Position numbers and translations under genes: made by a program. A DNA stretch of 64,000 nt from Candidatus Omnitrophota bacterium (GTDB taxonomy: Bacteria; Omnitrophota; Gorgyraeia; Zapsychrales; Fredricksoniimonadaceae). Within the stretch, counting starts at the first letter, position 1, and every line of letters begins with the position of its first letter. The notes under the pieces are model-generated. The model searched no databases. It was not told the origin of the DNA and worked only from the letters and a program-made list of their open reading frames with translations. The stretch spans positions 139,364 through 203,363 of the forward strand of contig CAIOPG010000017.1 of the NCBI GenBank assembly GCA_903860135.1, in the 5' to 3' direction. Positions 1-64,000 of the stretch are shown in pieces.

Positions 1-993
1 TCGCCTGGTGCCGAGCGGATCGATCTCTGCAGCGATTGAAATCTTATCGCGAAGCATATTCTGCCGCAAGGCTTTTTCCTCAATTATTGAAGCAACCCCG
101 AATTTTTCCAATACACGCGCATTGTATTTCTGATGATCATTAGCTCCCGGATATGGAATAAGGATCGCGGGAATACCCAACAACCCCAGCTCAGTTACCG
201 TCCCTGCCCCTGCCCGCGCTATCACAAGATCCGCCGCCGCATAAGCCGTCGCCATCTGCTCCATATATTCACGTACCAAAGCCGGAACGCCCATCAACCG
301 GTAACGCTCTTTCACGCGCTCAAAATCATGCGGGCCTGTTAGATGAATAACCTGGAATTCCGGAATATTCGCAAAAGCATCCACCACGGTGCCATTGATC
401 ACACGACTGCCCTGGCTACCGCCAAAAACCAGCACCGTGCGCCGCCGAGGATCAAGACCCAACGCCTGATGCGCCGCCTCGCGTGAGATCACCGCCTCCA
501 AAGATCTCGACGGGTTGCCTGTCCACACCGCCTTGCCTGCTGGGAACAAGTCTACCGTTTCTCTGAACCCGACAGCGACCCGCTGTACAAAATGCGCCAG
601 AAACTTATTGGCTTCACCGACGACAGCATTCTGCTCGTGCAGCATAGAAGGGATCCCACCCATGACTGCCGACATAACGACCGGAAAAGAACTGTAGGCT
701 CCAAAACCAAGAACAACGGACGGCCGCATTCGCCTGATCATGCCCCAACATCCCGCACAAGCACACGCCATGGCACCTGCCGACCTCACCCGCCGTAAAA
801 AGCTCCTGGCAACAAACCCTTCAACCGCCACATCAAAACATTCAAAACCAGCCCCTCGGATCCTGTCCCCGGCCGCACCAAAAGAACCGACGAAGAAAAC
901 CTCACAGCCCAGGCGACGCAACTCATCCGCCGTGACCAGTGCCGGATAAATGTGACCGCCGGTTCCTCCTGTAGCCAGAAAGACCTTGCGCAT
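1..993 (-). CDS. murG: UDP-N-acetylglucosamine:lipid I GlcNAc transferase MurG (C-terminus beyond window edge)
   Basis: Reverse-strand ATG at 991-993 translates MRKVFLATGGTGGHIYPALV..., containing the G-T-G-G-H motif of MurG. Its start overlaps the ftsW stop by 4 nt. Not in the ORF track because it runs off the window start. Confidence 0.85.
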   Translation of the reverse strand, partial: MRKVFLATGGTGGHIYPALVTADELRRLGCEVFFVGSFGAAGDRIRGAGFECFDVAVEGFVARSFLRRVRSAGAMACACAGCWGMIRRMRPSVVLGFGAYSSFPVVMSAVMGGIPSMLHEQNAVVGEANKFLAHFVQRVAVGFRETVDLFPAGKAVWTGNPSRSLEAVISREAAHQALGLDPRRRTVLVFGGSQGSRVINGTVVDAFANIPEFQVIHLTGPHDFERVKERYRLMGVPALVREYMEQMATAYAAADLVIARAGAGTVTELGLLGIPAILIPYPGANDHQKYNARVLEKFGVASIIEEKALRQNMLRDKISIAAEIDPLGTRR

Positions 994-996
994 CGA

Positions 997-2163
997 TCAA
1001 CCTCCCAAATCCTGTGTTCGTGAAACATTGAGCATCAACCCGACCATCGTCATATTGAATATAAGTGCTGACCCGCCATAACTGATGAAAGGCAATGGCA
1101 ACCCTTTTGTCGGCAATGCACCGATGCTGACCCCGATATTAACAACCACCTGGATGCTCAGCATGACCATGATCCCCGCGCACAGCAAATACCCGAACGA
1201 ATCTGCCGTATGGCGGATGATCCGCGTCCCCTGCCAGATAAAGACACCGAACAGGATAATAACCAGCAACGCACCCCAAAACCCAAGCTCCTCACCGATG
1301 ATCGAAAAAATGAAATCCGTATGCGCTGCCGGAAGATAAAAAAGTTTCTGTACACTCTTGCCCAGGCCCACGCCCCAGAACCCGCCTGATCCCAGCGCGA
1401 TCTGGGATTGTGAAAGCTGGAACCCCGCTCCCTGGGCATCAAGCCAAGGATTCATGAAAGAAACAACCCGTCGGATACGGTAAGGCTCGGCAATGACCAG
1501 CACCGCGAAGATAGGAACCGCCAGCGCCAGAATAGCCGCAAACACGCCTTTGCGCCCACCGGCCATAAAGTACATCGACATTGTGATCGAAGCCACCAGC
1601 ACCGTATTGCCCATATCTGGCTGTTTCATGATGAGCGCACACATAAAAAGCATCACGATAATAATAGGAATAAAACCCCGGCGCACCGAACGGATCATCT
1701 CACGTTTGCGCGAGAAAAAATCCGCCAGATAAATGATCAAGGCAACTTTGGCATATTCCGACGGTTGAAAATTGATCGGTCCCAGGTTAAACCAGCGGCG
1801 TGCCCCCGATGATATCTTACCGATCCCTGGAATCAGCACAAGGATGAGCATGATCAAGGCCAGCACAAAGAGCGGGCGCGCATATTTCTGCAAGCTGCGG
1901 TAATCAATGACCATGGCCGTCCACATCATGGCACCGCCGATCACCATGAACATCAGATGCCGCTGAAGAAAATGCAGGCTGTTGCCCATAGTTTCGAGGG
2001 CATAAACACCGCTTGAACTGTAGATCATGACGGTGCCAAGGCTCATCAAAATAATAAAAGAAGCAAAGAAGATAAACCGGGTATCACGCATGTTCATCCC
2101 CCAGCCTGTGGACAATCTGCTTAAAAACCCTGCCGCGCTGTTCAAAATTGTCAAACATATCAA
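997..2163 (-). CDS. ftsW: FtsW/RodA-family SEDS protein (lipid II flippase / peptidoglycan polymerase)
   Basis: 388-aa multi-TM ORF at the canonical dcw position between murD and murG. Likely true start near 2097 (MNMRDTRF...), which reduces the overlap with murD. Confidence 0.85.
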   Translation of the reverse strand: MICLTILNSAAGFLSRLSTGWGMNMRDTRFIFFASFIILMSLGTVMIYSSSGVYALETMGNSLHFLQRHLMFMVIGGAMMWTAMVIDYRSLQKYARPLFVLALIMLILVLIPGIGKISSGARRWFNLGPINFQPSEYAKVALIIYLADFFSRKREMIRSVRRGFIPIIIVMLFMCALIMKQPDMGNTVLVASITMSMYFMAGGRKGVFAAILALAVPIFAVLVIAEPYRIRRVVSFMNPWLDAQGAGFQLSQSQIALGSGGFWGVGLGKSVQKLFYLPAAHTDFIFSIIGEELGFWGALLVIILFGVFIWQGTRIIRHTADSFGYLLCAGIMVMLSIQVVVNIGVSIGALPTKGLPLPFISYGGSALIFNMTMVGLMLNVSRTQDLGG

Positions 2164-3343
2164 AACTGGCTGTCATCGGAGAAAAAAGGATGCAGTCTCC
2201 GGGGACCGCCAGGCGTTGCGCGCAAGCCACGGCATCTTCAAGACCGCCCCGGATGACCGCTACGGGCAACACCTCTTCGAATGTATCCCTCAATTGCTCC
2301 TTGATCACCCCCATAACCACCAGGGCCGTAACTTTTTTACGCACCAGTTCGGTTAAAGAAGCGTAATCCAGCCGCTTGTCATATCCACCGGCGATCATCA
2401 CCGCCGGACGATCCAGCCGCTCGAGCGCCCAGCGCCCGGCCTCGACCGTCGTTGATTTTGAATCATTGATATATTCCACACCTTCAACGATCCGCACCTT
2501 TTCCATACGATGCTCGACACCAGGGAACGAAGCGCATACGTCGGCAACCACCCCTTCGGGAATGTCCAGGATACGCGCCACAGCAGCGACCGCCAGAAAA
2601 TTGGGATTGGCTGTGCCTGCCCGGTGAAAAAAGTTGATGTGGGAAGAAAGCCCGACGGCAACTCCCTGAACCAGGGGGTCATCCGCATTCAAAACCGCAT
2701 GATCTTCACCTGTCTGATTCATAAAAATACGTTTTTTCGCATTAAAATAATCGTGCATATCCGGATGCCGGTCAAGATGGTTCTGGCTGAAATTAAGCAA
2801 GACAGCGATGTGCGGCCGGAAGGTTTCGACCAGCTCCAGCTGGAATGAACTGATCTCGACAACAAAGTAATCAACACTGCCGCCGCCGACAACCTCTGAA
2901 AAAGGAACTCCCACATTACCGCACAGGCAGGCTTTCAAACCCGCGGCCTCAAGCACCTTGGCGATAAGCGTGGCCGTGGTGGTTTTACCGTTTGACCCGG
3001 TGACGGCAATGACCGGCTTGCGGCAAAACCGCCAGGCGAACTCGATCTCGCCCATGACCGGAATACCCTCTTCCCTCGCCCATTGTAAAGGTGCCGCATC
3101 TTTCCAGACACCAGGACTGGCGACCACCAGATCAGAGCCTTGGATAAAATCACGGGTATGCCCGCCAGCCTCGACGGCAACAGCTGGAATATCACTGAAG
3201 CCAGCGATCGCAGCCGCGATCACCTCCATCGACCTGGCATCACTGATCCTCGGCATTCCCCCTGCGGCCAGCACAAGATTAACGGCCGCCACCCCGCTCT
3301 TGGCCGCGCCGATCACCGTCACTTTTTTCCCTTTTAAGTCCAT
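2084..3343 (-). CDS. murD: UDP-N-acetylmuramoylalanine--D-glutamate ligase
   Basis: 419 aa with N-terminal GxGxxG (VTVIGAAKSGVAA) and the Mur-ligase motif GSNGKTTT; sits in dcw order. Confidence 0.9.
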   Translation of the reverse strand: MDLKGKKVTVIGAAKSGVAAVNLVLAAGGMPRISDARSMEVIAAAIAGFSDIPAVAVEAGGHTRDFIQGSDLVVASPGVWKDAAPLQWAREEGIPVMGEIEFAWRFCRKPVIAVTGSNGKTTTATLIAKVLEAAGLKACLCGNVGVPFSEVVGGGSVDYFVVEISSFQLELVETFRPHIAVLLNFSQNHLDRHPDMHDYFNAKKRIFMNQTGEDHAVLNADDPLVQGVAVGLSSHINFFHRAGTANPNFLAVAAVARILDIPEGVVADVCASFPGVEHRMEKVRIVEGVEYINDSKSTTVEAGRWALERLDRPAVMIAGGYDKRLDYASLTELVRKKVTALVVMGVIKEQLRDTFEEVLPVAVIRGGLEDAVACAQRLAVPGDCILFSPMTASFDMFDNFEQRGRVFKQIVHRLGDEHA

Positions 3344-3386
3344 ACCGCGATCCCTTACGCTTTGTTTTTAATTTATAGAATAATGT

Positions 3387-4478
3387 TCAGCGGATCTTCA
3401 ACGTTGTCAATGTCAGCAGCGCCAGGATGATCCCGGCGATCCAGAAACGGATAACGATCTTCGATTCCTTCCAGTTTATTTTCTGAAGATGATGATGATA
3501 CGGTGAACAGAGAAATATCCTTTTGCGTGTCAGTTTATACGATGTGACTTGCAGGATAACGGACAGGGCTTCCCAGACAAAAACCCCTCCGAGGATAACA
3601 AGCAACAGTTCTTTCTTGATGAACACCGCAATGATCCCCAGCGTTCCCCCAAGGGCAAGGGCGCCCACATCTCCCATGAAAATATCCGCCGGATGGGCAT
3701 TGAACCAGAGAAACCCAAGACTCGCCCCGACGATCGCGGCACAGAACACCGTCAGCTCACCCGTCCCCGGCAAATACGGAATAAAAAGATACTCACTGAA
3801 ATTCACGTTGCCGCTGACATAACAAAGAAACCCAAGGGTTATGGCCACGATGAGGGTACAGCCGATGGCCAGCCCGTCTAGCCCGTCGGTCAGATTTACC
3901 GCATTGGACGTCCCTACAACAACGCCCATGACAAACAGCATATAAAAGGCACCCAGGTCGATGACCAGATTCTTCATGAACGGGACATCCAGGGTCGTGG
4001 CCACATGCAGCTGGCTATAGACATAAAAACTCACAAGTCCGGCCAATAGCACCTGCCAGATCATTTTCGTGCGCGCGCTCAGACCGTTCTTTTTCCGCCC
4101 GGAAAGCTTCATGTAATCATCAAAGAAACCCAGCACCGCGAGCCAGATGCTCGTCAATATCGTCAATAAAATATAAGGGTTGCTTAAATCAGCCCAAAAC
4201 AGGACCGAAAGGATGATACTGCCAATGATAAGAATACCGCCCATCGTGGGCGTACCCTGCTTGGACTTGAGCTCCTCGCCAAGGATCTGCCCCCGTCCCT
4301 GCCCCATCACTGGTTTCTCCCCCAGATTCCATTCCTTAAGCTTGCGGATAAACCACGGCCCGACAATAATGCATATCAAAAACGTCGTGACAGCCGCCAT
4401 ACCCGCGCGGAAGGTGATGTACTTGAAAATGTTCAACGGAAAATACTCGGCCCGGAGCAATGACAAATAATAAAACAT
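3387..4478 (-). CDS. mraY: Phospho-N-acetylmuramoyl-pentapeptide transferase
   Basis: 363-aa polytopic membrane protein at the dcw position between murF and murD. Confidence 0.9.
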   Translation of the reverse strand: MFYYLSLLRAEYFPLNIFKYITFRAGMAAVTTFLICIIVGPWFIRKLKEWNLGEKPVMGQGRGQILGEELKSKQGTPTMGGILIIGSIILSVLFWADLSNPYILLTILTSIWLAVLGFFDDYMKLSGRKKNGLSARTKMIWQVLLAGLVSFYVYSQLHVATTLDVPFMKNLVIDLGAFYMLFVMGVVVGTSNAVNLTDGLDGLAIGCTLIVAITLGFLCYVSGNVNFSEYLFIPYLPGTGELTVFCAAIVGASLGFLWFNAHPADIFMGDVGALALGGTLGIIAVFIKKELLLVILGGVFVWEALSVILQVTSYKLTRKRIFLCSPYHHHLQKINWKESKIVIRFWIAGIILALLTLTTLKIR

Positions 4479-4481
4479 CGT

Positions 4482-5855
4482 TTATCCTTTCAGGAATTCA
4501 ACCAGATCGTGAACCACTTTTTCCATATGCATACCGCGCGACCCCTTGGCCAAAAACACATCGCCGGGACGCACATAACCTTTCAGCTCCTCCACCATCA
4601 ACGACTGCCGCTCAAAGTGCCTGACATCAAGGGCAGGCCGAACCGCGCGCGCGGCCTCGCCGATAAGCCGGCCTTTTGATCCACAGGTAAACAATGCATC
4701 CAGATGCGCCTTAGCCGCCATTTCACCGGTCGCGCGGTGCAGGTCATCGGAGCCATCGCCCAACTCAAGCATATCCGCCGCCGCCATGATCGAACGGCCG
4801 CGGATCTGCATCATATCCAGTGCCTTAAAGGCATTCTGATATGAAACCGGATTGGCATTGTACGTATCATCAATGACCGTGACACCGCCGGCCCTGATCA
4901 GGCACTGCCGGCCTTTTGCCGGCCGCAAACGCCCCAGTGCCTTGCCCGCCACGTTCCCTGGCACATCTAAAATACGCCCGCAGGCCAAAGCCGCCAACGC
5001 ATTGCCCGCCGCCCCTGGAGACGGACTTTTTAAAATAAAAGCTTCTCCGGTTTGTGTTTTTAGATGCACCCCGCGGGCATCGAGCGTGATCGCAACAGCC
5101 TTTACGTCAGCCCCCGCCTTAATGGCGTAGGAAATAATCCTCTGTTTAAGCCCCATGGTCAAGAGGCGGCTCCAGTAAGGATCATCCGCATTCACAACAA
5201 CAGCCCCATCTTCGGGTAAAAACCTGAGCAATGAAACCTTTTCCTCAAAAACCCCTTCAGGGCTTCCCAGCCCCTCCAGATGCGACGCGCCGACATTCGT
5301 GAATACAGCTATTGTCGGACAGGCAATTTCTGCCAGCCATGCGATCTCACCCGGATGATTCGTACCCATCTCGATCACCGCGGCCTCATGCCGCGCACGC
5401 AGCTTCAACAGGGTCAAGGGCACGCCCATGTGATTGTTTTCCGTCCCCTTATTAAAAAGAACACGGTATTTCTGGCCCAGGACAACTGCGATCATTTCCT
5501 TGGTCGATGTCTTGCCGGCACTGCCTGTAACAGCAATAACAGGGATTTTAAAACGGAGCCTGTGATGCCGGGCGATACATCCCAGCGCCTTGACGGTATC
5601 ATCCACGACAATAACAGCAGATCCTGTGGGCACAACAATGTCCTTGCGGCTGACCATCACCGCCGACGCGCCAAGGGCCACTGCTTTTTCCAGAAAATCA
5701 TGCCCGTCAAAATTGTCTCCCTTGACCGCCACAAAGATCTGGTTGCGCCGGATCAGGCGTGTATCGGTCGAAACCCCGTTAACACGCGCATGAGCCTCGC
5801 CCGCCACCAGGGTGCCTTTAACCGCTTCGGTGATCTCGCCTAGCGTAAACCCCAT
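4482..5855 (-). CDS. murF: UDP-MurNAc-tripeptide--D-Ala-D-Ala ligase
   Basis: 457 aa with Mur-ligase P-loop GSAGKTSTKE, following murE. Confidence 0.9.
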   Translation of the reverse strand: MGFTLGEITEAVKGTLVAGEAHARVNGVSTDTRLIRRNQIFVAVKGDNFDGHDFLEKAVALGASAVMVSRKDIVVPTGSAVIVVDDTVKALGCIARHHRLRFKIPVIAVTGSAGKTSTKEMIAVVLGQKYRVLFNKGTENNHMGVPLTLLKLRARHEAAVIEMGTNHPGEIAWLAEIACPTIAVFTNVGASHLEGLGSPEGVFEEKVSLLRFLPEDGAVVVNADDPYWSRLLTMGLKQRIISYAIKAGADVKAVAITLDARGVHLKTQTGEAFILKSPSPGAAGNALAALACGRILDVPGNVAGKALGRLRPAKGRQCLIRAGGVTVIDDTYNANPVSYQNAFKALDMMQIRGRSIMAAADMLELGDGSDDLHRATGEMAAKAHLDALFTCGSKGRLIGEAARAVRPALDVRHFERQSLMVEELKGYVRPGDVFLAKGSRGMHMEKVVHDLVEFLKG

Positions 5856-5857
5856 AA

Positions 5858-7339
5858 CTAACCTTTTTCGTTGAGAATACGGGCAACGATCTCCCGCTCA
5901 TTAAAAGCAATCGTCCGCTCGCCTAAAATCTGGGTTGTTTCATGCCCCTTGCCTGCCAGAAGAACAATATCATCCTTGCGCGCCATGGCCAGGGCCGCGC
6001 GTATGGCTGCCTCCCGATCGGGAATGATTTCATACATCGGCCGCGCAAATCCGGGCACGATCTCCGCGATGATCGCCTCAGGATCCTCGCCGCGCGGATT
6101 ATCCGACGTCAAGAACGCATGATCCGCCAGGGCGCATGCCACACGCCCCATGCGCGGGCGCTTGGTGCGATCCCGATCGCCGCCGCATCCAAACACAACG
6201 ATCAGCCGGGCATGCGGCACAGCCTTAAGGCAGTTGAGCACATTCTGCAAGCCATCATCCGTATGGGCATAATCAACGAACACACAAAAATCCTGCCCAC
6301 CATCAACACGTTCAAGCCTGCCCGGCACACAGGCCAGGGCCGCAAGCCCTTGACTAACTATAACAGGTTCGATCCCCGCGCCAACCCCGGCGGCAAAAGC
6401 CGCAAGCATATTATAAATGTTATGCCTGCCTATAAAATGCGTCTGAACAGGAAATGCCTGCTCCCTGAAATTGATCGTGAAACGCGTTCCCATCAGGCTG
6501 AAATCATCTATGTGCGCCGCAATATCCGCCGGCAAATCAAGCCCGTATGTCAGGACCCGCGCGCGCGTCATGGGAACAAGCCGCCGCCCGTAGGCATCAT
6601 CGGTATTGATGACGGCAAATGCCCCGGCAGAAAGCCCCCTGAACAAACGGGCCTTGGCCTGAAAATAATTTTCCATGGTTCCATGCGCATCGAGATGATC
6701 ACCGGTAAGATTGGTGAATATCCCGCCAATAAAATCAATGCCATCGACACGGCCCTGCGCCAGCGCATGCGAAGAAACCTCCATGACCGCATAGGGCACG
6801 CCATCAGACGCCAAACTTGCCAGAAACAACTGATTGTCCAGAAATCCCGGCGTCGTATTCTTTGACGGCCACAGGCGCGCCCCGACCCGGCAATTGACCG
6901 TACCCACCACGCCGCTTTGATGCCCTGCTGTATGAAGAACAGCTTCCAGGAAATAGGTGATCGTTGTTTTCCCGTTGGTCCCCGTCACGCCTATAACGTT
7001 GACCTGCCGGGAGAGAGGGCCGTAAAGATGGCCAGCCGCCGCATGGAACACCGCGCGTGGATCATTAACGCGCAAAAAACACACCCCCGCAGGAATCGCT
7101 TCGCTTGAGCCAAAAGACGATGCCCCGGCAGCGACAATAACCTTCGCTCCCTTTAAAATGGCCTGCGCAATGAAAATATCGCCATCGTGCGTCGTGCGTG
7201 CCGCCGGTGGAAGCGCGGCAAAAAGACTTCCCGGTGTGACACGGCGGGAATCATCCCAGACAGCAGGGATATCCATATCCGCAAAACACCCGAGCCCATC
7301 CGTATGCGCTGTCCCAGCCAACAAATCCCTTAGTCGCAC
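5858..7339 (-). CDS. murE: UDP-MurNAc-L-Ala-D-Glu--2,6-diaminopimelate ligase
   Basis: 493 aa with Mur-ligase motif GTNGKTT, located between ftsI and murF. Confidence 0.9.
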   Translation of the reverse strand: MRLRDLLAGTAHTDGLGCFADMDIPAVWDDSRRVTPGSLFAALPPAARTTHDGDIFIAQAILKGAKVIVAAGASSFGSSEAIPAGVCFLRVNDPRAVFHAAAGHLYGPLSRQVNVIGVTGTNGKTTITYFLEAVLHTAGHQSGVVGTVNCRVGARLWPSKNTTPGFLDNQLFLASLASDGVPYAVMEVSSHALAQGRVDGIDFIGGIFTNLTGDHLDAHGTMENYFQAKARLFRGLSAGAFAVINTDDAYGRRLVPMTRARVLTYGLDLPADIAAHIDDFSLMGTRFTINFREQAFPVQTHFIGRHNIYNMLAAFAAGVGAGIEPVIVSQGLAALACVPGRLERVDGGQDFCVFVDYAHTDDGLQNVLNCLKAVPHARLIVVFGCGGDRDRTKRPRMGRVACALADHAFLTSDNPRGEDPEAIIAEIVPGFARPMYEIIPDREAAIRAALAMARKDDIVLLAGKGHETTQILGERTIAFNEREIVARILNEKG

Positions 7340-7375
7340 GTCTTCATCCTTTCCATATACCGCCCATAACCACGA

Positions 7376-9073
7376 TCACTCCTCGAGAAGCCCCATCCGC
7401 CGGGCGCTGGCCATATATCTCAGCGAATCCTCGACGATCTCTTTAAAAACAGGTGCTGCCACAAGGCCTCCATAATAAATAGGATGTGGCGTATCCACTG
7501 TAACAACGATCGCCAGCTGGGGATCCTCGACCGGGGCGAATCCAATAAATGAAGCCACAAACTTGCTGTGCGAATAAACACCATTGACGACTTTCTGGGC
7601 TGTCCCAGTCTTGCCGCCGGCGGTGATATCCTTCATCTTGGCGGCCATGGCCGTCCCCTCATCAACAACACCCTGAAGAATGCTTTGCAGGCGACGGGCG
7701 ATGTCGGGATGAATAACCTGCCCCTGCGGCTGCGGCTGAAACTGTGTCCTGGTATTCCCATGCGCATCCTTGATCGCTTTAACATAATACGGCTTCATGT
7801 AAAGCCCGTTATTGGCAATGGCCGCGATCGCCGCCACAAGCTGGATCGGGGTCACCGTGACTTCCTGCCCGATAGGGATCGCGCCGATACTTGTTTTGGA
7901 CCATTGCGCCGGCGGCTTCAAGAGACCGCCGACCTCTCCGACCATTCCGATCCCGGTCTTCATCCCGAATCGAAAACGCCGGGCATATTCATAAACCTTC
8001 GCCGGGCCAAGCTTTTCCGCGATCTTGGTCACACCGATATTGCTGGAATGCTCAACAACCTGTCGGAACGTCAAATTGCCCAGCGGTTCATGATCATTGA
8101 GGATATGATTCCCCACCCGGTACTTGCCATTCTCACAAAAAATAATATCCTCTTCCTTGAACGCCCCCTCTTCGAGCCCGGCAGACGCCGCCACGATCTT
8201 GAACACCGATCCGGGTTCATAAACAAAGGCAACCGCGCGGTTGGTGCGATTTTCTGCCGGCGACGCTTCCGGGGCGTCTGGACGGAAAGTTGGACAATTG
8301 GCAAAAGCGAGAACCTCCCCGGTCTTGGGGTCAAGCACAATAACCGAAGCACTGGCCGCATGATATTTTTCGAAAGACCTTCGGAGTGCCTGTTCGGCTA
8401 TGAACTGGATCGTCTCATCAATGGTAAGGACAATACTGTCTCCGTCTTTGGGCGCGATGAAGTCCTTCTCGATCATGAGATCGCGCATACGGGCATCTCT
8501 CAGGAACTGGGCCATCCCCTTCGCTCCCCGCAAATAACGGTCATACTCAAGTTCAACCCCTTGAAGGCCGGCATTGTCAATGTTCGCAAAGCCTATCACA
8601 TGCGCCGCCAGACTGCCATTGGGATAAAACCGGCGGCTTTCTTTCACAAACCCAAGCCCCGGGATTTTTTGCGCCTTGAGTGCCTCATACTGTTCCGCGG
8701 AAAGTTTGCGGGCCAGCCATACAAAACTTTTCTCTTTGGCCATACGCTCGGCGTACACCGACAGCGATCCGCCGGCCACCGCTACCACTGCCTGGGCCGC
8801 CCTGTTCTTCTGCACAGCGGTCATCGCGCGCGGATTGGCAAAGAGCGAATAGGCCGGCACATTGAGGGCGAGCGAACGCATGTGACGGTCATAAATTGTG
8901 CCACGCACCGGTTCAAGCTCAACGATATGGTTGTGCTGTTTATCCGCTTTCTCAGCAAGGTAGTCGGCGCGAAAAACCTGTATCAGGGATAATTTGACGC
9001 AAAAAAGAATGATGCAGAAAAGAAAGATAAAAAATATCAGACCGACACGTGTGGGATATTTTTGAAAATGCAA
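7376..9073 (-). CDS. ftsI: Penicillin-binding protein / peptidoglycan D,D-transpeptidase (FtsI class)
   Basis: 565 aa with an N-terminal TM anchor followed by PBP dimerisation and transpeptidase domains (SxxK-type region ...AFVYEPGSVFK...); dcw context. Confidence 0.85.
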   Translation of the reverse strand: MHFQKYPTRVGLIFFIFLFCIILFCVKLSLIQVFRADYLAEKADKQHNHIVELEPVRGTIYDRHMRSLALNVPAYSLFANPRAMTAVQKNRAAQAVVAVAGGSLSVYAERMAKEKSFVWLARKLSAEQYEALKAQKIPGLGFVKESRRFYPNGSLAAHVIGFANIDNAGLQGVELEYDRYLRGAKGMAQFLRDARMRDLMIEKDFIAPKDGDSIVLTIDETIQFIAEQALRRSFEKYHAASASVIVLDPKTGEVLAFANCPTFRPDAPEASPAENRTNRAVAFVYEPGSVFKIVAASAGLEEGAFKEEDIIFCENGKYRVGNHILNDHEPLGNLTFRQVVEHSSNIGVTKIAEKLGPAKVYEYARRFRFGMKTGIGMVGEVGGLLKPPAQWSKTSIGAIPIGQEVTVTPIQLVAAIAAIANNGLYMKPYYVKAIKDAHGNTRTQFQPQPQGQVIHPDIARRLQSILQGVVDEGTAMAAKMKDITAGGKTGTAQKVVNGVYSHSKFVASFIGFAPVEDPQLAIVVTVDTPHPIYYGGLVAAPVFKEIVEDSLRYMASARRMGLLEE

Positions 9074-9119
9074 GGCCGTTGACTTTTCTTAAAAGGTTGC
9101 ACGCAACAAAGGGTTAATT

Positions 9120-9470
9120 TTAATGAGACGCGAACGCCAGCGTCATGACACGACCAACCAAACCCTGCCCGCGCTCAATACCGGCAGCGAAAACACCCGT
9201 GGTGGCGGCAGACTCGACCTCAACCACATTCCTGCGGCTGGCAAAACGGTACCCGCTGTTCTCCTTGACCAGGAATTCCCGCCCGATATTATCAGAGGAC
9301 TTAAGGCGGAGAATATCATTCTTGACGGCAGCGTTGTGCTCGGCCAGCTTTTCAATGTGCGATTCTTTCTTTTTACCCTGATACGCCAGGGCGTAAATAT
9401 TCATCTGCAAATGAATATAGAGTAGTGCCATCACTGTAATAACCGCCATCCCCTTAAGAAAATGTCCCAT
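9120..9470 (-). CDS. ftsL: Cell division protein FtsL-like (single-TM plus coiled coil)
   Basis: 116 aa with one N-terminal TM helix then a charged/coiled segment, at the rsmH-ftsI junction; overlaps rsmH by 17 nt. Confidence 0.6.
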   Translation of the reverse strand: MGHFLKGMAVITVMALLYIHLQMNIYALAYQGKKKESHIEKLAEHNAAVKNDILRLKSSDNIGREFLVKENSGYRFASRRNVVEVESAATTGVFAAGIERGQGLVGRVMTLAFASH

Positions 9471-10371
9471 CGCCTTCTATCCTTTCGATAACTCTTAACC
9501 GGGCACTGCGGGCCCGCGGATTATCCGCGTCCTCGACGTCGCCCGGCCTCAATGGTTTTTTTGTCAACAACACCGCGCGCCCTTCGCGCGCCAGCGCCTT
9601 AAATGCCCCTTTCACAATCCGGTCTTCAAGTGAATGGAAGGCAATAACCGCCATCCGCCCGCCGGGAGCCAGCCGTTCAAAAGCCGTTACCAACGCCTCT
9701 CCCAGGATTTCAAGTTCCCGGTTGACCGCGATCCTCAGCGCCTGGAACGTCCGTGTTGCCGGATGCAGGCGGTTGCGCTGATACCCGCGCGGCAAAGCCC
9801 TGAGGACAATATCGGCCAAGCGTGCGGTAGTCGTGATCCGCTCACTGGCGCGAGCCATGACGATCACCCTGGCAATACGCCGGGAAAAGCGCTCTTCCCC
9901 GTACTTGAAGATAATGTCCGCCAGTTTTTCTTCGGGCCATTCATTGACCAGATCTTCCGCGCTCGTTGCCGCCGCGCGATCCATGCGCATATCCAGCGGC
10001 CCATCCATGCGAAAACTGAACCCGCGCCCGGCGTCATCGAGCTGAAGGCTGGAAACACCCAGATCAAAAAGGATCGTGTTGACCTTTTCAACCCCCAGAC
10101 CATCGAGAACAACAGCAAGGCTTGAGAAATTACTTTTAACAATGTCCAGCTGACCCGCGAACCCTGCCAGACGCCCCCGCGCTTTGTCGATCGCGTTGAT
10201 ATCCTGATCTATGCCAATGATCCGTCCTGAGGGACCAATGCGCGCCGCCATCATCGCCGTATGCCCACCTAGCCCCAGCGTGCAATCGAGCACAACCGCG
10301 CCAGGAGCCGGGTCAAGAAGGTCACCGACCTCAGCGAGCATGACCGGAATATGCAGGGCTTCAGTTGTCAT
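9454..10371 (-). CDS. rsmH: 16S rRNA (cytosine1402-N4)-methyltransferase RsmH/MraW
   Basis: 305 aa, MTTEALHIPVMLAEV...LDCTLGLGGHT, typical MraW SAM-methyltransferase N-terminus. Confidence 0.9.
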   Translation of the reverse strand: MTTEALHIPVMLAEVGDLLDPAPGAVVLDCTLGLGGHTAMMAARIGPSGRIIGIDQDINAIDKARGRLAGFAGQLDIVKSNFSSLAVVLDGLGVEKVNTILFDLGVSSLQLDDAGRGFSFRMDGPLDMRMDRAAATSAEDLVNEWPEEKLADIIFKYGEERFSRRIARVIVMARASERITTTARLADIVLRALPRGYQRNRLHPATRTFQALRIAVNRELEILGEALVTAFERLAPGGRMAVIAFHSLEDRIVKGAFKALAREGRAVLLTKKPLRPGDVEDADNPRARSARLRVIERIEGDGTFS

Positions 10372-10396
10372 GAATGCCTCTTAACGGTAAGTTTCA

Positions 10397-10681
10397 TCAC
10401 AGTGAAGCCAGATCGCCCGATGAGGCAACGAAACTGGGTATCTTGCGCTCGAGCACCGCCTGCTGAAAACCCTCACGAACAAGCTCGCGCTCTTCAGCAT
10501 TCAGCAATTCTTCCCAGTTGCCTTTGATGCTGTGGCGCATATACACCTTGTGGCTATTCTGAAAAACAAGAAAAAGCTTTGTCCGGCCCGTGTGCTCTTC
10601 TTCGGTAGAACAAAAAACACATTCGCAATGCGGCAGCTCCACCATGTGCCTGAAAATAAAGCGTTGTTGAGCGGTGATCAT
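10397..10681 (-). CDS. Hypothetical small Cys-containing cytoplasmic protein inserted between mraZ and rsmH
   Basis: ORF-track ORF 10397-10699; the best start is the ATG at 10681 preceded by GGAGG (MITAQQRFIF...HCECVFC...). No TM segment and no family recognised. Confidence 0.45.
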   Translation of the reverse strand: MITAQQRFIFRHMVELPHCECVFCSTEEEHTGRTKLFLVFQNSHKVYMRHSIKGNWEELLNAEERELVREGFQQAVLERKIPSFVASSGDLASL

Positions 10682-10718
10682 ACGCACCTCCTCACCCAAG
10701 GGTTAACCTTGCTGGAAT

Positions 10719-11156
10719 CTATAAACTTAAGACATTTTCAGCGGTTTGCTCAAAAAGCTGGCTCGACTTCGCGTAATATTCCTGCCAACGTGCCTGATCC
10801 CATATCTCGATGCGGTTGGAAACCCCGATCAGAACCGACTTGTCCTTGATCCCGGCGTAATCTTTCAAATACGACGGAAGAAGAAACCGCCCCTGCTTGT
10901 CCGGTACCACATCCATGGCTCCGGAAAAAAACATGCGGTTGAAGGTGCGCGAATCCTGTTTGGTGAACGGGACATCACGGAATTTCTGCTCGTACAACCG
11001 CCATTCCGCCTCGGCGAACATAAACACACAGGCCTCAAGCCCACGCGTGACGAAGAACTTGGACACACTGTTCTGGTTAGCCGCCTCACGGAACTTCGCC
11101 GGAAGGATCAGCCTGCCCTTGGTATCCAGATTGTGTGCATATTCACCGTAAAACAT
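10719..11156 (-). CDS. mraZ: Transcriptional regulator MraZ
   Basis: 145 aa, MFYGEYAHNLDTKGRLILPAKFRE..., with duplicated MraZ/SpoVT-AbrB-like halves; first gene of the dcw cluster. Confidence 0.9.
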   Translation of the reverse strand: MFYGEYAHNLDTKGRLILPAKFREAANQNSVSKFFVTRGLEACVFMFAEAEWRLYEQKFRDVPFTKQDSRTFNRMFFSGAMDVVPDKQGRFLLPSYLKDYAGIKDKSVLIGVSNRIEIWDQARWQEYYAKSSQLFEQTAENVLSL

Positions 11157-11170
11157 ATTAACCCTCAGGT

Positions 11171-11248
11171 TTTAGCGGAACACACCACTTCACACCACTT
11201 TCCTCCACCCACATGGACAATTATAGTCCGGCACACGATGGTGTCAAC
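11171..11248 (-). promoter_or_regulatory. Pmra sigma70-type promoter with downstream MraZ-operator-like GTGG direct repeats
   Basis: On the minus strand: TTGACA (plus 11242-11247), a 16-nt spacer, then TATAAT (plus 11220-11225). Downstream are GTGGG/TGGAG plus an exact 10-bp tandem AAGTGGTGTG x2 (plus 11181-11200), i.e. GTGG at 10-bp periodicity before the mraZ SD/ATG. Confidence 0.6.
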
Positions 11249-11268
11249 AAAATAAAGGGGAAATAATG

Positions 11269-11298
11269 AAAAAAGCCCGTGCGGCTAAGCGCACAGGC
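11269..11298 (-). terminator. Rho-independent terminator (hairpin plus T-run on the minus strand)
   Basis: Minus strand reads GCCTGTGCGC-TTAG-CCGCACGGGC followed by TTTTTT. It lies just downstream of the AbiEii-like fragment and upstream of Pmra. Confidence 0.55.
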
Positions 11299-11353
11299 TT
11301 TCATGACGTTTTACAATCTAAAATTATAAACTATTTAACGCTTCATCAAGAAC

Positions 11354-11830
11354 TCAGACGGTGTCCAGCCATTGTTCAAACAAAAGGACGCGATCCTGCT
11401 GGGAAGGATCAGCTAGAAACGGAACAACATCACGCGCCAGGGACTTCATGTCGACGCTCTGCGCTCGCCGCCTCAGGGCATCAATCATGGAATCCTTGTC
11501 GCTGATACCAAGCCTGTCCTTTAAATAAACATAATCAGGAACAGCCTTGCCCATCAGGAACACAATATCAAAAAAATCCCTCCCTTTTTCTTTCCTGCGA
11601 TTCAAGCAGGCAAAAATCTTCTGCGCCGTCAATAACGCCGACGGCACAACATGGATATACCGGAATATACCAAAACGGTTGATCAGGAATTTTTCAGGAG
11701 TATACGCGTAATGTTGCGGCTCAGCGTCGATCTGGATCAGGATACGCTCTTGCTGATGCCCTGACATCCCCTGCTCGAACAACAACCCCGGAAAGCTGAT
11801 GTGGCAATGATACGCCCCCTTGAAATTCAA
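11354..11830 (-). pseudogene. C-terminal fragment of an AbiEii/nucleotidyltransferase-type toxin (no N-terminal catalytic half)
   Basis: The 158-aa ORF resembles the C-terminal region of AbiEii-family NTase toxins (segment ...TAQKIFACLNRRKEKGRDFFDIVFL...). It overlaps the upstream AbiEi-like ORF by 110 nt in a different frame. The two ORFs together (~360 aa) are too short for an intact AbiEi+AbiEii pair. Confidence 0.35.
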
Positions 11831-12440
11831 TATGTGCCATCTCCATCAATTGATGAACAGCCCTTGACACCTTCGCCGACGCAAATAATTTCACATAATC
11901 CCGCAGCTTTCCGACATCGACCACCCGTCGGATCTCCTCGAGGTTCAGCCGCATCCCGGCCAACACATCCTTATTGTCCGCTTCAGGCGTGAAATAAAAA
12001 TGATCGAGCAATGTTTTCTCGGGATCGGAAATATAAAATACATCATGATCATGGGCAATCACCCTTGCCCCGAAGAAAAGTCCCGGCTTGATCGACCGGT
12101 ACTGAAAATCGCCGACCGGAGTCCTGATCTTCCGGTTTCGGCGCGTCGTCATGCAGACCGTACAAAACACCGCTTCAGGAATAAAATTATAATACGCCAA
12201 TGCCGACTCGAGCGCAACATACGCCGGAGCATAGATCACGGAAGCAATGGCGCGCCTATTCACCTCATCAAGATGCTTCCCCTTCACAAGATAAAAATTG
12301 CGCGTCACCTTAAGAATAAGCCCCCGCTTCTGCCATTCATAAAGCCTGCGGCGGTCAAGCCCGTTAAAACAGGTGCTCACATTGCGCATATCAATGAGGC
12401 GCGTATCACCAAAAACTTGTAAGAATTCAATAAATTTCAT
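11721..12440 (-). CDS. AbiEi-like type IV toxin-antitoxin antitoxin / transcriptional regulator (possibly frameshifted at its 3' end)
   Basis: N-terminus ...LYEWQKRGLILKVTRNFYLVKG... and YVALESALAYYNFIPE match the AbiEi_4 antitoxin N-domain pattern; the C-terminal ~40 aa look like out-of-frame read-through. Confidence 0.45.
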   Translation of the reverse strand: MKFIEFLQVFGDTRLIDMRNVSTCFNGLDRRRLYEWQKRGLILKVTRNFYLVKGKHLDEVNRRAIASVIYAPAYVALESALAYYNFIPEAVFCTVCMTTRRNRKIRTPVGDFQYRSIKPGLFFGARVIAHDHDVFYISDPEKTLLDHFYFTPEADNKDVLAGMRLNLEEIRRVVDVGKLRDYVKLFASAKVSRAVHQLMEMAHIEFQGGVSLPHQLSGVVVRAGDVRASARAYPDPDRR

Positions 12441-12595
12441 ATTTGAGTGCCATTTCTTAGTGTTTTATAACTAAAATATAGCACCGGAAATGATAAATTT
12501 CAAGACCGGGAATATGTTTAAAATCCGCTTTTCTGATTTTCTACTTTGCGTCATAGCAGGAAATGTGCTGTATTTAAACCAACTAAAGGAGACCC

Positions 12596-12787
12596 ATGAC
12601 GGTTACGCTGTCGAGCAAGAATCAGATCACCATCCCCAAAAAGATAGCCCACACGGCAACCACGATCAGGTTAAACGATTCCTCGCGCAAAATTAGCGTA
12701 ATACTTCAAATCCTTGTTTTCTTAGCCACGCGTCTCGTCGAACATCATCTTGACTTTGACAAGGCTGTCCACCATCAACTTCAATAA
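12596..12787 (+). pseudogene. Possible remnant of an AbrB/MazE-family (SpoVT-AbrB swapped-hairpin) antitoxin
   Basis: AAAGGAG SD then MTVTLSSKNQITIPKKIA..., matching the S-KGQ-TIP signature. The remaining 45 aa do not look like a folded antitoxin, and no toxin partner lies downstream. Confidence 0.25.
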
Positions 12788-12906
12788 CAAGCCTCATTCC
12801 ATAACAAACAAAATCGACAAGGTATAGCAGGTAACATAATTTTGTTTAAAATATGATTAATAGTGCTTGTCGACCGATTATAATTAATGTCGTTTGGAGA
12901 TTCTTC

Positions 12907-12989
12907 ACCAGAAGTCATACACCTTGGGAACGTCAAATCATAGGCACGATGAAATAATCATCGCAGAGCCGAAGAAGCAGATGTGATCG
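12907..12989. repeat. ~83-nt intergenic repeat, copy A (paired with 16967-17049)
   Basis: About 85% identical to the copy at 16967-17049: ACCAGAAGTCATACACCTTGGGAA(G)CGTCAAATCA...ATCATCGC...G(A/G)TGTGATCG. Both copies sit directly 3' of a secreted-protein gene on the minus strand. Confidence 0.7.
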
Positions 12990-13013
12990 CCGGGAAACGA
13001 TCGAATCAAATGA

Positions 13014-13706
<693 letters not shown>

Positions 13707-13925
13707 ATTTCATCGTCAACCTTTCTTGCGCGCATCTATTGCTGTTAATCTTGCCATCCATCCCCCTTTTATATGCACACAACTACGTACATTCTATTAC
13801 GGACCACCATAAAAATCAAGTCAAAACATAGCGCACATCCGAGTTGGAAAAACTACTCATGAGAAGACTTTATCGTCGCCACCGGCACCACTTGCTGTTG
13901 CCGCGTCAAAGTATTTAAAAATCCC

Positions 13926-14885
13926 TTAAATGCAACAATCCCGATGTCCCCTGGATGCAAAGAAACGGCGGGCCTGGGTGATGTCGCGGGCGATCTGGGC
14001 GATGAGGGTTTCTTTGTCCGCGAAGACCTTGTCGTCGCGGAGTTTCTTGAGGAATTCAACGCAGATCTCGCGGCCGTACAACTGGCCGTGATAATCCAGC
14101 ACATGAAGCTCGCGAACGATGGGCGCGTCTTTGCCCTTGAACGTCGGGCGGCGGCCAATGTAACAGAGGCCGTTGTGCGCACAGCCCGCCCATGACGCGC
14201 GGACCAGATAGATCCCCGCCGGTAAATTGACAACATTCTCTTCCCTGAAATTCGCCGTCGGATAACCGAGCGTCCGGCCGCGGGCATCGCCAGCTTCAAT
14301 CGCACCGAGGAAAGAAAAAGGCCGGTGCAGGCAACGCCGCACGCCAGCCAGGTCGCCAGCGGTGATCAGGGCCTTGATGGCCGTGGACTTGATATCCTTG
14401 CCGGTCGCACGCAGGATATCGATCTGCTCGACGGCAAATCCAAGAGTTTTACCCATCGCGCATAAGAAGTCCACCGTACCGGCCCGCGCACGCCCGAAAT
14501 GAAAATCACGGCCAATGATGACGGCCCGCGTATGCAGCCATCCATGAAGGAATTTTGTGACAAAAGTTTTCGGCAGCCAGGAAGAAAAACGGCGGTTGAA
14601 ACGCAGGACAACACACACATCCACCCCCAGTGCTTCAATGAGGCGCAAGCGGTGCTCAAGGGTCATGATATACGGCCAGGCTTTAAGCGGCCGCAGGATA
14701 GCGCACGGATGCGGATCAAAGGTCACCACAACCGACGGCACCTTCAGCCGGAGCGCCTCTGCGACGGCCCGGGCAATGACCCGCTGATGCCCGCGGTGAA
14801 CCCCGTCGAACACGCCGATGGCGGCCACCGAGGCTTTCAGTTCAGGCGGAAGGGTGCCATGGATGAATATGCGTCGCATTGACAT
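13926..14885 (-). CDS. ribF: Bifunctional riboflavin kinase / FMN adenylyltransferase
   Basis: 319 aa; FAD-synthetase N-domain (GVFDGVHRGHQ) and riboflavin-kinase C-domain. Confidence 0.85.
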   Translation of the reverse strand: MSMRRIFIHGTLPPELKASVAAIGVFDGVHRGHQRVIARAVAEALRLKVPSVVVTFDPHPCAILRPLKAWPYIMTLEHRLRLIEALGVDVCVVLRFNRRFSSWLPKTFVTKFLHGWLHTRAVIIGRDFHFGRARAGTVDFLCAMGKTLGFAVEQIDILRATGKDIKSTAIKALITAGDLAGVRRCLHRPFSFLGAIEAGDARGRTLGYPTANFREENVVNLPAGIYLVRASWAGCAHNGLCYIGRRPTFKGKDAPIVRELHVLDYHGQLYGREICVEFLKKLRDDKVFADKETLIAQIARDITQARRFFASRGHRDCCI

Positions 14886-15510
14886 CGTCGAGTTTTACCG
14901 CGTCATTGATGGTGAATGGGCCGACCTTGGTACGGCGGATCTCGGTGATACAGGCTCCGCACCCCAGATCCTCGCCAACATCCTCGGCGATCTGACGGAC
15001 ATAGGTCCCCTTGGAGCAATCCAGATGGAAACGGACGAAAGGCGGCGCGAATTCGATCAGGTCCAAGGTATCCACCCGGATCTGGCGCGGTTCGCGCTTG
15101 ACCTCGATCCCCTTGCGGGCAAGTTTATACAGGCGTTGCCCCTCGTGTTTTACCGCCGAAACCATGGGCGGGATCTGGTCGATCAGGCCCGTGAATTTTT
15201 TAAACGATGCCTCGACCATCGGCTGGGTCACCGCTTCGAAAGGACGTTCAAGCAAGACTTCCCCCTGGATATCCGCACTGCGCGTCTTGACGCCCAGCTT
15301 GAGGGTCGCGCCATAGCCTTTATCAAAACCAACGAATTTGTCGAACAACCGTGTTGACGGCCCGACGAGAATAACGAGCACACCCGTTGCCAGGGGGTCA
15401 AGTGTGCCGGCATGCCCCACGCGTTTGTTCCTGATCTTCCGGCGGATGATCGCCACCACATCGTGCGACGTCATGCCCGAAGGCTTATCTACCACAATGA
15501 TCCCGTCCAT
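14842..15510 (-). CDS. truB: tRNA pseudouridine55 synthase
   Basis: ORF-track ORF 14842-15660. The conserved N-terminus MDGIIVVDKPSGMTSHDVV...HAGTLDP begins at the ATG at 15508-15510, with the catalytic Asp in GTLDP. Confidence 0.85.
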   Translation of the reverse strand: MDGIIVVDKPSGMTSHDVVAIIRRKIRNKRVGHAGTLDPLATGVLVILVGPSTRLFDKFVGFDKGYGATLKLGVKTRSADIQGEVLLERPFEAVTQPMVEASFKKFTGLIDQIPPMVSAVKHEGQRLYKLARKGIEVKREPRQIRVDTLDLIEFAPPFVRFHLDCSKGTYVRQIAEDVGEDLGCGACITEIRRTKVGPFTINDAVKLDDVNATHIHPWHPSA

Positions 15511-15535
15511 AGCAATATCAACCTCAAATGCAGAT

Positions 15536-16492
15536 TTATATGATCCTGGCGATCGCGGCAAGGACCTGCGTCTTTGCCTGCGCCAAAGGTTTATCCAGAA
15601 AACCGCCGCTCGCATTCTTGTGCCCGCCGCCGTTAAACCCCGAAGCCAACTGCGCCACATCCACGGTGCCGCGACTGCGGAAATTCAGGCGTGTCTTTCT
15701 TTTTTCCTGCTCGGTGATGATCATGACCACGTCCAGCCCCTTGACCGCGCGCAAGAACCCAAAGACCTTATCCTTCACATCCAGGCCATCGGAGAATACC
15801 GCCGCCTGTCGACGGGAAATGCCCAGGCAGGCCACCCGGTTATCCAGATGCAACGTTAGCGTATTCATCAGGCGCAGGAAGGCCTTGAGGTCTTTCTCCG
15901 GCATGGTCTCGTAGGCCTGACGGTACAGCCCGCTCACCGACAGCTCGAATTTCATCAGTTCGGCGATCACCGTGTGCGTTTGCGCGCTGGTGCAGTCAAA
16001 ACCAAAAGAGCCCGTGTCGGTTAAAATGCCCAGATAAAGAAGCTCGGCCATGTCGCGCGTCAATGGCTGGCCAGAAGCCTTCAGGAGGCCATAAACGATC
16101 TCCGACGTCGAAGAACTGTCCAGCTTGACCAGGTTCTGATCGCCAAAAGCGGTGTTGGTCACATGATGGTCAATGTTGATCACCTTGACACCCGGCCCCA
16201 TGAGGCGCGCCGGCTTGCCGGTACGTTCCTTGTCGCCGCAATCAAGCACAATGGCTACGTCGGGCACGAATTTTATCTTGTCATTATAAGTTTCATAATA
16301 ACGCACCTGCGGCACAAACTTCAGCCACGCGGGGCATGGCCCGTCGTTAATAAGGCGGACTTTTTTGCCAAGCGCGCGTAAAAAAAGCGTCACGGCCAGA
16401 GCCGACCCGAGAGCATCAGGGTCAGGGTTGACGTGCATGGTCACCAGGAACGTGCGGTGAGCCTTGATCGTGCGGAGAATGGCGCGGGGCAT
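15536..16492 (-). CDS. nrnA: DHH-family phosphoesterase (NrnA-like bifunctional oligoribonuclease / pAp phosphatase)
   Basis: 318 aa with a DHH motif (INIDHHVTN) and a DHHA1-like C-terminus ending GGGHKNASGG. Confidence 0.7.
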   Translation of the reverse strand: MPRAILRTIKAHRTFLVTMHVNPDPDALGSALAVTLFLRALGKKVRLINDGPCPAWLKFVPQVRYYETYNDKIKFVPDVAIVLDCGDKERTGKPARLMGPGVKVINIDHHVTNTAFGDQNLVKLDSSSTSEIVYGLLKASGQPLTRDMAELLYLGILTDTGSFGFDCTSAQTHTVIAELMKFELSVSGLYRQAYETMPEKDLKAFLRLMNTLTLHLDNRVACLGISRRQAAVFSDGLDVKDKVFGFLRAVKGLDVVMIITEQEKRKTRLNFRSRGTVDVAQLASGFNGGGHKNASGGFLDKPLAQAKTQVLAAIARII

Positions 16493-16495
16493 GGG

Positions 16496-16912
16496 TTAAG
16501 CGTCCCCGGCTGCGGTTGGCTGTCCTTCGGCCGTTGCTTCTTCGCCCGAAGGTGTTGCCTGACGCGCGCGGCCAGCTTCGAGCTCGTTGAACAACTGGGT
16601 CATGTGGACACCTTGCGCGATGGTATTATCATAAACAAATTTTACTTCAGGCACATGCCTCAAGGTGATCCGCTGTCCGAGCAAACGCCGCACCATACCC
16701 TTGGCTGAATCAAGCCCGCCCTGCACCCGGCGTATGGCATCCGGATCGTCGGACAAGACACTGAAGCCCACATGCGCCCAGCTCAAGTCCTTGCTGACAT
16801 CAACATAGGTGATGGTCACCCCGGTCACACGCGGGTCGCGGATCTCGCCGAGCAACATCATCTGGCTGATCTCACGCTTGATAAACTGATTGATCCTGTC
16901 CATACGTTCCAT
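16496..16912 (-). CDS. rbfA: Ribosome-binding factor A
   Basis: ORF-track ORF extends to 16978, but the RbfA-typical start MERMDRINQFIKREISQ...IRDPRV begins at 16910-16912 with GGAGA/AGGAG upstream. The 22 in-frame codons before it fall inside the 83-nt repeat (copy B). Confidence 0.8.
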   Translation of the reverse strand: MERMDRINQFIKREISQMMLLGEIRDPRVTGVTITYVDVSKDLSWAHVGFSVLSDDPDAIRRVQGGLDSAKGMVRRLLGQRITLRHVPEVKFVYDNTIAQGVHMTQLFNELEAGRARQATPSGEEATAEGQPTAAGDA

Positions 16913-16966
16913 AAAAGTCTCCTCTCCCGTATCTGACGGGCTATCCGCTAGAATGTCCACAAGCAT

Positions 16967-17049
16967 ACCAGAAGTCATACACCTTGGGAAGCGTCAAATC
17001 ACGGGCATGAGGAAATGATCATCGCGGATCCGATGACGCAGGTGTGATC
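16967..17049. repeat. ~83-nt intergenic repeat, copy B (paired with 12907-12989)
   Basis: See copy A. It begins at the stop codon of the 1030-aa modular protein and contains AAGGTGT-ATGACTTCTGGT (an SD plus ATG-ThrSerGly) on the minus strand. Confidence 0.7.
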
Positions 17050-20000
17050 GTCAAGAGGACTGGCTTGAAACCGGCAAACGAAGGCAAAAGGAAATCTTCA
17101 TTACCGACAACTTTTTCATCCGATGCCGCCTGGCTCCGGTCAACCGCCACCTCCATCCCGCTGGCATCAATACCACCGTATTTCTTCTGATCAGCAAGAC
17201 CCTTAGCATCTTTTTTCTGAAGCCTGTACACATGATATTCCCATGGCTGCAACGTCCATGTTCGTTCTTTGACCATATCCCTGAAAGACACTGGCGGCGC
17301 TTCGGGATGAAGAATATCGCTGAATTCCATCTGATCCTTTTCATCCTCGGTAAGATAATCCCACTGAAAATGCTGATTAATATAGGGAATTGTCTTCTCC
17401 GTACCGCTGTGATTCACGACAACAAGGCCAACCTCATAAGAACCGTCCTCATTCTGAATGCGGCGCTGATCAACCAAAACCCCTTCGGGAAGATCACGCT
17501 GATCACCAACCAAAGCCGGCCGCATTGTTCCGTTACACCATAATTTATCTGCCATCAAAGAAAATAAATTCTTATAAAATGATGTGAGTTCAGGGTATTC
17601 CAGCCACGTATCTTCTGCATCGGGTTGATTCAGTGCATCGGGCTTACCGTTGGTCTCGGCATGACGCCCCGTTTCAAACCCCTCATTGATCAGCGTGCCC
17701 CCGGAGAAATAGGCCATCAGCGCCGCATTGGCGGCCTTGGCACGTGCTATAAAACTTTTTAATACGCGCTCACTCAACAAAGCATTAATTTCATCTGGAT
17801 CATCACTAAAATCCTTGTGCAAGACAGCCTCAATCTCAGGGATGTCAGCATTAAGATAAAGATCTTGATCGTTTTCTCTTACATATCCCTGCTCGATCAA
17901 CGACCTCACAATAATGCCTCCCCTCAATGGCGCAGCCTCCGTAACAGCCTGCCAGCTGAAAGCCGTTGTTTCACGTATCTCATCAATGGTCCTTTTCCCA
18001 CGAATATCATCATGATTTTCGAGAAACTTTATAATACCCTGCATGTAAAAATCAGCCCCCTCAGACAACAACGAACCAAACATTCTGGAACTACGACGCA
18101 AAGATACAAAATGCTCCAAAGAAAGATGTTTGGCATAAACAAAATCAATCCCCAGCTTCAAAGCATATTCTTCATTCTCATACATTTCTGCAATAAAAAC
18201 AGAATCCGGATACTTTTTTTTCATTTCTCTAAAAAGATTCCTCCAAAAATCATCATTCATATCGCCATACTTTAATTCCCCCCAACTATTATTGAACCGG
18301 CCTGCCAAAGCCAGATGGAACATGTCAAAACGAATACCTCCACCGTTCGTCAACCGCATAATACGATCAATTAACGCCTCAATATATACCTGAGTTTCCG
18401 GCTTGGAAAAGTCAAAAGCCACCGTGTCCAGCCATGCCGCATAATAAGGATCCTTTTGATGCGCATAAATCCAGGATTTTCCATTTTTATCTTTATGCCA
18501 AAAGAAAAACCTGACAAATTCACTTTCCTGAAGATTCTTCCGAATCCCCCTGAAATAACTGCTCAAATTGGCGATCTCCGCTTCTGGTATTCTGCCTTCT
18601 TCAACCCGTATGAACAGCTCCGGATGTTCCTCCATCAATTTTCCCATGACACCGGCATGATTGGTCACAAGATCAACACACACTTTTATCCCATACTTGG
18701 CCGCACGTTCGACAAGCCTTTTAAAAGCCGCCTCGCCACCCAGGCTTGCCGCCACCGTATAATCATCGAGGCTATACGCGGAGGCCAGGCGCTGCTTTTG
18801 CCCAAAGATCTTAGCTGCCCATCCCTGATAATATCGGCTAAACTTGGATCGCTCCCATATGCCCATGGTCCACAACTCATTGATCCCCTTGTCTGCCAAC
18901 CCTTGAAGGTATTCATCCGTGATTTTGTCAAAACGCTTCGTAGGCCCGGCATGCCACAAATATATAACGGGGGCGTGCGTAAGCTTGACCGGCGCCACTT
19001 CCGCCGCCAGATCAACAACAGCCACGTCGGGAACTGCCGGCAATGGACCTGACACCACCGAAAAAACACCCGGTGTTAACATGCCAAAATCATTTACCCC
19101 GCCGGAAAAATACTTGCGCGGCAAAAGTTCGCCGGACACGGCATCCTTCTCTTCGCGGATGAGATTGACAGCACCTTTCTTATACGCGTCCACATACGTA
19201 TCATAAATCTTGCGCGGTTCCGCCTTGTCGGCGATAGCAACGCCCGCGAGCCTTGCCTTGTCCAGATAAGACCGGCGCCAGGGCGCGGCCCCTTTTTTCT
19301 GACGGTACCATTTGGCCAGGATCAGGGCCTGAAATATCTGCCGTAACCGGGCAAAGCGAGCGCCTTCATTAACCTCCCGCTCGATCACGGGCACAATGAC
19401 CTCGCGCATCACCTGAACAACAGCCTCCTGCCCCGCATTCAGGGCATGACTTCCCTCTGCCTGCGCGCGCGCCAGATAATCCTGTTCAAGCATGACCTTG
19501 AGGCGCGCCTCAACAACCACCCCGCTCAAGCCCTTCTCAACAACCCGCGCCCGCGCCGGAACGATCCACACCTTGTGAAAATCATCGGTCAATGCCCCCA
19601 CATTCACATCACGGTCTGAAACCGCGCGCAACCGTGCCCAAAACACACGGCCACTGGCGCTGTCAGGATGCAATAACGATGCCGTGAACTGTTTAAGGAT
19701 ATAATCCTGGGCCAGGAGATCGCGCCCCAGCTCGGTCATCCCCAGGGTTTTTGTCACGATGCGGTCGGATTCATACGGAGAAAGATTGACCCAGAATTCT
19801 TTTTCAGGAACGGCCAAGCCTGTCAGGAAATACCGCGCCTGCCGCGCAACATTTTCCCGCAAGTCAGCCTCCGGCGTTTGCCCCTTGTCGAGCATGAACA
19901 AAAGCTTGCGCGGCTGTTGCGGGTCGATCCGCAGTCCCTTGACCAGCGCCGGCGTATAGACACCCCCCGTCACAACCAGGGTGCCCGGCAACGGAAGATC

Positions 20001-20111
20001 TCTCAACGCCTGCGCCTCAGCCAAGATCGGTGTCAGTAAAAACACGACCGCCGTCAGTAAAGAACAAACGGCCTTGAAAGGAAATTTATGATGAAATAAA
20101 GGCACCATCAC
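17019..20111 (-). CDS. Secreted modular protein 1: conserved N-cap domain + GH13 alpha-amylase-family catalytic domain + conserved C-tail
   Basis: 1030 aa with a signal peptide (…LTPILAEAQA). The N-domain is shared with three paralogues (blocks WVNLSPYESDRI, GRDLLAQDYILKQFTASL, KVWIVP, LKVMLEQDY, PRKYFSGGV). GH13 conserved regions are present: DLVTNH, GIRFDMFH, IAEMYE, FLENHD. The C-tail is ...GGIDASG...AGFKPVLLTITP. Confidence 0.8.
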   Translation of the reverse strand: MMVPLFHHKFPFKAVCSLLTAVVFLLTPILAEAQALRDLPLPGTLVVTGGVYTPALVKGLRIDPQQPRKLLFMLDKGQTPEADLRENVARQARYFLTGLAVPEKEFWVNLSPYESDRIVTKTLGMTELGRDLLAQDYILKQFTASLLHPDSASGRVFWARLRAVSDRDVNVGALTDDFHKVWIVPARARVVEKGLSGVVVEARLKVMLEQDYLARAQAEGSHALNAGQEAVVQVMREVIVPVIEREVNEGARFARLRQIFQALILAKWYRQKKGAAPWRRSYLDKARLAGVAIADKAEPRKIYDTYVDAYKKGAVNLIREEKDAVSGELLPRKYFSGGVNDFGMLTPGVFSVVSGPLPAVPDVAVVDLAAEVAPVKLTHAPVIYLWHAGPTKRFDKITDEYLQGLADKGINELWTMGIWERSKFSRYYQGWAAKIFGQKQRLASAYSLDDYTVAASLGGEAAFKRLVERAAKYGIKVCVDLVTNHAGVMGKLMEEHPELFIRVEEGRIPEAEIANLSSYFRGIRKNLQESEFVRFFFWHKDKNGKSWIYAHQKDPYYAAWLDTVAFDFSKPETQVYIEALIDRIMRLTNGGGIRFDMFHLALAGRFNNSWGELKYGDMNDDFWRNLFREMKKKYPDSVFIAEMYENEEYALKLGIDFVYAKHLSLEHFVSLRRSSRMFGSLLSEGADFYMQGIIKFLENHDDIRGKRTIDEIRETTAFSWQAVTEAAPLRGGIIVRSLIEQGYVRENDQDLYLNADIPEIEAVLHKDFSDDPDEINALLSERVLKSFIARAKAANAALMAYFSGGTLINEGFETGRHAETNGKPDALNQPDAEDTWLEYPELTSFYKNLFSLMADKLWCNGTMRPALVGDQRDLPEGVLVDQRRIQNEDGSYEVGLVVVNHSGTEKTIPYINQHFQWDYLTEDEKDQMEFSDILHPEAPPVSFRDMVKERTWTLQPWEYHVYRLQKKDAKGLADQKKYGGIDASGMEVAVDRSQAASDEKVVGNEDFLLPSFAGFKPVLLTITPASSDPR

Positions 20112-20150
20112 GCGCTCCGTTTACATCGTAGAAATATCCATCCCCGTCAA

Positions 20151-23100
20151 TTATCGCACCAGCGCCGCCACGGACACCGGCACGATCTTCCCGATGCGCG
20201 GCTCAAAACCGCTCACGTCCAACTGCGCCCAAGGCTTGGCCGATACCGGTAACGGCACACCGTGGCTATCACGGCGGATCCTGAAATCCATGGTCGCTGT
20301 ATCAAGGGTGACACCACCGGGCGATGCCGCGGCGTCGGCCGACGTGCCCTCCAACGTATCGCCAGCAAACTTTCCAGTCTTTGGGGCGATCTCGTCAGCA
20401 AACGCCTCGCTGATGGTCGCCACCAGATCCGCCAGCTGGCCCTTGTTGATCAGCGGTAACGTGCCGTTCAATAATCCCGCCACAAGCTCAGGACGGGACA
20501 TATGGCTTTGATACTCAGCAAAAAGCCTGTCCCACAAAGGCCGGTATCTTTCTGTATAATAAACCCTGAAATCCCATAACCCGGTCTTCTTGAGCCTGGA
20601 CACGGTATCTGCATCCAGCTCACTTTCCAATAAATTGAAATTTACCAACGCGCCGAGAAAAGGCATGATCTTCTTTTCTCTCATGTCTTCATCAAGAACA
20701 ACCCGCGTGTAATCGATCTGCGTAGCGTGAAAAATCTTATCCAAACGGCTGGCAAGAGTATCCTGTGTTACAGGCGCCGCAGCCGATGCTTCCGGTATCA
20801 ATTGCCCAACGGCAGCGATCAGGCTTTGTGCCTGCTGAGGGACGGCAAGATAGCCTCCGTCACGTGCCGCATCACTCCTCGATAGAAAGATATAATCCTT
20901 GCCGTCGCTGTGTCGGTAAAGCACCGACAACATCCCCTGGCGCAGGTCAGCCTTGCGCACCCGGCCTTCACCAACCATGGTCGTCAGCAGACGGGCCATT
21001 TTCTGTTCCTGGGGACTGCCCTGGGCCAAAACAGCCAGCGCCAATTGTGCAGCCGGCGACGCCCTGCGCACCGGCTCACGCCGCTCGATCCAGTTGTCCG
21101 GAGCACGATGAGAATCCTTGATCCATTGCTTCAGACGCGACACAACACCCGCAAGATAATCCCTTGTCTGCTGGTAAGACCAATTCGTGCTCAACGAAGT
21201 ACCCGGCACATTATGCTGACTCTTGATGCCCACATCCCCGGATTCACCGTCAACGACATCCGCATAGTTAACCACCGTGGTATTGGCCATGGTGTTCATC
21301 AAGACCTTGTTCATGATCTCCGCGATATTGTCCTCTGTCAACTCCTCCGTAACCCCCAGCTCGCGTAAAATCTGAGCCAGCACCTTTTTACTGTTAGTCG
21401 AAAGGTTGCTGTCCCAAAGCCTTGTCGACGGATTGTCGTGGGGGGCAAGAAAAGCCATTTGGCTGGGCAACAAATTAGCCGGATGGTACGGATCACCGTT
21501 GAGCCGGTTTCTCCAGGAAGGATCCAGCGACATATACTGCAACACACTCATGCCTGGCAAAGGCAACTTGCGGAAGAACGCATCCGTCCGGGGTGTGCCT
21601 TCGCCGAGATTCTCGGCTATAAACACATCGGTCAGATCGACCTCGGGGAAAAGCTTCGCCAATTTGTCAAAGATGAGATACGGATCCAGGCCATCGTGAA
21701 TATCTCTCAAAAAATATCCCTGATCGGACGGCTTGTCCCTGGGGATAACAAAAGGATCCGCATACCCAAAGACATAATCCAGCCGAAACCGCGCCCCGGG
21801 CGACAAACGGAGGGCGTAAACGAACCTTTTAACATAAAAGTTGATCCCTTCTGCCTTGCTCAAATCCGGCGGTACATGGCCAAAGATGTCATTGCGTACG
21901 CCGGTACGCAGCGAGAACGTCCTATTTTCTGTATCATAAATGAAAACATCCGGATTCCCCCAGCAATCCGCGCTGTTAAACCGCGGATATATATTCAAAT
22001 CTTCGATAATCGGGACATGATGCTCTTGCGCAAAAGTATTCAGAGCCTCCGCCTGCTGACGTACAAGGAACTGAAAGAAATGGAAGAACCCAATTTTCTG
22101 TTGGTTCGCTATTTCAAAATCTTTCACACCAGAGGCATTAATATTAGATAGCTCATCCGGCCAGCGCGTCAAGGCCTGCTCAAATACAAGCTTGATCTTT
22201 GTCCAATTTTCATCTCCCAGGATGTTCTGCAATGCACCAAGCTTATCCCAAGATACTTTCAGCTGAACTTCGTTCAACTTGAGGGAATCAGCCATATTCA
22301 GATAGATCAGTTTTTCTGAAATATATTTCCAAATATCAGTAACACCCTCAACCTCGAGTCCGGCATGCTCAACCGAATACTGGTCAACAAGCCCCAGCCA
22401 GCCGTATTGGCTATACGTCTGGCTCAATACCTGAAACAAAGAATACGATCGCAACCAGTCCATACGTATGTCAACGCCGTCAACCGAGATAAGGCCTTCG
22501 GTATTTTCTTTGACGAATGTGTCAAACGCCTGCTGAAAAAGCGCCACCGGCCGACCGTTCGTCGGCCATACCCCGGTATTTTGCGCCTCCAGAAAATTTG
22601 CATACGCCTGACGGGCCAGTTGTTCCTTGTATCCCAGCCGATCAAAAGCAATCCGCAAAGAATGAATATCTTTAGGAACAATGACATCGTGTTGTTCCTG
22701 GGTTATAAACCCTTGCGCGACCAAGTCTTGCGGGCTAAGCAAGTTTCCGTTGAGCCCAAAGAGCCCATTACCATAATATGGATCGCCGTTATTATTCGTC
22801 CCCAGCAACGGTTCGCGTAGCCAGCCGGCACCTGCTTTTTCCAACCCCAGAATGAGGGCTCTCGCCTCCGGCCCAAGATCGCCCCCTCCGTACTCTCGCT
22901 GATCCGTCGATGCTACTGAGGGCAATGACGCAACCGGAACAAAAATCACCGTTCCGGGTACCTGCGCCTTAACGGCCGCCGCCGTCGCCTCGTTCGTCAT
23001 CGCCTTCGCCCCCGGCATCATCCTCGCCACCGATGCCGAAGGTTTTCTTTTTTCGGAGTTATCCGTCTGCGGCGCCTCCGCAAAATCCACCGCCACCGAT

Positions 23101-24254
23101 GCGCTCGCATCAGACCGTTGCGCAACACGCCCCGCAAAATCCTTTTTCTCCTTCTCCGTCGCCGGAGTCACAGCATTTACCGGCACCACTCCGCCCGACA
23201 CGTATTTCCGGGGCACCGACGCGCGACCCTGCGGATCGACCTCGTCTTTGATGTAGTTATAAACCCCGGCCTTGAAAGATGCCAGATACCGGTCATACAG
23301 CTTCTGGCGGATGGCGGGATCATCGACTTTGATCCCGGCGGCCTTGTTGCGGTCGACGTAGATCTTGCCGAGCACGCTGTCGCGCAGGGTTTTCTTGTAC
23401 CATACCGCGAGAATCATGGAATTGTAGATCTGGCGCAGGGTGGCAAAATTCTTGCCACTATTCACTTCCTTCTCGATGGCGGGGATCAGGATTTCGCGCA
23501 TGACCTGCTTGGCGAGCTCATCTTCCGGACGGGGCACAGACCCGTCCCTACCCACGCCGGCAACCTGCGCCGATTTATAATCTGATTCGAGCATGACTTT
23601 CAGGTGCTGTTCGACCACAAAGACCCTGTTGCCCTTCTCGTAGACAACCGCCTTGTCGGGCATGATCCAGACCTTGTTGAAGGTATCCAGCGGCAGGTCA
23701 GTCACCCCGGACTGTTCCTTCGCCTGGCTGTAAACCCTCTGCCAGAACGCCTTGCCCAGGTCATCTTCAGGATAGAATAATGATGCCGACAACTGCTTGA
23801 GGATATAGTCCTGCGCCAGCATATCGCGGCCCATGTCCGTCTGGCCAAGGCCTTCGCCGGTGATGCGATCCTTTTCATACGGCGACAGGTTCACCCACTG
23901 CTCTTTCTCGGGAACAGTTAAAGATGCCATGAAATATTTGACTAATTTCTCGGATTCCTGACGAAACGCATCACTGTCAAACGCAAGGCCGGAATCACCC
24001 TTATCAATGATAAAACTGAACTGAAGTGGCTTCTCAGGATGAACTTCCATGCCGATGGCCAAAGGAGGCACGTACGCCGGGGAAGGATGCACCATGACAC
24101 CCACCGGCGGCAAGCGTAAAGCCGCCAAGCCATCCGCCTGCGCCCAGGCCCTGTTGACAGGCATAAGGGTGTTGACCAGAAAGACAGCGGCTACAAAAGC
24201 CGCCACAGCACAACGCAGCCTAGAATGACGGACACAACAAAGCATCGAGGGCAT
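20151..24254 (-). CDS. Secreted modular protein 2: conserved N-cap domain + GH77 4-alpha-glucanotransferase (amylomaltase-like) domain + conserved C-tail
   Basis: 1367 aa with a signal peptide (…VNRAWAQA) and the same N-domain blocks (WVNLSPYEKDRI, GRDMLAQDYILKQLSASL, KVWIMP, LKVMLESDY, PRKYVSGGV). GH77 signatures are FFHFFQFLVRQQAEALNTFAQEHHVPIIEDL, RLDYVFGY, GMSVLQYMSLD, APHDNPSTRLW. The C-tail is ...GGVTLD...SGFEPRIGKIVPVSVAALV. Confidence 0.8.
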   Translation of the reverse strand: MPSMLCCVRHSRLRCAVAAFVAAVFLVNTLMPVNRAWAQADGLAALRLPPVGVMVHPSPAYVPPLAIGMEVHPEKPLQFSFIIDKGDSGLAFDSDAFRQESEKLVKYFMASLTVPEKEQWVNLSPYEKDRITGEGLGQTDMGRDMLAQDYILKQLSASLFYPEDDLGKAFWQRVYSQAKEQSGVTDLPLDTFNKVWIMPDKAVVYEKGNRVFVVEQHLKVMLESDYKSAQVAGVGRDGSVPRPEDELAKQVMREILIPAIEKEVNSGKNFATLRQIYNSMILAVWYKKTLRDSVLGKIYVDRNKAAGIKVDDPAIRQKLYDRYLASFKAGVYNYIKDEVDPQGRASVPRKYVSGGVVPVNAVTPATEKEKKDFAGRVAQRSDASASVAVDFAEAPQTDNSEKRKPSASVARMMPGAKAMTNEATAAAVKAQVPGTVIFVPVASLPSVASTDQREYGGGDLGPEARALILGLEKAGAGWLREPLLGTNNNGDPYYGNGLFGLNGNLLSPQDLVAQGFITQEQHDVIVPKDIHSLRIAFDRLGYKEQLARQAYANFLEAQNTGVWPTNGRPVALFQQAFDTFVKENTEGLISVDGVDIRMDWLRSYSLFQVLSQTYSQYGWLGLVDQYSVEHAGLEVEGVTDIWKYISEKLIYLNMADSLKLNEVQLKVSWDKLGALQNILGDENWTKIKLVFEQALTRWPDELSNINASGVKDFEIANQQKIGFFHFFQFLVRQQAEALNTFAQEHHVPIIEDLNIYPRFNSADCWGNPDVFIYDTENRTFSLRTGVRNDIFGHVPPDLSKAEGINFYVKRFVYALRLSPGARFRLDYVFGYADPFVIPRDKPSDQGYFLRDIHDGLDPYLIFDKLAKLFPEVDLTDVFIAENLGEGTPRTDAFFRKLPLPGMSVLQYMSLDPSWRNRLNGDPYHPANLLPSQMAFLAPHDNPSTRLWDSNLSTNSKKVLAQILRELGVTEELTEDNIAEIMNKVLMNTMANTTVVNYADVVDGESGDVGIKSQHNVPGTSLSTNWSYQQTRDYLAGVVSRLKQWIKDSHRAPDNWIERREPVRRASPAAQLALAVLAQGSPQEQKMARLLTTMVGEGRVRKADLRQGMLSVLYRHSDGKDYIFLSRSDAARDGGYLAVPQQAQSLIAAVGQLIPEASAAAPVTQDTLASRLDKIFHATQIDYTRVVLDEDMREKKIMPFLGALVNFNLLESELDADTVSRLKKTGLWDFRVYYTERYRPLWDRLFAEYQSHMSRPELVAGLLNGTLPLINKGQLADLVATISEAFADEIAPKTGKFAGDTLEGTSADAAASPGGVTLDTATMDFRIRRDSHGVPLPVSAKPWAQLDVSGFEPRIGKIVPVSVAALVR

Positions 24255-24412
24255 AAGATCAACTCACTATAAAAGTATTATTAATGGGAACTGTTAGAAA
24301 TATAACACGTAAAATAACGAAAAGCTAATACCGGCAACAAATACCGGTTAACAGACATAAGCGTTGTTATTTTGCGGCCCTTCGCATTGCCTCAATGAGC
24401 CTTCCGACCGCT

Positions 24413-26395
24413 TCAAACACGTATCGGCAGAATAACAAACGGGATCCCGCTCTGGTAAAACTTGCGCTGCAGGGCGAATACGGTTTCATTGTGCAGCCAG
24501 CGGGTCCAGATCGTTTCTTTGGGGAATACCAGCTGTCCGCCGAAAATAACAGCCTGCGGGAACCGCTTGGAAATAACAGCGATCACCTTGCCCGCTTCTT
24601 CGAGGATATCCACCCCCATATGCGCCATACCCTCGGCGTAAAAACCCTGCTCGCTCATAAAACGGATATACCGTGCCAGATCCTTGTCCACCTTGGTTTG
24701 CAGGTTGACCACCTCGGCCGCACCTTTAAAATTCCCCGCGTCAATGATCCCGACCTGCACAAAAACAAAATTCCGGAACTCTTTGCCGAAAAAACGCCTG
24801 ATATTAAAAAGCGTGTGCAGGCCAAGCCCGTTAAACCCGCCCACCAGAATGACCGCGGTCCGTGCATGCGGATCAAAAGGCACCGGCTCAAGGGTCACCA
24901 CCGGCGTGATCGTTGTCGCATGGACAAGCGTGTTCAGCCGGTGCAGCATCTTGGCGACCTTGTAATAATGACGCTTGATGAAGATCGCCAGCCCCACCAG
25001 CGACCCGGTCACAAACAGGGTGATCCACCCGCCCTCATTAAATTTGATGAAAATAACTGAACACAGAATGAATGTGGTAAGCAACAAGCCGGCGCCACTG
25101 ACCACGATCCGCCGTTTCCAGTGATCAGCCCCCTGACGCTGACTCCACCAGTGAAAGACCATGCCCAGCTGGGACAAGAAGAACGTGATGAACACATTGA
25201 TGCTGTAAAAAATGATAAGGAGCTGAACCTTGCCATGGGCCAGCACCATGATCACAAGGGCCGCTCCACCCATAATAAGGATGCCATTCTGGGTGACCAG
25301 CCGGTCGCTCAGGTTGGCGAATTTCCCGGGGAACCAGCGGTCGATCGCCATGCTCGCCAAAACCCTCGGCCCGCCCAGAAAGCCGGTCTGCGCCGCCACA
25401 AACAGGATGAACGCTTCCGAAAGGAGCGTGGTGATCAAAAAGACAGGTCCCCATTGCCCCCAGTCCTGCGTTATGGCTTCAAACAGGACCGCGTTCAACG
25501 TCTTGCCATCGTGCGGCACAACCTGAAAAAGCAAATACGCGACCATCAAACCAAAAACCGTGAACGCCAGCGACCAGGCCATATAGCTCATGGTCCGCTT
25601 GCCCGTCGCGACTTTTGGCTCCCTTAAAATAGCAAGCCCATTGCTCACCGCCTCAATACCTGTATAGGTTCCCGCGCCAAGGCTATAGGAACGCAGCAAT
25701 AGAAGGATCATCCCGAACAGGCCGATCTGAGCCGATGCCGCCTTGGCCTCCGAAGCCGCCTGGGCCACCACCACAGGAAACTGCCCGGCATGGGTCACAA
25801 ACGCATAGACAATGATGAACGCATGTGTGACCAGAAAAACCACGAAGATCGGGATCAGCGGCCCCACCGTTTCCTTGACCCCGCGCATATTCAAGATCGT
25901 CAACAGCACGACCCCAAAGACCGCAACATAAATTTTGATGACCTGATATTCCGGTGGGATAAAGCTAAAGATGGCATCGGTCCCGCTGGCCACCGACAGG
26001 GCGATCGTCAAAACATAATCAATGATGAGCGCACAGCCGGATATCATCCCGACGGTAGGATTGAGCAATTTGCTCGCGACCAGATAACCGCCGCCGCCCG
26101 ACGGAAAAAGCTCGATGATCTGTGAATAGCTCGCGCTGATGAGAAAAACCGTCCCCACCGTAGCGAGCGCCACGAACACACTCAAATAGGTATGCCCCTG
26201 CAAGGCTACAAACGCCGCTTCGGGGCCGTAACACGACGATGAAAGCCCGTCCGCCCCAAGGCCGATCCAGGCCAGGAACGCGATCAGGGATAATTGATGA
26301 AAAACCTCACGGTCCAACGGGCTTTTAGCCTGCCCGATAAGAATATTCTTGATCTGTTTCAGCCATGACGTCATAGCTTTGTCTCCACGCGCCAA
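24413..26395 (-). CDS. APC-superfamily amino-acid permease with extended cytoplasmic C-terminal domain
   Basis: 660 aa. The first ~440 aa are polytopic with APC-type glycine-rich TM helices (FPSGGGGYL...), followed by a ~200-aa soluble C-domain. Confidence 0.65.
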   Translation of the reverse strand: MARGDKAMTSWLKQIKNILIGQAKSPLDREVFHQLSLIAFLAWIGLGADGLSSSCYGPEAAFVALQGHTYLSVFVALATVGTVFLISASYSQIIELFPSGGGGYLVASKLLNPTVGMISGCALIIDYVLTIALSVASGTDAIFSFIPPEYQVIKIYVAVFGVVLLTILNMRGVKETVGPLIPIFVVFLVTHAFIIVYAFVTHAGQFPVVVAQAASEAKAASAQIGLFGMILLLLRSYSLGAGTYTGIEAVSNGLAILREPKVATGKRTMSYMAWSLAFTVFGLMVAYLLFQVVPHDGKTLNAVLFEAITQDWGQWGPVFLITTLLSEAFILFVAAQTGFLGGPRVLASMAIDRWFPGKFANLSDRLVTQNGILIMGGAALVIMVLAHGKVQLLIIFYSINVFITFFLSQLGMVFHWWSQRQGADHWKRRIVVSGAGLLLTTFILCSVIFIKFNEGGWITLFVTGSLVGLAIFIKRHYYKVAKMLHRLNTLVHATTITPVVTLEPVPFDPHARTAVILVGGFNGLGLHTLFNIRRFFGKEFRNFVFVQVGIIDAGNFKGAAEVVNLQTKVDKDLARYIRFMSEQGFYAEGMAHMGVDILEEAGKVIAVISKRFPQAVIFGGQLVFPKETIWTRWLHNETVFALQRKFYQSGIPFVILPIRV

Positions 26396-26535
26396 TGCTG
26401 ACAGCTTTTACTTTGCGTCTTCATCTGCCTCTCCCGTATAGCTCTGGCATGAGTTTAAAAAAAAGCCCATCCTGTAAAAGGACGGGCTTTGGAAACTTAT
26501 CGATCAACAAGCCTGCAATCAGATAAACCGCTTAA

Positions 26536-26708
26536 TTAGCGGCTGCTGCCCTTGCGCTTGGAGAAACAATCCTTACAATAAACCGGACGATCCCCTGTCG
26601 GCTTGAAAGGAACTTCGCTCTCTTTGCCGCAATCAGCACACGTTGCTTTGTGCATTTCGCGAGGACGACCATCATATTTACCAGCACCACCACCATATTG
26701 AAAACCCA
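26536..26708 (-). CDS. Small CxxC-x17-CxxC zinc-ribbon protein, apparently frameshifted right after the start codon
   Basis: SD GGAGGT then ATG at 26706-26708, but the zinc-ribbon frame (YGGGAGKYDGRPREMHKATCADCGKESEVPFKPTGDRPVYCKDCFSKRKGSSR*) is -1 relative to that ATG across a TTT/AAA homopolymer. Below the ORF-track length cutoff. Confidence 0.45.
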
Positions 26709-26822
26709 TAATACCTCCGATGATTTAATTTTTAACTTAGAAACATCATACTTCTTTAATCAAAATATGACAAGCGATATAAAATAATAAAAAATTCATG
26801 CCGATAAAAGGCAGGAGCCTGT

Positions 26823-27482
26823 TTACCGGAGGAATAACTGGGCGAAGGCCGATGTGTAGATATTGGACGACACTTGAGATAATGTTTTAAAGAAATCCAC
26901 AAAGGAAAAACCGTTCACGGACAGGTTTAATAGAAGCGCCATCAAAAAAACATCAATGATGAAAATAAGCGCCATGCCGAAGAAATAATCGGGCTTGCCG
27001 GCGGTTGAATCTTTTTTATAAAGATCCTGGGCGGTGAGGATGATGTGCATGGTAAACGAAAAAGCAATGACCACAAAGAAAATAGGCGCCAGCTCATCGT
27101 GGGCGCCCATCTTGCCGGTCAAATGAACGACCGCATACGCGATAACGAGCAATAGCGTATAAATAGGAATAACATAAGGCGCAAAATTCATCAGGGGTTT
27201 AAGGAACTGAAAGCAAGCTCCCACCATGCTCTGGCCGTACTTGTAAACAACATCAAAATCATAAATAAAGAATTTCATCAGCACATAAGCGACCATGCCC
27301 TGAAAGATCGCCTGCTGGAAAGGCGGGGCCAGATGATGGATCTCGCCTTCGAGCGCCACCACGGTTCCCATCACCAGCGGTAACAACAGGACAGCAAAGA
27401 CAAATTTGAAGAAAAAAAGAACCCTGGCTCCAAAACCTGTGGTTTTACTTTTATTGTCTTCCATATCAAAACACCTTTCCAC
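26823..27482 (-). CDS. Hypothetical polytopic membrane protein
   Basis: 219 aa with about five hydrophobic helices and no recognised family; lies upstream of serS. Confidence 0.5.
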   Translation of the reverse strand: MERCFDMEDNKSKTTGFGARVLFFFKFVFAVLLLPLVMGTVVALEGEIHHLAPPFQQAIFQGMVAYVLMKFFIYDFDVVYKYGQSMVGACFQFLKPLMNFAPYVIPIYTLLLVIAYAVVHLTGKMGAHDELAPIFFVVIAFSFTMHIILTAQDLYKKDSTAGKPDYFFGMALIFIIDVFLMALLLNLSVNGFSFVDFFKTLSQVSSNIYTSAFAQLFLR

Positions 27483-28755
27483 GTACAGGCGTAATCACCT
27501 TAAGGCCGTGCATATACGGCTGAAGCACGTCAGGAACCGCAATGGTTCCATCAACCTGCTGGTAATTCTCAATGATCGCGATCACGGTGCGCGGCGTCGC
27601 CACTCCCGAGCCATTTAAGGTATGCACAAACGCCGGCTTCTTCATGTCCTTGCCTTTATAACGGATATTCGCCCGGCGCGCCTGGAAATCCTCAAAATTG
27701 GAACAGCTTGACGCTTCCAGCCATTTGTCGATGCCTGGGGCGTAAACTTCAATATCGTAACACTTGGCGGCCGAAAAACTGATGTCGCCTGAGGCCAATT
27801 CCAATACACGGTACGGGATATTCAATAACTCAAATACCTTCTGGGCATTAACGACCAAGGCCTCAAGCTCCTCATAGGACGTCTCGGGCTTCACGAACTT
27901 GACCAGTTCCACCTTATTGAACTGGTGCACACGCATCAAACCGCGGGTGTCCTTGCCGTACGAACCGGCTTCACGGCGGAAACACGGCGAGTACGCCGTA
28001 TGGTAAACCGGCAATTGGGCCTCATCGAGGATCTCGTCTCGGTAAATATTGGTGACCGGCACTTCAGCGGTCGGGATCAGATAAAGGTCGTCTTCAGCCA
28101 GATGATACATATCATCCTTCATCTTGGGCAGTTGGCCGGTGCCTGTCATCGACGCGGCATTCACCAATACCGGCGGGAATACCTCGATATAACCATGCGA
28201 CTGCGTGTGCAGGTCGAGCATGAAGTTGATGAGCGCCCGCTCCAGCAGGGCTCCGGCCCTCTTGTACAGGATAAAGTTCGCGCCACTGATCTTGGTCGCG
28301 CGCTTGAAATCAATAATGTCCAACGCTTCTACCAGTTCAATGTGATCTTTGGGCTTAAAATCAAACACCCGTTGCTTGCCCCAGGTGCGTGCCACCCGGT
28401 TGTTCTGCGGGCCGCCAACCGGGATCGACGGATGCGGCAAATTAGGGATATACAGCAGGATGTCGGTGATCTTTTTTTCAAATGCGCTTAAAGGCGCCTC
28501 TAGGGCGTCAATATCGGCCGCCACGGATTTCATCGACGCAATGGCCTCTTGCGGCGGCTTCTTTTCTTTGAGGAGTTTTGTTATCTCATCATTGGCCGCA
28601 TTCTTGCGGGCACGCAGTTCATCGACCTTGACCAGAAGCCCCCGGCGCTCTTCGTCGAGCGCCAAGAGTTCATCGAGACGGCCGGCCGCATTTTTGGCCG
28701 CAAGCCCCCGGCGAACAGTTTCAATATTTTCACGGATGAATTTCATATCCAGCAT
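27466..28755 (-). CDS. serS: Seryl-tRNA synthetase
   Basis: 429 aa with an N-terminal coiled-coil arm and a class II aaRS core (…FRREAGSYGKDTRGLMRVHQF…). Confidence 0.9.
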   Translation of the reverse strand: MLDMKFIRENIETVRRGLAAKNAAGRLDELLALDEERRGLLVKVDELRARKNAANDEITKLLKEKKPPQEAIASMKSVAADIDALEAPLSAFEKKITDILLYIPNLPHPSIPVGGPQNNRVARTWGKQRVFDFKPKDHIELVEALDIIDFKRATKISGANFILYKRAGALLERALINFMLDLHTQSHGYIEVFPPVLVNAASMTGTGQLPKMKDDMYHLAEDDLYLIPTAEVPVTNIYRDEILDEAQLPVYHTAYSPCFRREAGSYGKDTRGLMRVHQFNKVELVKFVKPETSYEELEALVVNAQKVFELLNIPYRVLELASGDISFSAAKCYDIEVYAPGIDKWLEASSCSNFEDFQARRANIRYKGKDMKKPAFVHTLNGSGVATPRTVIAIIENYQQVDGTIAVPDVLQPYMHGLKVITPVRGKVF

Positions 28756-28843
28756 ACATTGTCCTTTGTCATGGGTGCTAACAAGAATATTATCGAGATT
28801 TCATTATAGCGACGGCACAAAAAGTTTCATCAAATTTTCTCAT

Positions 28844-29464
28844 TTATCCCAGATATTGCCGAAATTCGACGAGGCTGGCACAGGCCAGGAACGGGTTTGT
28901 ATTTTTCAATTCACCAAGGGTGGCGTGCGCAACAGCGCCGTAATGATGCCCGGGCCAAACTACGGTCGCATCGGGTAACTGCTTGAGGCGTTGAAGGCTG
29001 TTGAAAAGAATGTCCGCAGACCCGCCGGGCAGATCCGTCCGACCGACTGCGTCAATGAACAGGACATCGCCCGTAAAAAGATTGCCGTCCACATAAAAAC
29101 ACTGGCATCCCGGCGTATGCCCCGGCACATGCAGGCACACCACCTCCAACCCGCCTAACCCTAGCTTGGCGTTGTCTGCAATCCTCACCAAATTCCTTGC
29201 CGCAGGCGTATAATAAACAGCCTCTGCCATGGAAAGATGAACCGGGACATCATACGTGTTGCTGTCAACAGTATGATCAAAATGCCCGTGTGTCAGGAGC
29301 ACCCCTTTTAATGTCACCCCTTCTTTCTTTAAGGCCGTCAGGATAACCGCCGCAGGAACCGATGGGTCGACAACATACGCCTCTTTTGTATCCCTATCAG
29401 AAATAATATAGGAAAAATTATCCAGTTGGCTGAGCATGATCTGTTTTATGCAACATTGAGGCAT
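28844..29464 (-). CDS. MBL-fold metallo-hydrolase (glyoxalase II-like)
   Basis: ORF-track ORF 28844-29536; the likely start is MPQCCIKQIML... at ~29464. Contains HxHxDH (LTHGHFDHT). Confidence 0.7.
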   Translation of the reverse strand: MPQCCIKQIMLSQLDNFSYIISDRDTKEAYVVDPSVPAAVILTALKKEGVTLKGVLLTHGHFDHTVDSNTYDVPVHLSMAEAVYYTPAARNLVRIADNAKLGLGGLEVVCLHVPGHTPGCQCFYVDGNLFTGDVLFIDAVGRTDLPGGSADILFNSLQRLKQLPDATVVWPGHHYGAVAHATLGELKNTNPFLACASLVEFRQYLG

Positions 29465-29465
29465 A

Positions 29466-30521
29466 TCACGTCCTTTGAAGGATGACCAGTGTTTCCAGAT
29501 GCCGTGTGCGCGGGAAGAAATCAAACGGCCTGACAAGCTTCACCTGCCACCCACCCGCCGCAAGCTCCCTGAGATTCAAGGCTAGGCTCGACGGATCACA
29601 GGAAAGATAAACAAGGTAACGCGTCCGCCCGACGGACTTTAACAGGGCCAATGCCTCGGCGCTCAACCCCGCGCGCGGCGGATCAACCATCACCACATTG
29701 CCGTCGGTCTTGGCCTCGGCCAGTATCGCGGGAAGCAGTGCCTCGACCCGCCCCTCTTGCACCACCACATTACCCAGGCCGTTAGCCGCTGTATTGAACC
29801 TGGCCAGACGCACGGCATGAATATTTTCTTCAATATTGATAACCCCTGACACCAGATCATTGAAGCACAAGCCAAAAAGGCCGACGCCGCCATAAAGGTC
29901 CAGGAACAACGCCTCCTTGGACCAAATATCCTGTTCGCGCAGGAAATTCACAAGCCCCGGAAGGATGGACAAATTGGCCTGAAAAAAAGTATCGAGCGCA
30001 TAGGCGATGCGCCGACCCAGGATATCCGTATAAAAATAATCCCGCGCTTCAAGCATCAGCGATTTACGCCCTATGCCCCCCCAACGCACCTGCCCGGCAT
30101 CCCCACAGCGCACTGTCAGATTCGCCATGCGGTAATCCTTGGGTATCTTCGCGGCTGCTTCCTCACGCAGGCGCGGAATAAAATCCGCGATCGCCTTCAT
30201 GGCGATAGGGCAAGTATCGATCTCGATCACCGGGCCGCGACCTGCCGGAGAAAAACCAACATGGACAGCGCCATTGCGCCGCTGCGTTAATTTAAGGTCC
30301 AGGCGGCTGCGGTAATGAAATGTTTTGGGTGACGGGAATACAGGCTGAAAAACAGCCTCTTCGAGCGGCATTTGAGCCTGCAGGAGAACTCTGACATTCG
30401 CCTCTTTAAGCGCCAGTTCATCGGCGTAAGGCAAATGCTGGTACTGACACCCTCCGCATTGGCCGTAAACCGGACATTCAGGCGAAGCTATGGGAGAGCC
30501 CGGTAATAAAACGTCCATCAA
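29466..30521 (-). CDS. rlmD: RlmD/RumA-family 23S rRNA (uracil-C5)-methyltransferase
   Basis: 351 aa with an N-terminal Cys cluster (CPVYGQCGGCQYQH) and a class I SAM MTase core; ATGA start/stop overlap with the upstream gene. Confidence 0.7.
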   Translation of the reverse strand: MMDVLLPGSPIASPECPVYGQCGGCQYQHLPYADELALKEANVRVLLQAQMPLEEAVFQPVFPSPKTFHYRSRLDLKLTQRRNGAVHVGFSPAGRGPVIEIDTCPIAMKAIADFIPRLREEAAAKIPKDYRMANLTVRCGDAGQVRWGGIGRKSLMLEARDYFYTDILGRRIAYALDTFFQANLSILPGLVNFLREQDIWSKEALFLDLYGGVGLFGLCFNDLVSGVINIEENIHAVRLARFNTAANGLGNVVVQEGRVEALLPAILAEAKTDGNVVMVDPPRAGLSAEALALLKSVGRTRYLVYLSCDPSSLALNLRELAAGGWQVKLVRPFDFFPRTRHLETLVILQRT

Positions 30522-31132
30522 TATTTCACTTTCAGCAGCAAGGCCATGACATCCATTAAGGGTTTTTCTTTGAGGTAACGATCCTCAACGCCAATATAAA
30601 GAAAATTATACCCCATTTCTCCGATGGTGAAGGCATACACCGAGATCATCTTGGGAACATCATCCTCAACCCGGAAAAGCAGATGACACCCCTTTCGGCC
30701 CGCCGGAAAGAACAGGCTTTTCTTCACAAGCGTTATATTACTAAAGACAGCCTTCATCTGCCGGACCATGAGCTCAATATATTGATCCGTCGACAGCGGA
30801 TTGCGGGACATATCATAGTTGGTCAAGACCATGTTCTCGAAAAAGGCATCCAGGGCATTCTCTTGGGGAGAAACAAAGGCCGCTATAACATCCGGCGACT
30901 GTTTGGGCCTTTCGATCCGCCATCCCCTTGGATAAACGCAACTAACGCCTTTTTCTTTGATATCAACCGAAGCAAAACTAACAAAGAACCAGATCAACAC
31001 CCCGACGATGGTTGCCGCCAGAAGACCGATAACAGCGAGCCAAAAAATGCGCGTCCATTTAACAACGTCGAAAGCTTCTGGTTGAGGCGCCGGGCCTCTG
31101 TCAATATTGTCCATGAACCACCTCCCTGACAA
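30518..31132 (-). CDS. Hypothetical membrane-anchored periplasmic protein
   Basis: 204 aa with a single N-terminal TM helix then a soluble domain; translationally coupled into the operon. Confidence 0.5.
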   Translation of the reverse strand: MSGRWFMDNIDRGPAPQPEAFDVVKWTRIFWLAVIGLLAATIVGVLIWFFVSFASVDIKEKGVSCVYPRGWRIERPKQSPDVIAAFVSPQENALDAFFENMVLTNYDMSRNPLSTDQYIELMVRQMKAVFSNITLVKKSLFFPAGRKGCHLLFRVEDDVPKMISVYAFTIGEMGYNFLYIGVEDRYLKEKPLMDVMALLLKVKY

Positions 31133-32435
31133 GGTTCCACATGGGAACTGTTTCCATACAAAGATAAAGATGCGTCGCTACAGCCGTTTTCTCCCTGAGC
31201 AAGGCTATCATCCTGACATAAATATCCCTGCGGACTTCTGCCGTATAGCGGAGCTTACCATCTTCAGCTGTCAGAAGCTCAGCATCAAGGATTGTATTCA
31301 CCGGGAAGCGATTTTCAATGGTTTTCTTTTGCAAGGCTGTCATCCGCAAGGTCCCTAGGCTGATCCAGGCAATGCTTTCAGACGGAACATGCTTGAAAAT
31401 GTCCTGAACCACAGACGCATACACACCTTCCCAACCCGGCCTGAAGATCACAGGATCAAAATGGAACGCGACCCGGTAGCCATGCGCCGCGCAACGCCTG
31501 GCCGCATCCAAACGTTCTGCCAGCGAAGCCGAAAAGTGCTCCTCCTGGTCGATCGCTACCTGGGGATTCAACGACCACCCCACCACGATATTCGAAGAAG
31601 CCTTGACCTCGAGCAATCCGGCAACGTTGGCACTCTTGGTCTTGAACTCAAAAACACTGTCCGGATACCCCCGGAAAAAATCCACGACCGCGCCGGAGAA
31701 GCAGGTCAGGTCATCAAAAACCAGTGAGTCCGTTGTTTCACCTGACCCGACACGAATGTTTTTCCCGAAGTGCCTGAACGCATCAAAAGCACCGTCCAAC
31801 GATGCCGGGATAACGATCCCCGGAGCATTGGTATAACTTTGCAGGAAACAATAAGAACACTCGAAGGGACACCCGACCCCCAGATCAATGTTGTGATACC
31901 CGCACGGCACAACCCCCGGTGAACACGGGCAGTGCCGGATACGGCCATGCTGTCCCCGGAGAATAACCAGCTCTTCGGTGCGCCGATTATACGCCATACC
32001 GGCTACTGCCTTCGACGCCGCATACTCTTTATAACCGGGGATCCGGATCATTTCGGCTGAAGGAAATTTTTCTCTGGCGCGCCTGACCACCGGCGAGCTC
32101 TCTGCCCCCGCCTCGACATACACACGCAGTGGCGACGGCACCTTGGCCGCGCGCGTCAAGGGCATCGCTGTGGATGGATCGCTGTCCAGCGCCGGAAAAG
32201 ATTCCGAAATTCTTCCACCCGCCGAAGCCACAGGAAAGCGGCGCGCCACAAGATGATCTTTGACAGCCGGGTACGCCTGGCATCCGACGGGCACCGCCAT
32301 CAACACAGCCGCCAGGGGCATCGCCTCACGCTTGGCGATCTCAAACACCAGGCGCCTGATCTCCTGCTGTTTGTTCGGGCCAAACAAAGGAAAGCGTACG
32401 CTGACGAGCCTGCGCAAATCCTGTTGATCGATCAT
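31101..32435 (-). CDS. Radical SAM protein, spore-photoproduct-lyase/SplB-like (COG1533-type)
   Basis: ORF-track ORF runs to 32618, but the ATG at 32433-32435 (MIDQQDLRR...) forms an ATGA overlap with the upstream AKR stop. Contains CPFECSYC (Cx3Cx2C). Confidence 0.6.
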   Translation of the reverse strand: MIDQQDLRRLVSVRFPLFGPNKQQEIRRLVFEIAKREAMPLAAVLMAVPVGCQAYPAVKDHLVARRFPVASAGGRISESFPALDSDPSTAMPLTRAAKVPSPLRVYVEAGAESSPVVRRAREKFPSAEMIRIPGYKEYAASKAVAGMAYNRRTEELVILRGQHGRIRHCPCSPGVVPCGYHNIDLGVGCPFECSYCFLQSYTNAPGIVIPASLDGAFDAFRHFGKNIRVGSGETTDSLVFDDLTCFSGAVVDFFRGYPDSVFEFKTKSANVAGLLEVKASSNIVVGWSLNPQVAIDQEEHFSASLAERLDAARRCAAHGYRVAFHFDPVIFRPGWEGVYASVVQDIFKHVPSESIAWISLGTLRMTALQKKTIENRFPVNTILDAELLTAEDGKLRYTAEVRRDIYVRMIALLREKTAVATHLYLCMETVPMWNLVREVVHGQY

Positions 32436-33340
32436 CCCCTGATCCCGACCAATGCCTGCGCTGACAGATCCCAGCCCGAAGCCGCCATATTCGCCTGCAC
32501 CTGCCGCGCATCGCGGCAACCGGCCAGCACGGTCATAACACCCGGCTGCTGGCGCACCCAGTTCAACGCCGTTTGATTCGGCGCGTACCCGAAAGAACAC
32601 AGATTCTTTACGGCACACTGCGCCTTTTCAAAACCTTCTTTTTCATAAAATGTATAAAACATTTTGCGCGCATCGCGCTTCGTAAAATTCGGAACACCGG
32701 TATATTTCCCGGTCAATATCCCGCCGCCCATGACGCCATAGGCAATTAGGCCGATACCTTTCTCACGGCAAAAAGGCAACAGTTCTGCTTCCACCTTCCG
32801 CTCCAGGATCGAATACGGCGCCTGCAATGTCGCCACCGGCGCCACCGCACACGCCTTGCGGAGCAACGGAAGATCAAAATTCGAAACACCGATATGCCGT
32901 ATTTTTCCCGCCTTGCGCAACTGCAACAACGCCTCCATGGTCTTCTCCACAGGCATTGCCGGATCCGGCCAATGGCACATATAAAGATCGATCACCTCAC
33001 ACTGCAGGCGCGCCAACGACTGGTCTACCTCATTGAAGATCGACGCCGGTGTCAAATCGTGCGCCACACGCCCGTTGGCACGGACCAAACCGCACTTGGT
33101 GGCGATAAAAACTTTTTCACGGCGCCCCCGGATGGCCTGCCCGATCAAGGCCTCTGACCGACCGTCCGAATAAAAAGGTGCCGTATCAATGAAATTCACA
33201 CCGAGCCCAATGGCCGCATCGACCGCCGCCAGGCATGCGGCATCATCCGCCCCGCCCCAGTTATCTCCGCCAAAAACCCAGGTACCCAGCCCCATGACAG
33301 ATACTTTTTCTTTTGTTCCCGGGAAATCTGTGTATTTCAT
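32432..33340 (-). CDS. Aldo/keto reductase
   Basis: 302 aa, MKYTDFPGTKEKVSVMGLGTWVFGG..., an AKR fold. Confidence 0.8.
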   Translation of the reverse strand: MKYTDFPGTKEKVSVMGLGTWVFGGDNWGGADDAACLAAVDAAIGLGVNFIDTAPFYSDGRSEALIGQAIRGRREKVFIATKCGLVRANGRVAHDLTPASIFNEVDQSLARLQCEVIDLYMCHWPDPAMPVEKTMEALLQLRKAGKIRHIGVSNFDLPLLRKACAVAPVATLQAPYSILERKVEAELLPFCREKGIGLIAYGVMGGGILTGKYTGVPNFTKRDARKMFYTFYEKEGFEKAQCAVKNLCSFGYAPNQTALNWVRQQPGVMTVLAGCRDARQVQANMAASGWDLSAQALVGIRG

Positions 33341-33417
33341 CGCGGACCTTTTCTTTCCTTGCTTTTGTGTTTATACTGTTGGGCATAACTATAACACAAT
33401 AGTCAAAGGCCAGCCGC

Positions 33418-34101
33418 ATGGACAGTCACTTCGAAGCGCTCTACGGGATCAAACCGGCGTCGATCCAACCGCTGTGCGTCATCATGCCCTTTGACATTCC
33501 CGGCGTGACCAAAGAACTTGGCCTATCCGCCATGACCCGGGGCCGCGTCTTTGCCTGCGGCCAGGGCGCTGGCTTTACCCTTATCCGTTCGGGCATGAGC
33601 GCGGGCTTTGTCGGTGACTGCACCCTTTACCTTGAAGAGACCCCCTGCCGGCAAATACTCTTTCTGGGAACCTGCGGCTTGATCCGCCACCGCGATGATC
33701 TGGATATCGGCAGCCTTGTAACCCCGGCCATCATCCATGCCTTTGAAAGCTTCAGCGCCATTGTCACCAACACCCTGGTCCTGCCGGAGCCGCTATTCGC
33801 CGATAACACCCTCACCCGGACCCTGCCCGTCCCCGGCGTCAATGTCATCAGTTTTGCCTCGCTCCACGAAGAAGAAAAGCACCTGGCTCTTTTTGACCAG
33901 CTGAACGCCCAGGTCATCGAAATGGAATGCCATGCCTTTTTCCTGGCCTGCCGCCAGATCCACCGCCCCGCCGGAGCCATCCTTGTCATTGCCGATATCC
34001 TTCAGGAAAAAACCTTTGCCTCCTCTTTGGTTGCCGAAGACAAAAAGAAACTAACCGAAGGTATCCGCCAGGCGTGCCAGTGGATCAAAAAATCGCTTTG
34101 A
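33418..34101 (+). CDS. PNP/UDP-1 family nucleosidase (MTA/SAH nucleosidase or futalosine hydrolase-like)
   Basis: 227 aa with a glycine-rich segment and the VIEMECHAF (EME-type) catalytic motif. Confidence 0.55.
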   Translation: MDSHFEALYGIKPASIQPLCVIMPFDIPGVTKELGLSAMTRGRVFACGQGAGFTLIRSGMSAGFVGDCTLYLEETPCRQILFLGTCGLIRHRDDLDIGSLVTPAIIHAFESFSAIVTNTLVLPEPLFADNTLTRTLPVPGVNVISFASLHEEEKHLALFDQLNAQVIEMECHAFFLACRQIHRPAGAILVIADILQEKTFASSLVAEDKKKLTEGIRQACQWIKKSL

Positions 34102-34124
34102 CAATTTCTTCAGGCTCTGTTATA
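34096..34124 (+). promoter_or_regulatory. Sigma70-type promoter upstream of the ferredoxin gene
   Basis: TTGACA (34096-34101), a 17-nt spacer, then TATATT (34119-34124), about 40 nt before the fdx SD/ATG. Confidence 0.45.
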
Positions 34125-34162
34125 TTTTCAAAACTGTTAAACCTTTTATCAGGAGCTATTTT

Positions 34163-34438
34163 ATGCCTCATGTTGTCTGCGAACCCTGTGTGAATTGCCG
34201 TAACACCAATTGCTGCGTTGTTTGCCCCGTGGAAGCGTTCCGCGAGGATGCCAATATGCTCGTGATCGACCCGGATGCCTGCATCGACTGCGGCGCCTGC
34301 GCCGGCGAATGCCCCGTCCAGGCCATCTACCCTGATGGTGACGTACCGGCCAAGTGGGAAAAATATATCGCCCTTAACAAGTCCAAGGCGCCTTCATTGC
34401 CGGTGATCAACACGAAAAAGACTCCGCTGAAAAAGTAA
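34163..34438 (+). CDS. fdxA: Ferredoxin, 7Fe (3Fe-4S plus 4Fe-4S) FdxA-like
   Basis: 91 aa with Cys clusters CxxCxxxxCP and CIDCGACAGECP. Confidence 0.8.
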   Translation: MPHVVCEPCVNCRNTNCCVVCPVEAFREDANMLVIDPDACIDCGACAGECPVQAIYPDGDVPAKWEKYIALNKSKAPSLPVINTKKTPLKK

Positions 34439-34461
34439 ACCGGCGGCCGGAATATAAAAAA

Positions 34462-34489
34462 GGGCGCTGAAACGATCAGCGCCTTTTTT
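34462..34489 (+). terminator. Rho-independent terminator (bidirectional: A-run upstream, T-run downstream)
   Basis: GGGCGCTGA-AACGA-TCAGCGCC followed by TTTTTT, immediately after fdx and only ~30 nt before ilvB. Confidence 0.7.
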
Positions 34490-34520
34490 ATTACTGAGCG
34501 ACAGATAAAAGGAAACAACC

Positions 34521-36248
34521 ATGAAAAAGAACAAAATATCACCCAAACCCATGACCGGCGCCCAGGCCCTGATCAAATGCCTCGAAGCGCACGGTGTGCA
34601 ATACATTTTTGGCCTGCCCGGCGGATCCGCGATCCCGATCTTCGACGCTCTCTATGAATCCAAGATCAAAACGATCCTCGTGCGCCATGAACAGGGTGCC
34701 ACCCACATGGCTGACGGCTACGCCCGTGCCACTGGCAAGGTCGGCGTGGCGCTGGTCACCTCAGGTCCTGGCGCCACCAATACCGTGACCGGCATCATGA
34801 CAGCCATGATGGACTCTATCCCCATGGTCGTTTTTGCAGGACAAACCATTTCCCCGATGCTGGGCAAGGATGCCTTTCAGGAATCCGACATCACCGGTAT
34901 CACCATGCCGGTCGTCAAACACAATTACCTGGTCAAGGATACCAACGCGATCCCGCGCATTGTCAAAGAAGCGTTCCATATTGCCTCAACTGGACGGCCA
35001 GGCCCTGTGCTTGTCGACCTGCCCAAAGACGTGACCGCCGGTGCCTTCACCGCTGCGCTCGACCAGGCGATGGACATCCCCGGCTACACGATCCCTTGCA
35101 AGGGCAACAGGGCGGATATCCTCAAGCTCGCCAAATTATTCAAACAAGCGCGCAAACCGCTGATCCTCGCTGGCCACGGCGCGGTCATTGCCAACGCCGA
35201 CAAAGCTGTCAAAGCACTGGCCGAAAAAACCAACACGCCTGTAACCGTTACCCTGCTGGGCAAAGGTGCTTTTCCTGAAACACATCGTTTGTCTTTGGGT
35301 ATGCTCGGTATGCATGGCACGGTTTATGCCAACAAGGCCCTGACCGGCTGCGATCTGATCGTTTCCATCGGTGCCCGCTGGGATGACCGCATCAACGGGA
35401 ACAACGACGAATTCTGTATCGGCGCCAAGAAAGTCCACATTGACATTGACCCGGCGGAGATCAACAAGATCGTCCGGCCGGATGTTGCCATTATCGGCGA
35501 CGCCCGCCTCATTGTCGAAGAACTCCTCAAGCATGTGGGCCCAGTGGACACAACCGAATGGCTGGCTGAACTGGAAGGTTACAAACAGCAGTTCCCGCTC
35601 CACTATTCCGACGCCGAAGGCCTTACCGCCCAGCGCGTCATCGACGACCTGTACCATGTCACCCAAGGCAAGGCCATTGTCACCACCGATGTCGGCCAGC
35701 ACCAGATGTGGGCGGCGCAGTTTTACAAGACTGACCTCTGCCACAACTGGCTTTCCTCGGGCGGCGCCGGCACCATGGGCTACGGCTACCCGGCGGCCAT
35801 CGGGGCGCAGTTCGGACGCCCGGGCGAACTCGTCGTGGCCATCGTCGGCGACGGCGGCTTCCAGATGACCTTGTGTGAACTGGCCACCGCGGCGGTCAAC
35901 AAACAGCCCGTCAAGGTGCTGGTCATTGACAATAAATACCTTGGCATGGTCCGCCAGTGGCAGTCGCTCTTTTTTGACAACAGGCTTTCGGGTGTTGATC
36001 TTGCCGGAAACCCGGACTTTGTAAAACTCGCGGAAGCTTACGGGATCAAGGGCTTCCATATTGATACGGTCAAGGACTGCCGCAAGGTCCTCGCCGAGGC
36101 CATGGCGCACAAGGGGCCGGCACTCATCCACGCGGAAGTCATCAAGGAAGGCAATGTCTTCCCCATGATCCCGGCGGGAAAGTCCGCGTACCACATCATC
36201 ACCGAAGCGCCGAAAACAAAAATGGAAAAACCCACAGGCTCAACCTGA
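34521..36248 (+). CDS. ilvB: Acetolactate synthase large (catalytic) subunit
   Basis: 575 aa, a TPP/FAD enzyme (…[14 protein letters not shown]…GDGGFQMT…). Confidence 0.9.
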
Positions 36249-36266
36249 TTACGACAAGGTTAATAT

Positions 36267-36764
36267 ATGAAACAGGACGGGATTCACACACTCAGTATTC
36301 TGGTGGCCAACAAACCGGGCGTCCTGGTGCGCGTGGCGCTCACCTTTGCCCGCCGCGGCTACAATATCGATTCACTCGTCGTCTCCGCGACACATAACCC
36401 GAAATTCTCGCGCATGACCGTCACCGCCAAAGGTGACCCGGCGACACTCGAACAGATCATCAAACAGCTCAACAAACTGATCGACGTCATCCACGCCAGC
36501 GAACACGACACCGCCGCTTCGCTGGACTTGGAATTATCTTTGCTTAAAGTAAAAGCCTCGGGGACCTCGCGGGCCGTCATCGTCAAGCACATCCGTGAAC
36601 ATCAGGCGAAGCTCATGGATGAAAGTGATGACTACCTGATCATCGCCCAGACAGGAACAACCGCCGAGCTTAACAAATTTGAAACCCTGCTCAACAAATA
36701 CGGCCTCACAGAAATGGTCCGCTCCGGAAAACTTCTCATGACCAGGGGCAAAGAAAAGACCTGA
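36267..36764 (+). CDS. ilvN: Acetolactate synthase small (regulatory, ACT-domain) subunit
   Basis: 165 aa, MKQDGIHTLSILVANKPGVLVRVALTFARRGYNIDSL..., an ACT domain; directly follows ilvB. Confidence 0.9.
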   Translation: MKQDGIHTLSILVANKPGVLVRVALTFARRGYNIDSLVVSATHNPKFSRMTVTAKGDPATLEQIIKQLNKLIDVIHASEHDTAASLDLELSLLKVKASGTSRAVIVKHIREHQAKLMDESDDYLIIAQTGTTAELNKFETLLNKYGLTEMVRSGKLLMTRGKEKT

Positions 36765-36785
36765 CCCACCCCTGGGTTTTTTCTA
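36744..36785 (+). terminator. Possible terminator: 7-bp stem CCAGGGG/CCCCTGG with the ilvN stop codon in the loop, followed by a T-run
   Basis: Long (21-nt) loop; the T-run overlaps the 3' end of the convergent ssb gene. Confidence 0.3.
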
Positions 36786-37199
36786 TTCTTCCCAGGCGAT
36801 ATCCGACGGGCTGACGGCTTCGGGGGATGGCTCTTGACCCTGGGCGTAACTGCCGCGTGGAGCACTCCCCTCGTCGGTTCGCTTGGGCATAAAATGAATG
36901 TTGTTGGCCGAGATCCTAACGCGGCTTTGGGTCTTGCCGTCTTTTTCCCAGCGGTCCTGCTTCAAACGCCCCTCGACAATAACGCCACTGCCCCGCTTCA
37001 AATACTTGCCGCAATTTTCTGCCTGGGGCCCCCAGACTTCAACGTCGAAATAAGAAACTTCGGTAACCCGTTCGTTATTCTTCGTAAAAATACGGTTGTT
37101 GGCGATGGCCATACTGCACACCGTTTTCCCGGAAGGTGTGTTTTTCAACTCCGGATCGCGCGTGAGATTGCCCATGATGTTGACACTGTTGAGGCTCAT
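36783..37199 (-). CDS. ssb: Single-stranded DNA-binding protein
   Basis: 138 aa; OB fold (MSLNSVNIMGNLTRDPELK...) with an acidic C-terminal tail DIAWEE (close to the canonical D-I-P-F tail logic). Confidence 0.85.
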   Translation of the reverse strand: MSLNSVNIMGNLTRDPELKNTPSGKTVCSMAIANNRIFTKNNERVTEVSYFDVEVWGPQAENCGKYLKRGSGVIVEGRLKQDRWEKDGKTQSRVRISANNIHFMPKRTDEGSAPRGSYAQGQEPSPEAVSPSDIAWEE

Positions 37200-37254
37200 T
37201 GGTCATCCTTTCATTTTTCTTTTGCGCAACCTCGTCGGAACGCAAAAATAAACC

Positions 37255-37283
37255 GTTGACATTTTATTTATCCGTATTTAATT
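37255..37283 (+). promoter_or_regulatory. Candidate promoter (perfect -35 TTGACA plus AT-rich -10 region) for the KAKK micro-ORF
   Basis: TTGACA at 37255-37260, with TTAATT/TAATTA 16-18 nt downstream. Confidence 0.3.
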
Positions 37284-37368
37284 ATTACAAATTGTTTGAA
37301 CGTTATGAAACATTCATTATTATAAAGACAGATACAAAAACTTTTAAACTCGGAAAGGAGAAAATAAA

Positions 37369-37449
37369 ATGGCCACAGCAAAGAAAGCTCCGGCGAAGAA
37401 AGTTGCCGCGAAGAAAGCTCCTGCAAAGAAGACAGCGAAGAAGAAGTAA
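37369..37449 (+). CDS. Histone-H1-like basic micro-protein (AKKAPAKK repeats), 26 aa
   Basis: Strong SD AAAGGAG 8 nt before the ATG. Translates MATAKKAPAKKVAAKKAPAKKTAKKK*. Followed by an intrinsic terminator. Too short for the ORF track. Confidence 0.55.
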   Translation: MATAKKAPAKKVAAKKAPAKKTAKKK

Positions 37450-37473
37450 TAGCTTCTCCGTCCTTTTGTAAAA

Positions 37474-37506
37474 AACCCTCTCATATCTTTAGAGGGTTTT
37501 TTATTT
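37474..37506 (+). terminator. Rho-independent terminator after the KAKK micro-ORF
   Basis: AACCCTCT-catatcttt-AGAGGGTT followed by TTTTTATTTT. Confidence 0.65.
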
Positions 37507-37511
37507 TATGG

Positions 37512-38123
37512 CTATTTTGTCGCCGAGTAAAAACGATTCACCGCTGTCCAATTGATCACATGGTAAAAAGCCTCAATGTAATCAGCGCGGCGATTCTGAT
37601 AATTCAGGTAATACGCGTGCTCCCACACATCGATGACGAGGATCGGCTTTTGGCCGAGCGACAAGGGTGTGTCCTGGTTGGCCGTTTTCACGATGGCGAG
37701 CCGGCCAAGGGCATTGACCACAAGCCAGGCCCAGCCGGAACCAAACTGCGTGAGTGCCGCCTCGGAGAACTTCGCCTTGAAGCCGGCAAAAGATCCAAAA
37801 TCCGCCTTGATCGCGTCGGCAACCGCACCGACAGGTTCTCCGCCCGCCTTGGGACCGATCACCGCCCAGTAAAGCGTATGGTTGACCGCGCCGCCGCCGT
37901 TATTGCGCACCGCCGACCGCACCTCGTCGGGCACACTGTCGATGGCGGCAAGCAGGTCTTCCGCTGTCCTGTCCTCAAGGCCGGGTTTCCCGGCGATGGC
38001 GGCATTGAAACGCTCGACATACGTCTTGTGATGCTTGCCATGATGGATCTCGAGCGTCCTGGCATCAAGAAAGGGTTCGAGCGCGTCATAAGCATACGCA
38101 AGCTGAGGTAATTGATACGGCAT
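37512..38123 (-). CDS. sodA: Fe/Mn superoxide dismutase
   Basis: ORF-track ORF extends to 38204, but the SOD N-terminus MPYQLPQLAYAYDALEPF... starts at 38121-38123 with GGAGG upstream. Shows the HHxKHH and DVWEHAYY motifs. Confidence 0.9.
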   Translation of the reverse strand: MPYQLPQLAYAYDALEPFLDARTLEIHHGKHHKTYVERFNAAIAGKPGLEDRTAEDLLAAIDSVPDEVRSAVRNNGGGAVNHTLYWAVIGPKAGGEPVGAVADAIKADFGSFAGFKAKFSEAALTQFGSGWAWLVVNALGRLAIVKTANQDTPLSLGQKPILVIDVWEHAYYLNYQNRRADYIEAFYHVINWTAVNRFYSATK

Positions 38124-38152
38124 ACAAGCCTCCTGTTTTTTCTGATCGCACA

Positions 38153-38752
38153 TCAACGCGACTGAATGGTTAGCGGTGTGCCTGTTTCCAGCGACTGCAA
38201 CCAATCTTTAAGATCCCCGGGGTCCGCCTGAAGCATGGCGTAAGACATTAATGTTTTCTCCGGCTGGAGGCGCAACACCAGCGGGCACTCCGCAGCTATC
38301 GTCGCGCCTAAAGCCCCTTCGCTCCCCAGGAAAAGATCATTATACCCGTAAGCCACCGCTTGTTCAATGTCTGTCCAGCGGTGCCCCTGAGACCACCGCC
38401 CGCGGCTTGCCCGCGAGCTGATCACACGCTCCGGCTTTACGACGGTACAAACATCCCCTGGCTCTTGCGACGCACAGGGCTCTATCAAACAACTGCAGGC
38501 ACCGATACGCCAGAGTGCCGTCAGGACAATAAAATAAGAAGGCGATGCCTCTGCCAGAAGAAGGACGCGCGTCTGGGGGCGGACAGCGATCTCTTTCAAA
38601 TAACGCGCCGTGCTGTGCACGTAACCGTTGACCGCACCCCAAAAGATACTGCGACCGCGCCAGGCAATGGCAACCTTTGCCGGATAACGGATCGCGTTAA
38701 GATAAACCGGGCATGGCGTCAAGCGATCACCGCGCCTTAGGCGCCCTGACAA
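38153..38752 (-). CDS. Hypothetical; resembles only the N-terminal segment of an AMP-binding (acyl-CoA synthetase) enzyme
   Basis: 199 aa. ...YPAKVAIAWRGRSIFWGAVNGYVHSTARYLKEIAVRPQTRVLLLAEASPSYFIVLTALWRIGA... fits the pre-P-loop region of ANL enzymes. The TSGTTGxPKG motif and adenylation core are absent. Confidence 0.3.
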   Translation of the reverse strand: MSGRLRRGDRLTPCPVYLNAIRYPAKVAIAWRGRSIFWGAVNGYVHSTARYLKEIAVRPQTRVLLLAEASPSYFIVLTALWRIGACSCLIEPCASQEPGDVCTVVKPERVISSRASRGRWSQGHRWTDIEQAVAYGYNDLFLGSEGALGATIAAECPLVLRLQPEKTLMSYAMLQADPGDLKDWLQSLETGTPLTIQSR

Positions 38753-38758
38753 CGGCGT

Positions 38759-39109
38759 TCATTCCATATTACCCTTGAGGTGTTCGCGTATATGCAAGAC
38801 TTCGCCCTGATAGCGCGGGATAAGGTGCAGGTGCGCGTGCATGACCACCTGCCCTGCGGCGGCACCGCAATTGGCCCAGATATTATACCCGTGCGGCGCA
38901 TGCTGCTGATCCAGAAGCGTTTTTAAGCGCGTCAAAAGTTCCTGCATGGCCGTGAATTCTTCGGGTGTCGCGTCGAATATTTCCCTGAAATGGCGGCGCG
39001 GGATAACCAGCGTATGCCCTTGCGACAACGGCTTAATATCGTACACCGCATAGGCCAGGCTGTTTTCCATGATCCGCGGGATATTCTTGCAAAAAACACA
39101 GTCACTCAT
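38759..39109 (-). CDS. HIT-family nucleotide hydrolase
   Basis: 116 aa with the histidine triad HAHLHLIP. Confidence 0.8.
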   Translation of the reverse strand: MSDCVFCKNIPRIMENSLAYAVYDIKPLSQGHTLVIPRRHFREIFDATPEEFTAMQELLTRLKTLLDQQHAPHGYNIWANCGAAAGQVVMHAHLHLIPRYQGEVLHIREHLKGNME

Positions 39110-39118
39110 GGCCGACTC

Positions 39119-39385
39119 CTAGGCAGGCATATTACGGGCAAACTCTTCCACTTCTTTGCGGGCGCGATCAATGTCTTCCATGGAAAAAATGTCGCAGTAA
39201 AGCTGTACCGCCAGGTCCTTGTCGCCTTCACGCAAAACATCCCGGACATCCCACATGGTCGGCTCTTCCTGACGCGCGCGTTCCTGGTACAATTTTTGTG
39301 CCTTGCGCAGTGCAATGATCCAGTAGATCTGCAGACCCAGCAGGATCAAAAGCGCCGCACTGATAAAAATAGCGAACCAGATCAT
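39119..39385 (-). CDS. Small single-TM protein, translationally coupled to xseB
   Basis: Start ATG at 39383-39385 overlaps the xseB stop (ATGA). Translates MIWFAIFISAALLILLGLQIYWIIAL... then a charged C-terminal region. Confidence 0.4.
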   Translation of the reverse strand: MIWFAIFISAALLILLGLQIYWIIALRKAQKLYQERARQEEPTMWDVRDVLREGDKDLAVQLYCDIFSMEDIDRARKEVEEFARNMPA

Positions 39386-39597
39386 AACCCTCCCTCGGCC
39401 ACAGGGGCATCGAATTTTGCGACGATCTCCCGGACCTCGAATTCCGCCTTGGCGATCTTGTCCCTGCAAAGTTTGACAAGGACCGCCGCTTCTTTGACTT
39501 TCTCGGAAAGCTCGTCGATGTCAATCTCTTCGCTCTCGATCTTGCCCATGATCTCTTCAAGCCGGGCAACAGCCTTGGAATATTTGATATCAGCCAT
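39382..39597 (-). CDS. xseB: Exodeoxyribonuclease VII small subunit
   Basis: 71-aa helical protein directly after xseA. Confidence 0.8.
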   Translation of the reverse strand: MADIKYSKAVARLEEIMGKIESEEIDIDELSEKVKEAAVLVKLCRDKIAKAEFEVREIVAKFDAPVAEGGL

Positions 39598-40939
39598 CGT
39601 GTTTCTCCATTAACTCTGGGCCGCCAACAGCCGTGCTTTCAATGAAACCATCCGCCAGTTCAGACCTCAATGCTTGTCCAGCGCTGACATCCCGGGCTGA
39701 ACGGATCGCCCGCCCGTCCATGGCGCGTGTGATCGAAAAGCCGCGCTTAAGGATGTTCTGCGGGGAAACCATCCCGGCCAATTTTTGATAGTTGTCTATT
39801 TTAATCACAGAAGCCGTCAAACGCAAACGAATTGTCTTCCTTAACCCTTCACCTGACCTTTGAAGGCCTGTGCGCGCATCGGCCGCAGCGTTCAACGGCG
39901 CGCGTTTCAAGCGTTCCACAAACAGGACATTCTGCTCCCGGTGCCCTTTAAGCCATCGCGGCAACAGGGCCCGCAGGTCAATGGCGGCATCTTTCAGGCA
40001 TACCCTGCGGCCATTGACAGCCTCTAAGGCCGACACGCCCAGCCGCCGCCAGCATTCATCGAGCCCGCGCAGGAAAGCCATGACAGCGCCGGCCAGAAGC
40101 TGGGCAGCTGCCGTCGGTGTCTTCGTGCAGGTGTGCGCGGCAAGGTCGGCAATGCTGGTGTTAATTTCATGGCCTATCCCGGTAATCACAGGATATTTTG
40201 AGGCGGCTATGGCCAAGGCAATGTCTTTGGAATCAAAACAGGCCAGTTCCGCGATCGACCCGCCGCCCCGGGTGACCACAATGACATCCAGATCATCGCG
40301 GGCATTCAAGGCCGCGAGTGCCGCCACCACCGACGGGGCGCAATTTTTCCCCTGCATAACCGCCCGGGCCAGATAGATGCGAAAACCGCACCCGCTGCGC
40401 TGAAGTTCATCCCTGAAATCATTGTGCGCCGCCGAATCAAAGGCTGTCACAAGCCCTATGCGCAACGGCACCGCCGGCATTGCCTGCTGTTTATTCTTTT
40501 CAAGGATCCCCGATCGCATGAGTTCAGCGACAAGCTTCTGACGGTCTTGCGCCATCTTGCCGAGCGTATACACAGGATCAATGTCCTCAACAACCAGCCG
40601 GACCTGCCCGAAGCCGGTATAAAAATCCACCTTACAAAGGAACTTAACCTCGATATCATCCTTGAGGGCAAATGCATTCTCGGCGCGCGTCAAGACCGCG
40701 TCGATCCTGGGGCGGGTATTGGCCCAAATAACTAGGCCCATGCGGGCTTTTACCTCAACGGCATCCGTGGACTTCTCGACAAGCTCAAAGAAAGCGTGCG
40801 CGCGCCCCTTGTTGCGGTCATACCCCTGCACCTCGCCGCAAACCCACACCGCGCGCGGGAAGCCGGACGTGACAACGTCGCGGAGCATGGCATTGAGTTC
40901 GGAAATCGTGAAGGCTGTGCTCGTTGTCATCTTAATCAC
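39590..40939 (-). CDS. xseA: Exodeoxyribonuclease VII large subunit
   Basis: 449 aa with an OB-fold N-terminus and catalytic core (…VITGIGHEINTSIAD…). Confidence 0.85.
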   Translation of the reverse strand: MIKMTTSTAFTISELNAMLRDVVTSGFPRAVWVCGEVQGYDRNKGRAHAFFELVEKSTDAVEVKARMGLVIWANTRPRIDAVLTRAENAFALKDDIEVKFLCKVDFYTGFGQVRLVVEDIDPVYTLGKMAQDRQKLVAELMRSGILEKNKQQAMPAVPLRIGLVTAFDSAAHNDFRDELQRSGCGFRIYLARAVMQGKNCAPSVVAALAALNARDDLDVIVVTRGGGSIAELACFDSKDIALAIAASKYPVITGIGHEINTSIADLAAHTCTKTPTAAAQLLAGAVMAFLRGLDECWRRLGVSALEAVNGRRVCLKDAAIDLRALLPRWLKGHREQNVLFVERLKRAPLNAAADARTGLQRSGEGLRKTIRLRLTASVIKIDNYQKLAGMVSPQNILKRGFSITRAMDGRAIRSARDVSAGQALRSELADGFIESTAVGGPELMEKHDG

Positions 40940-41315
40940 CCGCCTCCGTTGGAACCGGGATTTGCAAAGCGGCGACGATCCCGGATTTCAACAAATTAAA
41001 TTTTTCGGTCATGGCTTCATACTTTCTGTCGAGGACAACCGCATGGGCGTGATCTTGCTGGTCAAGGCTTGAATCATATAAAGCCTTACAATCCCGATGC
41101 TCATCAAAGGCCGTATTGAAAGCCTGCACACACTGCGCATACCCCTCAAACCCGCAAGGAACAGGTGCGGTCAGGTCAAGTTTACGGCTGATGATACGGC
41201 GCTGTTCCATGACATAAACACGCTCCAGGTTGGCCTCTATTTCCTTCCGGAAAACAACTGTCCGCGACAACGCTTTTGCGCAGAACAAGCCCGCCCATGG
41301 CCAGCCCCTGGTCAT
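40932..41315 (-). CDS. Hypothetical protein
   Basis: 127-aa ORF between xth and xseA with no recognised family; the true start may be internal (MEQRRIISRK...). Confidence 0.35.
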   Translation of the reverse strand: MTRGWPWAGLFCAKALSRTVVFRKEIEANLERVYVMEQRRIISRKLDLTAPVPCGFEGYAQCVQAFNTAFDEHRDCKALYDSSLDQQDHAHAVVLDRKYEAMTEKFNLLKSGIVAALQIPVPTEAGD

Positions 41316-42085
41316 ACGGCATCGAGCTTTAACGTGATCCCCACCGGGCAGTGATCTGAACCCAGGACATCTCCGAGGATAAACGCATGGCTCAGCGCCG
41401 GCAATAAGGCCTGGTCAATGAAACAATAATCAATGCGCCACCCGACATTACGCGCCCGCGCCCCTGTCTTGAAATCCCACCAGGAATAATGCCCGCCGTC
41501 AGGCGTAAAATGACGAAAAGTGTCGACATACCCCGCGTCAAGGAAGCGCGTCACCCAGGCCCGCTCTTCGGGCAGGAAGCCGGTGTTCTTCACATTCTCT
41601 TTAGGCCGTGCCAGATCAACGGGCTGATGGGCCGTATTAACATCCCCGACAATGACCACATGCCGCCCCTGACGCCGAAAGGCTTCGGCCTTTTTCAGGA
41701 AAAGCTCATAGAACGCCAGCTTGAAAGGCACCCGTTTGTTCCCCGCCCCGCCGTTAGGATAATAAATATTAAAAAGGACAAAGTCACCCATATCCAGGAT
41801 AAGGGTGCGACCTTCACTGTCAAACACAGCGTCGCCCAACCCTTGCGCGACCGACAACGGCTCCTGCCGCGTATAAACAGCCACACCGCTGTATCCTTTT
41901 TTCTCCGCCGCGCACCAGCATGCGCTATAGCCAGGGACCTGCAGCAACGCCGCATCGAGCTGTTCCGGCGCCGCTTTGGTTTCCTGCAGGCAAAGGATGT
42001 CGGGGTTCTCTTTCTTAAACCAGTCGAGGAAGCCCTTCTTCTGGACAGCCCGTATCCCGTTAACATTCCAGCTGATCAACCGCAT
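41312..42085 (-). CDS. xth: Exodeoxyribonuclease III (AP endonuclease)
   Basis: 257 aa, MRLISWNVNGIRA..., an EEP fold with catalytic DHCP near the C-terminus. Confidence 0.9.
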   Translation of the reverse strand: MRLISWNVNGIRAVQKKGFLDWFKKENPDILCLQETKAAPEQLDAALLQVPGYSACWCAAEKKGYSGVAVYTRQEPLSVAQGLGDAVFDSEGRTLILDMGDFVLFNIYYPNGGAGNKRVPFKLAFYELFLKKAEAFRRQGRHVVIVGDVNTAHQPVDLARPKENVKNTGFLPEERAWVTRFLDAGYVDTFRHFTPDGGHYSWWDFKTGARARNVGWRIDYCFIDQALLPALSHAFILGDVLGSDHCPVGITLKLDAV

Positions 42086-42201
42086 GGCATCACCTGCAAC
42101 CTCATCATTAGCGCATCAAAAGAAAACGCTCCGAAGTATCCCGCAGGACACCACAGAGCACCAAAAAACACGATGGTACCATCATCATGATCAAAACCAA
42201 G

Positions 42202-42675
42202 TTAGACGGACTTGCGATTGATCTTGGCAAAAGTGCCCAACACCCTTTCCAGCAGTTCACTCCAGGCCACATTATATGCCTTATCAAAATAGACCGTCTG
42301 TTCCACGTCAACGCCATTGATCTCGCTGATCTCAATGCCCGCCCTAAAACAAGGTTTGTTATCCGGAAATACCCCGATAGAACGGCACCAGCAAACTTCG
42401 CCTTTCATGGAAAAAACATCCTCACTGTTAGGCAACTGCAGATCTATCCAGAGAACATCACCTGGCTCAAGCGCCTTGGCTGTTTCAAAAGACAACCCGC
42501 ACACCGAAATATCCTTCGAGAAGCCGGTGTAATCCTGCTCGCGGCCTTCCTGGATCTCTTCGTCCACCTTGAAGCTGACCTTGACACTGAAATCATAGGC
42601 AATACGGAATTTGAGCGTGGCATCGGTCGCGTAACGGCAGGACTTGCGTTTGTCGATCACGTTGCATTGTTCCAT
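42202..42675 (-). CDS. PilZ-domain protein (putative c-di-GMP receptor)
   Basis: 157 aa with R-rich RKSCRY (RxxxR-like) followed by DISVCGLSF (D/NxSxxG). Confidence 0.6.
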   Translation of the reverse strand: MEQCNVIDKRKSCRYATDATLKFRIAYDFSVKVSFKVDEEIQEGREQDYTGFSKDISVCGLSFETAKALEPGDVLWIDLQLPNSEDVFSMKGEVCWCRSIGVFPDNKPCFRAGIEISEINGVDVEQTVYFDKAYNVAWSELLERVLGTFAKINRKSV

Positions 42676-42758
42676 CGCGGTTCTCCAGGAGCTATATGTC
42701 TGACTAAATCTACATCACTATACCCATGAACAAATATATTGCAAAGGAATTCGCGGAG

Positions 42759-43334
42759 TTATACCCTCAGGAAGAAAGCCGCGAAACCCTTCACGGTGCG
42801 TGCGGTCAACGGAGCGAGCGCTTCCGCGTACTTGCCCTGAGAATACTGGATAATGCCCAGCGCGTTTGTGTGCTCTCCTGGCATGACCGTGATCGGCAAC
42901 GGAACCGCGATCATGCCCATGTATTTGGCATAGGTGTGCAAGGCCTGGAGGCAAAGGTCTGCCCCGCCCTCGGTATTCCCGGCCGAGGTGAACGCCGCGA
43001 ACTTCTTGCCGGCCAGCCCGCCCTCGTACCATATCTTCCCGGTAGAATCCATGAACGCTTTCATTGAAGCCGAAACATTGCCAAAATATGTCGGGGACCC
43101 CATGATAATGCCGTCAGCCTTGAGCATCGCTTCGCCCGTCGCGAGGGGCACCGCGCGCATCGCATGGACGTTGGCTTGTGCCTCTGGCGTAAGCCCCGGC
43201 TTCTCGACCCACCCCTGGTCTGCGGTACGCCAGAGCGTGACATTGGCTCCCAACACTTTAAATTCTTCCTCAAATTTCTTGGCCACCAGATAATCATTGC
43301 CGCACACACTGTGAAATATGATCATGATATTCAT
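42759..43334 (-). CDS. Flavodoxin-like fold NAD(P)H-dependent oxidoreductase
   Basis: 191 aa, MNIMIIFHSVCGND..., an FMN-reductase/WrbA-like fold. Confidence 0.65.
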   Translation of the reverse strand: MNIMIIFHSVCGNDYLVAKKFEEEFKVLGANVTLWRTADQGWVEKPGLTPEAQANVHAMRAVPLATGEAMLKADGIIMGSPTYFGNVSASMKAFMDSTGKIWYEGGLAGKKFAAFTSAGNTEGGADLCLQALHTYAKYMGMIAVPLPITVMPGEHTNALGIIQYSQGKYAEALAPLTARTVKGFAAFFLRV

Positions 43335-43359
43335 AAGTCCAACTCCTGTCCTGTTCCGA

Positions 43360-44802
43360 CTACCGGATTAACGCATACGCCAAACTGATCAAGACCACCG
43401 CATAAGGCAAGGACATCATGAACATCCGTCCGTAAGACAATCCAATATGCCGGGCCATGGCGCTCGTCAGAAGAAAAAGAAAGGCCGCCTGACCATTGGG
43501 TGTCAGGATCGAAAAGATATTGGTCCCGGCATTGATAAGAAGCGCAATCTTGTCAAACTGAATACGGTCAATGACCCCCTGCGTCAGGGCATTGTGTGCC
43601 TGATGGATATAGATACTGGCCACAAAAACATTATCGCTCACCGCCGAAAGGATGCCGCTGGCCAGAAAGAACGCATACAACTGCCCCTTGCCTTCAAACT
43701 GCAACGCCAGGCGCGTGATCGGCTCAAAAAGGCCCAGCGATTCGATCATGGCCACGATCACAAAGAACACCACCAGCAGTGCGGCAAAAGGCATCGACTC
43801 CTCAAATGACCGCCCGATCTCCTGCTCGCTCGTCTGGCCTGTCAAGACCGGCAAGGTGATCAACAGGCCAAGGCCGATGATCCCGATCGGCGCCATCTGC
43901 CAGGCCAACGCCAGCATGAGGCAGACCAGCGCCACCAGCATGATCCCCATCCTGACCGGATGCGCCGCATCATTCCTGGCGAGCAACGCCGCCGACTTCT
44001 GCTCGATCGCTGCCGCCACATGATCGGAAATCTGATACCCGAATCCAAAGGCCCGCACACGCCAGAATTCAAGGCTGAAACAAAGCACGATCCCGGCCAG
44101 CTGGAGCGGGATCGAGAAATGCGCCATTTTCATATAAAAGTCCTGAAAACCCCACCCGGCATACTTGGCAATAAGGATATTCTGCGGTTCGCCGATCAGG
44201 GTGGCCACGCCGCCGATGGCTGTGCCCACCGCTCCGTGCATCAAAAGGTTCCTCAGGAAACCATTGAATTCTTCAGCATCACCGGTGGATGTGAGCTCCA
44301 CGGACACATAAATTTCCCTGATAGCCACACAAACACTGATCATGACCGCCAGGACGGTCAAGGCATCGAGCCACGCGGACAGGAATGCCCCTGCGGCAAG
44401 AAAGATCAGGCTCAGGGCGATCTTGTTCCGGATCGCCGCAAAAAGCTTCATGAACAGCCAGGCCAGGAAAGGCTGCATGAAATGGATGGCCGGCACCATG
44501 AACATCAGGAGCATCAGCACATCGATGTTGTTGGTGACTTCTTTCATCACATGCGCCGAAGACGTCATGTTGAGCGCCAACACTTCCAGCGCCAGCAGTC
44601 CACCGGGGAAAAGGGGATACGCTTTCAGGGACATGCCCAGGATAAGCAGGAATTCAACCAGTACCACCCAGCCCGTGATGAAAGAGCCGGCTGAAAAATA
44701 TAACAGCACATTGCCCGCCAGGAAGCCAACGATGAGTTTCTTGTACCAGGCTGGGGCAGAACCCATGAAGAGCGTGCCGCCGTGCGTGAGGGTCTTGATC
44801 AT
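43360..44802 (-). CDS. ArsB/NhaD-superfamily ion transporter (NhaD-like Na+/H+ antiporter)
   Basis: 480 aa, a polytopic protein with 12 or more helices and family-typical duplicated halves. Confidence 0.6.
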   Translation of the reverse strand: MIKTLTHGGTLFMGSAPAWYKKLIVGFLAGNVLLYFSAGSFITGWVVLVEFLLILGMSLKAYPLFPGGLLALEVLALNMTSSAHVMKEVTNNIDVLMLLMFMVPAIHFMQPFLAWLFMKLFAAIRNKIALSLIFLAAGAFLSAWLDALTVLAVMISVCVAIREIYVSVELTSTGDAEEFNGFLRNLLMHGAVGTAIGGVATLIGEPQNILIAKYAGWGFQDFYMKMAHFSIPLQLAGIVLCFSLEFWRVRAFGFGYQISDHVAAAIEQKSAALLARNDAAHPVRMGIMLVALVCLMLALAWQMAPIGIIGLGLLITLPVLTGQTSEQEIGRSFEESMPFAALLVVFFVIVAMIESLGLFEPITRLALQFEGKGQLYAFFLASGILSAVSDNVFVASIYIHQAHNALTQGVIDRIQFDKIALLINAGTNIFSILTPNGQAAFLFLLTSAMARHIGLSYGRMFMMSLPYAVVLISLAYALIR

Positions 44803-44820
44803 GATACGCCTTCCGGTGTG

Positions 44821-45240
44821 CTATTCAACCTTTGTGGCGGCAATGTCGAGGTTCGCTATGCCCAGGGCCGACAGGATATCCAGGACATCCACAACGTCCC
44901 GGAACCGCGTCTGCTGGTCGGAACGCAGGTAGACGTTCAGGGAAGGATTTTCTTTCTTCAACGCCGCTATCTTGCTTTTTAATTCTTTCAGCGTCACCAC
45001 TTTATCATCCAGATAAACCATCCCCTCGCTCGTGACGGAAACAACGGACTGCGACTGTTTGGCCCGGCCTGTATCACGGGGTTCAGCACCTTTTGAATCC
45101 GGCAGTTTGACCTTGATGCTCGACTGGTACATGAGCGGTGTGGCCAGCATGAAAATAACCAGCAACACAAGGATCACATCCGTAAAGGGGGTGATATTGA
45201 TGTCGGTGACCAAAGGGCGTGTGCGCGGACGCCTTTTCAT
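44821..45240 (-). CDS. exbD: ExbD/TolR-family biopolymer transport protein
   Basis: 139 aa with a single TM helix (…TPFTDVILVLLVIFM…) and a periplasmic domain. Confidence 0.8.
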   Translation of the reverse strand: MKRRPRTRPLVTDINITPFTDVILVLLVIFMLATPLMYQSSIKVKLPDSKGAEPRDTGRAKQSQSVVSVTSEGMVYLDDKVVTLKELKSKIAALKKENPSLNVYLRSDQQTRFRDVVDVLDILSALGIANLDIAATKVE

Positions 45241-45854
45241 GCCCTGACTCCCGTCAGAAGGTCGCGCGCCTCAGAGGCGGCCAGGTCCATGTCCATCACA
45301 AAACGCTCGATGCGGCTCTGGCAATAATTAAAAGCAATGACCGCCGGGACAGCGACACAGAGCCCTACGGCTGTACAAACCAGCGCCTCGGCAATGCCGT
45401 TGATGACCACACCCATCCCGCCGCTGCCCTGCGTGGAAATATCATGAAAAGCGCGGATGATCCCCAGCACCGTCCCGAAAAGGCCGATGTAAACCGCCGT
45501 GCTCCCGATGGTGCCGATGATGGCCGTGCGGCGTTCAAGTTTGATCGTCTCGATGGTGATCTGACGTTCCATGGCATTGTCCATGATCTCGCCCGGGCTG
45601 TTGCGCAGGGCAAGGCCGGTGCCGACAACGGCGGCATACGGCGTTTCCGTATGCTGGCATATCTCCTGCGCCTTGGCAAAATTACCCCGGCGGATCTGCC
45701 CGGCAATATCCATCATGAAAATATCCCGGGTCAGACGCGACGAGCGATAATACAGGATAGCGCGTTCTAAAATAACCGCCAACGACAGCATCGACAGCAA
45801 CGACAGGACAATGACCGTGCCCCCGCCCATGTGAAGCATTTGCCAGAGTGACAT
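45237..45854 (-). CDS. exbB: MotA/TolQ/ExbB proton-channel protein
   Basis: 205 aa with three TM helices; overlaps exbD by 4 nt. No tonB or tolA in the window. Confidence 0.8.
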   Translation of the reverse strand: MSLWQMLHMGGGTVIVLSLLSMLSLAVILERAILYYRSSRLTRDIFMMDIAGQIRRGNFAKAQEICQHTETPYAAVVGTGLALRNSPGEIMDNAMERQITIETIKLERRTAIIGTIGSTAVYIGLFGTVLGIIRAFHDISTQGSGGMGVVINGIAEALVCTAVGLCVAVPAVIAFNYCQSRIERFVMDMDLAASEARDLLTGVRA

Positions 45855-46011
45855 GAAAACTCTCCCCTTGAAAGTAGCCTAATAAGAAAACGATGAAGGA
45901 ACTCTAGCAAAAAGAGGGCTTGGCGTCAATGGAAAGGGGGAATAATAAGGCCCCCGGGATTTGTCGCCCCGGAGGCCTTATCTGGATGCCAACAGGCTTT
46001 TGGCCTGGTGA

Positions 46012-48417
46012 TTACTTCTTGACTTCTTCGCCGATGATCTGCATGTCCGTGAAAGACTTGATCACGAAGAATACGGACACCGCGAAGAACCCGATGGCGA
46101 GAGCCATATTGAGTGCCGCGCTCAACTGCAGGGCGATCTCGATGGCCAGCAAACCAAACAGGGTGGTGAACTTGATGATCGGATTCAAGGCCACCGAAGA
46201 CGTATCCTTGAAAGGGTCGCCAACGGTGTCGCCAACAACCGATGCCGCATGCAATTCGGTACCTTTTTCACGCAGGTTGACCTCAACGACCTTCTTCGCA
46301 TTGTCCCACGCGCCGCCGGCATTGGCCATGAAAATAGCCTGATACAGCCCGAACAGCGCGATGGAAATAAGGTACCCGATGAAGAAATACGCATTCAGGC
46401 ACGCGAAAGACAAGGTGGCAAACAAGACCGCCAGGAACAAATTGATCATCCCCTTCTGCGCAAACTGCGTGCAGATCTCGACAACCTTCTTGCTGTCTTC
46501 GGTCGATGCTTTGTCCGACCCTTCCAGCTTGATGTTCTTCTTGATGAATTCCACCGTATGGTACGCCCCGGCCACAACAGCCAGCGTTGACGCGCCCGTA
46601 AACCAGTAGATCATCGCGCCGCCGAGCATAAGCCCCAGCAGGAAAGGCGGATACAGGACAGACAGGAACTGGATGTTCGTTGTCAGCCCGGCCGTCAGGA
46701 TCATGATGATCGAGAAGATCATGGTGGTTGCGCCAACAACCGCGGTGCCGATCAATACCGGTTTGGACGTGGCCTTGAACGTGTTGCCCGCGCCGTCATT
46801 GGACTCGAGGTAATGCTTGGCTTTCTCAAAATCAGGCGTAAAGCCAAAGTCCTTCTTGATCTCCGCCGGAGAAACCTTCTCGATGAGCGACAGCTCATAG
46901 ATCGACTGCGCGTTATCCGCGACCGGGCCGTAAGAATCAACCGCGATCGTGACCGGGCCCATGCCCAGAAAACCGAACGCCACCAGACCGAAGGCAAAGA
47001 TTGACGGGGCCAGCATCAGGACATCAAGCCCCAATCCGCTGATACCATAAGCAATCGCCATCAAGGCCGCGATCGTAAGCCCCATCCAGTAAGCACTGTA
47101 ATTACCGGTCACAAGGCCCGCGAGGATGTTCAGCGACGCGCCGCCTTTTTTGGACGATTCGACGATGTTCTTGACGAACGCTGATTCCGGTGATGTGAAG
47201 ATCTTCACCAGTTCAGGGATAACAGCACCGGCGATCGTGCCGCAGGTGATGATCGACGCGAGCTTCCACCACATCGTGCCATCGCCCATGGTCGGGATCA
47301 GCACATACGATGCCGCGAACGTGAAAACAATGGAAACCAACGACGTGATCCAGACCAGCGATGTCAACGGATCCTCAAAGTTCATTTCCTTGGCACCGGC
47401 ATAACGGGCTTTGGAAATTTGCTCATTAAGCCAATAAGAGAACGCACTGGCGATGATCATGAGCAAGCGCATGACAAAGATCCAGACCAGGAGCTGAACC
47501 TGCACCAGCGGCTCTTTGACCGCCAGCAGGATAAAGGAAATGAGCGCCACACCCGTAACGCCGTACGTTTCAAAACCGTCGGCCGTCGGACCAACGGAAT
47601 CGCCGGCATTGTCGCCCGTGCAATCGGCAATGACACCCGGATTGCGCGCATCGTCTTCCTTGATATTGAACACGATCTTCATCAGGTCAGAACCGATGTC
47701 CGCGATCTTGGTGAAAATACCACCGGCAATACGCAGAACAGAAGCGCCGAGCGATTCACCGATGGCAAAACCGATAAAACACGGCCCGGCATACGACGGA
47801 TCAATGAAGAGAAGAATGGCCAGCATGACCAGAAGCTCGGTTGAGATCAGGAGCATCCCGATCGACATTCCCGCCTGGATCGGAATAGAGTAAACAGGAT
47901 AAGGCGAACCGGCGAGCGAGGCGAACGCGGAACGGGAATTAGCCATCGTATTGATGCGCATCCCGAACCAGGCCACACCGTAACTGCCCGCGATACCGAT
48001 CAGCGAACAAATCAGGATCATCGCGACCTTGGCAAACTCCATGTGACGCAGCCAGCCGAAATACGCGATCATGACAATACCGACAAGCAACTCGAGGATC
48101 AAAAGGAACTTGCCCTGGGTGATCAGGTAGGTCTTGCAGGTTTCATAAATGAGCTCGGAAATATCTTTCATCGCCTTGTGGACCGGCATCTTCATGATGC
48201 TGACAAACTGCACCAGGCCAAACAGGAACCCGAACACGCAGATCAGGATGCCGTAGGTCAAAAGCGTCTTGCCATCAAGCCCCAGAAAAGAAACAGACGC
48301 GAGATTCGGCACAATAAGATCCGCTTCGCCCGCCCATGCCGATGTCAATCCAACGGCCAACAGCGCCAACGGTGACAAAAGCATCGGTTTTAAGAATTTC
48401 TTCACAAAACTTCCCAT
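46012..48417 (-). CDS. hppA: Membrane-bound proton/sodium-translocating pyrophosphatase
   Basis: ORF-track ORF runs to 48471, but the GGAGGA SD precedes the ATG at 48415-48417 (MGSFVKKFLKP...). An ~800-aa polytopic protein with H+-PPase motifs (GDNVGD-like GDTVGDPFKDTS). Confidence 0.9.
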   Translation of the reverse strand: MGSFVKKFLKPMLLSPLALLAVGLTSAWAGEADLIVPNLASVSFLGLDGKTLLTYGILICVFGFLFGLVQFVSIMKMPVHKAMKDISELIYETCKTYLITQGKFLLILELLVGIVMIAYFGWLRHMEFAKVAMILICSLIGIAGSYGVAWFGMRINTMANSRSAFASLAGSPYPVYSIPIQAGMSIGMLLISTELLVMLAILLFIDPSYAGPCFIGFAIGESLGASVLRIAGGIFTKIADIGSDLMKIVFNIKEDDARNPGVIADCTGDNAGDSVGPTADGFETYGVTGVALISFILLAVKEPLVQVQLLVWIFVMRLLMIIASAFSYWLNEQISKARYAGAKEMNFEDPLTSLVWITSLVSIVFTFAASYVLIPTMGDGTMWWKLASIITCGTIAGAVIPELVKIFTSPESAFVKNIVESSKKGGASLNILAGLVTGNYSAYWMGLTIAALMAIAYGISGLGLDVLMLAPSIFAFGLVAFGFLGMGPVTIAVDSYGPVADNAQSIYELSLIEKVSPAEIKKDFGFTPDFEKAKHYLESNDGAGNTFKATSKPVLIGTAVVGATTMIFSIIMILTAGLTTNIQFLSVLYPPFLLGLMLGGAMIYWFTGASTLAVVAGAYHTVEFIKKNIKLEGSDKASTEDSKKVVEICTQFAQKGMINLFLAVLFATLSFACLNAYFFIGYLISIALFGLYQAIFMANAGGAWDNAKKVVEVNLREKGTELHAASVVGDTVGDPFKDTSSVALNPIIKFTTLFGLLAIEIALQLSAALNMALAIGFFAVSVFFVIKSFTDMQIIGEEVKK

Positions 48418-48689
48418 ACAACATCCTCCTCTTAGATTTAATGCCTTGCCGTCAAGACCATCTACACGCATCCGGCGGTAAGGTAATGGATACTCTTCTT
48501 CATCAACCGCTAGCCGATGAAGAACTGGTTAATGTGAATTTAAAGAATATAACGCTGATAGGGCATCAAGTCTAGGGTAAAGATAAAAAATTTACCCCCA
48601 TATTTTCGAAGACGGTTGCCTTGACAATAAAACATCATCTGGTAGTCTATGCTCATTGCATTTTATCCTGGCCTTATCAAGGAGCTCCC

Positions 48690-49796
48690 ATGATCATCGG
48701 CGTTGTCAAAGAAACCATTCCCGGAGAACTCCGCTGTGCCCTGGTGCCTGCCGGCACTGCGAAACTGGTCAAAAAAGGTTGTGCGGTCATCGTCGAAACC
48801 GGCCTTGGCAACGCCGCCTGTATCTCCGACAATGCTTATACCGCCGCTGGCGCCGTGATCTCCGCCCGTACCGATGTCCTCCGCCAGGCAGACATCCTGC
48901 TGAAGGTGCGCAAACCCCTTATAGAAGAAGCCGGCCAGATCAAACCCGGATGCGTGCATATCAGTTTCCTGGACCCGTTCAATGAAAAAGACCTGATCCT
49001 TGCCCTGGCCCAGGCGCATATTTCCGCGGTCAGCCTGGAAATGATCCCGCGCACGACCATTGCCCAGAAAATGGATGCCTTAAGTTCACAGGCCAACCTC
49101 GCCGGCTATGCCGCGGTGGTGCTTGCGGCTGAACGCCTCAATAAAATATTCCCCATGATGATGACCCCCTCGGGCACGATCTCGCCAGCCCGTGTTTTTG
49201 TGGTCGGTGCCGGTGTTGCCGGCTTGCAAGCCATCGCGACCGCCCGGCGCCTGGGCGCACGTGTGGATGCTTTTGATACCCGCCCGGTCGTTAAAGAACA
49301 AGTCCAGTCACTGGGCGCTAAATTCGTTGAGATTGATCTGGGAGAAACCGGTCAGACCAAAGACGGTTACGCCAAAGCACTGACACCGGATCAGCTCGAT
49401 AAGCAGCGCGCCGGCATGGCCAAGGTCTGCGCCCAGAGCGATGTGGTCATCACCACGGCCCAGATCTTTGGGATGAAAGCACCGGTCATCATCACCCGCG
49501 CCATGCTCAACGGCATGAAACCCGGCAGTGTTGTCCTTGATATGGCCATTGAATCCGGCGGCAATGTCGAAGGGGCTCGCTTGAATGAGGAAGTTGATAT
49601 CAACGGTGTGCGTGTGATCGGCCCTGGCAATCTCGCATCACGCGCCAGTGTCAATGCCTCCGAGATGTTCAGTGCCAATCTGGTTAACTTTATTGAACAT
49701 TTCTGGAATAAAGAAAAGAACATCTTTGTCCTCAACCAGGAAGACACGCTTATCCAAGGATGTCTGATCACCCATCAAGGGAAAGTTCTCAAATAA
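48690..49796 (+). CDS. pntAA: NAD(P) transhydrogenase alpha subunit, part 1 (soluble dI domain)
   Basis: True start is the ATG at 48690 (MIIGVVKETIPGE...) after an AAGGAG SD; an AlaDH/PNT fold with GxGxxG (VVGAGVAGLQA). Confidence 0.85.
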   Translation: MIIGVVKETIPGELRCALVPAGTAKLVKKGCAVIVETGLGNAACISDNAYTAAGAVISARTDVLRQADILLKVRKPLIEEAGQIKPGCVHISFLDPFNEKDLILALAQAHISAVSLEMIPRTTIAQKMDALSSQANLAGYAAVVLAAERLNKIFPMMMTPSGTISPARVFVVGAGVAGLQAIATARRLGARVDAFDTRPVVKEQVQSLGAKFVEIDLGETGQTKDGYAKALTPDQLDKQRAGMAKVCAQSDVVITTAQIFGMKAPVIITRAMLNGMKPGSVVLDMAIESGGNVEGARLNEEVDINGVRVIGPGNLASRASVNASEMFSANLVNFIEHFWNKEKNIFVLNQEDTLIQGCLITHQGKVLK

Positions 49797-49804
49797 GGAG
49801 TGTT

Positions 49805-50140
49805 ATGGAACAGCAGATCATCCCCTTTATTTACCTGTTGTATATTTTGGCCCTGTCGATCTTCCTGGGCTTCGCGCTGATCAGCCGGGTGCCGCCACTG
49901 CTCCATACCCCGCTCATGTCCGAGGCCAATGCGATCTCGGGGATCACCATAGTGGGGGCGCTCATCGCGGCAGGCTCCGGCGATGCCAATGCCCCGCTCA
50001 CGATATTCCTGGGGACTGCGGCCGTGGCCATGGCCATGTTCAACGTGGTCGGGGGCTATCTGGTCACCGAGCGCATGCTCAAAATGTTCAAGGCCAAAGT
50101 TTCCGTTCATCCCGCTGTAACCGCAAAGGCAACATCATGA
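49805..50140 (+). CDS. pntAB: NAD(P) transhydrogenase alpha subunit, part 2 (membrane dII segment)
   Basis: Start ATG at 49805 (MEQQIIPFIYLL...) after AAGGAG; ~110 aa with three TM helices. Confidence 0.8.
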   Translation: MEQQIIPFIYLLYILALSIFLGFALISRVPPLLHTPLMSEANAISGITIVGALIAAGSGDANAPLTIFLGTAAVAMAMFNVVGGYLVTERMLKMFKAKVSVHPAVTAKATS

Positions 50141-51513
50141 ACCACCTTTCCTGGGTCAACTGCGTTTATATCATCAGCTGTATCCTGTTCGCGTTCGGTT
50201 TAAAACTCCTCGGCTCTCCTGAAACCGCGCGCCGCGGCAACTGGATGTCGGCCCTGGGCATGCTGCTCGCCGTGATCGCGACACTCACCGCGCGCGAGAT
50301 CATTTCTTTCCAGTGGATATTGATCGGCGGGGTGATCGGCGCTTCGTTGGGAACGCTCGTGGCCTTGCGCGCCAGCATGACCCAAATGCCTGAAATGGTG
50401 GCCCTCCTGCACGGCTTTGGCGCGCTCGCCAGTGTATTTGTCGACTGGAGCGCGTATCACAACCATACGCCGGACAATGCGGTGGTCATCACGGCGATCT
50501 ACCTGTCGATCCTCATCGGCGGGGTGACTTTTACCGGCAGTCTGGTTGCCTGGGGCAAACTCAGCGAACGCTTGCCCGGAAAGCCGCTCCTTTTTCCCGG
50601 CCAGCAGATGATCAGCATCCTTACAGCCGCGGCCATTGCACTTCTGGCGATCCCTTTTTTCCTGACTCCTGCGGCTTACCCGGTATTCCTGTGGATCCTG
50701 GGGTTGTCACTCATCCTGGGTGTTCTCTTGGTGATTCCCATCGGCGGGGCGGATATGCCGGTGGTGATCTCGGTCCTTAACAGCTATTCCGGGCTTGTGG
50801 CCTGCACCACGGGCTTTGTCATCAACAATGTCCTGTTGATCGTCGTTGGCGCACTCGTCGGGGCCAACGGGATCATCCTCAGTTACATCATGTGCAAGGC
50901 CATGAACCGCTCGCTCAACAATGTGCTTTTCGGCGCCTTTGCCCCGCGTGTCAAGAAAGCCGCCGGCACGGCCAAGGGCGAGGTCAAACCCATCAGTCCC
51001 CAGGATGCTTTCCTTATCCTTGAATCCGCGCGTTCGGTCGTTATTGCCCCTGGTTATGGCATGGCGGTTGCCCAGGCGCAACACGCCGTGCGTGAACTCG
51101 GAGAGCTCCTGGAAAAGAATGGTGCTGATGTGAAATACGCCATTCATCCGGTCGCCGGGCGCATGCCCGGCCACATGAACGTCCTTTTGGCCGAGGCCAA
51201 TGTCCCTTATGATCAGCTCGTTGAAATGGAACACATCAATCCGCTGATGGACAATGTTGATGTCGCCATCGTGATCGGCGCCAATGACACCGTCAACCCG
51301 GCGGCCATCCACGACAAGACATCCCCCATCTACGGCATGCCCATCATTGAAACGTTCCGGGCCAAGACCGTCTTTGTGATCAAACGCTCGATGGCCTCAG
51401 GCTTTGCGGGCATCGAGAATGAATTATTCCTCTATGACAACACCCGCATGATCTTTGGCGACGCCAAAGATGTGGCGCAGAAACTTGTGGCGGAGTTCAA
51501 GGCGGGGAACTGA
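50137..51513 (+). CDS. pntB: NAD(P) transhydrogenase beta subunit
   Basis: 458 aa, a membrane domain plus a C-terminal NADP(H)-binding dIII; 4-nt overlap with pntAB. Confidence 0.9.
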   Translation: MNHLSWVNCVYIISCILFAFGLKLLGSPETARRGNWMSALGMLLAVIATLTAREIISFQWILIGGVIGASLGTLVALRASMTQMPEMVALLHGFGALASVFVDWSAYHNHTPDNAVVITAIYLSILIGGVTFTGSLVAWGKLSERLPGKPLLFPGQQMISILTAAAIALLAIPFFLTPAAYPVFLWILGLSLILGVLLVIPIGGADMPVVISVLNSYSGLVACTTGFVINNVLLIVVGALVGANGIILSYIMCKAMNRSLNNVLFGAFAPRVKKAAGTAKGEVKPISPQDAFLILESARSVVIAPGYGMAVAQAQHAVRELGELLEKNGADVKYAIHPVAGRMPGHMNVLLAEANVPYDQLVEMEHINPLMDNVDVAIVIGANDTVNPAAIHDKTSPIYGMPIIETFRAKTVFVIKRSMASGFAGIENELFLYDNTRMIFGDAKDVAQKLVAEFKAGN

Positions 51514-54500
51514 CCGGCAGGGCCGCAGCAACTCCATTTTGCCCGATCAGCGCGGCAAGATTGGTCACCGGCTGCATATCCATGATCACAGGATCCAGGC
51601 CGGGAATAGACCCGTCAGGCAGCGGACCGCGATAGGCCGGAAATCGGATACGGACATCATCCCCGCCGGTGCGCAACGCGGTATTACGCGGATTAAGGTC
51701 AATACCGCCTTTATCAGGTGACTGTAGCGAACTTTCATTCGAAACCGACCGGGCAGAATAATCCTTTTCTGTCCCCTGGATCAAACCAAGTTCACGTCCC
51801 AGTTCAATGATATGCTCCGCCATATAGATCTTCCGAAGATAATGCCGCTGTGTCGCTGAATGTTCCGGAGAAATCCACACGCTTAGATCATCATAGCCAT
51901 CTTCATCCATCCCAACAAAACCCTGACTCACATAATGCTTACCTAAGGCATAAGCCATATGTGTTATGCCGCCTTCAACCGTTCCAACAATATCGGCCGC
52001 TTCCATTAAATAAAGTATGCCTCGTTCATGCGGCTGTGGCACAGGCGATACCATGACAAAACTCAAGTATTGCTCAGGAATAAAATGTAAGATAGATTTT
52101 TCATCTTCAGAACGGTTAAATCCCAACCACCCTATACGATTCATATTAGGCATAAGAATGACAAAGAATCCCGAATCAATCAACTGTTGAACTTGCTTAG
52201 CACCGTAACGATACCCGTATTCCGACAAACCTTTTGTTTCTAACTCTCCACCAAACAGATTCAAAAATACAACTGGTCTTCGTTCGATATTCTTATCGGT
52301 CAATGTGGCCAAGAGGCTTCTTTTGTAATGAGCCTCAGAACCTGAAACTGTCGTCATATAATGACCATCTACCACCCGGTTGTTACCGGCCCCGTATGAA
52401 ATACCAAGCCGATCCAAAAGATCAAACGCAGGCGCATATTGATTACCACTATTAATTGGGTCCAACACATCATTCCTCACATGGATAACATCGTACTCTT
52501 TGTGTCCATAGGCGTAGGGAGAATGGATATAAATAGCGGGGGGTTGTCTCTTGAGAACATCCTGGAACGCCTGTTCCGCCTTCTGTGAAAGAATTTTTCC
52601 ATCAGCATCATAACGGTGAATAATCATGTCAGATTTCTCAGCGTCAAACAAAGGAGGAAATGTTAGCTGTATTCGCGGATGATTATATATCTCCGTCCGC
52701 TTCGTATAAATGTATATCTCGAGTTCCGGGTTATATTCCAACAGCGCTTGAACGAGTGATCCATTGCGTATGATCTCATCTCCTATACCTTCATCCAAAT
52801 TATGGACAAACAGTACCTTTTTCTTGCCGATCTTAAGAATTGCCTCAACTTTCTTATGAACATCCACCTTCTCTTTTTCACCGACATCCGGTTCTTTGGC
52901 ATCAATCAAAGGGATAAGTTTTTCAAGGTTTTGTCGAAAATCATCTAAAGATATATCCTTATATATGTTATTTCTGATCAGCAAATCCCAAAACCTGTCA
53001 ACCCGTCCATGAACACGTGAACTCATCTCAGCAAAGATCTTCAACTGCTCAAGCGATAGTGACGCCCCATGAAACCCAATCAATCCTCCTAACTGATAAT
53101 AGATAAAGCTATGCGGCGAATGATCCAAATTAAGCAGGATCGTCTTGATTACAGGCCAATATTCAAAGAAACTATCGCCGTAATGCTCCTTTAACCGATT
53201 AAAACCACTGTTCATTAAAAACCCCATTTTGGTCGCATTCGACTCCTTAAAAAGAAGCTTAAAAATGTCTCCTATCTCATCAATAAACATGTCACCAAAA
53301 TCTTTCTTAACTTCAAGTAAGAGCTTATAATATCTGCCAGGACTCTTGCTCGCCGACAGAATCCCAAATTCTTTCAAATCATCCCAATATCGCGGCAATT
53401 GATCACCAAACACATCAACGGCAATCTCCCATATTCCCCAAAAGTCGCGACCCGGATCACTTTCGGCCGCCATGGCCCAATACATAGCTTCCAATTCATC
53501 CAAGATGCGGCGCACGTCTTCACGGGAATGAATTAAATACGGTTTTAATGTTTTTAATGAAGCTAATGCCCACCCAGCACCATTATTACGTTCGCGGGCG
53601 AACCCTATCGAGCTTTGAATCAGCTTGAGCCCCAATTCAGGGAAATACTCAAGGTATTCCTCATGGGAATAACCATCAAACGGCATCCCGCCATTGGTCG
53701 TAAAGAATGGCTCTCCCCATTGGAGTACGGTAGCAACAGTATCAACCACCTCATAACCGTAACGATTTAAAATATCTTCTATCAACTGTTTTTTATCATC
53801 CGGTAGTTCTTTATATAACGCTTGGGCATAAAATTCATTCTTAAAAGCGGTCTCAGTTCTGTTATTAACACCCCGTTTAGCCCGTAACGCCAATATTATT
53901 TCCTCTGCCGTCATAGATACCGGAACGCCTCCCAAGCCATCGATAAAGCGGTACTTTTTCATGGCAGAATCATTTTTCTTCTTTCCATCTTTCCTGAGCG
54001 ATCCTGACTTCTTACCCGCGATAACGGATGCCTGAACCGCAATCTTGGTAGCTCTTGCCGCCTTCGCCGCGACATCCCCCGGCGTTTGTGATTCATCGAT
54101 CCGCCCATACTTCTCCACCACACCACCGGAAAAATATTTGCGCGGGATCACGGTTTGGGAGACATCATCGTAATCTTCTTTGATAAAGTTATAAACGCCC
54201 CGTTTAAACGCCTCCAGGTACTGTTGATAAATCTTCTGGTTGATCTGCTTATCCTGGGTATCAACTCCTGCGGTCCTGTTGTGATCGATGTAAATATCCT
54301 GCAGGACACTACCAGCCACATGGCGCTTGTACCAGGTGGCGAGGATCACGGCGTTGGATATCTGGCGCAGACGCGCAAACGACTTGCCGGTATTGACCTC
54401 CCGCTCGATCTCGGGAATGATAACCTCACGGATAATTTCTTTGGCGATATCGCTCAGCGGCGTCAGATCCTCCGCGCGTGTCTCCCCCAGCCCGTGCCGG

Positions 54501-55213
54501 GTGTGGCCCTGATTGGCCGCCAACGCCAGATAATCATTTTCCAGCATCACCTTATGGTGACTCCCGGTCACAAAGACCGATGTCCCGCTGACATAGACCG
54601 ACGCCCTGTCCGGGATGATCCAGACCTTGTGAAAAGTATCCATCGGGATCTCGTTGGTCCCGTAACGCTGCCGCGTTTTATCCCTCACCCGTTTCCAGAA
54701 CGCACGCCCCAAATCTTTCTCGGGATACATCAGGCTGGCTGTCAATTGCTTGAGAAGATAATCCTGCGCCAAAAGGTCCCGCCCTATTTCGGTTGCGCCA
54801 AACCCCGGCGGAATGATGCGGTCTTTTTCGTAAGGGCTGAGATTAACCCACATCTCATCTTCGGGCACCGTCATGGCCGCAAAGAAATATTTGATCAGGT
54901 GGTTGGATTCATCCCGAAGACTTTCTTCTTTGAGATTATCATCCCCTGGATGCACCATGAAATCAAACCGGAACGGATCTTCAGGATACACGGTCATCCC
55001 GATCATCAGGGCAGGATCATAGGCAGGGGTTAAACCAACCATCGCGCCAGGCGGCGGTAAGCCAAGGAGCGTTCCACCCGCCGGCCCAACCTGTTGCGCC
55101 TGCGCCTGGGATAAACCCAATGGAAGAACCGACTGACCGACAAAGGCGATCAAAACCGCCAAAAGCAGTGTTTTCTTAAGGAAGAAATATTTTTTAAAAT
55201 GAAAATGATGCAT
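51497..55213 (-). CDS. Secreted modular protein 3: conserved N-cap domain + ~500-aa unassigned helical region + GT9-like glycosyltransferase domain + conserved C-tail
   Basis: 1238 aa with a signal peptide (…LSQAQAQQ) and the N-domain blocks (WVNLSPYEKDRI, GRDLLAQDYLLKQLTASL, KVWIIP, KVMLENDY, PRKYFSGGV). The GT9-like features are ...KVLFVHNLDEGIGDEII... and ...MEAADIVGTVEGGITHMAYALGKHYV.... The C-tail is ...GGIDLNP...DPVIMDMQPVTNLAALIGQ. Confidence 0.8.
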   Translation of the reverse strand: MHHFHFKKYFFLKKTLLLAVLIAFVGQSVLPLGLSQAQAQQVGPAGGTLLGLPPPGAMVGLTPAYDPALMIGMTVYPEDPFRFDFMVHPGDDNLKEESLRDESNHLIKYFFAAMTVPEDEMWVNLSPYEKDRIIPPGFGATEIGRDLLAQDYLLKQLTASLMYPEKDLGRAFWKRVRDKTRQRYGTNEIPMDTFHKVWIIPDRASVYVSGTSVFVTGSHHKVMLENDYLALAANQGHTRHGLGETRAEDLTPLSDIAKEIIREVIIPEIEREVNTGKSFARLRQISNAVILATWYKRHVAGSVLQDIYIDHNRTAGVDTQDKQINQKIYQQYLEAFKRGVYNFIKEDYDDVSQTVIPRKYFSGGVVEKYGRIDESQTPGDVAAKAARATKIAVQASVIAGKKSGSLRKDGKKKNDSAMKKYRFIDGLGGVPVSMTAEEIILALRAKRGVNNRTETAFKNEFYAQALYKELPDDKKQLIEDILNRYGYEVVDTVATVLQWGEPFFTTNGGMPFDGYSHEEYLEYFPELGLKLIQSSIGFARERNNGAGWALASLKTLKPYLIHSREDVRRILDELEAMYWAMAAESDPGRDFWGIWEIAVDVFGDQLPRYWDDLKEFGILSASKSPGRYYKLLLEVKKDFGDMFIDEIGDIFKLLFKESNATKMGFLMNSGFNRLKEHYGDSFFEYWPVIKTILLNLDHSPHSFIYYQLGGLIGFHGASLSLEQLKIFAEMSSRVHGRVDRFWDLLIRNNIYKDISLDDFRQNLEKLIPLIDAKEPDVGEKEKVDVHKKVEAILKIGKKKVLFVHNLDEGIGDEIIRNGSLVQALLEYNPELEIYIYTKRTEIYNHPRIQLTFPPLFDAEKSDMIIHRYDADGKILSQKAEQAFQDVLKRQPPAIYIHSPYAYGHKEYDVIHVRNDVLDPINSGNQYAPAFDLLDRLGISYGAGNNRVVDGHYMTTVSGSEAHYKRSLLATLTDKNIERRPVVFLNLFGGELETKGLSEYGYRYGAKQVQQLIDSGFFVILMPNMNRIGWLGFNRSEDEKSILHFIPEQYLSFVMVSPVPQPHERGILYLMEAADIVGTVEGGITHMAYALGKHYVSQGFVGMDEDGYDDLSVWISPEHSATQRHYLRKIYMAEHIIELGRELGLIQGTEKDYSARSVSNESSLQSPDKGGIDLNPRNTALRTGGDDVRIRFPAYRGPLPDGSIPGLDPVIMDMQPVTNLAALIGQNGVAAALPVSSPP

Positions 55214-55215
55214 CG

Positions 55216-57306
55216 CTAACCGCCTCGTGCCGTAACAGGTGCGATGCCCAGAAAGTTGGGCAGATCATTCATGGGCTGAATGTCGATGATAACCGGCGCC
55301 ACCCCGGCTGAGCCCCGATATTTCTCCAGCATCGCCGGGTCAAAATGAAAGAATGTCCCTGCATCAGAAGCATCCACCTGCATGACCTGAGCGACAGGGT
55401 TCAAATCAATACCGCCTGAATCATTTGACGACTTGTCCGCCATCTTCCGATTAATCTTATCCAGTTCACCTGGGACCTTGTTCTTTAAATCTTCAGGTCC
55501 ATCAACCAATACTGTCTGCATACCAACCTTCTGGGCAGGTACTGTATCTTTTTGACTTGCTCCGATCGACACAAAAGCTTCAGCTGGGAAAGGAACTTTC
55601 GCTTGAATCTTCCGATAAAAATCAAGGGCAGGCTTCCCAACCCCCATATTCTCCTGGGTAAATATAAAATCAAAAATCTCCTCAAGCCCAAGCGCCTTTA
55701 AGACACGCGCCACATGAGCGTCGCTGGCATTAGACCCAAGCACAAGATAATACGACTGTTTCAATCCTTTCAATAAAGCAATCATGTCTTGTTCCGGTTT
55801 CAACAAACCTTCCACGTCAATCTCATCCACCTTGGCGTTAAACGCAGAACTGTTCAGGTTGAATGCCCGGACAACCCCGCTTAAAGATTGATTATTATTC
55901 TCATCAAAATAGGCGTTCTTCACTTCTTTTGCTGAATATTCAGCGGCCTTGGAAAGCTTGAGCAAAATCCGATATTTCCGACCCCACACCTTGCTTGAAT
56001 GATAAAGAGTATCCCCCAGATCAAAGATCAGCACTTTTACAGGCATCTTGCTGCGAGGTTCCAGGCTTGAATTGTCTTTAATAGAAGATGGTTTTTTCTC
56101 TTTAGGAATATTATTTACCCTGACACTCATCAAGACTTGCTTGCGCACAGGAAGCCCTGCCGCATCAAACGCATTGACCATACTCATATCACCAGGATAA
56201 ATATTAACACCCCCCGCAAAATACTTCCGGGGGATCGTTGCCTCGGTGGCGGGGTCGTATTCTTCGCGGATAAGGTTATACGCGCCTTTCTTGAATGACG
56301 CGACGTAGCGTGACCATATCTTTGCGGACTCTTTCGGGTCATCGATATTGACACCGGCGACTTTATTCTGGCCGACGTAGAAGCCGAGCGGGGATTGGTG
56401 GATCGCGCCCATGACTTTCTTTTTGTACCAGGCGGCCAGGATCAGGGAGTTGTAGACCTGCCGGAGCTGGGCGAAGTTTTGGCCTTCGTTGACTTCTTTT
56501 TCAAGGACAGGGAGGATGATGGTGCGGATGAGGGCTTGGGCAAGGTCTTCCCCCCGTCCATCCCCTTCCCACGAGGGGGAGGGTGACGTTGGAGACGCTG
56601 TATTATTCTTCGCGGCCAGATAATCGGATTCGAGCATGACCTTCAGGCGGGATTCGACCACGTAGGCGACGGCTTCTTCGGGGCGATGGTTGCCGGCAGG
56701 CTTGGGTTTTTCGTAAACCTTAGCCACAGCTGGAACGATCCAGACTTTATTGAACGTATCAATGGGGATATCGGTTGTCCCGAACTTCGCCTGGGCCTGT
56801 TTGTAGATCTCATCCCAGAACTTCTTGCCCAGGCTATCCTCAGGGTACATCAAACTGGCGGTGATCTGTTTCAACAGATAATCCTGCGCCAGAAGGTCGC
56901 GCCCCATTTCGGTCTGGCCAAAAGCTTCGGGCACAATGCGGTCTTTTTCATACGGGCTGAGATTCACCCAGAGGTCCTTTTCAGGCACCGTGAGCGCGGC
57001 GAGGAAATATTTTATCAGGCGAAGGGCATCATCCCCCGTCCCTTCCCCTTTATCCAGAATAAAATCAAACCGAAAAGGATCCCCCGCATAAACCTTGACG
57101 CCGGTAAGGGTGGTCGGATGAAAAACAGGGCTCAACCCCACCCTGGCTCCCGGCACCGGCAATCCCAACACCTCTTGTGCCGACACCTGCCCCAACGGAA
57201 ATGCCATGACATTCAACAAAAATGCCACCAGCATGACCCAGGGAACAATCCGCTGTCTCAGTGTTTTATTACGCTTTAAAGCCACATGATCTTCCCGATG
57301 GTTCAA
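55216..57306 (-). CDS. Secreted modular protein 4: conserved N-cap domain + HAD-superfamily phosphatase domain + conserved C-tail
   Basis: 696 aa with a signal peptide (…GQVSAQE) and the N-domain blocks (WVNLSPYEKDRI, GRDLLAQDYLLKQITASL, KVWIVP, LKVMLESDY, PRKYFAGGV). HAD motif I is FDLGDTL, with later GKP/D motifs. The C-tail is ...GGIDLNP...APVIIDIQPMNDLPNFLGI. Confidence 0.8.
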   Translation of the reverse strand: MNHREDHVALKRNKTLRQRIVPWVMLVAFLLNVMAFPLGQVSAQEVLGLPVPGARVGLSPVFHPTTLTGVKVYAGDPFRFDFILDKGEGTGDDALRLIKYFLAALTVPEKDLWVNLSPYEKDRIVPEAFGQTEMGRDLLAQDYLLKQITASLMYPEDSLGKKFWDEIYKQAQAKFGTTDIPIDTFNKVWIVPAVAKVYEKPKPAGNHRPEEAVAYVVESRLKVMLESDYLAAKNNTASPTSPSPSWEGDGRGEDLAQALIRTIILPVLEKEVNEGQNFAQLRQVYNSLILAAWYKKKVMGAIHQSPLGFYVGQNKVAGVNIDDPKESAKIWSRYVASFKKGAYNLIREEYDPATEATIPRKYFAGGVNIYPGDMSMVNAFDAAGLPVRKQVLMSVRVNNIPKEKKPSSIKDNSSLEPRSKMPVKVLIFDLGDTLYHSSKVWGRKYRILLKLSKAAEYSAKEVKNAYFDENNNQSLSGVVRAFNLNSSAFNAKVDEIDVEGLLKPEQDMIALLKGLKQSYYLVLGSNASDAHVARVLKALGLEEIFDFIFTQENMGVGKPALDFYRKIQAKVPFPAEAFVSIGASQKDTVPAQKVGMQTVLVDGPEDLKNKVPGELDKINRKMADKSSNDSGGIDLNPVAQVMQVDASDAGTFFHFDPAMLEKYRGSAGVAPVIIDIQPMNDLPNFLGIAPVTARGG

Positions 57307-57385
57307 CGAATCACAACGATGAAGAAAGTATATACTATATTTTTACATGAGGCAAAAAATGAGGCGGGAAAGTTTTGATGGAACG

Positions 57386-57838
57386 TTATTCGGTCGAAAC
57401 CGTCTTGCTTTGGTCGAGGGCACCTTTCATGGTGTGCCAGGCAAGGATGGCGCATTTGACGCGGCTGGGGTATTTCCAGATGCCTGAAAATACCGTAAGT
57501 TTCCCCAGATGATGTCCGGGAACGGCCGGATCAAGTTCGCGGGTGACAAGTTTCCTGAATTCTTCAAAAAGACTGGCGGCTTCCTCAACGGTCTTGCCTT
57601 TGAGCGCGGCGGTCATCATCGAACCGGATGCCTTGGAAATCGCGCAGCCGTCTCCATAGAACGCAGCTTCCTGCACAATGCCCTGATCAACTCTCAAGTA
57701 CACATTCAAATGATCGCCGCACAAGGGGTTATAGCCTTCGGCTTCATGGGTGCACGGTGACAATTTAAGGAAATTGCGCGGGCGTTTGTTGTGTTCCAGG
57801 ATAACCTGCTGGTACAACTCATCGTCATGGGCTGTCAT
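57386..57838 (-). CDS. sufU: SufU/IscU-like Fe-S cluster assembly sulfur-transfer protein
   Basis: 150 aa with conserved Cys residues (NPLCGD, GDGCAISKAS), downstream of sufS. Confidence 0.8.
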   Translation of the reverse strand: MTAHDDELYQQVILEHNKRPRNFLKLSPCTHEAEGYNPLCGDHLNVYLRVDQGIVQEAAFYGDGCAISKASGSMMTAALKGKTVEEAASLFEEFRKLVTRELDPAVPGHHLGKLTVFSGIWKYPSRVKCAILAWHTMKGALDQSKTVSTE

Positions 57839-59055
57839 TGAAAAACCTCGATGATCTTGTGGAGCGCCCGGGCAAAGACATCAAGCTCTTCGCGTGTGTT
57901 ATAAAAAGCCAGCGATGCGCGCGCGGTCGCGGGCACCCCGAAACGTTTCATGATCGGCTGGGTGCAATGATGCCCGGTGCGGATCGCCACCCCTTCACGG
58001 TCAATGAGCGTCCCGATATCATGGGCGTGAATATCTTTCATCACAAAAGAAAATATGGGTGCCTTTTCCCTGGCCGTGCCGATCAGCCTTAACCCCGGGA
58101 CACCGACCAAAAGCTTGTTGCCATAGGCAAGCAATTCCTTCTTATACGCGCGCACCTCGTCCCAGCCGAGCGCCTTGACATAGGCAATAGCTTCACCCAA
58201 AGCAATCACGCCGGCGATATTGGGCGTGCCTGCCTCAAATTTATGCGGTAAACGGTTATAGATCGTCTTTTCAAAAGTGACGCTCAGGATCATGTCGCCG
58301 CCGCCCTGGTATGGCGGCATGGCTTCGAGCAGTTTCTCCTTGCCGTAGAGGACCCCCACCCCCGTCGGACCGTAAAGCTTGTGCCCCGAAAAAACCAGAA
58401 AATCGCAATCCCAGGCCTGCACATCAATGGGTTCATGGGAAACACCCTGGGCCGCATCGACCAGGACCAAAGCCCCGGCCGCGTGCGCGGCGGCTATAAT
58501 GTCGCTGACAGGATTGACCGTGCCGAGAGAATTCGACACATGGACAATAGAAACAAGCCTGGTCATCGGCGAAAGAAGCTTGCGGTAAGCCTCCATATTC
58601 AGCTCGCCTTGGTCATTGACCGGAATGACCTTGAGGATGCACCCCGTGGCCTCGCGGAGCATCTGCCAGGGGACAATATTGGCATGGTGCTCCATCTCGG
58701 AAAGGATCACCTCATCCCCGGCCTTGATGAACGTACGCCCATAACTGAACGCCACCAAATTGATAGCTTCGGTCGCGCCTTTGGTGAAAATGATCTCAAA
58801 ATTATTCCTGGCGTTGAGGAATGCCCGGACTTTCTCACGGCTGGACTCATACTGCGCGGTCGCTTCCTCGCTCAAATAATGGACGCCCCGATGAATATTG
58901 GCCGTGCGATGGCAGTAATGGGCATGCGTCGAAGCAATGACCTGGCACGGCTTGAACGTCGTGGCCGCATTGTCAAAATAAATGATCGGCTTTGCATCAC
59001 GGCCGCGGGTGGAAAGATTGGGGAAATCCTGGCGTATCTTCTGAATATCAAACAC
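57835..59055 (-). CDS. sufS: Cysteine desulfurase SufS (class V aminotransferase)
   Basis: The ORF-track N-terminal extension overlaps sufD; the likely start is GTG at 59053-59055 (VFDIQKIRQDFP...) after GGAGG. A PLP-enzyme core with the conserved C-terminal HHC motif (RTGHHCTQP). Confidence 0.8.
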   Translation of the reverse strand: MFDIQKIRQDFPNLSTRGRDAKPIIYFDNAATTFKPCQVIASTHAHYCHRTANIHRGVHYLSEEATAQYESSREKVRAFLNARNNFEIIFTKGATEAINLVAFSYGRTFIKAGDEVILSEMEHHANIVPWQMLREATGCILKVIPVNDQGELNMEAYRKLLSPMTRLVSIVHVSNSLGTVNPVSDIIAAAHAAGALVLVDAAQGVSHEPIDVQAWDCDFLVFSGHKLYGPTGVGVLYGKEKLLEAMPPYQGGGDMILSVTFEKTIYNRLPHKFEAGTPNIAGVIALGEAIAYVKALGWDEVRAYKKELLAYGNKLLVGVPGLRLIGTAREKAPIFSFVMKDIHAHDIGTLIDREGVAIRTGHHCTQPIMKRFGVPATARASLAFYNTREELDVFARALHKIIEVFQ

Positions 59056-59098
59056 GTGCCTATCCTCCCGGACAACGCTTGTCCGCCTTGATCTATCT

Positions 59099-59905
59099 TT
59101 ATAATAAGCCCAAACGCTGGCCGACTTCCGTACGCAGCCCGTCGTGCCTGATCTGCCCCAGTACATCCTGGAGAAAGCCGCGTACCAGTAAATCCACCGC
59201 CGCCGCCCGCGCAATTCCGCGCGCCTGCAGATAAAAGATCTGCTCCTCATCGATCTGGCCGATGGCCGCGCCATGCGAACATTTAACATCATCAGCGAAG
59301 ATCTCAAGCTGGGGCCTAGCTTCGACCCGTCCGGCCGCGCCAACAATCATATTCTTGCTCAACTGATAGGCCCGCGTCAGCTGGGCGTCACGGCGCACCA
59401 GGATGCGGCCCAGAAACCCCGAACACGCCTGATCACGCACAATGCTTTTGTAAAGCTGGTTGCTCGTCGTTGAAGGTGCCGCATGATCCACATGCGTATG
59501 GCTGTCGGCCCGCTCGCTGCCAGAAAGATCATGCAAGCCGTTAATAAAAGCTTCGGCGCCCTCACCCGCCATCGTCACACTCAAATCATCGCTGACCATC
59601 CGCCCGCCGTGCGTGACATAAAAAGAACGCAAGACACTGTCTTTGGCCTGCGTCACCACCAAACGGCTGGCGCATGAGCCACCGGGCCCCGCCTCGACCA
59701 CACGCACAAGCTCAAGCTTCGCGCCCTCCTCGAGGATGACCTCAACCGATGAATCGGACAAAATGCCGGCAACAACAGCCTCTGCCCCTGCCTCGACATG
59801 GATCACGGCCGAAGCGCCATGATCGACCAGGCGCACCACGGCCATCGGCATCGATCGGCGGGAGATACGGAACATCTGCTGCTTGTCAGTGCTTTCAACT
59901 GTCAT
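59099..59905 (-). CDS. sufD: Fe-S cluster assembly protein SufD (short form)
   Basis: 268 aa, a SufB/SufD-family beta-helix C-terminal region; lies between sufC and sufS. Confidence 0.7.
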   Translation of the reverse strand: MTVESTDKQQMFRISRRSMPMAVVRLVDHGASAVIHVEAGAEAVVAGILSDSSVEVILEEGAKLELVRVVEAGPGGSCASRLVVTQAKDSVLRSFYVTHGGRMVSDDLSVTMAGEGAEAFINGLHDLSGSERADSHTHVDHAAPSTTSNQLYKSIVRDQACSGFLGRILVRRDAQLTRAYQLSKNMIVGAAGRVEARPQLEIFADDVKCSHGAAIGQIDEEQIFYLQARGIARAAAVDLLVRGFLQDVLGQIRHDGLRTEVGQRLGLL

Positions 59906-59906
59906 A

Positions 59907-60659
<753 letters not shown>

Positions 60660-60688
60660 AAAACCCTTTCACCTGAAAAACAAGCCGC

Positions 60689-62152
60689 CTAACCGACGCT
60701 GTTCTCCAGTTTCATTTCAAGCAGCCTTACCGCTTCCACTGCGAATTCCAGCGGGAGGGTTCTAAAAACTTCCTTGCAAAACCCGTTAATCACCAGGGCT
60801 ACAGCTTCTTCCTTGTTCAACCCGCGGGACTGAAGGTAAAATATTTGTTCCGCGCTTATCCTCGACGTTGTGGCTTCATGCTCAACGGTGGCTGTATTAT
60901 TCTGGACCTGAATATCCGGGAACGTGTTGGCACTGCAATTGTTGCCAACCAGCATGGAATCGCACTGCGAAAAATTTCTGGCATGCGTCGCCCCGGGCAT
61001 GATCTTGACAAGCCCGCGGTAACTGTTGTGCGCCTGATCGGACGATATCCCTTTGGCGATGATCGTACTGCGCGTGTTCTTGCCGATATGGATCATCTTG
61101 GTGCCCGTGTCGGCATCCATGCGATTATTGGTGAGCGCCACCGAATAAAATTCACCGACCGAATCATCGCCCATCAGGATACAGCCGGGGTATTTCCAGG
61201 TGATCGCACTGCCGGCCTCAACCTGTGTCCACGCTATCTTCGACCGCACCCCCAGGCATTTACCGCGCTTGGTCACAAAGTTGTAAATGCCGCCCTTGCC
61301 ATTCTTGTCGCCGGCATACCAGTTCTGCACCGTCGAATATTTGATCTCGGCATCATCGAGCGCGATCAGCTCAACCACCGCCGCATGCAACTGGTTCTCA
61401 TCGCGCACCGGCGCGGTACAGCCCTCGAGGTAACTCACATAAGCCCCCTTGTCCGCAATGATAAGGGTGCGTTCAAACTGCCCGGTCCCCTTGGCATTGA
61501 TGCGAAAATATGTCGACAATTCTACAGGGCATCTCACCCCCGGCGGGATATAACAGAATGATCCATCCGTAAACACCGCCGCATTCAATGCCGCAAAGAA
61601 ATTGTCTCCGGCAGGGACGACACTCCCGAGATATTTTTCGATCAGGTCCGGGCGCGAGCGCACCGCCTCGGAGATCGGGCAGAAAATAATGCCCAGCTTC
61701 TCCAGGTCTTTCTGATGCGTTGTGCCGACAGAAACGCTATCGAAGACCGCATCCACCGCTACCCCGGCCAGCCGTTTTTGCTCGCCCAGAGGGATGCCAA
61801 GCTTTTCAAAAGTCTTCACAACCTCCTGATCCACTTCTTCCATGCTCGAAAGGCCGGCCTTCTTCTTCGGGGCAGAATAATAGCAAAGATCCTGATAATC
61901 GATCGGCGCATACTGAAAATTCGCCCAATGCGGCTCTTTCATCACCTGCCAGCGGCGATACGCCTCCAGACGACGGTTCAGCATGAACAGCGGTTCATTC
62001 TTTTTGGCGGAAATAAACGCAATGATGCCTTCATTCAGGCCTTTGGGTGCTGTGTCAGCATCGACATCCGTGATGAAGCCGTACTTGTAATCTCCGGCTC
62101 CCTTCACGTCAGCTGTTTCATCTTTAGTAGGGTGATCTGCCATAACGTCCAA
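60689..62152 (-). CDS. sufB: Fe-S cluster assembly scaffold SufB
   Basis: 487 aa, a canonical SufB (…[10 protein letters not shown]…). Confidence 0.9.
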
Positions 62153-62160
62153 AGCCTGGC

Positions 62161-62712
62161 TCAGGCCATCTCCACCACAATGTCCGGGCTGTACTGATCC
62201 TTAAGGATATTCTGAATCGCAAACAATGTGCCCATGGCCGCATGCGGGCAGCAACCGCAAGCGCCCTGATAACTGATCGTCAGGGTATTGGCCTCCAAAG
62301 AAACAACCTCAAGATCTCCCCCATCACGTTGCAAGGCGGGGCGGATCGTTGAATCAAGGATGGCATTGATCCGCGCCAATTCACCCGACAGGGGAACACC
62401 ACCGCCGGCTTTGTTGACAGTAACATCGAAATCGGGGTTGTGCGACGGGATATTCTTCAGGATCACAGCCTTGACCTCTCGCTCCAGCTGATCCCAGTCC
62501 GACGCTCCTGCGCGGGTCACCGTAATGAACTTGCCTGAGAAATACAATTCCGAAACCCCCTCCAACGCCAGCAAACCAGCGGCCAGCGGTACTGCCGCCG
62601 CATCTGCCGGCGAACGAAAAATAGCACTATCGGTCATTTTAACCGGGACGCTCAGAACGAACTTCAACGCATCCGGATTCGGTGTCGGCTGGACAGTTAC
62701 AGCATATCCCAT
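62161..62712 (-). CDS. nfuA: Nfu/NifU-type Fe-S cluster carrier (Nfu_N plus NifU C-domain)
   Basis: 183 aa with an N-terminal Nfu_N-like scaffold domain and a C-terminal Cys-rich region (GACGCC). Confidence 0.6.
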
Positions 62713-62771
62713 ATCATCTCCTTAAATTATCAATCATTGAACAAGTATCATACCGCCGGAAACAGGTGGCG

Positions 62772-63968
62772 TCAAACAACGAATTCACGGCACACATACG
62801 CGGCAAACGGGAAGGCGCACGTGAACGCGGGCGAAACAGCGTTCAGGATATGGACCGAAATCTTATCCGCTTCGACCACAAAATCCTGCACCAAAGCCCG
62901 TCGGTGCCGATCGAGCAACTGGGCACGGATCCCGGGGCGCGTGAATTCTCCAAAACCATTGGGATCGATCGCAGGGATCAACTTCTGCGCCAGGCTGATA
63001 AAATACTTCCGTTCATACTTGCGCATTTCTTCAATGGCCAGGTCGCGAAACCCGAAATTGTTCCCCATAAAGAGTCGGGCCTCTTCGCACAGGATCTCGG
63101 CCATCTCGCCAGGATGGAACCGGTGCGTCAGGGCATAATTCTCTCGCCAGAAAGCCGGTATTGCTGTCGGCCCTATCTTGATCGTTCCGTCGACAGTTTT
63201 TGTAAAATGCACCCCCAGGAACGGGTTCTTCAAGTTCGGAACCGGATATACATTCATATGGACATCCGTCTTGTTCCTGGCGTATTTCAGATAAAGCCCC
63301 TTGAAAGGGATCATCGTATAGGCCTGGCCCAATCCATAATCATGCGCCACCCGGTCGGCATAAAGTCCGGCACAATTAATGATTTTCTTCCCGGCATACT
63401 CACCTTGATTCGTCATGACCGTCATCCCGCTGTGGCGCAGGAAACGTGCTTCAAACACAAATTCAACACCCGCGTTCATCAGGTCATCCTTGAGCGCGAC
63501 AAGGATATCCAGCGGATCAACACTCGCCGTGTCCGGCGAATAAAGCGCTTTCTTGTGCGTGAATATCCCCGGTTCATGCACGCGCGCCTCGGCGGCATCA
63601 ATCAGCGACACATTCGACCCGTTGCGCTGACCCCGCCGCTCCAGCTCTTGCAGTAAGGCAAGCTCCGCCGCATCCATGGCCACGACCAGCTTGCCGCAGA
63701 CGTTAACAGGGATTTTCTTGGCCTGGCAATAATCCTTGATAGCCCTTGCCCCCTGCACCGTAAAGCGCGCCTTCAGGCTGTCGGCTGTATAATAAAAACC
63801 GGCATGAAGGACGCCGCTATTTCGCCCGGAAGAATGTGCGCCGACATCCTCTTCCTTGTCGAGGATCAGGATGGAAGCCCCCGGCTGTGACTGCCGCAAT
63901 GCCCGCGCGATAGAAAGCCCCATGACCCCCGCGCCGATAATGATATAATTAAAAACTTTGGCTGGCAT
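62772..63968 (-). CDS. lhgO: FAD-dependent L-2-hydroxyglutarate oxidase/dehydrogenase
   Basis: 398 aa with an N-terminal FAD Rossmann motif (IIIGAGVMGLSIARAL); LhgO-family length and motifs. Confidence 0.65.
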   Translation of the reverse strand: MPAKVFNYIIIGAGVMGLSIARALRQSQPGASILILDKEEDVGAHSSGRNSGVLHAGFYYTADSLKARFTVQGARAIKDYCQAKKIPVNVCGKLVVAMDAAELALLQELERRGQRNGSNVSLIDAAEARVHEPGIFTHKKALYSPDTASVDPLDILVALKDDLMNAGVEFVFEARFLRHSGMTVMTNQGEYAGKKIINCAGLYADRVAHDYGLGQAYTMIPFKGLYLKYARNKTDVHMNVYPVPNLKNPFLGVHFTKTVDGTIKIGPTAIPAFWRENYALTHRFHPGEMAEILCEEARLFMGNNFGFRDLAIEEMRKYERKYFISLAQKLIPAIDPNGFGEFTRPGIRAQLLDRHRRALVQDFVVEADKISVHILNAVSPAFTCAFPFAAYVCREFVV

Positions 63969-64000
63969 ATATTGCTTTTGTCCTTTATCCGTTTATAATA

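What the first reader, a model, noticed from the sequence alone, without database searches (positions are those of the whole stretch)
51497..51720. Conserved ~60-aa C-terminal tail (GGIDLNP ... G-x-x-PVI-x-D-I-x-PV) on all four capped proteins, a candidate sorting or anchoring signal
The extreme C-termini align as follows. P4 reads SGGIDLNPVAQVMQVDASDAGTFFHFDPAMLEKYRGSAGVAPVIIDIQPMNDLPNFLGIAPV. P3 reads KGGIDLNPRNTALRTGGDDVRIRFPAYRGPLPDGSIPGLDPVIMDMQPVTNLAALIGQ. P1 reads YGGIDASGMEVAVDRSQ...FLLPSFAGFKPVLLTITPAS. P2 reads PGGVTLDTATMDFRIRRDSHGVPLPVSAKPWAQLDVSGFEPRIGKIVPVSVAALV. The tail coordinates are 51497-51720, 55216-55430, 17019-17200 and 20151-20330. There is no C-terminal TM helix plus basic cluster as in PEP-CTERM or other exosortase/archaeosortase signals, and no LPXTG. 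A T9SS CTD is not excluded by the sequence itself, but the lineage does not look Bacteroidota. A dedicated C-terminal recognition peptide of a new type is plausible.
Basis: seen in the sequence. Interest (0 to 1): 0.7.

Follow-up and report, generated by a model that had tools for sequence, protein, structure and literature searches.

The report
Omnitrophota C-terminal "GGIDL" tail module
The roughly 60-residue tail is real: it is the C-terminal half of a very large, undescribed Omnitrophota-specific frame (signal peptide, 340-residue cap, interchangeable enzyme, GGIDL tail) on exported proteins, and its function is still unknown.

Summary
All four minus-strand proteins (17019-20111, 20151-24254, 51497-55213, 55216-57306) end in a related tail. 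A profile built only from outside sequences scores them at p = 1.9e-4, 4.3e-6, 2.8e-13 and 3.5e-25.

The tail belongs to a huge family. There are 4,604 cluster representatives at E<=1e-3, and in the best 150 the match lies 0-12 residues from the C-terminus. Named genome hits are all Candidatus Omnitrophota MAGs, with many copies per genome.

The tail is not a free-standing tag. 103 of 115 cap-bearing relatives carry it. Tail proteins without a cap look like fragments. Each full protein has a Sec signal peptide, a cap, a variable passenger (HAD, GH13, GH77, kinase, GNAT, radical SAM and others) and the tail. GGxDL/DxAM-like motifs sit at both passenger junctions.

Best reading (about 0.45): a partner-dependent docking or sorting element of a two-part export frame. 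Rivals: an intramolecular clasp with the cap, or a processed pro-segment.

The parts
51497..51709 (-). GGIDL tail of protein A (KGGIDLNPRNTALRTGGDDVRIRF...GLDPVIMDMQPVTNLAALIG..., through the stop codon). This is the region the finding points to.
   Evidence: External tail HMM p = 2.8e-13.
51710..54121 (-). Passenger region of protein A (about 800 aa, no Pfam or NCBIfam match). GC3 is 0.42, against 0.62 for its cap.
54122..55213 (-). Sec-type signal peptide (about 39 aa, ...SQAQA|QQ) plus the conserved cap domain of protein A, ending in PRKYFSGG.
55216..55416 (-). GGIDL tail of protein B (SGGIDLNPVAQVMQVDASDAGTFFHFDPAMLEKYRGSAGVAPVIIDIQPMNDLPNFLG...). This is the best-conserved tail in the window.
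   Evidence: External tail HMM p = 3.5e-25.
55417..56208 (-). Passenger of protein B: a HAD-family hydrolase domain.
   Evidence: (HAD_2 9.3e-16), and the fold matches.
56209..57306 (-). Signal peptide plus cap of protein B. The true start is probably the GTG at residue 8 of the ORF: a 90%-cluster member is 689 aa long, and the 672-aa database gene call removes the n-region.
   Evidence: In the AF2 model, about residues 30-280 have pLDDT near or above 90 apart from two short dips.
17019..17177 (-). Degenerate tail of protein C (YGGIDASGMEV...FAGFKPVLLTITPASSDPR).
   Evidence: External tail HMM p = 1.9e-4, core motif only.
17178..19097 (-). Passenger of protein C: a GH13 alpha-amylase-family catalytic domain.
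   Evidence: (PF00128, 9.8e-11).
19098..20111 (-). Signal peptide plus cap of protein C.
20151..20318 (-). Degenerate tail of protein D (PGGVTLDTATMDFRIRRDSHGVPL...SGFEPRIGKIVPVSVAALVR).
   Evidence: External tail HMM p = 4.3e-6.
20319..23189 (-). Passenger of protein D: a GH77 4-alpha-glucanotransferase domain plus unassigned sequence.
   Evidence: (PF02446, 8.3e-44).
23190..24254 (-). Signal peptide plus cap of protein D.

Best explanation
The tail is the C-terminal half of a two-part protein frame specific to the candidate phylum Omnitrophota. Each member has a cleavable Sec signal peptide and a strongly conserved cap of about 340 aa that starts at the predicted signal-peptidase site. Then come a short junction (PRKYFSGG-x-[D/N]-[L/F/M] followed by DxAM motifs), an interchangeable passenger, a second junction, and the tail of about 60 aa. 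Passengers in the window are HAD, GH13, GH77 and one unknown domain; elsewhere they include kinase, GNAT, methyltransferase, NUDIX, Zeta toxin, radical SAM and HEAT. The tail consensus is GGIDLTPANMNLQTQN..GIKFHLDPAMLQQLQNAPGFVPVIINIQPMxDLRxFLG, ending 0-12 residues before the stop.

Shown: the architecture, its size, its taxonomic restriction, the strict C-terminal position, purifying selection on the peptide, and the absence of any curated model.

Inferred: the tail has no stable fold of its own and acts as a docking element that becomes ordered on binding a common partner. That partner could be a sorting or anchoring machine, or the cap of the same or another molecule. After Sec export, cap and tail together would target, anchor or hand over the passenger, for example for surface display or delivery of a polymorphic enzyme or effector set. 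The passenger may be released at the GG/DxAM junction motifs.
For: - Family size and position. A tail profile finds 4,604 representatives (E<=1e-3) and 1,567 (E<=1e-10) among 1.84 billion. All of the best 150 matches lie 0-12 aa from the C-terminus of proteins 72-2,491 aa long.
- Taxonomy. The genome scan gave 233 confirmed hits. All named records among the best 80 are Candidatus Omnitrophota MAGs, several with 5-10 loci each. There were none in viral contigs.
- Coupling to the cap. 103/115 cap proteins end in the tail, and 56/84 tail ORFs in the genome loci carry the cap, most of the rest being cut by a locus or contig end.
- Export. N-termini have n-, h- and c-regions with an AxA site immediately before the conserved cap start.
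- Selection on the peptide. Within a genome the tails are about 70% identical in amino acids, but only 51-57% of codons are identical at conserved residues.
- Junction motifs. [DNES]xA[MQ] occurs within 70 aa after the cap in 80% of proteins (about 10% expected) and within 30 aa before the tail in 52% (about 4% expected).
- Passenger types. Many passengers are toxin- or effector-like and cofactor-dependent. They overlap the domain list of the Omnitrophota giant 'Archaeovorin' proteins (bioRxiv 10.1101/2023.11.21.568195).
Against: - No partner or machinery gene was identified. The window neighbours are housekeeping genes (dcw cluster, Suf, PntAB, H+-PPase). The only recurrent neighbours of 78 loci are generic multi-copy families.
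- No clear case was found of the tail on a complete, signal-peptide-bearing protein that lacks the cap. This is unlike known sorting tags.
- Export rests on reading the N-termini by eye and on a hydropathy scan, not on a dedicated predictor or experiment.
- Passengers such as radical SAM, kinase or GNAT domains are odd in a periplasm, unless they are delivered into another cell.
- The tails of the two upstream window proteins are degenerate while their caps are well conserved. A strict recognition signal might not tolerate that.
- Cleavage at the junctions is pure inference.
Confidence: 0.45

Rival explanations
1. Intramolecular clasp, or split domain. Cap and tail are two halves of one structural unit, and the passenger is a domain inserted into it. 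The tail strands pair with the post-cap linker and the cap in cis to tie the passenger's two ends together. The conserved function (anchoring, binding or catalysis) would then reside in the cap, and the tail would be structural rather than a signal.
For: - Cap and tail are almost always coupled.
- The cap ends in GG-x-[D/N]-[L/F/M], resembling the tail's GGIDL start. Position 5 is L/F/M in 79% of proteins.
- A profile of the post-cap linker aligns to the first half of the tail with hhalign P = 2.6e-4 and probability 42%. This suggests a duplicated junction around an insertion point.
- The PVIIDI segment is a beta-strand in the full-length AF2 model but not in the tail-only model.
- No passenger-less cap-tail protein and no clear tail-only protein was seen.
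Against: - In the full-length model the tail has lower confidence (pLDDT 38-65) than when predicted alone (74-83 for the same residues). AF2 therefore does not dock it on the cap. Coordinates and PAE were not available to check contacts.
- The tail is far more conserved (about 70-90% between paralogs) than a clasp on a 50-60% identical cap would need.
- Two window proteins keep well-conserved caps with degenerate tails.
- Some apparently complete cap proteins on long contigs lack the tail (P0159, P0254, P0264).
Confidence: 0.25
2. Processed pro-segment. Cap and tail are removed after export by a dedicated peptidase that cuts at the invariant Gly-Gly or the DxAM motifs flanking the passenger. 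The free enzyme or effector is thereby released. The tail would act as a propeptide, holding factor or cleavage-recognition element.
For: - Gly-Gly is invariant at both junctions (A5 columns G341 G342 and G607 G608).
- DxAM motifs are enriched about 8- to 12-fold at both junctions.
- C39 (double-glycine) and S8 peptidase domains are reported as recurrent in Omnitrophota giant proteins and were proposed to cut them into pieces (bioRxiv 10.1101/2023.11.21.568195).
Against: - There is no direct evidence of cleavage.
- Double-glycine leaders are N-terminal and are cut by cytoplasmic PCAT domains.
- A 340-aa cap with about 50 invariant residues is a costly propeptide.
- No peptidase gene lies next to the window genes.
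Confidence: 0.12
3. Recombination frame. Cap and tail are conserved mainly as DNA homology arms that let passenger cassettes be swapped among paralogs, so the tail has little protein-level function.
For: - Passengers have markedly lower GC3 than their own cap and tail. In the window the values are 0.42-0.47 against 0.62-0.69, with housekeeping genes at 0.68. In 47 Omnitrophota proteins the means are 0.37 against 0.46.
- Tandem arrays of family members occur (window pairs; L025, L026, L035, L036, L066).
- Passengers are extremely diverse between near-identical frames.
Against: - Tails within one genome differ at about half of the codons that encode identical residues, and overall nucleotide identity is only about 70%. 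That is too low for efficient homologous recombination and indicates selection on the peptide.
- The window tails are only 35-40% identical to each other.
Confidence: 0.05
4. A divergent member of a known C-terminal sorting or docking domain: a T9SS CTD, an exosortase, sortase or rhombosortase signal, a dockerin, or a T1SS/RTX signal.
For: Only general features fit: the strict C-terminal position, a length of about 60 aa, and presence on many signal-peptide-bearing paralogs.
Against: - No Pfam or NCBIfam model hits the tail in the window proteins or in consensus-like members at E<=0.01.
- The tail profile has no PDB sequence relative.
- Hydropathy scanning flags only 2 of 136 tails, both borderline, and there is no terminal basic cluster.
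- A Sec signal peptide argues against T1SS.
Confidence: 0.03

Closest known systems
T9SS C-terminal domain (Por_Secre_tail, TIGR04183 / PF18962) of Bacteroidota cargo proteins
   Same: It is a conserved C-terminal module of some tens of residues on many otherwise unrelated proteins that carry a Sec signal peptide, with many copies per genome and restriction to one lineage.
   Different: There is no sequence match. The tail is not predicted as an Ig-like beta-sandwich or any autonomous fold. It is found in Omnitrophota (PVC group). It is obligatorily paired with a 340-aa N-terminal cap, which T9SS cargo lacks.
Type I dockerin modules of cellulosomal enzymes
   Same: It is a C-terminal module of about 60-70 aa appended to diverse exported enzymes, including glycoside hydrolases. 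Dockerins act by docking to a common partner (cohesin), which is the mode of action inferred here.
   Different: The tail has no duplicated Ca-binding F-hand motif and no PF00404 hit. No cohesin-like partner has been identified. Dockerin enzymes have no common N-terminal cap.
Frames that bracket variable cargo between conserved termini: MARTX toxins, and RTX adhesins with an N-terminal retention module plus a C-terminal secretion signal; autotransporters more loosely
   Same: Conserved N- and C-terminal parts flank interchangeable central enzymatic or effector domains. Many passengers are toxin- or effector-like and cofactor-dependent.
   Different: There is no homology and there are no RTX or glycine-rich repeats. 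A Sec signal peptide is present, whereas T1SS substrates lack one. The tail is far too short to be a beta-barrel. Each protein carries one passenger unit rather than an array of effectors with an internal protease. This analogy comes from general knowledge of those systems and was not tested with tools here.
Exosortase, archaeosortase, sortase and rhombosortase sorting signals (PEP-CTERM, LPXTG, GlyGly-CTERM and others)
   Same: It sits at the extreme C-terminus, has a short invariant signature (GG-I-D-L), and occurs in large paralogous sets of exported proteins.
   Different: There is no TM helix and no basic cluster after the signature. No NCBIfam CTERM model matches. About 55 conserved residues follow the signature, rather than a generic hydrophobic anchor.
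Omnitrophota giant proteins ('Archaeovorins', bioRxiv 10.1101/2023.11.21.568195)
   Same: They come from the same phylum and are predicted to be membrane- or export-associated. Their domain repertoire overlaps strikingly with the passengers here (HEAT, HATPase_c, radical SAM, PPDK_N, NUDIX, HAD_2).
   Different: The proteins here are 0.6-2.5 kaa, single-passenger units. Neither that paper nor the 2026 complete-genome preprint mentions a cap or a GGIDL tail. I did not test whether giant proteins contain caps or tails.

Membership tests
T9SS C-terminal domain (Por_Secre_tail) | Match to the curated CTD profiles (TIGR04183 in NCBIfam, PF18962 in Pfam). | tested here: not met
   No hit at E<=0.01 for the four window proteins or for consensus-like family members.
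T9SS C-terminal domain (Por_Secre_tail) | An autonomous Ig-like beta-sandwich of about 70-100 aa. | tested here: not met
   [not shown]
T9SS C-terminal domain (Por_Secre_tail) | Co-occurrence with the PorU/PorV/SprA machinery in the same genome. | not testable with these tools
   Whole genomes could not be retrieved. The window holds no such genes.
Exosortase/sortase/rhombosortase-type sorting signals | A signature motif followed by a TM helix and a cluster of basic residues at the extreme C-terminus. | tested here: not met
   A Kyte-Doolittle scan flagged only 2 of 136 tails, both borderline. The sequences after FLG are short, polar and variable.
Exosortase/sortase/rhombosortase-type sorting signals | Match to an NCBIfam xxx-CTERM model. 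| tested here: not met
   Searches gave no hits covering the tail.
Dockerin | A duplicated Ca-binding loop-helix motif and a PF00404 match. | tested here: not met
   There is no Pfam hit, and the consensus lacks a DxNxDGxID-type repeat.
T1SS/RTX C-terminal secretion signal | A substrate without a Sec signal peptide, usually with GGxGxDxUx nonapeptide repeats upstream. | tested here: not met
   Classical Sec-type N-termini are present. No RTX or HemolysinCabind Pfam hits were found.
Omnitrophota cap-X-GGIDL-tail family (defined here) | A C-terminal match to the external tail profile within about 12 aa of the stop codon. | tested here: met
   All four window proteins match. The 17019 protein matches only marginally.
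Omnitrophota cap-X-GGIDL-tail family (defined here) | An N-terminal Sec-type signal peptide directly followed by the conserved cap, which ends in PRKY[FV]xGG. | tested here: met
   The cap HMM scores E 1e-192 to 1e-216 for all four proteins.

The most novel reading that the evidence does not exclude
Cap and GGIDL tail together form the address label of a previously unrecognised, phylum-wide protein sorting or delivery pathway in Omnitrophota. This pathway would handle dozens to hundreds of polymorphic exported enzymes and effectors per genome. Among them are glycogen-active enzymes, kinases, acetyltransferases, NUDIX, Zeta-toxin-like and radical-SAM domains that only make sense inside another cell. 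It would underlie the predatory or parasitic lifestyle proposed for these nanobacteria. The same module set would be an unfused counterpart of their giant 'Archaeovorin' proteins.
Probability: 0.3. Interest if true: 0.85.

Novelty: new variant of a known kind. Interest (0 to 1): 0.66.

Why it matters
Omnitrophota are a widespread, uncultivated phylum of ultra-small bacteria suspected to be predators or parasites. How they act on hosts is unknown.

This finding shows that a large share of their exported, functionally diverse proteins use one conserved frame that is absent from Pfam, NCBIfam, the PDB and the literature I could search. There are thousands of cluster representatives, many per genome, and four in this 64-kb window.

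That gives three practical openings:
- A simple sequence handle (tail HMM plus cap HMM) can list the candidate secretome or effectorome of any Omnitrophota genome.
- Two uncharacterised domains, one apparently of novel fold, become targets for structural work.
- A concrete hypothesis (a docking or sorting frame, possibly with junction cleavage) can be tested by metaproteomics and complex prediction.

If instead the tail is only a structural clasp, the result is still a large new domain family worth curating.

Tried and rejected
- The first word-indexed search with the two divergent window tails found only 9 short fragments. The exhaustive HMMER search was needed to see the family.
- P0003 looked like a stand-alone 135-aa tail protein. 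Its contig is a frameshift-ridden nanopore assembly, so the protein is a fragment.
- Pfam and NCBIfam scans of window proteins and of consensus-like members hit nothing on the cap or the tail.
- PDB sequence-profile searches with the tail and with the whole-protein alignment found nothing relevant.
- The afdb50 fold library was unavailable.
- I looked for partner genes among window neighbours and by clustering 588 neighbour ORFs of 78 loci. Only response regulators (11 loci) and a TPR/PMT-like membrane protein family (10 loci) recur. Both are generic multi-copy families.
- The gene-conversion or DNA-repeat explanation of tail conservation was rejected because of synonymous divergence.
- The viral-contig scan was negative.
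- Literature searches (the 'GGIDL' string, Omnitrophota with terminal domains, the Seymour 2023, West-Roberts 2023 and 2026 complete-genome papers) found no description of this tail or cap.
- I considered giant proteins as concatenated cap-X-tail units. Nothing supports this in the best 150 hits, where the full tail is always terminal and single.


Full report
**What is in the window**

Four minus-strand ORFs were examined:
- A: 51497-55213, 1,238 aa.
- B: 55216-57306, 696 aa.
- C: 17019-20111, 1,030 aa.
- D: 20151-24254, 1,367 aa.

They form two tandem pairs. A starts 2 nt after B's stop codon, and C starts 39 nt after D's.

Their middles differ:
- B: a HAD hydrolase.
- C: a GH13 alpha-amylase-family domain.
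- D: a GH77 4-alpha-glucanotransferase.
- A: nothing recognisable.

From the GG to the stop codon, the tails occupy 51497-51709, 55216-55416, 17019-17177 and 20151-20318.

**Is the similarity more than chance?**

Inside the window alone, only the A and B tails are clearly alike (BLASTP E 1.8e-7). D is weak and C is not detected.

Outside evidence settles the question. A profile of the tails, searched with HMMER against 1.84 billion cluster representatives, found 4,604 proteins at E<=1e-3 and 1,567 at E<=1e-10. In every one of the best 150, the match lies 0-12 residues from the C-terminus, in proteins of 72-2,491 aa.

The consensus is GGIDLTPANMNLQTQN-(variable)-GIKFHLDPAMLQQLQNAPGFVPVIINIQPMxDLRxFLG.

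An HMM built only from these external tails scores the window tails at per-sequence p = 3.5e-25 (B), 2.8e-13 (A), 4.3e-6 (D) and 1.9e-4 (C, core GF-x-PV-x-x-I-x-P only). No other cap or tail occurs in any frame of the window.

**Where the tail occurs**

A scan of one genome per GTDB species gave 233 confirmed loci. The best 80 all come from MAGs named Candidatus Omnitrophota or Omnitrophica, apart from two labelled only 'bacterium' and a set carrying the placeholder name 'uncultured Planctomycetales'. Several genomes contribute 5-10 loci each, and tandem arrays occur. Omnitrophota belong to the PVC group.

The closest named relatives of the window proteins are Omnitrophota hypothetical proteins (72% identity). 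The window itself is ordinary chromosome: the dcw cluster, Suf, PntAB, H+-PPase, SerRS, TruB, RbfA and acetolactate synthase, on a 219-kb contig. Viral contigs hold no tail.

**The tail is not a free-standing tag**

Searching with the whole of protein B returned more than 3,200 cap-bearing proteins. Of the 115 examined, 103 end in the tail. Those without it include proteins annotated as partial or sitting on short contigs, though a few lie on long contigs and appear complete.

In the genome loci, 56 of 84 tail-bearing reading frames contain the cap. Most of the others run off a contig or locus end.

Tail proteins of at least 450 aa without a cap have no signal peptide and start with internal-looking sequence. 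One exception has a prepilin-like N-terminus.

The N-termini of full-length members are classical Sec signal peptides. They have a basic n-region, a hydrophobic h-region of about 12-16 residues, and a Pro/Gly then AxA c-region. The conserved cap sequence ([DE]F[RH]LPAPGVMVHLSP...) begins right at the predicted cleavage site.

The unit is therefore signal peptide, cap, passenger and tail.

Passengers are extremely diverse. They include HAD, HATPase_c, GNAT, NAD-epimerase, several methyltransferases, NUDIX, GDSL, CheR, PPDK, Zeta toxin, protein kinase, HTH, HEAT, radical SAM with B12-binding domain, and GDP-galactose-phosphorylase-like domains. About three quarters have no Pfam match.

**Properties of the tail**

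No Pfam-A or NCBIfam model covers the tail (or the cap), either in the window proteins or in consensus-like members. This includes the T9SS CTD, dockerin and all xxx-CTERM sorting models.

A tail profile has no relative among PDB sequences.

There is no TM helix and no basic cluster.

Within single genomes, tails are about 70% identical in protein. Only 51-57% of codons are identical at conserved residues. The conservation therefore reflects selection on the peptide, not recent gene conversion.

Together these features fit a segment that becomes ordered on binding something. I could not inspect coordinates or PAE, so contacts with the cap remain untested.

**Junction anatomy**

Gly-Gly is invariant at the end of the cap and at the start of the tail.

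The residues after the cap's GG resemble GGIDL. Position 5 is L, F or M in 79% of proteins, and position 4 is D, N or E in 47%.

[DNES]xA[MQ] motifs (mostly DxAM, also present as DPAM inside the tail) are enriched 8- to 12-fold in the 70 residues after the cap and in the 30 residues before the tail.

A profile of the post-cap linker aligns to the first half of the tail with hhalign P = 2.6e-4 and probability 42%. This is suggestive but not conclusive.

The passenger thus appears to be bracketed by two related junction elements. That fits either a domain insertion with a duplicated junction or paired recognition or cleavage sites.

**The cap**

**Mechanism**

Shown:
- A phylum-restricted, very large family of proteins with Sec-type leaders.
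- A two-part conserved frame around interchangeable passengers.
- A strictly terminal tail kept by selection on the peptide, with no predicted autonomous fold and no curated relative.

Inferred as the best explanation (about 0.45): the tail is a docking element recognised by a common partner. Together with the cap it sorts, anchors or hands over the exported passenger. Many passengers need cytoplasmic cofactors or are toxin-like. That is easiest to understand if they act in another cell. They also overlap the domain repertoire reported for the giant Archaeovorin proteins.

Rivals:
- A cis clasp completing a split cap-tail domain (about 0.25).
- A pro-segment removed at the GG/DxAM junctions (about 0.12).
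- DNA-level recombination arms (about 0.05, disfavoured).
- A divergent known sorting domain (about 0.03).

**Comparison with what is known**

The tail works most like a T9SS CTD or a dockerin: a C-terminal module shared by many exported enzymes. The whole frame loosely recalls MARTX or RTX-adhesin designs with conserved ends around variable cargo.

It fails every membership test I could run for T9SS CTD, exosortase- or sortase-type signals, dockerin and T1SS signals.

I found no description of it in the searchable literature. That covers the motif string, two Omnitrophota genomics papers and the giant-gene preprint.

**Verdict**

This is a real and previously uncurated C-terminal module. I rate it a new variant of the general kind 'shared C-terminal docking or sorting module'. 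It has the unusual property of obligate pairing with an equally uncharacterised N-terminal cap.

The idea of a stand-alone tag is not supported.

Interest: 0.66.

Noticed in passing
window 51710-54121, 55417-56208, 17178-19097 (passengers) versus their caps and tails; also 47 proteins in loci L002-L079: Passenger regions have much lower third-codon-position GC than the cap and tail of the same gene. In the window the values are 0.42-0.47 against 0.62-0.69, with housekeeping genes at about 0.68. Across 47 Omnitrophota family members the means are 0.37 against 0.46. Possible causes are different selective or recombination regimes, or a foreign origin of the passengers.
   Followed up: partly
family-wide; in the window just after the cap ends (e.g. 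56209 and 54122 downstream on the minus strand) and just before the tails: A short D-x-A-M motif recurs, often 2-3 times, in the linkers after the cap and before the tail. It is enriched 8- to 12-fold over the passenger background. It also occurs as DPAM inside the tail.
   Followed up: partly
cap C-terminus of all four window proteins (PRKYFSGGV...) and 141 relatives: The cap ends in an invariant GG followed by x-[D/N]-[L/F/M], echoing the tail's GGIDL start. The post-cap linker profile aligns weakly to the first half of the tail (hhalign P 2.6e-4).
   Followed up: partly
[not shown]
   Followed up: partly
relatives P0161, P0178, P0205, P0244, P0246, P0263 and others: The passenger Pfam repertoire (HEAT, HATPase_c, radical SAM, PPDK_N, NUDIX, HAD_2, GNAT) overlaps the domain list published for the Omnitrophota giant 'Archaeovorin' proteins. 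I did not test whether giant proteins contain caps or tails.
   Followed up: no
L025 6603-8198 (= P0098): One tail-bearing protein has a type IV prepilin-like N-terminus (…AFTIIELVIVISVLA…) instead of the cap. It is the only clear alternative N-terminal context seen.
   Followed up: no
tails of P0005, P0006, P0039, P0042, P0044: A recurrent insert of the type (K)MDSRFRGND(S/K) sits between the first (GGIDL..NLQT) and second (GIKFHLDPAM...) halves of the tail. This marks a tolerated insertion point and suggests that the tail has two sub-elements. P0011 also has an isolated internal first half.
   Followed up: no
tails of P0189, P0219, P0241, P0246, P0257, P0261 and others: A distinct tail subtype ends in ...TPVIIDI[QR]PMT[TM][TS]VP.FLGLKDD instead of ...IINIQPMxDLRxFLG. 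The window's own lineage uses a third flavour (FHFDPAxLEKYRG.AG.APVI).
   Followed up: no
loci L065 6068-7999 (minus strand) and 9 other loci; L059 15342-16127 and 10 other loci: Multi-pass membrane proteins with a TPR/PMT-like N-terminus (…FHFDD…) lie near tail genes in 10 of 78 loci, and response-regulator proteins in 11 of 78. Both are probably just abundant families in these genomes.
   Followed up: no
window 57235-57306 (5' end of protein B): The database gene call for B (P0154, 672 aa) starts at Met25 and removes the basic n-region of the signal peptide. A 689-aa member of the same 90% cluster indicates a GTG start at residue 8 of the ORF.
   Followed up: partly
window 11354-11830 (-) and 13014-13706 (-): A short ORF matches only the C-terminal half of the AbiEii toxin (type IV TA nucleotidyltransferase), so it is probably a fragment. 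A 230-aa ORF with a weak Lcl_C domain match lies in a lower-GC stretch (12-14 kb, GC 0.465).
   Followed up: no
L001 5848-10408: A nanopore-derived contig shows the same cap, GDPGP1-like passenger and tail gene broken into about 8 ORFs by frameshifts. Many short 'tail-only' database proteins are likely artefacts of this kind.
   Followed up: partly
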